A DNA stretch of 27,193 nucleotides from a virus (IMGVR_UViG_3300048886_001612:1-27193), one strand, 5' to 3'. Positions 1-27,193 are shown, counted from the first letter of the stretch. The notes: generated by a model not told the origin, from the sequence alone. Numbers and translations: made by a program.

Positions 1-1
1 T

Positions 2-109
2 TTTTCGGATCTAGTCGGCCAAAATTTAACTTTAGCTACCAAGTCGATTTGGGTGCCAAAAAAGCCGCACGAAGATCGGCTGGCTCACAATTGCGTTGAT
101 GAAGAATGA
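2..109 (+). CDS. 3' end of a truncated ORF (…FSDLVGQNLTLATKSIWVPKKPHEDRLAHNCVDEE*), resembling proteins found next to phage TAGT/ParB-like DNA-modification genes
   Basis: Frame 2 is open from the window start to TGA at 107-109 and overlaps the next gene's start. The F-x-x-L-x-GQ-x-x-T-x-x-TKSIW-x-P pattern is recalled from such loci and was not verified by search. Confidence 0.55.
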   Translation, partial: FSDLVGQNLTLATKSIWVPKKPHEDRLAHNCVDEE

Positions 110-935
110 TTACCCAGTATTTGTTCCTACCAAGGGCCGATTTAAGAACCCATTGACGGTTAAATATCTTAATCGAATAGGGGTGGATTATCAGGTTGTC
201 ATTGAAGAGCCAGAATACAGTGATTACGCCGCCATAATAGGCAAAGAAAGGATTATAGTTTTACCTCATCAAAACGAAGGGCTAACCGTTACTCGTAATT
301 GGATTTGGGATTATGCGGAACATGAACTGCAAACCCCTTTTTTTTGGACTTTTGATGACAATATCAGGAACTTCTACCGCTTACACAAGAACATGAAATA
401 CCGAGTCGAAAGCCCTACTTTTTTGAAGGTGATGGAAGACTTTGCTGGCCGGTATGAAAACTTAATTGTTTCGGGGATGCAATACGAAGGTTTCGCTAAT
501 ATGAAGTCGAAACAAAAACCAGTAGTTTTGAACCGCCGTGTTTACTCCAACATGTTGATCAAGACAGACTCAGGGTACCGGAATGAGCTTTTCTACAATG
601 ACGATACAGACCTTTGCTTGCGGGTGTTAAAAGATGGCAATTGCACAGCTTTGTTTTATGCTTTTTTGGCTGAAAAAATGGCAACCATGAGGGTCAAGGG
701 CGGCATGACGGATTACTACGAGGAGACCAATAAACGGTTGCAATTTGCCCAAGAATTGCAAAAAGCCCACCCAGACGTAACAAAAGTCGTCAAGCGTTAT
801 GGGCGTTGGCACCATCAAGTGGATTACCGGCGTTTCAAGCGTAACAAATTGAAGAAAAAACAAGGTGTTTCAATTCCCGCCGGAACAAACAATTACGGCA
901 TGGTATTACGAGGGCCGTTGGCATCAAAGCCATGA
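99..935 (+). CDS. TET-associated (TAGT)/GREB1-like GT-A glycosyltransferase, putative DNA base glycosyltransferase
   Basis: Motifs PVFVPTKGR, RNWIWDYA, FWTFDDNI, DDTDLCLRVLKDG, KGG and HPDV…RWHHQVDY. ATG at 99 (alternative TTG at 96). Confidence 0.75.
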   Translation: MKNDYPVFVPTKGRFKNPLTVKYLNRIGVDYQVVIEEPEYSDYAAIIGKERIIVLPHQNEGLTVTRNWIWDYAEHELQTPFFWTFDDNIRNFYRLHKNMKYRVESPTFLKVMEDFAGRYENLIVSGMQYEGFANMKSKQKPVVLNRRVYSNMLIKTDSGYRNELFYNDDTDLCLRVLKDGNCTALFYAFLAEKMATMRVKGGMTDYYEETNKRLQFAQELQKAHPDVTKVVKRYGRWHHQVDYRRFKRNKLKKKQGVSIPAGTNNYGMVLRGPLASKP

Positions 936-1930
936 AAATTTTAGTTACAGGTGGAGCTGGCTTTATTGGGTCGCACGTGGTTGATGCTTATGTCCAAGAA
1001 GGGCATCAAGTTACAGCCTTGGATAATTTAAGCCAAGGGGTACGAGATAATGTCAACCCAAGGGCCAAATTTGTCAACATGGACATTTGTTCTCTTGACT
1101 TGGCAGATTTTTTCGAGCAATCACAATTCGACGTGGTTAATCACCATGCGGCCTTAACGAGCGTCAGGCAATCGACGGAGCAGTCGCAATCTTATGCTAA
1201 TACCAACTTGATGGGATCACTCAACTTGCTAGAAGCCTCAGTTCGGGCTGGTGTCAAGAAGTTCATCTTTGCCTCAACGGGTGGTTGTGTCTATGGGCAA
1301 CAGGAATGCTCGTTAATTGATGAAGATTGCCGTACCCGGCCTCTTGACCCATATGGGATTAGCAAGGCCAGCCTAGAGCTATATTTGCCGTTTTATTTCG
1401 ATCTTCATAAATTGAGATATTCAGTTTTGCGTTATGCCAACATCTATGGCCCAAGGCAGGCCTCAAAGTTGCCTCTTTACATGCGATCAGGCGTGGTTTC
1501 CATTTTTATTTCTGAAATGTTGGAAGGCCAAACAGTAGTCATCAATGGAGACGGGAGCCAAACCCGTGATTTTTTATATGTTGAAGATGCGGCTCGGGCT
1601 AATGTTCGTTTGTTGGGGCAAGGCGATCAACAAATTTTTAATTTTGGGCGAGGGCAAGGGCTTACCGTTAATCAAATTTTTAATCAATTAAAAGAAATTA
1701 TTGGCTATTCTCTCAAGCCCACTTATTTGGCCTCTAGGATGGGAGAAGTCCAGTCAAATGTGTTGGATATCACCAAGGCTCGAAACGTGTTGGCATGGGA
1801 GCCATTGGTAGGGTTTGAACATGGCTTAACATTAACAGTCGACTATTTCAAGAGCTTAACCCGTCAACCTTCGATCCCTCCATCATTCGAGCTTGGAGCC
1901 TTACAAGTAGGGGGAGGGATTGATGCGTAA
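932..1930 (+). CDS. NAD-dependent nucleotide-sugar epimerase/dehydratase (GalE-like extended SDR)
   Basis: Rossmann motif TGGAGFIG, catalytic YGISK (YxxxK), FASTGG, LRYANIYGPRQ, GDGSQTRDFLYV. ATGA overlap with the upstream gene. Confidence 0.95.
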   Translation: MKILVTGGAGFIGSHVVDAYVQEGHQVTALDNLSQGVRDNVNPRAKFVNMDICSLDLADFFEQSQFDVVNHHAALTSVRQSTEQSQSYANTNLMGSLNLLEASVRAGVKKFIFASTGGCVYGQQECSLIDEDCRTRPLDPYGISKASLELYLPFYFDLHKLRYSVLRYANIYGPRQASKLPLYMRSGVVSIFISEMLEGQTVVINGDGSQTRDFLYVEDAARANVRLLGQGDQQIFNFGRGQGLTVNQIFNQLKEIIGYSLKPTYLASRMGEVQSNVLDITKARNVLAWEPLVGFEHGLTLTVDYFKSLTRQPSIPPSFELGALQVGGGIDA

Positions 1931-3275
1931 TCGTCATAGTGCGGTCAAGTTAAGGAATATCCGTTTCCCGGGCCTAAAGGTGGCCCCCACTATTAACAAG
2001 CCATATTTTATGGCCTTACCCAAACAACGAGATTTTATGCAAAGCCATGCGGCTGAGAATTTGTATTCGGGTGCCGTACGAGCTGGCAAAAGTCGAGCTT
2101 TAATGGAGAAGTGCTACCAAGAGGCCATCGACACAGCCGGTATCCGTCTAGGCATCTTCAGGAAGGTCAGGGCCACATTGTATGAAACCACTATCCGTAC
2201 TTTTGCTTGTGATGTCTTGGGTTGGCCTTCGATAGATGACCCCCAATCTGGCATTGTCAAGCGATGGCGAAAATCTGAATTGAAAGCCACCCTTTACAAC
2301 GGTTCAGAACTCATATTCTTAGGCATGGACAAGAACAGTAAGATCGGTTCTTTGGAATTAGGGGGAGCTTTCGTGGATGAAGCTCACGAACTGGAGGTTG
2401 ATGATTGGAACATGATCCAGACCCGTTTATCCCAACCCGTGGTCGAGAAACAGCGGATGTGGGCCGCTTGTAACCCGGCTTCACCCATGCACTGGTTGTA
2501 CGAAAAGTTCTTCCGTAACCAAGGCGAAGACGTTTTCTGTGTAACTACCAACAGCTTTGAAAACCCGCATCTGGGTGAAGAGTACATCGCCAGATTAAAG
2601 AGGATGACCGGCAACTTTTATCGTCGGATGGCTTTGGGCGAATGGGTAGCCTTTTCTGGTTTGATCTTTGATTGTTTTGATGCTGACACCCATGTTATCA
2701 ATCAAGTTGAAGACTCAGCCGGGGCTTACAACCTCCGTTCAATTGACTTTGGTGGCTTGAACCCTCATGTTTGCCAATGGTGGCGAGTTTATCCCGATGG
2801 CAAGATGGTGCTGTACCGAGAACTTTATCACAGCAACATTTCAGTTCGAGAATTTGCTGACAAGATTCATCAACATCAATCTCCACAAGAGGAAATCCAA
2901 TACACGATCAGTGATCATGATGTCAGTGATCGCTTGACCTTAGCCGAGAACAATATCCAAACCCGACCCGCTTTGAAAGATGTCAAGCTAGGGTTAGAAC
3001 GGACTTATGAGAAGATGGCCAACGGCGAATTGTTCTTTTATCGACAGGCCTTGGTGGAAGAGGATTGGCAATTGAAAGACGACACTGGAGCGGTCAACCG
3101 GATGAGACCTCAATCCACCTTGGAAGAACTGGGCAGTTATGAATGGCAAGTCAGTGCTGGCGTGGCTAAAGACCAACCCGTCAAGAAAGACGATCACGGC
3201 ATGGATGCCATGCGGTATGCCGTCCAGAGTTTATATCAACCCCAAGCCCGTTGGTCGCATATCAGAGGAGTTTAG
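1923..3275 (+). CDS. terL: Terminase large subunit (PBSX/SPP1-like)
   Basis: Walker A SGAVRAGKS, Walker B AFVDEAHE, coupling motif ACNP, nuclease motifs SIDFG and DHGMDAMRY. GGAGG RBS at 1913-1917 favours ATG 1923. Confidence 0.95.
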   Translation: MRNRHSAVKLRNIRFPGLKVAPTINKPYFMALPKQRDFMQSHAAENLYSGAVRAGKSRALMEKCYQEAIDTAGIRLGIFRKVRATLYETTIRTFACDVLGWPSIDDPQSGIVKRWRKSELKATLYNGSELIFLGMDKNSKIGSLELGGAFVDEAHELEVDDWNMIQTRLSQPVVEKQRMWAACNPASPMHWLYEKFFRNQGEDVFCVTTNSFENPHLGEEYIARLKRMTGNFYRRMALGEWVAFSGLIFDCFDADTHVINQVEDSAGAYNLRSIDFGGLNPHVCQWWRVYPDGKMVLYRELYHSNISVREFADKIHQHQSPQEEIQYTISDHDVSDRLTLAENNIQTRPALKDVKLGLERTYEKMANGELFFYRQALVEEDWQLKDDTGAVNRMRPQSTLEELGSYEWQVSAGVAKDQPVKKDDHGMDAMRYAVQSLYQPQARWSHIRGV

Positions 3276-3276
3276 G

Positions 3277-3576
3277 ATGGCAAGATTGCCCAGATCAATG
3301 GATTATGACCGATTAAAAGAACCAGTGGTTTTACTCAGTTATTGGTCACCCCGATACGGTACGGTTCATAAGATGCAATGCGATACCGATTTGGAATGGC
3401 GGGATTTAGTCCAAGGTGTGCCTGGTTATGAGCGTGAGTTGTACGAAGTGGGTCGGCGTAAGGTGGTGGCCCCCGACTATTGTCTCTATATCCTGATCGA
3501 ACGAGACAAGATGACCGAATTAAGACAGAAAAAATATGGCGAACAACGAGACAACCGAATCTTTTCGGTAGGATAA
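3277..3576 (+). CDS. Hypothetical protein, 99 aa (MARLPRSMDY…)
   Basis: Fills the TerL-portal gap. AGAGGAG RBS at 3264-3270 supports ATG 3277 over the track's 3139 start. Confidence 0.7.
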   Translation: MARLPRSMDYDRLKEPVVLLSYWSPRYGTVHKMQCDTDLEWRDLVQGVPGYERELYEVGRRKVVAPDYCLYILIERDKMTELRQKKYGEQRDNRIFSVG

Positions 3577-3580
3577 GCTG

Positions 3581-5017
3581 ATGGAATTTATAACTAATTA
3601 TCATGGCGATTACACCAGCTTCCAAAACGACTGGCAATTTTATATCCAAAGCTATGTTGGAGGCCGACAATACACCACCGATGCCAACATCTTTCAGCAT
3701 TTAAGGGAGACTGAACAAGATTACAACCTCCGCTTGAAACGGGCAGTCTACACCAATTACTGCCGTTCTGTGGTTGATTTGTACACCTCTTTCATCTTTG
3801 GGGTCGAAACCCATGTCATGCGAGATGTCGAGGCCGAATCATATCTGAACTTCCAACAAGATGTCGATTTGAGGGGCAACAATATCGACGATTTTATGCA
3901 ACAGGTCAGTACCTATGCCCAGATATTTGGCTTTTGTGGCATCTTGATCGACTCGCCGCCCCGTGATGACTCGATTTTGACCTTAAAAGATCAACAAGAT
4001 TCGGGGATCCGACCTTATCTGTGCGTTTATCAACCCCCAGATATTGTCAATTGGGCCTTGGATCGGTTTGGTCAATTGATTTGGGTCAGGTTGAAAGAGA
4101 ACAACCAAGAAAACGATGACCCGTTTGGCGATGAAGAAGAAACCACCCATTACCGGACTTTCACCCGAGACGAGTGGTTTTTGCATGACGACCAACAAGT
4201 GCTGATCGACTCCGACACCCATGGATTGGGCCGAGTGCCGTTTGTGTGTGCCTATTTCCAAAAGCACCCCCAATATCCGTTCGTCGGCTTGAGTCAATTG
4301 GTAGATATTGCCCCCATCAATCGACTTTTGGCCAATATCAACAGCTATATTGATGAGTTTGTCAGTAAACAGGCGTTCCCTTTCTTGGCTAGTAGTGAGA
4401 ACCCGATGATGCCGGACGGTCAAGAGCCAGAATCCATCATCAGTGCCAGCAACGTTTTTAATTATCCGCAAGGTGGTCAGCCACCAAGTTATGTCTCACC
4501 GCCAACTGACCCCGCCCAATTCATGCAGGATTATTCTGCCGACTATTTGATCCAGCAAATTTTAAGGGCGGCCCATTTGGATCATCGAGCCTTAGCCGAA
4601 CAGTCAGGGGTAGCCAAGCAATACGATTTCCACCAATTGAACCATGTACTGTCCAAGTTTAGCCGAAATCTGGAGATGGCCGAATTGCAAGTGATGGATA
4701 TTTATCACCGTTGGACAGGTCAAGAGTCGGAGCCCGTTCAGATTGATTATCCTGACAATTTTGAGATCGAAACCATCAGCCAAGCCTTAGCCAACAGCAA
4801 GTTGGTTCGAGAAATATTTGGAGATAAATCGCCGACTTTCACCAGCGAACATTTACGCCGTATGGCCCGTCGTTTGACACCCAAGCTAGAAGAGGGGTTG
4901 GCTGAAACCATCGCTGAAGAATTAGAAGAGTCAGCCACTTCAGATGCTCAAGCTCTGGCTTTTGATGAAGAGATGCAATACTTGACCAATCCCAGTGAGC
5001 CGATGGATGCCGTATAA
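3581..5017 (+). CDS. Portal protein
   Basis: 478 aa, after TerL. Motifs YNLRLKRAVYTNYCRSVVD, DVDLRGNNID, GFCGILIDSP, RPYL, IVNW, HGLGRVPFV and SGVAKQYDF are typical of SPP1-like/DUF4055-like portals. Confidence 0.9.
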   Translation: MEFITNYHGDYTSFQNDWQFYIQSYVGGRQYTTDANIFQHLRETEQDYNLRLKRAVYTNYCRSVVDLYTSFIFGVETHVMRDVEAESYLNFQQDVDLRGNNIDDFMQQVSTYAQIFGFCGILIDSPPRDDSILTLKDQQDSGIRPYLCVYQPPDIVNWALDRFGQLIWVRLKENNQENDDPFGDEEETTHYRTFTRDEWFLHDDQQVLIDSDTHGLGRVPFVCAYFQKHPQYPFVGLSQLVDIAPINRLLANINSYIDEFVSKQAFPFLASSENPMMPDGQEPESIISASNVFNYPQGGQPPSYVSPPTDPAQFMQDYSADYLIQQILRAAHLDHRALAEQSGVAKQYDFHQLNHVLSKFSRNLEMAELQVMDIYHRWTGQESEPVQIDYPDNFEIETISQALANSKLVREIFGDKSPTFTSEHLRRMARRLTPKLEEGLAETIAEELEESATSDAQALAFDEEMQYLTNPSEPMDAV

Positions 5018-5132
5018 GAAAATCACCCGAGGTAAAAACAAGGGCAAATACCGATCCAAAACGGGCCGGGTCATGACTTTGGGCAATATTAGAGCCTATT
5101 ATGCCAACAAGAAAACCAAAAAGAGCAAATGA
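5007..5132 (+). CDS. Small basic peptide, 41 aa (MPYKKITRGKNKGKYRSKTGRVMTLGNIRAYYANKKTKKSK)
   Basis: Translated by hand. It overlaps the portal stop, ends in an ATGA overlap with the MuF start and fills the gap exactly. 15 K/R and no D/E. Confidence 0.7.
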   Translation: MPYKKITRGKNKGKYRSKTGRVMTLGNIRAYYANKKTKKSK

Positions 5133-8100
5133 GCCTTAACGATTATCAAGAATCCGTTTTTAAGTCTCGGGCGATCCCTTACAAAGCCACCCAAGCCATT
5201 CAAGACCGGCAACTGATGGCTTTGAAGATGGCCACGGCTCAATTGACCGACTTGATCCAAGGCATTGCTGATAAAGGTGAAGGTGGCCAAGTCAATCGAG
5301 GCTTATTCTTGGCTAAAAAGCAAGCCATCCAAAACTTGATGGTTCAATTGGCCCAAGGCATGGGGCAAGACATCTCAGAATCAGTCTCAGCCGTAACCGA
5401 AGAGACCGCCGCTTTGATGCAAGAAGTCACTGACAAATTAGCCACCGATCAAGACCAAGAAGTCGATCTCAGCAATCTGGCTACTGTTCCCGAAACGGTG
5501 TTGCAAAACTATGTCCATCGTGCTGATAGTGAAGGCTTAAAAATCAGTCCTGACATTTGGGCTGGCAACCAAACGGCTTTGATTGAAAACCAAGTTTTAT
5601 CAGCCATCAGTCGTGGCCAAAGTGCCAAGTCATTAGCCCAAGATTTAGAGCAATTTATCAATGGTGGCTCCGTGGGCATGGGTCATAGTATCGCTTATAA
5701 GACCATGCGATTGGCCCGAACCGAGATCAATACAGCCTATCATGAAACCCGTCGCTTGAGTGCCATGGCCAGCCCAGTAGTGGCCGGGATGCAATGGAGA
5801 TTGAGCAACCGTCACCCGAAATGGGATATTTGCGATTTATTGGCTGATCAAGATTTGTATGGGTTGGGTCAAGGCGTTTACCCATCCGAACAATTGCCAC
5901 CCAAGCCACACCCGAACTGCATTTGTTACACCATGGACAAGTTGAGAGACCCTTCCGAATGGCAAGAGCCCAAGCCAATCATTAAGGTCAAGACCACGCC
6001 CAACTCTTTTTCACTTAACAATTTGGCTGATAGTTTGGCCACGGTCAAAGCTACTGACAATTACATCACCAAGCAATACCAAATTTTTGAGGCTTTGATG
6101 GATCGAACCATTGCTGATGCTGACAAGTATCCACCACCAGAGCCTTCAATGCCTGAAGCTCCATCAGCTCAACCTTCCCCCGATTGGTTAGAGGCCATCC
6201 CTGATGAAGCCTTTAACCAATGGTACGAAGATTTGGTCAGCCCGTATTCAAAGGCGGCGGGTGACAGCCAATTGGAAGATATCACTGGCTTTGCCATGTA
6301 TGACGTGATGACTGAAGCCACTTACAAAGAAATCGTCAAGGCCACAGCTTTGAAGGGCGAGGCCTTGACCCAAGATGAATTTGTAAATGTGTTCAAGAAG
6401 CATGATGAGAAGGATTGGAAAGGCAACAGCTACTATGATGGTGTGCTGAAAATGGCACTTCCCGGTGATGACACGATACTAGAATTGGCCAATGCTGACA
6501 TCGCCAAAGCGGCTGAAAACTTGGTCGGTTTGGCCGAAGCTGGAACTTTTGGGGTTGTCAAACCCAAAGCACCGACAGCTGATGTTGAGCCCACAACTCC
6601 ACCCCCAGAAGCGGATGTTGATAATTACGGGAAGCTCCAAGACGAATTGAGTTTCTACTTGCCAGAAGCTGTTTATAAAGATTTATTGTGGGAAGTTTCA
6701 TTGTGGGAAGTTTCAGCTATTCCAAGCGTTTTGCAAAATCCTGACAATTTGAAACAACTTTGGGCCTCAATAGCCCCCGACTATATAACTGATTTGGGTC
6801 AAACTGCGGCTGATTTTAATGCTATCAAAGACCATTTGTTGTCTTTAGTAGCTGACCAACCAAGCCCAACACCTCCAACACCAGAAGCGGATGTTGGCTG
6901 GCTAGATAACGTGCCCGAGCAATCTTTTTTGGATTATTACGATGGCGATTCAAGTAACCCCGATTTGGCCGAAGGGTTTACCATAATGGAGTTGATGGAG
7001 CCGAACACTTTCGAAAAAATTGTCAAAGATGCCATTACTAAAGGTGGAAAGTTGAGCCAAGAAGAGTTTGAAGCCTCTTTCAAAAAACATGATGAAAAAG
7101 ATTTCTCAGGCCAAACTTATTTTGATGGCACCATAGAAATGCAGGAGATGATGGGGGAGCCGTTTTTGGAGTTGGCGAATGTTGAGGTTGCTAAGACGGC
7201 TGAAAGTTTGATGAGTTCGGCCAAAGGTGGGGCTTTCAGCACACCTAAGCCAAGCCCAACCGTTGCCCTTGAAGACAAGGCACAGTATGACAAGTTGCAA
7301 GACCAATTGAGCTTTGACTTGCCAGAGGATGTTTATGTTTCTTTGTTAAAACAAGTACAAGCTGACAACTCAATCTTGCTTGACCCCCAAAACTTCCAAG
7401 ATAAATGGTACGGCTCAGATTCAAATGTGGGGGCCAAGTATATTCCGACCAGTGCTGATTTGTATAAGTTTGTTGACAGCTTGACCAGCACCGTACTTTC
7501 CCAACCAAGCCCTGCCCCTGCTCCTGAAGCTCCACCAGCCCCCAAGCCCTTTGACCTTACCCCCAACAATACAACGTCAGTTACGGTTGATTTGTTTGAT
7601 TTAGGGCCATTTGAGGGGCAAGTTAAGAAAGCCAAAGAGCAAGGATTCCCGATTGATACCAATCAATTGCAAATGGTCTCCAGTTTGGGTGGTAGCACTG
7701 GGGCCAAATTGGTCAAGAATGTTGACAATAATGAACAGTTCGTTTTCAAGCAAGGTGGCAATCAACTCCATTTGCGAGAAGAGATTGTTGCTGACTCTAT
7801 TTATCAAACATTCCAAGGCAAAAAGTCGGTCAATGTGCCAGAGTTTGAGGTCTACCAAGAAGACAATGGCGAATTGACCAAGTTGGCCAAGTATTTGGAT
7901 GATACGGTCAGTTTGGGTGATGTCTTGAATGGCACTTTCAGCAACAAAACAGTTACAGCTGACAAGATCAAAGCCAAAGTCCAACAGGGGTTCGTGTTGG
8001 ATGCAGTTTTAGGGAATTGGGATGTAGCCGGAACCGCATATGACAATATCTTAATAACCAAGCGGGGCAAAATTTATCGGGTAGACAACGGAGGAGCCTT

Positions 8101-10306
8101 GCGTTTTCAGAATCAAGGTCAAACCAAGGGCGGGGCTTTTGCCGACCAGCCTAACGAGTTGTGGAGCCTCTTAGACGCTAATATCAACCCTTCGGCGGCC
8201 AAGGTTTTCTCAGGCTTGGATTTAGCCGAGGTCAAAAAGCAAGCCAAGAGCCTTTACCGTCAACGAGACCAGATCCTAGACAATCCATTATTAGATGATG
8301 AATTGAAAAAGAAACTAGATAGAAGGTTGCAAGCCTTGAATGATCCTTTCTTTTGGCAACGGGCAGAGCGTGAATATGACCGCTTAGGTATCGCTACTGT
8401 GGCTCAAAAGAAAAAGGTGGATAGAGAGACGGTGGAAGCCTATCAAGAGCAAATGACGGGCGTGATGGCCGTTGCTGAGCAAGATTCCAAGCTAGGCCGA
8501 ATCGCCTTGGAGATTGACCAAGAAACTGTCGAAGGGCTGACTGGTAACATCCAAAAAAACTCAGATCGTCAAGGCCAAGAAAGCTATACCTTGGAGTTTA
8601 AGGTTACTCAAGCTAGTGATGCTAAATTCCAAAAAGCCGCCAAAGGATTGGGAGCCCAAAAAAAGAGTTGGGAATTTATTACCCGAGAGTACGACCAAGC
8701 TGATGGCGTTTGGAAGGATCTGGGCGTTGGGTCTCAATATCCAATTTCATTACTTGATACCTACATTTATCAAGATCCAGCCGGGGCTTACGAATTTAAG
8801 TATGTGTCGGGTGCAAGTGGTCAAAGGGCTATGCGAGGAACGACGAGAATTACCGTCAACGGCTCGTTGGACGATTTCAAGGCTCAACTACCACAAATCT
8901 TGTCTGACCTTCAGTTAGACCCCAACTTGTTGGCTCAACCAACCGAAACATATAAGACCAAGTTGAAGGCGGCCCAGATGCTACAACAATTCTTACCTAA
9001 CAAGATGTGGAAGGCTGGTTGGGATAAGCAATTCGCCAAGTCTAGCGATGAACAGGAGAGCCAAGAATTGATCGAATTGGCCCAAAAAGAGATCGCCATG
9101 GCGGCTGGAGTTTCAACCGATGAGGTTCAAAGATGGTTGGATGATACCAACATGGAGGAGGGCTTCTCTGGTTACAAGGTCAACACGGTCAAAAATAAGA
9201 ATTATCAAGATGCCATCCAAAAAGATATCTCCTATTTAACCCACAACATCAGCCCCGAGAATGTGGCTAGGGTTTTTTCGACCCAAGGCTCAGGACTAAT
9301 GTCAACCCGAAACCGTTTTAGCCGAGGCCTCACTGTCGGTGGGGCTTCCAGTGAAACTGACTTGCAGACTGGTGGTGCGGATAGTGCTTTTACCCGAGTG
9401 GTTAATAAGCAAACTGGTTCCATGGCACGGGTCGGTGGGTTGGGTGGCAATGTGATGTTGGTTTTGGACAAGCAATTGCTAAACCGAACCGATTGGTATG
9501 CCTACAATGCTGACATCTATGGTGGTACTGATTGGAAAAAATATGATCATGAATCAAACCGTAAGGGTGCGATCGAGTTGGGATCAATGGGGTCGACCAG
9601 TAATGAGGTCATGTTTCGGCAAGGGATACCAGAAAGTGCTGTCCAAGGCATTGTTTGTGCCGATAGTGAAACCAAAGATACATTGATGCGGGTATTGAAT
9701 AATGCGGGTATCACTCAAATCGGGTCGATGCCAATTTCTGATGAGACCATCCAAGTGGCATATAAGCAAGCTGAGACTGATTATTACAAAGACCCGGCAA
9801 CACTAAAAGATGCCAGCCGGTTGTTGAAACCTGAGCCCGAGGAGTCAATTGGGGTAGATAATGACAAGGTTATAGCTTTAAAAACCAGCTTGAAAGTGAC
9901 TGAAGAGTGGTATCAAGACGGCACATTGGACGAAGCGGCTTATCAAGCGGCCAAATCCGCTTTGGAGGGAGAGCTGGCGAAAGCTACCGGCACCCAAAAA
10001 GCCATCCCAGAGATCAATCTTGAATATTTCGATTCGGAGATAGAGCCCAAACTGAAGGGTTCAGCCAACAAAAAGAAGAAAATTAAAGAGGTTTATGCCT
10101 TGATCTCTGACGAATTAGAGACTTATGCCAGCCAAGCGGTCAACACGCCTAATTTTGTCAATGGCTCTGAAGCTGAAAAAGAGGAATATATCGAAGATTG
10201 GACAACTGAGTTTTTGGTTAGTGGCAAATACGGCGGTTCCATCTCAGGCGGCCAATTCTCAATCACTTTGAAAGCCGTTTTGGATGGCATGGGGCTTTTG
10301 AGCTAA
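5129..10306 (+). CDS. MuF (SPP1 gp7-like) minor head protein fused to duplicated modules, a PI3K/HipA-like kinase domain and an ADP-ribosyltransferase-like domain (polyvalent/polymorphic toxin-type)
   Basis: MuF motifs RLARTEINTAYHE, WRLS-x-x-H-x-x-x-DICD and PPKPHPNCICY, located right after the portal. Kinase motifs LGGSTGA, FVFK, REE, LGNWD, DNIL, RVDNGG (~7660-8110). ART-like motifs YLTHNIS…GLMS…GGADSAFTR…NEVMF…IP (~9230-9660). Confidence 0.85.
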   Translation: MSLNDYQESVFKSRAIPYKATQAIQDRQLMALKMATAQLTDLIQGIADKGEGGQVNRGLFLAKKQAIQNLMVQLAQGMGQDISESVSAVTEETAALMQEVTDKLATDQDQEVDLSNLATVPETVLQNYVHRADSEGLKISPDIWAGNQTALIENQVLSAISRGQSAKSLAQDLEQFINGGSVGMGHSIAYKTMRLARTEINTAYHETRRLSAMASPVVAGMQWRLSNRHPKWDICDLLADQDLYGLGQGVYPSEQLPPKPHPNCICYTMDKLRDPSEWQEPKPIIKVKTTPNSFSLNNLADSLATVKATDNYITKQYQIFEALMDRTIADADKYPPPEPSMPEAPSAQPSPDWLEAIPDEAFNQWYEDLVSPYSKAAGDSQLEDITGFAMYDVMTEATYKEIVKATALKGEALTQDEFVNVFKKHDEKDWKGNSYYDGVLKMALPGDDTILELANADIAKAAENLVGLAEAGTFGVVKPKAPTADVEPTTPPPEADVDNYGKLQDELSFYLPEAVYKDLLWEVSLWEVSAIPSVLQNPDNLKQLWASIAPDYITDLGQTAADFNAIKDHLLSLVADQPSPTPPTPEADVGWLDNVPEQSFLDYYDGDSSNPDLAEGFTIMELMEPNTFEKIVKDAITKGGKLSQEEFEASFKKHDEKDFSGQTYFDGTIEMQEMMGEPFLELANVEVAKTAESLMSSAKGGAFSTPKPSPTVALEDKAQYDKLQDQLSFDLPEDVYVSLLKQVQADNSILLDPQNFQDKWYGSDSNVGAKYIPTSADLYKFVDSLTSTVLSQPSPAPAPEAPPAPKPFDLTPNNTTSVTVDLFDLGPFEGQVKKAKEQGFPIDTNQLQMVSSLGGSTGAKLVKNVDNNEQFVFKQGGNQLHLREEIVADSIYQTFQGKKSVNVPEFEVYQEDNGELTKLAKYLDDTVSLGDVLNGTFSNKTVTADKIKAKVQQGFVLDAVLGNWDVAGTAYDNILITKRGKIYRVDNGGALRFQNQGQTKGGAFADQPNELWSLLDANINPSAAKVFSGLDLAEVKKQAKSLYRQRDQILDNPLLDDELKKKLDRRLQALNDPFFWQRAEREYDRLGIATVAQKKKVDRETVEAYQEQMTGVMAVAEQDSKLGRIALEIDQETVEGLTGNIQKNSDRQGQESYTLEFKVTQASDAKFQKAAKGLGAQKKSWEFITREYDQADGVWKDLGVGSQYPISLLDTYIYQDPAGAYEFKYVSGASGQRAMRGTTRITVNGSLDDFKAQLPQILSDLQLDPNLLAQPTETYKTKLKAAQMLQQFLPNKMWKAGWDKQFAKSSDEQESQELIELAQKEIAMAAGVSTDEVQRWLDDTNMEEGFSGYKVNTVKNKNYQDAIQKDISYLTHNISPENVARVFSTQGSGLMSTRNRFSRGLTVGGASSETDLQTGGADSAFTRVVNKQTGSMARVGGLGGNVMLVLDKQLLNRTDWYAYNADIYGGTDWKKYDHESNRKGAIELGSMGSTSNEVMFRQGIPESAVQGIVCADSETKDTLMRVLNNAGITQIGSMPISDETIQVAYKQAETDYYKDPATLKDASRLLKPEPEESIGVDNDKVIALKTSLKVTEEWYQDGTLDEAAYQAAKSALEGELAKATGTQKAIPEINLEYFDSEIEPKLKGSANKKKKIKEVYALISDELETYASQAVNTPNFVNGSEAEKEEYIEDWTTEFLVSGKYGGSISGGQFSITLKAVLDGMGLLS
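6182..7500 (+). repeat. Diverged internal tandem duplication (two copies of about 200-230 aa) within the MuF fusion
   Basis: Paired segments: DWLEAIPDEAF/GWLDNVPEQSF; YKEIVK/FEKIVK; FKKHDEKDWKG/FKKHDEKDFSG; LELANADIAKAAENL/LELANVEVAKTAESL; YGKLQDELSFYLPEAVY/YDKLQDQLSFDLPEDVY. Pro-rich linkers separate them. Confidence 0.9.
6685..6714 (+). repeat. Perfect 15-bp in-frame tandem duplication (attgtgggaagtttc x2; LWEVS LWEVS)
   Basis: Read directly from the sequence. Confidence 0.9.
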
Positions 10307-10686
10307 TGTCAGTGGCTTGGATGGTTTATGACAGTAGTTGGGCCGATGGGGAGGAGCCATGGTTGGCTTTTTATACCCAATTCTGGCACCCAAACGGGCA
10401 AAGTTTGAGGTTGGAGGATATCGGCAAAGACAAGATCGAACTGGATGGCGGGTTCCGGTGGGGGGCCAGTGGGGTCGAGTTGAATGGCTCGGTCTTGCAA
10501 CGTCAAGATGATGGGAGTTGGATCCAAACCCAAAAAAAGACAGGTCGGGTCTTGGCCTATCAATATTTGACTGTTGAGCTATATAACGAGTTCTTCCCGC
10601 ACGTTTTCCCCCAATCATTTGGGAGTACTGAAGATTTGCAAGCCTATATCAATCAATACAATCGGACTAATTTTGGATTGAAATGA
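10306..10686 (+). CDS. Hypothetical Trp-rich protein, 126 aa; candidate immunity/partner of the MuF C-terminal effector
   Basis: TAATG coupling to the MuF fusion. The function is inferred from position only. Confidence 0.65.
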   Translation: MSVAWMVYDSSWADGEEPWLAFYTQFWHPNGQSLRLEDIGKDKIELDGGFRWGASGVELNGSVLQRQDDGSWIQTQKKTGRVLAYQYLTVELYNEFFPHVFPQSFGSTEDLQAYINQYNRTNFGLK

Positions 10687-11573
10687 CAACTAATCAATTG
10701 ATACTTGACCAATCGCCCAAACAGGCTTTGGATCAATTTTTGCAAAAATATCAAGAAGTCGGGGGGCAAAACATTGAGGAAATCAAAAAAATAGCTTTGG
10801 CTACCATTCGGCACTTGAACGGCAACAAAGATGTCAGGTTTGAAATGGCTAAGACGAGGGCTTTAGAAAAACGATGGTATCAATCATTGACTAAAGGCCA
10901 GCCCGATTGGGATGTCTATGCCTCCGATTTGTACATGGCAGAGTTGTGGGGGTGTTGGATTGTTTATTCTCGATCTTATTTGCGGAACATCATTTCGCCG
11001 ACCTCAATGGTCAATCATAGTGTCTTGACCGAAATGGGGCCGATTAAAACGGTGGTCGATTTAGGTTGTGGATTCGGCTTGACCACCGCCGCATGGAAAC
11101 AGATTTGCCCAAAAGCTCAAGTCTATGGAACTAATTTGGACGGAACTATACAGATGAAAATGGCCCATCGGATGGCGAAGGAATACAAATTCCAAATGGT
11201 TTCGGAGTTAGATCAAATAGAGCCAAATGCTGATGTGGTTTTTGCCTCAGAGTATTTTGAACACATTCCCACGCCTGTCCAGCATTTAAGGAATGTTCTC
11301 AAGAAGCTGAAGCCACAGAACATGTTGATTGCTAACGCTTTCGGTACTCAAGCGATTGGCCATTTCCCTCGCTACCGAGTCAATGGTCAAAATTTGGATG
11401 GCAAGCAAACCTCAACAGCTTTCAATGCAGAACTAAAAAAGTTTGGGTTTGCCAAAGTAAAAACCCAATTATGGAATAATCGGCCCAATTTTTGGAAAAG
11501 GGGTCGGGTTCCAATCACTCAAAATGGCCGACGGGCCTTAAACGACGATCGACGGATCGAAAACGGAGGATAA
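10683..11573 (+). CDS. Class I SAM-dependent methyltransferase
   Basis: Motif I VVDLGCGFG, followed by DVVFASEYFEHI. ATGA overlap with the upstream gene. Confidence 0.88.
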   Translation: MTTNQLILDQSPKQALDQFLQKYQEVGGQNIEEIKKIALATIRHLNGNKDVRFEMAKTRALEKRWYQSLTKGQPDWDVYASDLYMAELWGCWIVYSRSYLRNIISPTSMVNHSVLTEMGPIKTVVDLGCGFGLTTAAWKQICPKAQVYGTNLDGTIQMKMAHRMAKEYKFQMVSELDQIEPNADVVFASEYFEHIPTPVQHLRNVLKKLKPQNMLIANAFGTQAIGHFPRYRVNGQNLDGKQTSTAFNAELKKFGFAKVKTQLWNNRPNFWKRGRVPITQNGRRALNDDRRIENGG

Positions 11574-11577
11574 TAAC

Positions 11578-12444
11578 ATGGCTGAAAATATAGAAACTAC
11601 CACCGAAGAAACTACTTCTGCGGAAGTCTCAAGCCCGACTGACGGGTCGCAAAACACGGCACAGGATTCAAAACCTGTATTCAATGACCAACAGCAACAC
11701 TGGATAGATAACCAGATCATCCCCAAGATTTTGGCCCAAGCCAAACGGCAACAAACGGCTGAAGCTAAGTCGAAAGGCTTAGTCAAAGACGAACGGGAAG
11801 AATTGGAGATATTCAGAGTTCAGCAACGTGAGCAAGCTGAGCAACAAGCCTTGGAAGAGCAACGCAAGTTGGAAGAACAGGGCGAGTATAAGCGGATCAT
11901 CGAAGAAAAGGATACCCAAGTCCAGAAAGCAATGGCCGACGCTCAACAAGCGGTCAGCCTATTGCAACAAGAACGGGAATCCAATTTCATCGAGAACCAA
12001 TTGAGTTCAGCTATCGCTAGAGTCGAGGGAGGCATTATCCCTGAGATGGTGCATATCGCCAAGCAGATGATGAAAGCTGGCGTACCGATCATCCCGGATT
12101 CTGACAACCACTACACTATTCAAGCCCACAACAACGATGGCAATGGGAGCTTAGAGGTGCAGGTGGTTGATGGGAACGGTAATCGGCCTTTCAACTCTAA
12201 CGGCGAGTATATGAGCCTAGAGGAAGCAGTAACTGGCTTCGTCGGACGGCATCCCAGTTTCCAACCAGCCAATTTTAGGGGCGGTGGTTCAGGTGCCAGC
12301 GGCGGTTCTTCGCTCAACACGGTGCAGAGTTTGCAAAAAGAGCTTGACGACTTGACGGCCAAAGCCCAGAAATCGGGCCGGTCAGCTGATCGGCAAGCCA
12401 TGTTGAAAAAAACGAGAGAATTAAAGGCGGCTCAACAAACATGA
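11578..12444 (+). CDS. Capsid scaffolding protein
   Basis: Directly upstream of the MCP. Acidic N-terminus, Q/E-rich coiled coil (LEEQGEYKRI), Gly-rich GGGSGASGG near the C-terminus. GGAGG RBS. Confidence 0.8.
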   Translation: MAENIETTTEETTSAEVSSPTDGSQNTAQDSKPVFNDQQQHWIDNQIIPKILAQAKRQQTAEAKSKGLVKDEREELEIFRVQQREQAEQQALEEQRKLEEQGEYKRIIEEKDTQVQKAMADAQQAVSLLQQERESNFIENQLSSAIARVEGGIIPEMVHIAKQMMKAGVPIIPDSDNHYTIQAHNNDGNGSLEVQVVDGNGNRPFNSNGEYMSLEEAVTGFVGRHPSFQPANFRGGGSGASGGSSLNTVQSLQKELDDLTAKAQKSGRSADRQAMLKKTRELKAAQQT

Positions 12445-12465
12445 CACCGCCAAAGGGAGCATTAA

Positions 12466-13611
12466 ATGGCTTTTTCAGGACGAGCGACTTATGATAACGA
12501 TGACCTGATTGCTGAAGATGTTAGCAATTTGGTATCCACTATTTCACCTTTTGAAACCCCATTGTTAGACTTTTTGGGCGATGCTGGTTCACCAGCTACC
12601 AACGTCTTGCATGAATGGGTCGAAGATTCACTTTCACCCGGATCGTTAATCAATTCCAGTGCCCTCGCCAGTGCCACGGCTAATACGGCTTTTCGAGTTA
12701 ATGGCACCGGCAATGAACTCCAAGTAGGCGATATTTTGCGGATGGTTCCCGGCAATATCATCGCTGGCGAGGAGCTGATGCAAGTGGTTACCGTTCATGG
12801 TGCCAATTCAATTACTGTCTCCCGAGCGTTTGGTGGTGTGGGTGCCAACTCAGCCGCCGCTGGTGGCACTTTGGAATTGCTTAGTAACGCCAGCTTGGAA
12901 GGAGCAGATGTGTCGGGCGATATTGGCATGAACCGTACCCGAAACTTCAACTTCGTCCAGCAGTTCCAAAAGCCGATCGAGGTTTCTGACACCGAACGGG
13001 CGGTCAACAATTTGGGTGGCATTGATGACGAATATGCTTACCAGCTAGAAAGTCGAACCAAAGAGATTCTGCGTGACCTAGAAAAAGCAGTCATCCTTGG
13101 CGCGGCCGGTGGTAACAGTTTCGGTTCATCTACGGCTTATCGTAGCATGAAAGGGATTTGGCGATTTATCACTACTAACCAAAACACCACTACCGCCGCC
13201 CTAGACGATAGCTTCTTAGGCGATAGCCTAGTCAAATCGGCTTGGGATAACGGTGGTGATGATGTTGACGTGATCATCGCTGACGCTCAATGGAAACGTG
13301 CCATTGATGGGTTGATTGATACCCGGATTAGAGTAACCACTGACGAAGATACTTTGCGAACCGAAGTTACCTATTATGAGTCTAGCTTCGGCCGTCAAGC
13401 CATCTTGCCTCCATCCCGACATATGCCTTACAAGTCAGCCATGGCTTTGGCTTCTGATCGGATCGAGGTGGTGCCGTTACAAGGCCGATCTTTCCAACAC
13501 CAAGAACTAGCCAAGACCGGTCATGCCACCAAAGGCGTGGTGGTTGGCGAGTACACAGTGGCTGTCATGAACGAATCTGGCCATTCGCGTGGCGTAGATA
13601 CTGACGCTTAA
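12466..13611 (+). CDS. Major capsid protein (HK97 fold, DUF5309/SU10-type) with an inserted beta-rich domain
   Basis: Motifs EDVSNLVSTISPFETPLL, HEWVEDSL, NFVQQFQKPIEVSDT, EYAYQ…EILRDLEKAVI, RSMKGI, LAKTG…GEYT. Confidence 0.9.
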   Translation: MAFSGRATYDNDDLIAEDVSNLVSTISPFETPLLDFLGDAGSPATNVLHEWVEDSLSPGSLINSSALASATANTAFRVNGTGNELQVGDILRMVPGNIIAGEELMQVVTVHGANSITVSRAFGGVGANSAAAGGTLELLSNASLEGADVSGDIGMNRTRNFNFVQQFQKPIEVSDTERAVNNLGGIDDEYAYQLESRTKEILRDLEKAVILGAAGGNSFGSSTAYRSMKGIWRFITTNQNTTTAALDDSFLGDSLVKSAWDNGGDDVDVIIADAQWKRAIDGLIDTRIRVTTDEDTLRTEVTYYESSFGRQAILPPSRHMPYKSAMALASDRIEVVPLQGRSFQHQELAKTGHATKGVVVGEYTVAVMNESGHSRGVDTDA

Positions 13612-13652
13612 CCTTTTAGCCTCTACCGACCACAATCGAAGGAGCCTTAATA

Positions 13653-13913
13653 ATGACCAGATTAGAGAACCAGGATTTCAACACTTTGAGCCAATTCATG
13701 CTACACAATATCCATCGGCCCTTCAACCCCCAATTTTTGCTCAGGTTCAAGAAGGCCTTACCTGTTTTGTTGAAAGATTATGAGAAGCTGGTGGACGAAA
13801 ATGGACAATTATTGAAAGAGAACCAAAAACTGAAAAAACAAGTTGAAGACCTACAACCAGAGTTGTCAAGCCTACAACCAGAGTTGTCAAACCAGCAGGA
13901 GGTGGCCGAATGA
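13653..13913 (+). CDS. Hypothetical coiled-coil protein, 86 aa
   Basis: GAAGGAG RBS upstream, heptad-like C-terminus, ATGA overlap with the downstream GT gene. Confidence 0.7.
   Translation: MTRLENQDFNTLSQFMLHNIHRPFNPQFLLRFKKALPVLLKDYEKLVDENGQLLKENQKLKKQVEDLQPELSSLQPELSNQQEVAE
13850..13890 (+). repeat. 20-bp direct repeat with 21-bp period (cctacaaccagagttgtcaa x2; LQPELSS LQPELSN)
   Basis: Read directly from the sequence. It adds exactly one heptad to the coiled coil. Confidence 0.88.
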
Positions 13914-16897
13914 AATACAATATCGCCTTCTTTTGTAATAGTGTGCCGTTATCAGCCGAAACCATACAGTTACAGAAATCCTTGGGTGGTAGCGAAACGG
14001 CTTTGATCTACATGGCCAACGCTTTAGCTGATCGAGGCCACAGTGTTACCGTTTTCACCCAAATGACCGATCAAGACCAACAAGGTTTTTATAACAATGT
14101 TAAATGGGTCGATCTGGAGGGTATGGCTGGTGCTTGCCAAGCTATCGAATGGGATGTTTTTATCAGCCAGCGTCATCCTTCCGTTTTAGAGAAACCGATC
14201 CGAGCCAAATATCGGGCTTTGTGGGTGCAAGATGTGCTGATGCCCTATTCCAAAGCGGCTCTAACCTCGACCTTGTGGCAAACCGATCAAATCTACTATG
14301 TCAGCGAATGGCATTGCGACAATTATGAGAACCTTCTGCCTGACGGAGCTGACAGGTTACGGTTCGTGACCAAAAACGGCATTGATCTGGCTACGGTGGA
14401 TGCCAATACTGATGAAGATAATCGAAATACCGGCCAATTGATCTATATTTCACGTCCAGAACGCGGCCTGTTCCCGTTACTGCAAATCTTTCCCCAAATC
14501 AAAGCTCAACGTCCATGGCTGGAGTTGAAAGTTTGCCGCTATTATTCGATGTACGAAAACAATGCCGAGGTGAAACAGATTTGTCAACAAGCGGATCGGA
14601 TGGTGGCCCAAACCGAGGGCGTTGAATATTTGGGCAACTTGAACAAAGCTGACCTCTATCGAGCTATCAGTCAAAGTGCTTTGATGGTCTATCCCGGGGT
14701 GCCAGATTTCGACGAGACTTCCTGTATCGCCGCCTTAGAAGCCCAAGCCTGCCGGACACCGTTGGTGGCTAGCCGAAAAGGTGGCTTGATCGAGACTTTG
14801 GCCCACGGAGCTGGAGCCTTGATCGGTGGGGATGCTTACAGCGACGGTTATCAACAAGAATTTATCAATCAAACTTTTGATTTGCTGGACGATCCAGAAC
14901 GGTACACCCAAGCCCAACAGGTCGGGCGTGATTGGGTGGAAAGCCAGTACCAATACAAAACCATCGCCACCGAATGGGAAAAGAACCTAGACCTGTTTTT
15001 TGAAACCCGATTCAACACTTATAAAAGCCAAATCTTTGACAATTTATTGCATCATGACGATTTTGCTACCGCTCATCATATCGTTGAGCATAAAGAAATC
15101 AAAGAGGCTCAAGCTCTTGACTTGTATGGGGCTTTGAGCCAAGACCATACCGAAGAAGATTACGATGTGATGATGTTAGACCCGGAGGAGGAGGAGCAAG
15201 CAGTGGAGGATGGCCGCCATTTCCGGTTAGAAACAGTCTTGCAATTGCTAGACCCCAAACGGTCAGGCTTGGAACCGAAATCTATCCTTGATTATGGGTG
15301 CGGTGGTGGAATTTTTGCTTCAGCTTTGCAACGTATGTTTCCAAAAGCGAATGTTCTTGGCTTAGATTTCAGTGGCGGGATCGTGGACAAAGGCAACCAA
15401 TTTATTCGGAGCCAAGAGTGGAACGATAGCAAGGTGCCATTGATTTTGGAAGCCGATTTGGTGAACCAAGGCACTTTGCAAGAGGTCAAGTCTGATGGTG
15501 AGACTTATATGAGTCCTGAGCAGAAATTTGACCTGATCTTGGTGGGCGAATTATTGGAACACTATATCGAGCCAATGGAACTGATCTCAGCCTTGGATGA
15601 TGTCTTGGCTGAAGGTGGCACTATTTGCTGGACGGTGCCCAACGGCCCCTTCGTGGAATTGGCCGATACCGAGCGGGAACGAACCGAACGTACCCACCGA
15701 ATCCATTGGGAATATAACACAGTTAAAGAGGTTTTTGGTGGCAAAGCCGATTTTGATATCCGTTACATCTGCATCAATAATTCGACCGGCATTCGCGGTT
15801 TGGATAAGGGCCATTATGTATTCAGCCACAAAAAAGAAGGCCAATACGGCGAAATCAATTTTGACAAGAAATACAAGTTGACCCGGCCTTACCAAAAAGT
15901 TTCAGCTTGCCTGATCGCTCGTAATAACGAGAAAGATATTGCTCGGTGTTTGGATTCCATCCACCAAGTAGCTGATGAAATAATCATTGCTGATAATGGG
16001 TCAACTGATTCGACCTTGGAGATAGCGGAAAAGTATGGGGCCAAGATAATCAACTTGCCAGAAAAATGGCCACAGGCTCCAGAATGGGCACCTGCCCCGG
16101 GCAATTTCTCATGGATGAGAAACGAATCGGTCAAGCCAGCCACTGGTGATTGGATCTTGTGGATTGATACTGATGAGGAGTTGAGGAACGGCCATTTGTT
16201 AGGCCAATATCTTCAGTCCAGACTGTTTGACGGATTTGTCTTGCGACAAAACCATTTGATGGTCGATGTTGACACCAAATCGCATGACACCCCAGTCCGA
16301 GTCTATCGGGCAGACCAAGGCTTCGAATTTTATGGTTGCATCCACGAACACGCCCATAAATCTTTGAACCAGCCGATCGAACCGTCATTAGAGTTGGACA
16401 AGACTGACATTATTCATTACGGCTATGTGACCGAAGATATCCGAAGATACAAGTGCATGACCAGAAACATGATGTTGATGAAATTGGATCGGGCCGTTCA
16501 TCCAGGCCGGTTGTTGGGTTGGTGTTTGTTAGCCCGAGAGTATTTGAATTTGGCCAGTTGGGAGAAGCAAGACGATCCACGAGCCCCATTCAGCCAAATG
16601 ACCGAACGCAGATTAAGGGAGGTGGTCAGAATATTTCATGATCCAGATTTGGATTTATCCAACCCAGAAGGCCGGTATTACAAGATCATCTTCCCATTAT
16701 ATCAGTCGGCGTTGAAATGTTTGGATGCTGGCATCCCAGTCGAAGTTGATGTCAAGGTCAGCCAAAACGGGCAAGGCTTCCGCTTTTTGGATCAAGAAGA
16801 TCTGGAGCGTCATCTGAATTTTAACTTGCACGGCATGACCAGCAAATTGCCACCGCAAGGCCGGAACAAAACCTATTTGACACAGGTGGAAGGATGA
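13910..16897 (+). CDS. Tri-domain GT4 (GT-B) glycosyltransferase / SAM methyltransferase / GT2 (GT-A) glycosyltransferase
   Basis: GT4: LGGSETALIYMANALADRGHSVTVF and E-x7-E motif ETSCIAALE…PLVAS…GGLIE. MTase: ILDYGCGGG, FDLILVGELLEH. GT2: VSACLIARNNEKDIARCLDS, DNGSTD, WILWIDTDE, IHEH, IIHYGY. Confidence 0.92.
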   Translation: MKYNIAFFCNSVPLSAETIQLQKSLGGSETALIYMANALADRGHSVTVFTQMTDQDQQGFYNNVKWVDLEGMAGACQAIEWDVFISQRHPSVLEKPIRAKYRALWVQDVLMPYSKAALTSTLWQTDQIYYVSEWHCDNYENLLPDGADRLRFVTKNGIDLATVDANTDEDNRNTGQLIYISRPERGLFPLLQIFPQIKAQRPWLELKVCRYYSMYENNAEVKQICQQADRMVAQTEGVEYLGNLNKADLYRAISQSALMVYPGVPDFDETSCIAALEAQACRTPLVASRKGGLIETLAHGAGALIGGDAYSDGYQQEFINQTFDLLDDPERYTQAQQVGRDWVESQYQYKTIATEWEKNLDLFFETRFNTYKSQIFDNLLHHDDFATAHHIVEHKEIKEAQALDLYGALSQDHTEEDYDVMMLDPEEEEQAVEDGRHFRLETVLQLLDPKRSGLEPKSILDYGCGGGIFASALQRMFPKANVLGLDFSGGIVDKGNQFIRSQEWNDSKVPLILEADLVNQGTLQEVKSDGETYMSPEQKFDLILVGELLEHYIEPMELISALDDVLAEGGTICWTVPNGPFVELADTERERTERTHRIHWEYNTVKEVFGGKADFDIRYICINNSTGIRGLDKGHYVFSHKKEGQYGEINFDKKYKLTRPYQKVSACLIARNNEKDIARCLDSIHQVADEIIIADNGSTDSTLEIAEKYGAKIINLPEKWPQAPEWAPAPGNFSWMRNESVKPATGDWILWIDTDEELRNGHLLGQYLQSRLFDGFVLRQNHLMVDVDTKSHDTPVRVYRADQGFEFYGCIHEHAHKSLNQPIEPSLELDKTDIIHYGYVTEDIRRYKCMTRNMMLMKLDRAVHPGRLLGWCLLAREYLNLASWEKQDDPRAPFSQMTERRLREVVRIFHDPDLDLSNPEGRYYKIIFPLYQSALKCLDAGIPVEVDVKVSQNGQGFRFLDQEDLERHLNFNLHGMTSKLPPQGRNKTYLTQVEG

Positions 16898-17130
16898 TCC
16901 ACGAATACAAGGCCAACTTGATCGCATTAAGCCAGATCGAGGTTGAGTCAGTAACTTCAATCGAAAGATGGAAGGCGTTAATCTATCGAGACATGGACAC
17001 CTTTAAATACTTGTCGTATCAACCGATTAAACGGAGAAACTTGCCCTGTGAGACAATCTTTGGCCTGAAGAAGGGTGAGACTCTAGCCAAAGCCAAAGCC
17101 CACCTTGACGGGCAGTTAGAGCTGTTTTAA
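16894..17130 (+). CDS. Hypothetical protein, 78 aa
   Basis: ATGA overlap with the upstream gene; fills the gap. Confidence 0.6.
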   Translation: MIHEYKANLIALSQIEVESVTSIERWKALIYRDMDTFKYLSYQPIKRRNLPCETIFGLKKGETLAKAKAHLDGQLELF

Positions 17131-17152
17131 GCATCTATAAGGAGAAAGATCA

Positions 17153-17746
17153 ATGGCCGTACGAGCAACCATGTCAGATGTCATCAGTTACACCCGCGAA
17201 TTGGTCAGTGATGCGGCCAGTAGCATCTTCACCGACCAGAAAGTGCAAGATGCCTTGGATCAGCATCGCACCCATTTCGATTATATCTTGTTGGATCGGG
17301 ATGGCGATTATCGGTTCTACTATTCCCGAGCTTGGCGTGGCGATGATGTCTCATTGAACCGGATCCCACGTTCGACCCATCCGATCGAGGTGCCAGATTT
17401 TGCCATGTATACCCAGATCGGGTTTTTAGAGTCTGGCTACGATTTGCGGGATGGAAGGACAGAAGAAAATACGGCCTACACCCCAGATTATGCCAACTTG
17501 ATCGACGGCACCTACATTTTTAGCACCGCTTTGGATACTGATCTCTATTTCTTTGGTGATGGCTACAATACATATCGGGCGGCCGGTGATTTATTGGCCC
17601 GAACACCAGATTGGGGGCGGTTGCCGATGGGCTCAACTAGCCGTGGCGGTATCAGTGAATCCTACGACTGGAAAGATAAGGTAGAGATGCTGTATCAACG
17701 TGGCTACAACCTTAACCGACGAGCGAGGAAGTTATATCGTGGCTAG
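17153..17746 (+). CDS. Probable head-tail adaptor / head completion protein
   Basis: AAGGAG RBS. N-terminal pattern RELVSD…IFTDQKVQDAL and C-terminal YRAAGDLL…GISESY are adaptor-like. Expected position after the capsid genes. Confidence 0.6.
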   Translation: MAVRATMSDVISYTRELVSDAASSIFTDQKVQDALDQHRTHFDYILLDRDGDYRFYYSRAWRGDDVSLNRIPRSTHPIEVPDFAMYTQIGFLESGYDLRDGRTEENTAYTPDYANLIDGTYIFSTALDTDLYFFGDGYNTYRAAGDLLARTPDWGRLPMGSTSRGGISESYDWKDKVEMLYQRGYNLNRRARKLYRG

Positions 17747-17915
17747 AAAAAAGAAAGGTGGCTTGAGCAAAAACGGGGATGGTCGGAGAGTGACGGCCAA
17801 ACAAATTAAGCATCACTTGGCATTGAACGGTCAAATCAAGCCCGAGGAAATGAAGGCCACGGAACTGGTTTGGCGGCGAGACTTAGAAGCCAAAGCCAAA
17901 AAGGAGGCCAAATGA
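17739..17915 (+). CDS. Small basic protein, 58 aa (MARKKKGGLSK…)
   Basis: GTG at 17739 with GAGGA upstream, preferred over the track's 17700 start. ATGA overlap with the next gene. Confidence 0.6.
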   Translation: MARKKKGGLSKNGDGRRVTAKQIKHHLALNGQIKPEEMKATELVWRRDLEAKAKKEAK

Positions 17916-18082
17916 TCATCAAAAGATCCGACACCTTGGCCTTAGTTTGCCATTTACAAGGCCTTATCAACCCCGATCGGATGGCCAAATTGTTGGTCAA
18001 ACGGCCCTCTTTGTATCAGCGATGGCAAGATTACGGACGGCAAGGCCGGATTCTTAGCCGCCGTCGGTTGGAGTGGCGATGA
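17912..18082 (+). CDS. Small Arg-rich hypothetical protein, 56 aa (MIIKRSDTL…)
   Basis: AAGGAGG RBS before ATG 17912. Confidence 0.65.
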   Translation: MIIKRSDTLALVCHLQGLINPDRMAKLLVKRPSLYQRWQDYGRQGRILSRRRLEWR

Positions 18083-18417
18083 ATTTCTATATCGACAGCA
18101 CCGACCAATTGACGGTCAACATTCAGCAAGAGACTGCCACCCAAGACGCCAATTTCAATTATGTGTCGGGCAGTCCGACAGCCTTGCAATCAAGCGTGGT
18201 GGTAGATATCCAACCAGCTCAAGCAACCTTGTCGGAGAGTGCGACAGGTGGTGCTTATCAGTCCAGCCATGTCATGTATTCGCACAGATACGCCAATGTC
18301 TTGACGGCCTACCCGTCAGGGGGTGTAGTAGTGGTGTCGGGCGGTACGACATATGATGTGCAGGGGATTAAAGATTGGACGACTCACATGGTAGCTGATT
18401 TACAAGAGCGGATATGA
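18079..18417 (+). CDS. Probable head closure / head-tail joining protein
   Basis: About 112 aa, beta-rich (VVVDIQP, TYDVQGIKDW), expected position. ATG 18079 (alternative GTG 18073). Confidence 0.6.
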   Translation: MNFYIDSTDQLTVNIQQETATQDANFNYVSGSPTALQSSVVVDIQPAQATLSESATGGAYQSSHVMYSHRYANVLTAYPSGGVVVVSGGTTYDVQGIKDWTTHMVADLQERI

Positions 18418-18758
18418 TGCTAAAGGCCAAGCAGAATATCGACCAGTTTTTAGCCAAAACCTTGGATCCAGTGATTGACAAGATCGAGGATAAAGGTGAA
18501 GCCTTTTTGGATTATGTGGCCCGTCAAGCGGTCAACAATAGTGTGGACGGCTCCCGTGCTGGCACATGGATTGACAGGACTGGCAATTTGAGGGCCAGTG
18601 TGGGTCATATCCTTCGAAAGCGGTCTTCGGGGCCGTATGCGACAATTTTCGCGGCCATGGATTATGCGGTTCATGTCCATTTCCGAGATGGGTATCGGGT
18701 CTTGGTCATGCCGACCAAACAAGAGTTAAAAGAAGGGGCCAAGGCGTTCGATCTATAA
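18414..18758 (+). CDS. HK97 gp10-like neck/tail completion protein
   Basis: Motifs WIDRTGNLRAS and DYAVHVH; expected position. Confidence 0.75.
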   Translation: MMLKAKQNIDQFLAKTLDPVIDKIEDKGEAFLDYVARQAVNNSVDGSRAGTWIDRTGNLRASVGHILRKRSSGPYATIFAAMDYAVHVHFRDGYRVLVMPTKQELKEGAKAFDL

Positions 18759-18768
18759 AGGAGGATTT

Positions 18769-18873
18769 ATGCCAAAACAATATGGGTGTGCCAAATCTTA
18801 CAGTTATGGCAATGGCCCCAAAAAACGGTCTGCTAAGAAAAAAACAAAAACAAAAGGGGGCAAAAAGTCTTAG
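18769..18873 (+). CDS. Small basic peptide, 34 aa (MPKQYGCAKSYSYGNGPKKRSAKKKTKTKGGKKS)
   Basis: Translated by hand. Strong AAGGAGG RBS; its stop abuts the next ATG. 12 K/R and no D/E. Confidence 0.72.
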   Translation: MPKQYGCAKSYSYGNGPKKRSAKKKTKTKGGKKS

Positions 18874-19296
18874 ATGGGTGCAGTAACCTCGGATGCCTAT
18901 TTGATCGGTCTAGCCAACTTGATAAATGTGTCAGGCGTGACCAGCTTGTTAAATGGTGGCATCACCAAAGGCCCGAAACGGCCGGATGGTGTCAGCTACC
19001 CTTCGATCAATGTCTTGGCTTCGGTCAACGATGTCGGCATGGACTCAACTATCCAGAATTATGACGGCTGGTTCAATATCTTCGTGGCTTCGGAAGGCAA
19101 CGGCTCAGCTGATATGGCCACCCTAAGCTCGATCGAATCTCAAGTGCTAACGGTGGCCAATGTTGACCGATGGACACAAGGCACCACCGTCTGTAAATCG
19201 CAATTCTTCATTGGCTCCCTTGGCCCGTTATGGGATCAACTGGAGTCAGATGTTCATTACCTGAGCGTCAGGTTTCGCTCTTACATTAGTCTATAA
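18874..19296 (+). CDS. Probable tail terminator protein
   Basis: 140 aa, P-x-x-x-x-YPSI motif, C-terminal HYLSVRFR strand. Lies between the gp10-like gene and the tail tube gene. Confidence 0.6.
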   Translation: MGAVTSDAYLIGLANLINVSGVTSLLNGGITKGPKRPDGVSYPSINVLASVNDVGMDSTIQNYDGWFNIFVASEGNGSADMATLSSIESQVLTVANVDRWTQGTTVCKSQFFIGSLGPLWDQLESDVHYLSVRFRSYISL

Positions 19297-19308
19297 AAAG
19301 GAGGTCAA

Positions 19309-19932
19309 ATGTCATTAGAAGTTGACATCGCCACTATCCAGTACCCCCAAGTGGATGGAACTGTCATCCGTAGTGAGGACGGGGCTGTGGTTTCAGTCTC
19401 AGGCCATTACAACGTAGGTGGATCCACCGACGAGGAACGGCAAGAGAATTTGGAGGTCGAAATGTTCAAGCGAGGCAAAATAGCCTTGGCTGACTACGAT
19501 CGCCAAAAAAAGATCGACGACGAATACAAAGAGATTCAGAAATCGGTCGACCCAATCGAGAACAGCAAAATCCAGCAACCTACTGCCCCCACCGCTCCCA
19601 GCTTGAAAGCGGAAGCCAATGGCGGCAAATTGGAAGTCGCTGGCGTAGCTGATACGGCCACGGTCAAGATCGTGGTAAATATTGTGGGTCAAGGTGAACC
19701 AAGCACCAAGACCGAAACCCAAACCGATGAAGATGGAAATGAAACCGAAGTTGAAGTGGATAACACTGTCCGGATCAATTTCACCCAGACCATCACCACC
19801 GGTTTGCCAGATTATGCAGTCGAGATAGATCAACCAACCATCGAGGTCAATATCACCTCGACGGCTTATAACAAAATAGATGACGAAGCTGAAGCGACCA
19901 CCACATGGACACCAGCTTCGGAAGGAGAATAA
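19309..19932 (+). CDS. Acidic hypothetical protein, possible tail-associated structural/decoration protein
   Basis: AAGGAGG RBS. Pro/Thr linker (QQPTAPTAPS) followed by a beta-rich, Ig/FN3-like-looking C-terminal half. Confidence 0.55.
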   Translation: MSLEVDIATIQYPQVDGTVIRSEDGAVVSVSGHYNVGGSTDEERQENLEVEMFKRGKIALADYDRQKKIDDEYKEIQKSVDPIENSKIQQPTAPTAPSLKAEANGGKLEVAGVADTATVKIVVNIVGQGEPSTKTETQTDEDGNETEVEVDNTVRINFTQTITTGLPDYAVEIDQPTIEVNITSTAYNKIDDEAEATTTWTPASEGE

Positions 19933-19935
19933 ATC

Positions 19936-20457
19936 ATGGCTATTACCCCGGGAAATGTATTGATCGGGTCAGGCGACATTTCAGCCTTTATTGACACAGC
20001 CGCTGGAACGACTTACGCCTACACTTCGTTGGGCGGGTTTCGGGATGGAGTTACCATCACTTTCAGTGAGGATCGGGTCAACGTTGAATCTCAAGATTCG
20101 CTAGGTTTTGTCAAATCAGTCCGATCCAGATTGGAATGCACCATCACCACCACTTTGCTGGAATCGACTTTCGACAACCTTAATACCTTGTTGATCGGTA
20201 ACGGAACCAATGCGTCCAGCATCAAGATTGATGCCGATCCCACCCCCGGCGGCAATGCTCAAATCGCCTTCCCGCTCAAGTTCGTGGGTGATTCATCGGA
20301 TGGAGATTTTAAGACCATCATTTTTTCTTCGGTGGTGCCGGTTCTCGACGGAGATATCACCTTTAGCAAAGATTCGGAGCTATTAGTACCAGCCACTTTC
20401 GTAGCCTTAGCGGTCGACGATAGCGGATGGGGCTTCGGCAATATCGCTAACAGTTAA
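19936..20457 (+). CDS. Major tail (tube) protein
   Basis: 173 aa. Motifs NVLIGSG, LGGFRDGVTITF, CTITTTLLE…NL, ITFSKD…VPATF. Directly upstream of the chaperones and TMP. Confidence 0.85.
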   Translation: MAITPGNVLIGSGDISAFIDTAAGTTYAYTSLGGFRDGVTITFSEDRVNVESQDSLGFVKSVRSRLECTITTTLLESTFDNLNTLLIGNGTNASSIKIDADPTPGGNAQIAFPLKFVGDSSDGDFKTIIFSSVVPVLDGDITFSKDSELLVPATFVALAVDDSGWGFGNIANS

Positions 20458-20462
20458 TTATT

Positions 20463-20987
20463 ATGAATGAAGATCGACTCAGCTTCCTACAAGTCAAGGT
20501 TGAAGAATTAGAGAATCAGGTCAAAAATCTGAAGCAAGAAGGGGTTGGCGATCAAGCTGACCAAGTGCGGAAGGTGATGGCCGATATTCCCGAAGTTTTC
20601 ACCGTCCATCGCCGTGATCAAGCCGGTGGGATGGAGAAGATCGAACTTTCATTGCATTATCCATCATTTTATAAACTTGAGCTGATAGCCACTGAAGTTC
20701 AAGCTCTGTTGTCCAGCGTCCAAGATGACGAGGATTTAATGGGTGAAACCGCTATCCCTCGATTCATCTTGCGACTGCTCGGCAAGGAAGACCTGCGGGA
20801 TCAGGTCTATAAAGTTTTACAGATCGCTTTGGATCCGTTAGCTGATCCCAACCCAACCGACCTCACGGTACCGATTGAAACGATTAAGTTATTGAACCCA
20901 GCGGCAGTAATCGACGCTTTGGTTAAAGGTTCGACCCCTTTTTTCGTTCAAATCTTTCAGATTCTGAGCCTAAACAAAACAGCCTGA
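20463..20987 (+). CDS. Tail assembly chaperone (lambda gpG-like)
   Basis: Lies between tail tube and TMP, with a slippery site near its 3' end. Confidence 0.8.
   Translation: MNEDRLSFLQVKVEELENQVKNLKQEGVGDQADQVRKVMADIPEVFTVHRRDQAGGMEKIELSLHYPSFYKLELIATEVQALLSSVQDDEDLMGETAIPRFILRLLGKEDLRDQVYKVLQIALDPLADPNPTDLTVPIETIKLLNPAAVIDALVKGSTPFFVQIFQILSLNKTA
20936..20945 (+). promoter_or_regulatory. Programmed -1 ribosomal frameshift site (C CCT TTT overlapping T TTT TTC)
   Basis: X XXY YYZ heptamers in the correct phase. The -1 frame is open from just after TAA 20924-20926 to TAA 21208. Confidence 0.85.
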
Positions 20988-21208
20988 TCCCACCGTGGAT
21001 GGGGTTTGCCAGTTTAGAACTCAACATGGCACGTGGGCTACATTTCCCGCCTGACCATATCTATCGCAAGATGAGCTACCTCAAACTCTTGCTATTTTTG
21101 CATATTTTGGATTTGGAAGAACAAGAACGCAAAATCGAGGAAATTAAGACCAAGCATCGAGAACAAGCCAAGAACGCTCCGGCCCAATTCAGGAGAGGCC
21201 AACGATAA
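20942..21208 (+). CDS. C-terminal part of the frameshifted tail chaperone (gpGT-like; join 20463..20942, 20942..21208, about 248 aa)
   Basis: The -1 frame reads FRSNLSDSEPKQNSLIPPW-MGFASLEL…, in frame with track ORF 20999..21208, which has no clear RBS. Confidence 0.8.
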   Translation, partial: FRSNLSDSEPKQNSLIPPWMGFASLELNMARGLHFPPDHIYRKMSYLKLLLFLHILDLEEQERKIEEIKTKHREQAKNAPAQFRRGQR

Positions 21209-24200
21209 TGGCTGACGAAAATCTCGGCACCCTCAAATACGACATAGAACTAGACACTAAAGGCCTACAACAAGGGGCCAAGAAAGCTGAGACCATCATG
21301 CAAAGGATGGAAAAGAGCTTTCGATTTTTAGGCGAAGTCAACCAAGCTGGCGAGTTGTTGACCCGAACTGGCAAGTTTGTGTTCAATTTCGGCAAACAGT
21401 TCGTCGACGCGGCGGCCAATGTTGAGCGGTTGAAAGCCGGTCTAACTTCAGTCACCGGAAGTGCTGACGAAGCTGAAAAACAACTCAAACGGTTACGGGA
21501 AGTGGCCAGACTGCCCGGATTAGGCTTCGTGGAAGCAGTCCAAGGTGCAACCAATCTCCAAGCGGCCGGATTCTCAGCCGAGAAAGCTGAGGAATCTTTA
21601 CGGGCTTTTGGTAACGCTTTAGCCAGTGTCGGCAAAGGTAAAGCTGAACTGGATGGGGTGATTTTGGCTCTCAGCCAAATGCAAGCCAAAGGCAAGCTGA
21701 GTGCCGAAGAAATCAACCAGATCGCTGAACGGGTGCCTCAAATCCGTCAGGTGATGGTGGATGCTTTTGGTACTGCCATCCCCAAAGAGATCGAGGGCAT
21801 GGGCATCTCGATTGACGATTTCGTTTCCGGTGTCAACCGCTCCTTGCTCAAAATCCCACCAGTGGCTGAAACGGCCAGCAACGCTTTTGAAAATTTGGGC
21901 GATATTTTCAATCAACTGCGAACCACTATCGGCAATCAGGTCTTACCCCAAATCACCACTGGAACCACCAACCTGAGTAAGGCTTTAGAAGATCTAACCG
22001 TCCAGCTATCTCCGACCAACGAACAGGTCGAGATCCTAGGCTCCCAGATCAACCAGCTGACCACCGATTATACGGCCCAAAATGAATCCACCCGAGCCCT
22101 GATCACCCGATACGGAGAGATCCAAGAAGCCCTAGCTGACCAAAATATTGACGCTCGGGAAGCGGCTGACTTGAACGACGAGTTATTAGAACTGGTCAAC
22201 AAGCTGAAATCAGCTTTGCCTGGCTTGAACCTGTTGTGGAACGAAAGTGGCGGCTCGATTGATGTTGCTAACCAAGCCTTAGAACGCCAAATCGAGTTAC
22301 AGCGTGAAGTGGTGCAAGGCAAGTATCTGCAAGTGGTAGACAAGACCACCCAATCCTTGAATAAGAACCGAGAGGCTATCAAACGGGCCAATGACGAAAT
22401 TAAGGCTTACAGCATCGCTCGAGAAGTGCTTGGCGGTCAACGGGTTACGGCCATGTCTATTTTGGGAGGAGATAGGAGCAAGCTAAGAGATGCCTTAACC
22501 TCAGCGGGGGTTGGCCCTGATACTGGAGCGACTTTCACCCAAGCGGGAGTCAGTGACCGCTTGCTTGACCTGTTCAGAGATACGGAAGGCGGGACTAACC
22601 GAGATCGGAAGTTGGGAGTGCTGGTTAATCAGCAGAAACAAGCTATCGCAGGTTATAACGCTGAAATTCTGGAGCTAGGCCAATCGTTCCAAGCCTTTGT
22701 CAGTAGCCATGGGCCAGAGATGGAGAAGCAGTTCAACGCTCTGATCCAAAGTTTTAGCAACCAAGACAGCCAGAGGGGGATGAACGCTTTTAACCGCCAG
22801 CTGGCCGAGATGGAGGAAGGGTTAGGTGGGATTGTCAGCGGTGATTTTATCCGCTCGATGATTAGCCAGTTCACTGATTTGCAACAAGTGGTCAAAGGTA
22901 CAGGCCAAGCGGGGGGTGGTGGCACTAGCGGTAAAGACGCGGTTTCTAACCTGTTTTTTGGGATGCACTTCCAAGACGTGAAAACAGCCATTGATGGATT
23001 GTTTGCTGATGCCACCCAAGCCTATGTTGATGGCTGGCAAGATTTACGTCAGTCCGTTCCATTCCAGATGGGCGAAGGTAGCCCGATGCTCCGTTTCCTA
23101 GGAATTGACCCGATGGGTACTGGAGCCACAGGCAAAGCCAACCGGCAAGGCCGAGAACGGAAAACCCAACGAGACCAGAAGCAAGCTATAAAAAATCAGC
23201 AAAAAATAAGGACAGCCAGCGATAAATGGTCAGCCGATCAACAACGGCTCCGTGATCGAGAAAATGATCAGCGTCGGCAAAAACGGCAACGGGAGCAAGA
23301 ATCGGAACGACGGAAAGACGATCAGAATTTCAGCAACATGCTAAACCGTGAACAACAGATAGAAACACGGTTCCTGCAAAGTGCCAGACAAAGAATTGAT
23401 GGCGAACAACAATGGGAGCAAGAAACCCGAGCTAAAGGGTTGCAAGCCCTAGACGATCTGCAAAAAGACCAGCAAGAGCGAGAACGAGAGGCGAGCTTGG
23501 CTCGGAGAGATCAAGTCTTGGATTGGGTTGACGGGTTGGGCGAGGTGGTTCATGCTTTCGGGCGAATCGCTGAAATGACCGGAGCTGACTCAGTTTTGAT
23601 GGAACAGCTGAAAGGTGTGCAAGGTGTCTTGATGGGCATTGGCCGGATGGCTTCCGGTGATATGATTGGTGGCTCAATCGCCACTAGTGCCAGTTTTATG
23701 CAAATGATTGACGCTCGGATGCAACAAGCCTTGCCTAGAATGGATTCACAAACGAACTTGTTGAAAAGATTCGATACTATCCCTGAGCAATTCAGGGAGT
23801 TTATGGGTGCTGATTGGACGGAACAGTTTCACCCCTCGCCAGATCATAAAGAGTTTGAAAAATATCACAGCAAATTGGAAAACTGGGTTCGAGGGCTAGA
23901 GATGGCATTCTTGAGCGAAGAAGAACGGGTCAGGCAAGGGAGCCAAGGCATCGGACAAGCCATTTTGGAAGGAGTAGCTGAAGGGTTGAACCAAAACAAC
24001 ATCAGCCAGACGCTTGATTTGATGAAAAAATCGTTGGACGACCTGTTGTCAAGAATGATTCTTGAAGGTGTGATGATGACCGAAGGCTTGAAAGGCAATA
24101 TCGAGAAGCTGTCTCGCACGGTGGTTGAAGCCTTACGGGATGGAGTCATACATGCCAGCGAAGCGGGTACGATCCAAGGTCTGCAATCAGAAATGGAAAG

Positions 24201-24570
24201 AGTGGCCCAAAATGTCAGGAACAAAACCGGAGCCGCCTTTGATGTCTTAGGCTTAGACCGTGGCCAATTCTCTGGCCCTAATGCCGGACAACAAAATTCA
24301 ACAGCCAAAGGCTTGTCAGTGGCCATCCGTAATATCACCACCCGTCAAGCCGACACTTTGACTCGGGTACTGCGTGGTCAATTGTCGTTGATGTCGCAAA
24401 TCCAGAGCAACACTTTACGATCAGCCACCGCCCTAGAAACTTATTTACCATCATTAGAAACTTTGAATTTATCAGCATCATCCACCAATAACGGCTCAAC
24501 TTTTGGAGCCAAAGCCAGCAATATTCTGGCCTTAGAAACTCAACGAAAATTCGCCGCCGCTGGCATATAA
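21208..24570 (+). CDS. Tape measure protein
   Basis: 1120 aa, helical. N-terminal tape-measure domain (LRAFGNALA…ALSQMQAKGKLSAEEINQIAER). Follows the chaperones. Confidence 0.93.
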   Translation: MADENLGTLKYDIELDTKGLQQGAKKAETIMQRMEKSFRFLGEVNQAGELLTRTGKFVFNFGKQFVDAAANVERLKAGLTSVTGSADEAEKQLKRLREVARLPGLGFVEAVQGATNLQAAGFSAEKAEESLRAFGNALASVGKGKAELDGVILALSQMQAKGKLSAEEINQIAERVPQIRQVMVDAFGTAIPKEIEGMGISIDDFVSGVNRSLLKIPPVAETASNAFENLGDIFNQLRTTIGNQVLPQITTGTTNLSKALEDLTVQLSPTNEQVEILGSQINQLTTDYTAQNESTRALITRYGEIQEALADQNIDAREAADLNDELLELVNKLKSALPGLNLLWNESGGSIDVANQALERQIELQREVVQGKYLQVVDKTTQSLNKNREAIKRANDEIKAYSIAREVLGGQRVTAMSILGGDRSKLRDALTSAGVGPDTGATFTQAGVSDRLLDLFRDTEGGTNRDRKLGVLVNQQKQAIAGYNAEILELGQSFQAFVSSHGPEMEKQFNALIQSFSNQDSQRGMNAFNRQLAEMEEGLGGIVSGDFIRSMISQFTDLQQVVKGTGQAGGGGTSGKDAVSNLFFGMHFQDVKTAIDGLFADATQAYVDGWQDLRQSVPFQMGEGSPMLRFLGIDPMGTGATGKANRQGRERKTQRDQKQAIKNQQKIRTASDKWSADQQRLRDRENDQRRQKRQREQESERRKDDQNFSNMLNREQQIETRFLQSARQRIDGEQQWEQETRAKGLQALDDLQKDQQEREREASLARRDQVLDWVDGLGEVVHAFGRIAEMTGADSVLMEQLKGVQGVLMGIGRMASGDMIGGSIATSASFMQMIDARMQQALPRMDSQTNLLKRFDTIPEQFREFMGADWTEQFHPSPDHKEFEKYHSKLENWVRGLEMAFLSEEERVRQGSQGIGQAILEGVAEGLNQNNISQTLDLMKKSLDDLLSRMILEGVMMTEGLKGNIEKLSRTVVEALRDGVIHASEAGTIQGLQSEMERVAQNVRNKTGAAFDVLGLDRGQFSGPNAGQQNSTAKGLSVAIRNITTRQADTLTRVLRGQLSLMSQIQSNTLRSATALETYLPSLETLNLSASSTNNGSTFGAKASNILALETQRKFAAAGI

Positions 24571-24582
24571 GGGATAAAGAAA

Positions 24583-27193
24583 ATGGCCAAACAATTAGTC
24601 AAACTGAATGGCAGAAATTTATATGACGATCTAGGTCAAAGCTCGACCTATAATTGTTTTTTCGAGACTTTATCGGTGTCAGGTCGTGGCTTGGCTCCCA
24701 CCCGTGATCGACAATTGCAATTCCCGGGAGATGTAGGTGCTAGAGATTATGGGTCGCTCCCAGACGTGCGGAGGATCACTCTGAACGGCACTTTACACGC
24801 CGACACTATTCAAGCCTTCGAATATGGTTTAGACCAGCTGAAACAGCTTTGTCGGAGCCGGATGAAGGTGGACTCGATCTTGTATGGCGAAGCTGAAGCC
24901 CAGACGCTTTGGTTTGCTGATGAGTCGGTCATTTTAGGGCCACTTGGCTATGCCAGTCGAGGCAACGATGGCACCAACGAATACATTGTTTGCCAATCCT
25001 CCACCGCCAACGCTTCGGCCCGCTACCAACATGCCAACGGCGATTTATTTTCTTATAGGCTGGAGTTTACTTCGTTCGATGGCACTGGCCCTGATTGGCG
25101 AGGCCGATTATTTGATCATGTCAGAGCCGACACACCTTCAGCCACCCGGGCCTTTTATTTAGAAAGCTCGGTAGTCAATTCGGCAGTATCCCCCAATACC
25201 CCTTCGGTTGGCACCCAGTTTTGGGTCAGGGATGACCGCTTCTATTTAGTCAATTATTCAGGCACCATGAACGAGGAACGGTTGACCCGTCAATGGTTCG
25301 CCCATGGATTAGCCAATATCAGCCTGCCTTTCAAGGCCGTCTATCCGTTTGCGGTCAGTGAAGTCAAAAAAACCGATTTCACGCCTGACTCAACCAACGG
25401 ATATTTCAAGGCTATCAACACCGGCACAGCCCCAACTTTTCCCACTTACCGGATCAAAGGAGCGGCCAATACGCCCAAGATCGTGGAAGCCACCCACTCG
25501 CTGGTCTGGAACGCCAACGATGCCACGGCCAAAGGCATTTTAGACGAAGATGTCTCGGCCACCGTCTCAGCGGCGGGGTTTTACGGGCAGACGGGCAAGC
25601 TGAACCAAGCGATTGCTATCGACACCAACCAAGACCAAAACACTTTTGATAAACTGATGATTACAGGCATTGGCACCCGATCCGGTGATGGGGTTGGCAC
25701 CTATATGAACTGGAACAATGGAACGGTGGCTCTATGGTTCAAAAAAAATGGATCATATTCTAATGTAGCTACTGGCCCGGCAAGTGGCCAAGAACATTTG
25801 TTTGGCTCCTATTCTTCACCCGATCAACTCCGAATCTACACCCAACCCACCCTCAACCAAATCACTTTCAGTTCTAATAATCGAGAGCTTGATTTGTCTA
25901 CTACTTCTTTGGTGGCGGGTGCTTGGTATTTGGCTATCGGGCGATGGGATCATCGACGGGATGGCTGGAGTGCGTCTGATAGCTCGGCCAAGGTCAAATT
26001 TCAGATTTTCGATACTTCTGGTACCCAAGTCGTAACAGCTTATACCGGCTCAGGCACCGTGGCTACCGCCATGCGAGGTGAATTAGCAGTAGGCAATTTC
26101 TATTATCCGTATTCGGGCGGCAGTTTCTCCGCCCCGTGGCCGGGATTGATTGACGACTTGGCTATCTGGGATCGGCCTTTATCGGACAGCGAAGTAACCT
26201 CACTTGTCAATGGTGGAACTGGTGTTCGGGCCGACACGGTGGCTTCGTCGGAACTGACCTATTATTCAGATTTTGACCAAACTGTGGGCACGGCTTTCAC
26301 AGCTTCTCAACTGGCCAGCTCGAACGCTGATTATTTGCGGGTCAGCAGTACTACCACCACCACCGCCAATTGCACCCAAACATATAATTATTTAGATACT
26401 ACTGCGGCCCAAGGTCATGCTGTGTCAATGTTTTCGGATAATGACCGAGCCATTTTGTACGACGAAACCGGGTACAAGAAAGATATAGTGATTAACGGCA
26501 CACCAACCTCGCCAGCTTATGGAAGCGACCCCGTAATCACTTTCGATAATGGGTCAGGGGGTGCAGTTTCCGGAGCGGATGAGGTCGGGGTTTATGCCAC
26601 GCTGAACGGGTCGACGGAGTATTTTAGTGCGGGCACGACCACGGATCTGGATCTGGGAACTAACAATTGGACGGTTTCCGCTTGGGTTAATTGGTCTGGA
26701 GTATCTACAAATAAAATCTTCGCCTCCTATGACGGGGCGGATGGGTGGTTTTTGACAGTGAACGCAGGCGGGACTATTACCTTCTCTCTCTATTTTGCCT
26801 CAACCATTTACAGGGTTGACAGTTCAACTGTCATAGGGTCGGGCAAATGGCATCATATCGCCGCCACCCTCGACCGAGCCTCTGCCACTGGTATGAAAAT
26901 TTACATTGACGGGGCAGAGTGTAGCTATTCCGGAACACCCTCCGATCCCACGACACTGTCTGGCGATACGATCACCATCACGGCCACCCGCTACATCGGC
27001 GTCGATTGGAATCCGGTTGCGGAATTTCTGAACGGAGGAATCCGTGATTTTCGGACTTATACTAGTGCCCTGAGCTCCACTGATATTTTAAGCCTAGCGA
27101 CAAACCCATTGGGCACCTTCGGCTCGCCGGTCAACTGGTGGAAGATGGTGGACTCAGCCTCGTCAACAACGTTAGCTAACGACGGATCTGGAG
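24583..27193 (+). CDS. Distal tail protein (Dit) with inserted domains including two LamG/ConA-like domains; 3'-truncated, at least 870 aa
   Basis: Translated by hand from ATG 24583 with no stop found before the window end. Dit motifs RRITLNGTL, LWFADE…DRFY, FKAVYPFA, INTGTAPTFP. LamG motifs GTVALWFK…GLIDDLAIWDRPLS and WTVSAWVN…GKWHHIAAT…KIYIDG…GGIRDFRTYTSALS. Confidence 0.85.
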   Translation, partial: MAKQLVKLNGRNLYDDLGQSSTYNCFFETLSVSGRGLAPTRDRQLQFPGDVGARDYGSLPDVRRITLNGTLHADTIQAFEYGLDQLKQLCRSRMKVDSILYGEAEAQTLWFADESVILGPLGYASRGNDGTNEYIVCQSSTANASARYQHANGDLFSYRLEFTSFDGTGPDWRGRLFDHVRADTPSATRAFYLESSVVNSAVSPNTPSVGTQFWVRDDRFYLVNYSGTMNEERLTRQWFAHGLANISLPFKAVYPFAVSEVKKTDFTPDSTNGYFKAINTGTAPTFPTYRIKGAANTPKIVEATHSLVWNANDATAKGILDEDVSATVSAAGFYGQTGKLNQAIAIDTNQDQNTFDKLMITGIGTRSGDGVGTYMNWNNGTVALWFKKNGSYSNVATGPASGQEHLFGSYSSPDQLRIYTQPTLNQITFSSNNRELDLSTTSLVAGAWYLAIGRWDHRRDGWSASDSSAKVKFQIFDTSGTQVVTAYTGSGTVATAMRGELAVGNFYYPYSGGSFSAPWPGLIDDLAIWDRPLSDSEVTSLVNGGTGVRADTVASSELTYYSDFDQTVGTAFTASQLASSNADYLRVSSTTTTTANCTQTYNYLDTTAAQGHAVSMFSDNDRAILYDETGYKKDIVINGTPTSPAYGSDPVITFDNGSGGAVSGADEVGVYATLNGSTEYFSAGTTTDLDLGTNNWTVSAWVNWSGVSTNKIFASYDGADGWFLTVNAGGTITFSLYFASTIYRVDSSTVIGSGKWHHIAATLDRASATGMKIYIDGAECSYSGTPSDPTTLSGDTITITATRYIGVDWNPVAEFLNGGIRDFRTYTSALSSTDILSLATNPLGTFGSPVNWWKMVDSASSTTLANDGSG

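Follow-up and report, generated by a model that had tools for sequence, protein, structure and literature searches.

A MuF head protein joining a predicted kinase to a DarT-fold ADP-ribosyltransferase-like domain belongs to a widespread phage family

Results

A large MuF gene and a coupled small gene lie downstream of the portal gene

The window analyzed here, the whole 27,193-nucleotide stretch IMGVR_UViG_3300048886_001612:1-27193, comes from a virus, and its IMG/VR record is linear and 57% complete. Genes on one strand (+, as are all features below) read in the order terminase, portal, a 1725-amino acid (aa) protein, a 126-aa protein, methyltransferase, scaffold, major capsid protein, and tail genes. 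The portal gene (3581..5017; phrog_145, E 1.1e-72) is directly 5' of the open reading frame (ORF) called for the 1725-aa protein (5129..10306). A portal gene next door upstream is the context that defines MuF genes. The start of the 126-aa ORF (10306..10686) overlaps the stop of the large ORF as TAATG. With regard to a temperate lifestyle, a criterion for MuF polymorphic toxins, no integrase was found among the 22 ORFs scanned in this 57% complete record; relatives sit within bacterial chromosomes.

The large protein begins with a MuF/head-morphogenesis domain (aa 1-281, 5129..5971), to which PHROG head-morphogenesis families match with E values of 5e-42 to 2e-12. phrog_1657 covers aa 33-274 (E 4.8e-42) and phrog_115 covers aa 66-281, while the Pfam family PF04233 scores 20.4 bits (E 9e-4), below its cut-off of 29.6. 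Next come two copies of an acidic repeat, aa 353-582 (6185..6874), which has Pro-rich linkers on either side, and aa 591-797 (6899..7519). The copies are 45% identical (90 of 202 columns), and their alignment score of 365 compares with 37.8 +/- 6.0 (maximum 66) in 200 shuffles. A predicted kinase, a conserved middle domain, and a predicted ADP-ribosyltransferase-like (ART) domain follow, and the protein ends in an acidic tail (aa 1546-1725, 9764..10303). The initial annotation had proposed this layout, with MuF at about aa 1-280, duplicated modules, an acidic tail, and a TAATG-coupled small ORF, and every element of it was borne out. The tail is indeed acidic (net charge -12 over 180 aa), although the repeats are more so (-26 and -24).

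As judged by sequence comparison, both the repeated modules and the acidic tail are lineage-specific. Among 192 stored proteins, the repeat was found in one, the 1725-aa protein itself, and no homolog of the tail was found. Alignments of the repeats and tail with the insert and tail of an ortholog were no better than shuffle level.

That ortholog (P0002 at locus L007; 1986 aa) keeps the MuF domain, kinase, middle domain, ART, and a TAATG-coupled small gene. Identity between the two proteins is 67% in MuF, 51% in the kinase, 39% in the middle domain, and 48% in the ART; the ortholog's small gene encodes 134 aa and is 45% identical to the 126-aa protein. Because the ortholog has the same architecture, a chimeric assembly does not account for the fusion. 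In addition, a 38.6-kb contig from one run (X1) covers 3500-12500 unbroken with one letter different, but it may be the source of the same DNA and is thus not independent. A second run (X2) covers the stretch in part, with 21 of 23 pieces agreeing to at least 99%. Twelve small-share runs were left out as evidence of habitat. The SAM methyltransferase gene at 10683-11573 was considered as a further member of the system and rejected, because the L007 locus passes from the small gene directly to the scaffold gene.

The protein contains a predicted CtkA/HipA/PI4K-fold kinase and a DarT-fold ADP-ribosyltransferase-like domain

The kinase domain (aa 837-1072, 7637..8344) was assigned from fold matches, Foldseek, and conservation. 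In a model of aa 830-1560 (731 aa; pLDDT 84, built from 37 sequences), it aligned with CtkA at Z 14.0 (rmsd 4.3, 208 residues) and with PI4KIIa (Z 12.8), CotH (12.5), HipA (12.5), and HipT (12.1); CtkA was also the best Foldseek match, and the helical C-lobe was modeled at high confidence. The motifs are a GGSTGA loop, K874, E885, N963-W-D965, N973, and D986. Dereplication at 80% reduced 141 cassettes to 65, of which 64 retain K874 and all retain D965 and D986; divergent members of the family have NHDGH and IDKG. Although no Pfam family matched the kinase above cut-off, its predicted fold and the Lys, Glu, Asp, and Asp residues place it in the CtkA/HipA/PI4K-like superfamily.

The middle domain (aa 1094-1351, 8408..9181) is an alpha/beta domain in the model, and a family profile built without the 1725-aa protein matches it with E 2e-10. 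It was considered as an active CYTH/TTM enzyme, but resembles such folds only weakly (Z 4-6.3). The high pTM (0.89) of a joint model of the middle domain and ART (aa 1094-1545, 452 aa; pLDDT 89, 53 sequences) suggests that the two pack against each other.

The ART domain (aa 1355-1539, 9191..9745) was recognized by fold, profile, and motifs (H1372, S1407, D1411, TGGA, F1421-T-R1423, R1453, D1455, D1462, and N1492-E1493). In the 731-aa model it aligned with DarT1 at Z 13.1 (rmsd 3.6, 168 residues) and with DarT2 proteins at Z 11.7-12.4. In the 452-aa model, four DarTs gave Z 9.5-10.8 (DarT1 10.8), followed by Tpt1 (7.0), OspC3 (5.9), and CopC (5.6). The best four VIA matches and the best eight Foldseek matches were all DarT1 or DarT2. 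The ART profile reached E 6e-5 against the best of 14 DarTs, with 8 under 0.05, compared with E 0.26 against OspC. In a profile alignment of low probability, H1372, GLMS, D-S-A-F, and N-E1493 fall on the H, GILS, DYVPF, and AE of DarT. Pfam DarT (PF14487) scored 17.9 bits, below its cut-off of 22.5. Net charge did not separate the ART from DarT. PF18760 (ART-PolyVal) did not match the protein at E up to 1, nor did Pfam ankyrin repeats. By its predicted fold, then, the ART is DarT-like and not of the T4 Alt/VIP2 type, so its substrate could be protein or nucleic acid. The VIP2 matches seen in one search trace to the C-terminal regions of other proteins in the family and not to this one. Both catalytic assignments of the initial annotation, a kinase-like and an ART-like domain, thus held up in the models, each with its motifs intact, and the ART assignment was narrowed to the DarT fold.

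E1493, D1411, D1462, F1421, T1422, and S1407 are kept in 65 of the 65 dereplicated cassettes and H1372 in 57; position 1419 is Tyr in 46, comparable to Y71 of DarT2. This near invariance of the motif residues, like that in the kinase, argues for two active enzymes. The NAD-binding loop of DarT contains an essential arginine (R52/R51); for DarT1, R52 is described as essential in the available text of PMC11543638. By sequence, no conserved Arg lies in the corresponding region (between G1400 and D1418) of the 65 cassettes, and the invariant R1423 or R1453 could stand in for it spatially. The motif spacing H1372-39-D1411-10-F1421-41-D1462 is like that of OspC, H143-34-D177-11-F188-43-D231, in which D177 and D231 are reported as the catalytic bases of OspC3 (PMC11598138, in part); for CopC, an H-F-E triad and essential D172 and D230 are reported (PMC9239266, in part). 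The likeness to OspC is one of motif spacing only (Z 5.9, profile E 0.26); a language-model feature match to OspC/CopC reached 0.92, but with 156 of 256 shared, under the guide value of 170. One PF06128 match (L269) was dropped, since no OspC-like motif could be seen in it by eye.

Matches of the ART in the viral library include baculovirus and iridovirus proteins. The DarT-related ORF28 family is placed in these virus groups in the available text of PMC9503650, and we infer that the matches are members of it. When the protein or its profiles were compared with the sequences of PDB chains, neither a kinase nor a DarT relative turned up. PADLOC gave no match for the protein and none that recurred in 53 family members.

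The kinase and the ART are paired in a widespread family

The combination of a kinase with a DarT-fold ART is a widespread family and not a one-off. With the cassette as query, 4561 cluster representatives matched at E of 0.001 or less, via either domain. Among stored proteins with a DarT-fold ART, 72 of 74 have the kinase, but the query behind this count included both domains, a bias that we removed by searching with only the ART. On viral contigs, where 80 of 172 loci formed 42 clusters, the kinase was in the same ORF in 35 clusters, one further, truncated cluster matched in part, and six clusters had no kinase. In GTDB (80 of 90 loci), the kinase was in the same ORF in 69 of 80, and MuF, kinase, middle domain, and ART occurred together in 50 of 80. 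Among the GTDB hosts are Desulfobacterota, Bacillota, Acidobacteriota, Gammaproteobacteria, Verrucomicrobiota, and Saccharibacteria; a good number of these genomes are bins whose host assignment is possibly unreliable. Scanning viral contigs with a single sequence yielded nothing, and looking for longer proteins with a single ART sequence yielded three matches, one of them the protein itself. We also considered orphan ART cassettes, but took the 68 short stand-alone proteins, mostly on short contigs, as likely fragments.

The setting beside the portal gene is common in the family. A portal gene is the upstream neighbor in 15 of 22 upstream-gene clusters, and PHROG 6577, of unknown function, spans MuF to the middle domain in one subfamily. 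In Saccharibacteria, chromosomal copies of the cassette and small gene occur without MuF or portal, so the cassette can work without a head anchor.

Homologs with swapped C-termini, whose existence the initial annotation had suggested as a check, were found. In a kinase-pattern search of viral loci (the best 80 of 378, ranked against this cassette), the kinase was followed by an ART or ART-like domain in 74 of 80. Five types fill this slot: VIP2/Alt-type (17), DarT-fold (10), ART-PolyVal (1), an R-S-E/ExE-motif family (42), and a GYD-motif domain (4). The 42-locus family is unnamed and has an invariant R, S-x-S, and E-N-E. The calls for the last two types, 46 of the 74, are by motif only and had no confirmation in Pfam or PDB searches. 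Three of the six loci without an ART after the kinase end at the locus edge.

The order, kinase then ART, is nearly fixed (181 of 191 stored kinase proteins), and exceptions occur in both directions. The kinase is found without an ART at L061/L063 and L082, and the ART without a kinase in the six viral clusters above and in gp15 of phage Pan1, which has MuF, the middle domain, and the ART. Among other deposited phages, Escherichia phage ECML-606-1 and Pseudomonas phage Dolphis have the kinase with a VIP2-type ART, DSL-LC01 has the kinase, middle domain, and DarT-fold ART, and Forza has a kinase gene 3' of the portal gene and an ART two genes further. Prophages with the kinase and a DarT-fold ART are present in cultured strains, for example Syntrophus buswellii, Desulfosarcina alkanivorans, and Ruminococcus sp. 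AF41-9. Many proteins of the family also contain Nudix domains.

The small downstream gene tracks the ART

A closely spaced ORF lies 3' of 137 of 171 ART ORFs, and 120 of these encode 100-174 aa. Three families (F1-F3) make up most of the small ORFs. Profiles of F1-F3, built from ART loci, matched at none of 73 kinase-only loci and still matched at ART loci without a kinase. Thus, the small gene tracks the ART and not the kinase. Each family clusters on the ART tree; because kin share labels, this indicates linkage, not co-evolution. Among 62 downstream representatives, none matched a DarG macrodomain, NADAR, or an immunity family, and one matched PTPS.

The ART of the 1725-aa protein sits in the clade with all 19 F2 rows. 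The 126-aa protein itself is a weak member of F2 (E 0.003-0.004, hhalign probability 9-12%), with other families at E 0.04 or worse, and by eye it shares with F2 the motif LT..YN...F.S.EDL. It had no Pfam match, no feature match, and no ESM Atlas structure match above TM 0.5 by query. Because small proteins of this kind are seen only beside this ART (none at the 73 kinase-only loci), the 126-aa protein is probably an inhibitor of the ART.

Discussion

We propose, with somewhat less than even confidence, that the 1725-aa protein is injected and modifies host proteins through its kinase and its ART, and that the 126-aa protein silences the ART. The protein would be packaged in a few copies in the head, via MuF, and would enter the host along with the genome. 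There, ahead of phage gene expression, host proteins would be targets of phosphorylation by the predicted kinase and of ADP-ribosylation, likely at arginine, by the predicted DarT-fold ART, the purpose being host takeover or the disarming of defenses. In the cell producing virions, the coupled 126-aa protein would bind and silence the ART. Packaging and injection are proposed because of the precedents of MuF/gp7 proteins and T4 Alt. The setting beside the portal gene, the conserved motifs of both domains, the recurrence of the kinase-ART pair, and the small ORFs that track the ART all fit the proposal. A protein target is favored because Alt/VIP2-type enzymes, which modify proteins according to the available text of PMC5512222, can take the place of this ART after the kinase; the OspC-like spacing of its His, Phe, and two invariant Asp, and the lack by sequence of a conserved loop Arg, point the same way. 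Other findings speak against the proposal: in fold and sequence the ART lies clearly nearer to DarT, which modifies DNA, than to OspC (Z of 9.5-10.8 against 5.9), R1423 or R1453 could take the role of DarT's arginine, the 126-aa protein joins F2 only weakly, and the Saccharibacteria copies have neither MuF nor portal. In addition, a protein of 1725 aa would have to be unfolded or cleaved to traverse the tail, and we identified no processing site in it.

The likeness to DarT allows a different substrate. It is possible, though on balance unlikely, that the injected ART acts as DarT does and stalls replication by ADP-ribosylating ssDNA (or RNA) bases, either of the host or of a phage that competes for it; at the same level of doubt, the small protein would then block the ART by binding, in place of an enzymatic DarG. 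The uniformly DarT best matches in VIA and Foldseek, the alignment of the His, GLMS, D-S-A-F, and Glu with DarT motifs, the Tyr at position 1419 in 46 of 65 cassettes, and the matches in baculovirus and iridovirus groups, where the DarT-related ORF28 family is placed (PMC9503650, in part), all fit such an activity. However, the 62 downstream representatives include no DarG or NADAR, no conserved loop arginine is seen by sequence, PF14487 remains below its cut-off, and a DNA-marking enzyme that enters with the genome would presumably endanger that genome. We consider it quite unlikely that there is no injection and that the protein works inside the cell that makes the virions, either in a lysogen or at a late stage of infection, protecting head assembly from host defenses or excluding other phages, and equally so that MuF merely ties it to the portal. 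Such a role is named as an alternative for head-gene ARTs in the available text of PMC9503650, it would suit the chromosomal copies in Saccharibacteria that lack MuF, and a prophage ART, Bxa, is described as antibacterial and host-directed, with two immunity proteins (PMC11699363, in part). Yet MuF is retained in 50 of 80 GTDB loci (80 of 90), and the candidate inhibitor is tightly coupled and made simultaneously, which argues that the activity is unwanted in the producer.

The pairing itself might reflect a relay, in which the kinase phosphorylates the ART, turning it on after entry, or creates a phospho-acceptor for it. The near-fixed order of the two (74 of the best 80 of 378 loci; 181 of 191 stored kinase proteins) and the Nudix domains in many family proteins are consistent with a relay, but five unrelated ART types fill the slot and each domain occurs without the other (the ART in six of 42 viral clusters and Pan1 gp15, the kinase at L061/L063 and L082), and we regard this explanation as improbable. 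It is more improbable still, to the point of being nearly negligible, that both domains are remnants devoid of activity, serving the head as structural elements or spacers. Their best matches to curated families do fall below cut-off, but the residues at catalytic positions are invariant in 65 divergent copies while inserts and tails are not conserved.

Beyond the proposal of an injected kinase and ART that modify host proteins, a broader reading is conceivable but doubtful. Phages of many bacterial phyla might share a virion-borne kinase and ART module controlled by new inhibitor families, the ART being switched on or complemented at injection by its own kinase. The ART might then be a phage-side relative of DarT with OspC-like twin aspartates, either a DNA-marking enzyme used against the host or a phage forerunner of the arginine ADP-riboxanases.

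MuF-ART fusions have already been published, and so have phage kinases and polyvalent proteins. In the open-access main text that our literature search covered, we found no MuF protein with a CtkA/HipA-type kinase, no near-fixed kinase-ART pair, and no DarT-fold ART on a head protein. PMC7824862 does not mention protein kinase, HipA, MuF, CtkA, or PI3K. The initial annotation did not recognize this architecture as characterized; the family turned out to be widespread (kinase in 69 of 80 GTDB loci, from 80 of 90) but was not found in the literature covered. The family bears on what MuF proteins carry at injection, because it provides a defined cassette in which both active sites can be mutated, along with a candidate inhibitor and members among deposited phages. 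If the enzymes are active, a single injected protein would unite two post-translational modifications, phages would be using a fold so far characterized as an anti-phage weapon, and PHROG 6577 and three unnamed families of small proteins would acquire a function.

Several known systems resemble parts of this protein. DarT1 and DarT2 (PDB 8BAQ, 7OMU, 7OMV, 7YK3) are the closest solved folds and share the beta-1 His and the Glu at the catalytic position. In contrast to DarTG, the ART here is inside a phage head protein, has no DarG or NADAR among the 62 downstream representatives, shows no conserved loop Arg by sequence, and has two invariant Asp beyond DarT's set. The arginine ADP-riboxanases OspC3 and CopC resemble the ART in the spacing of H...D...F...D...E, but the structural match is low (Z 5.6-5.9), the profile match is not significant, there are no ankyrin repeats here, and the host is bacterial, not eukaryotic. 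The kinase shares its predicted fold and catalytic Lys, Glu, Asp, and Asp with CtkA, HipA/HipT, CotH, and PI4K-type kinases; unlike HipBA, it is in a phage head context without HipB, and its neighbors are a portal gene and a small ORF. The T7 kinase gp0.7 is an early gene product and not a head protein. It disarms defenses including DarTG1, according to the available text of PMC13645617. T4 Alt is the precedent for host takeover by an ART packaged in the head (PMC5512222, in part), but it is of the R-S-E class. Whereas Alt and gp0.7 are separate proteins of different phages, both activities are predicted here on one protein.

The polyvalent proteins described by Iyer 2017 (PMC5512222) also combine several host-modifying domains in one polypeptide that is predicted to be injected, and ARTs and kinases are both listed. 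In the available text of that paper, the polyvalent kinase clade lacks the C-terminal subdomain and the polyvalent ART has H-Y-D, whereas the kinase modeled here retains its entire C-lobe, like that of CtkA/HipA, and the ART has H...E, a predicted DarT fold, and an invariant Glu. By these comparisons the protein does not appear to be a member of the DarTG, HipBA, OspC, or polyvalent-kinase groups.

The MuF polymorphic toxins (Jamet 2017, PMC5576092; Zhang 2012, PMC3482391; each in part) have a MuF N-terminus encoded after a portal gene, a C-terminal enzyme, a small downstream ORF, and swappable C-termini. MuF-toxin fusions with downstream immunity genes had been cited as the precedent in the initial annotation, and MuF-ART fusions are indeed in print, for example the MuF-VIP2 fusions of Microbacterium phages (PMC7302621, in part). 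The word "kinase" does not occur in the available text of Jamet 2017. Here there are two enzymes in a fixed cassette, and the ART is DarT-fold, not VIP2. With its MuF domain, upstream portal gene, variable C-terminal enzyme, and downstream ORF of <150 aa, the 1725-aa protein has the testable features of MuF polymorphic toxins, and by our analysis it is a variant of the MuF effectors.

The predicted kinase (CtkA/HipA/PI4K fold) is followed most often by a domain family without a name, which occupies this position in 42 of the 80 loci that ranked best, among 378, against the window cassette (e.g., loci L008, L011, L014, and L019; alignment A7). Members of this family share an invariant arginine (in LxRTE), an S-x-S motif, and E-N-E (alignment A7), and the family has its own coupled gene of about 100 aa. 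Searches of Pfam and PDB sequences with the family gave no match. Judging from sequence, we think that it is probably a new ADP-ribosyltransferase (ART) of the R-S-E class.

The giant proteins P0047, P0048, P0103, and P0011 have the kinase domain in two to five tandem copies, and in L016, L018, L021, L232, and L236 the large gene is apparently split, with the kinase or MuF part on separate ORFs. Many family members (P0003, P0068, L110, L150, L248) contain Nudix domains between MuF and the kinase or before them, and Dolphis and ECML-606-1 have Nudix genes downstream of their kinase-bearing proteins. Nudix enzymes are capable of trimming ADP-ribose.

In the window, a SAM methyltransferase gene (10683-11573) has an ATGA overlap with the 126-aa small gene and is missing from the corresponding place in the ortholog locus, L007. 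This gene was inserted recently among those of the head operon. Directly upstream of the terminase gene, a TET-associated glycosyltransferase (PF20691, E 1e-37) and a nucleotide-sugar epimerase (96-1930) could function in DNA base glycosylation. Directly downstream of the major capsid gene is a 995-aa fusion of glycosyltransferase 1, a methyltransferase, and glycosyltransferase 2 (13910-16897); L007 carries one too, and the window fusion might glycosylate the capsid.

Saccharibacteria bins (loci L172, L178, L173, L174, L176, and L179) contain the kinase, the middle region, and the DarT-fold ART, together with a small gene of family F2, without MuF or portal. This arrangement spans 8033-11345 in L172, close to a type III restriction locus, and 8186-11526 in L178, where it adjoins genes for enolase, UvrC, and a solute-binding protein. 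The MuF-less cassette is possibly an effector of phage origin that was taken over by these epibionts.
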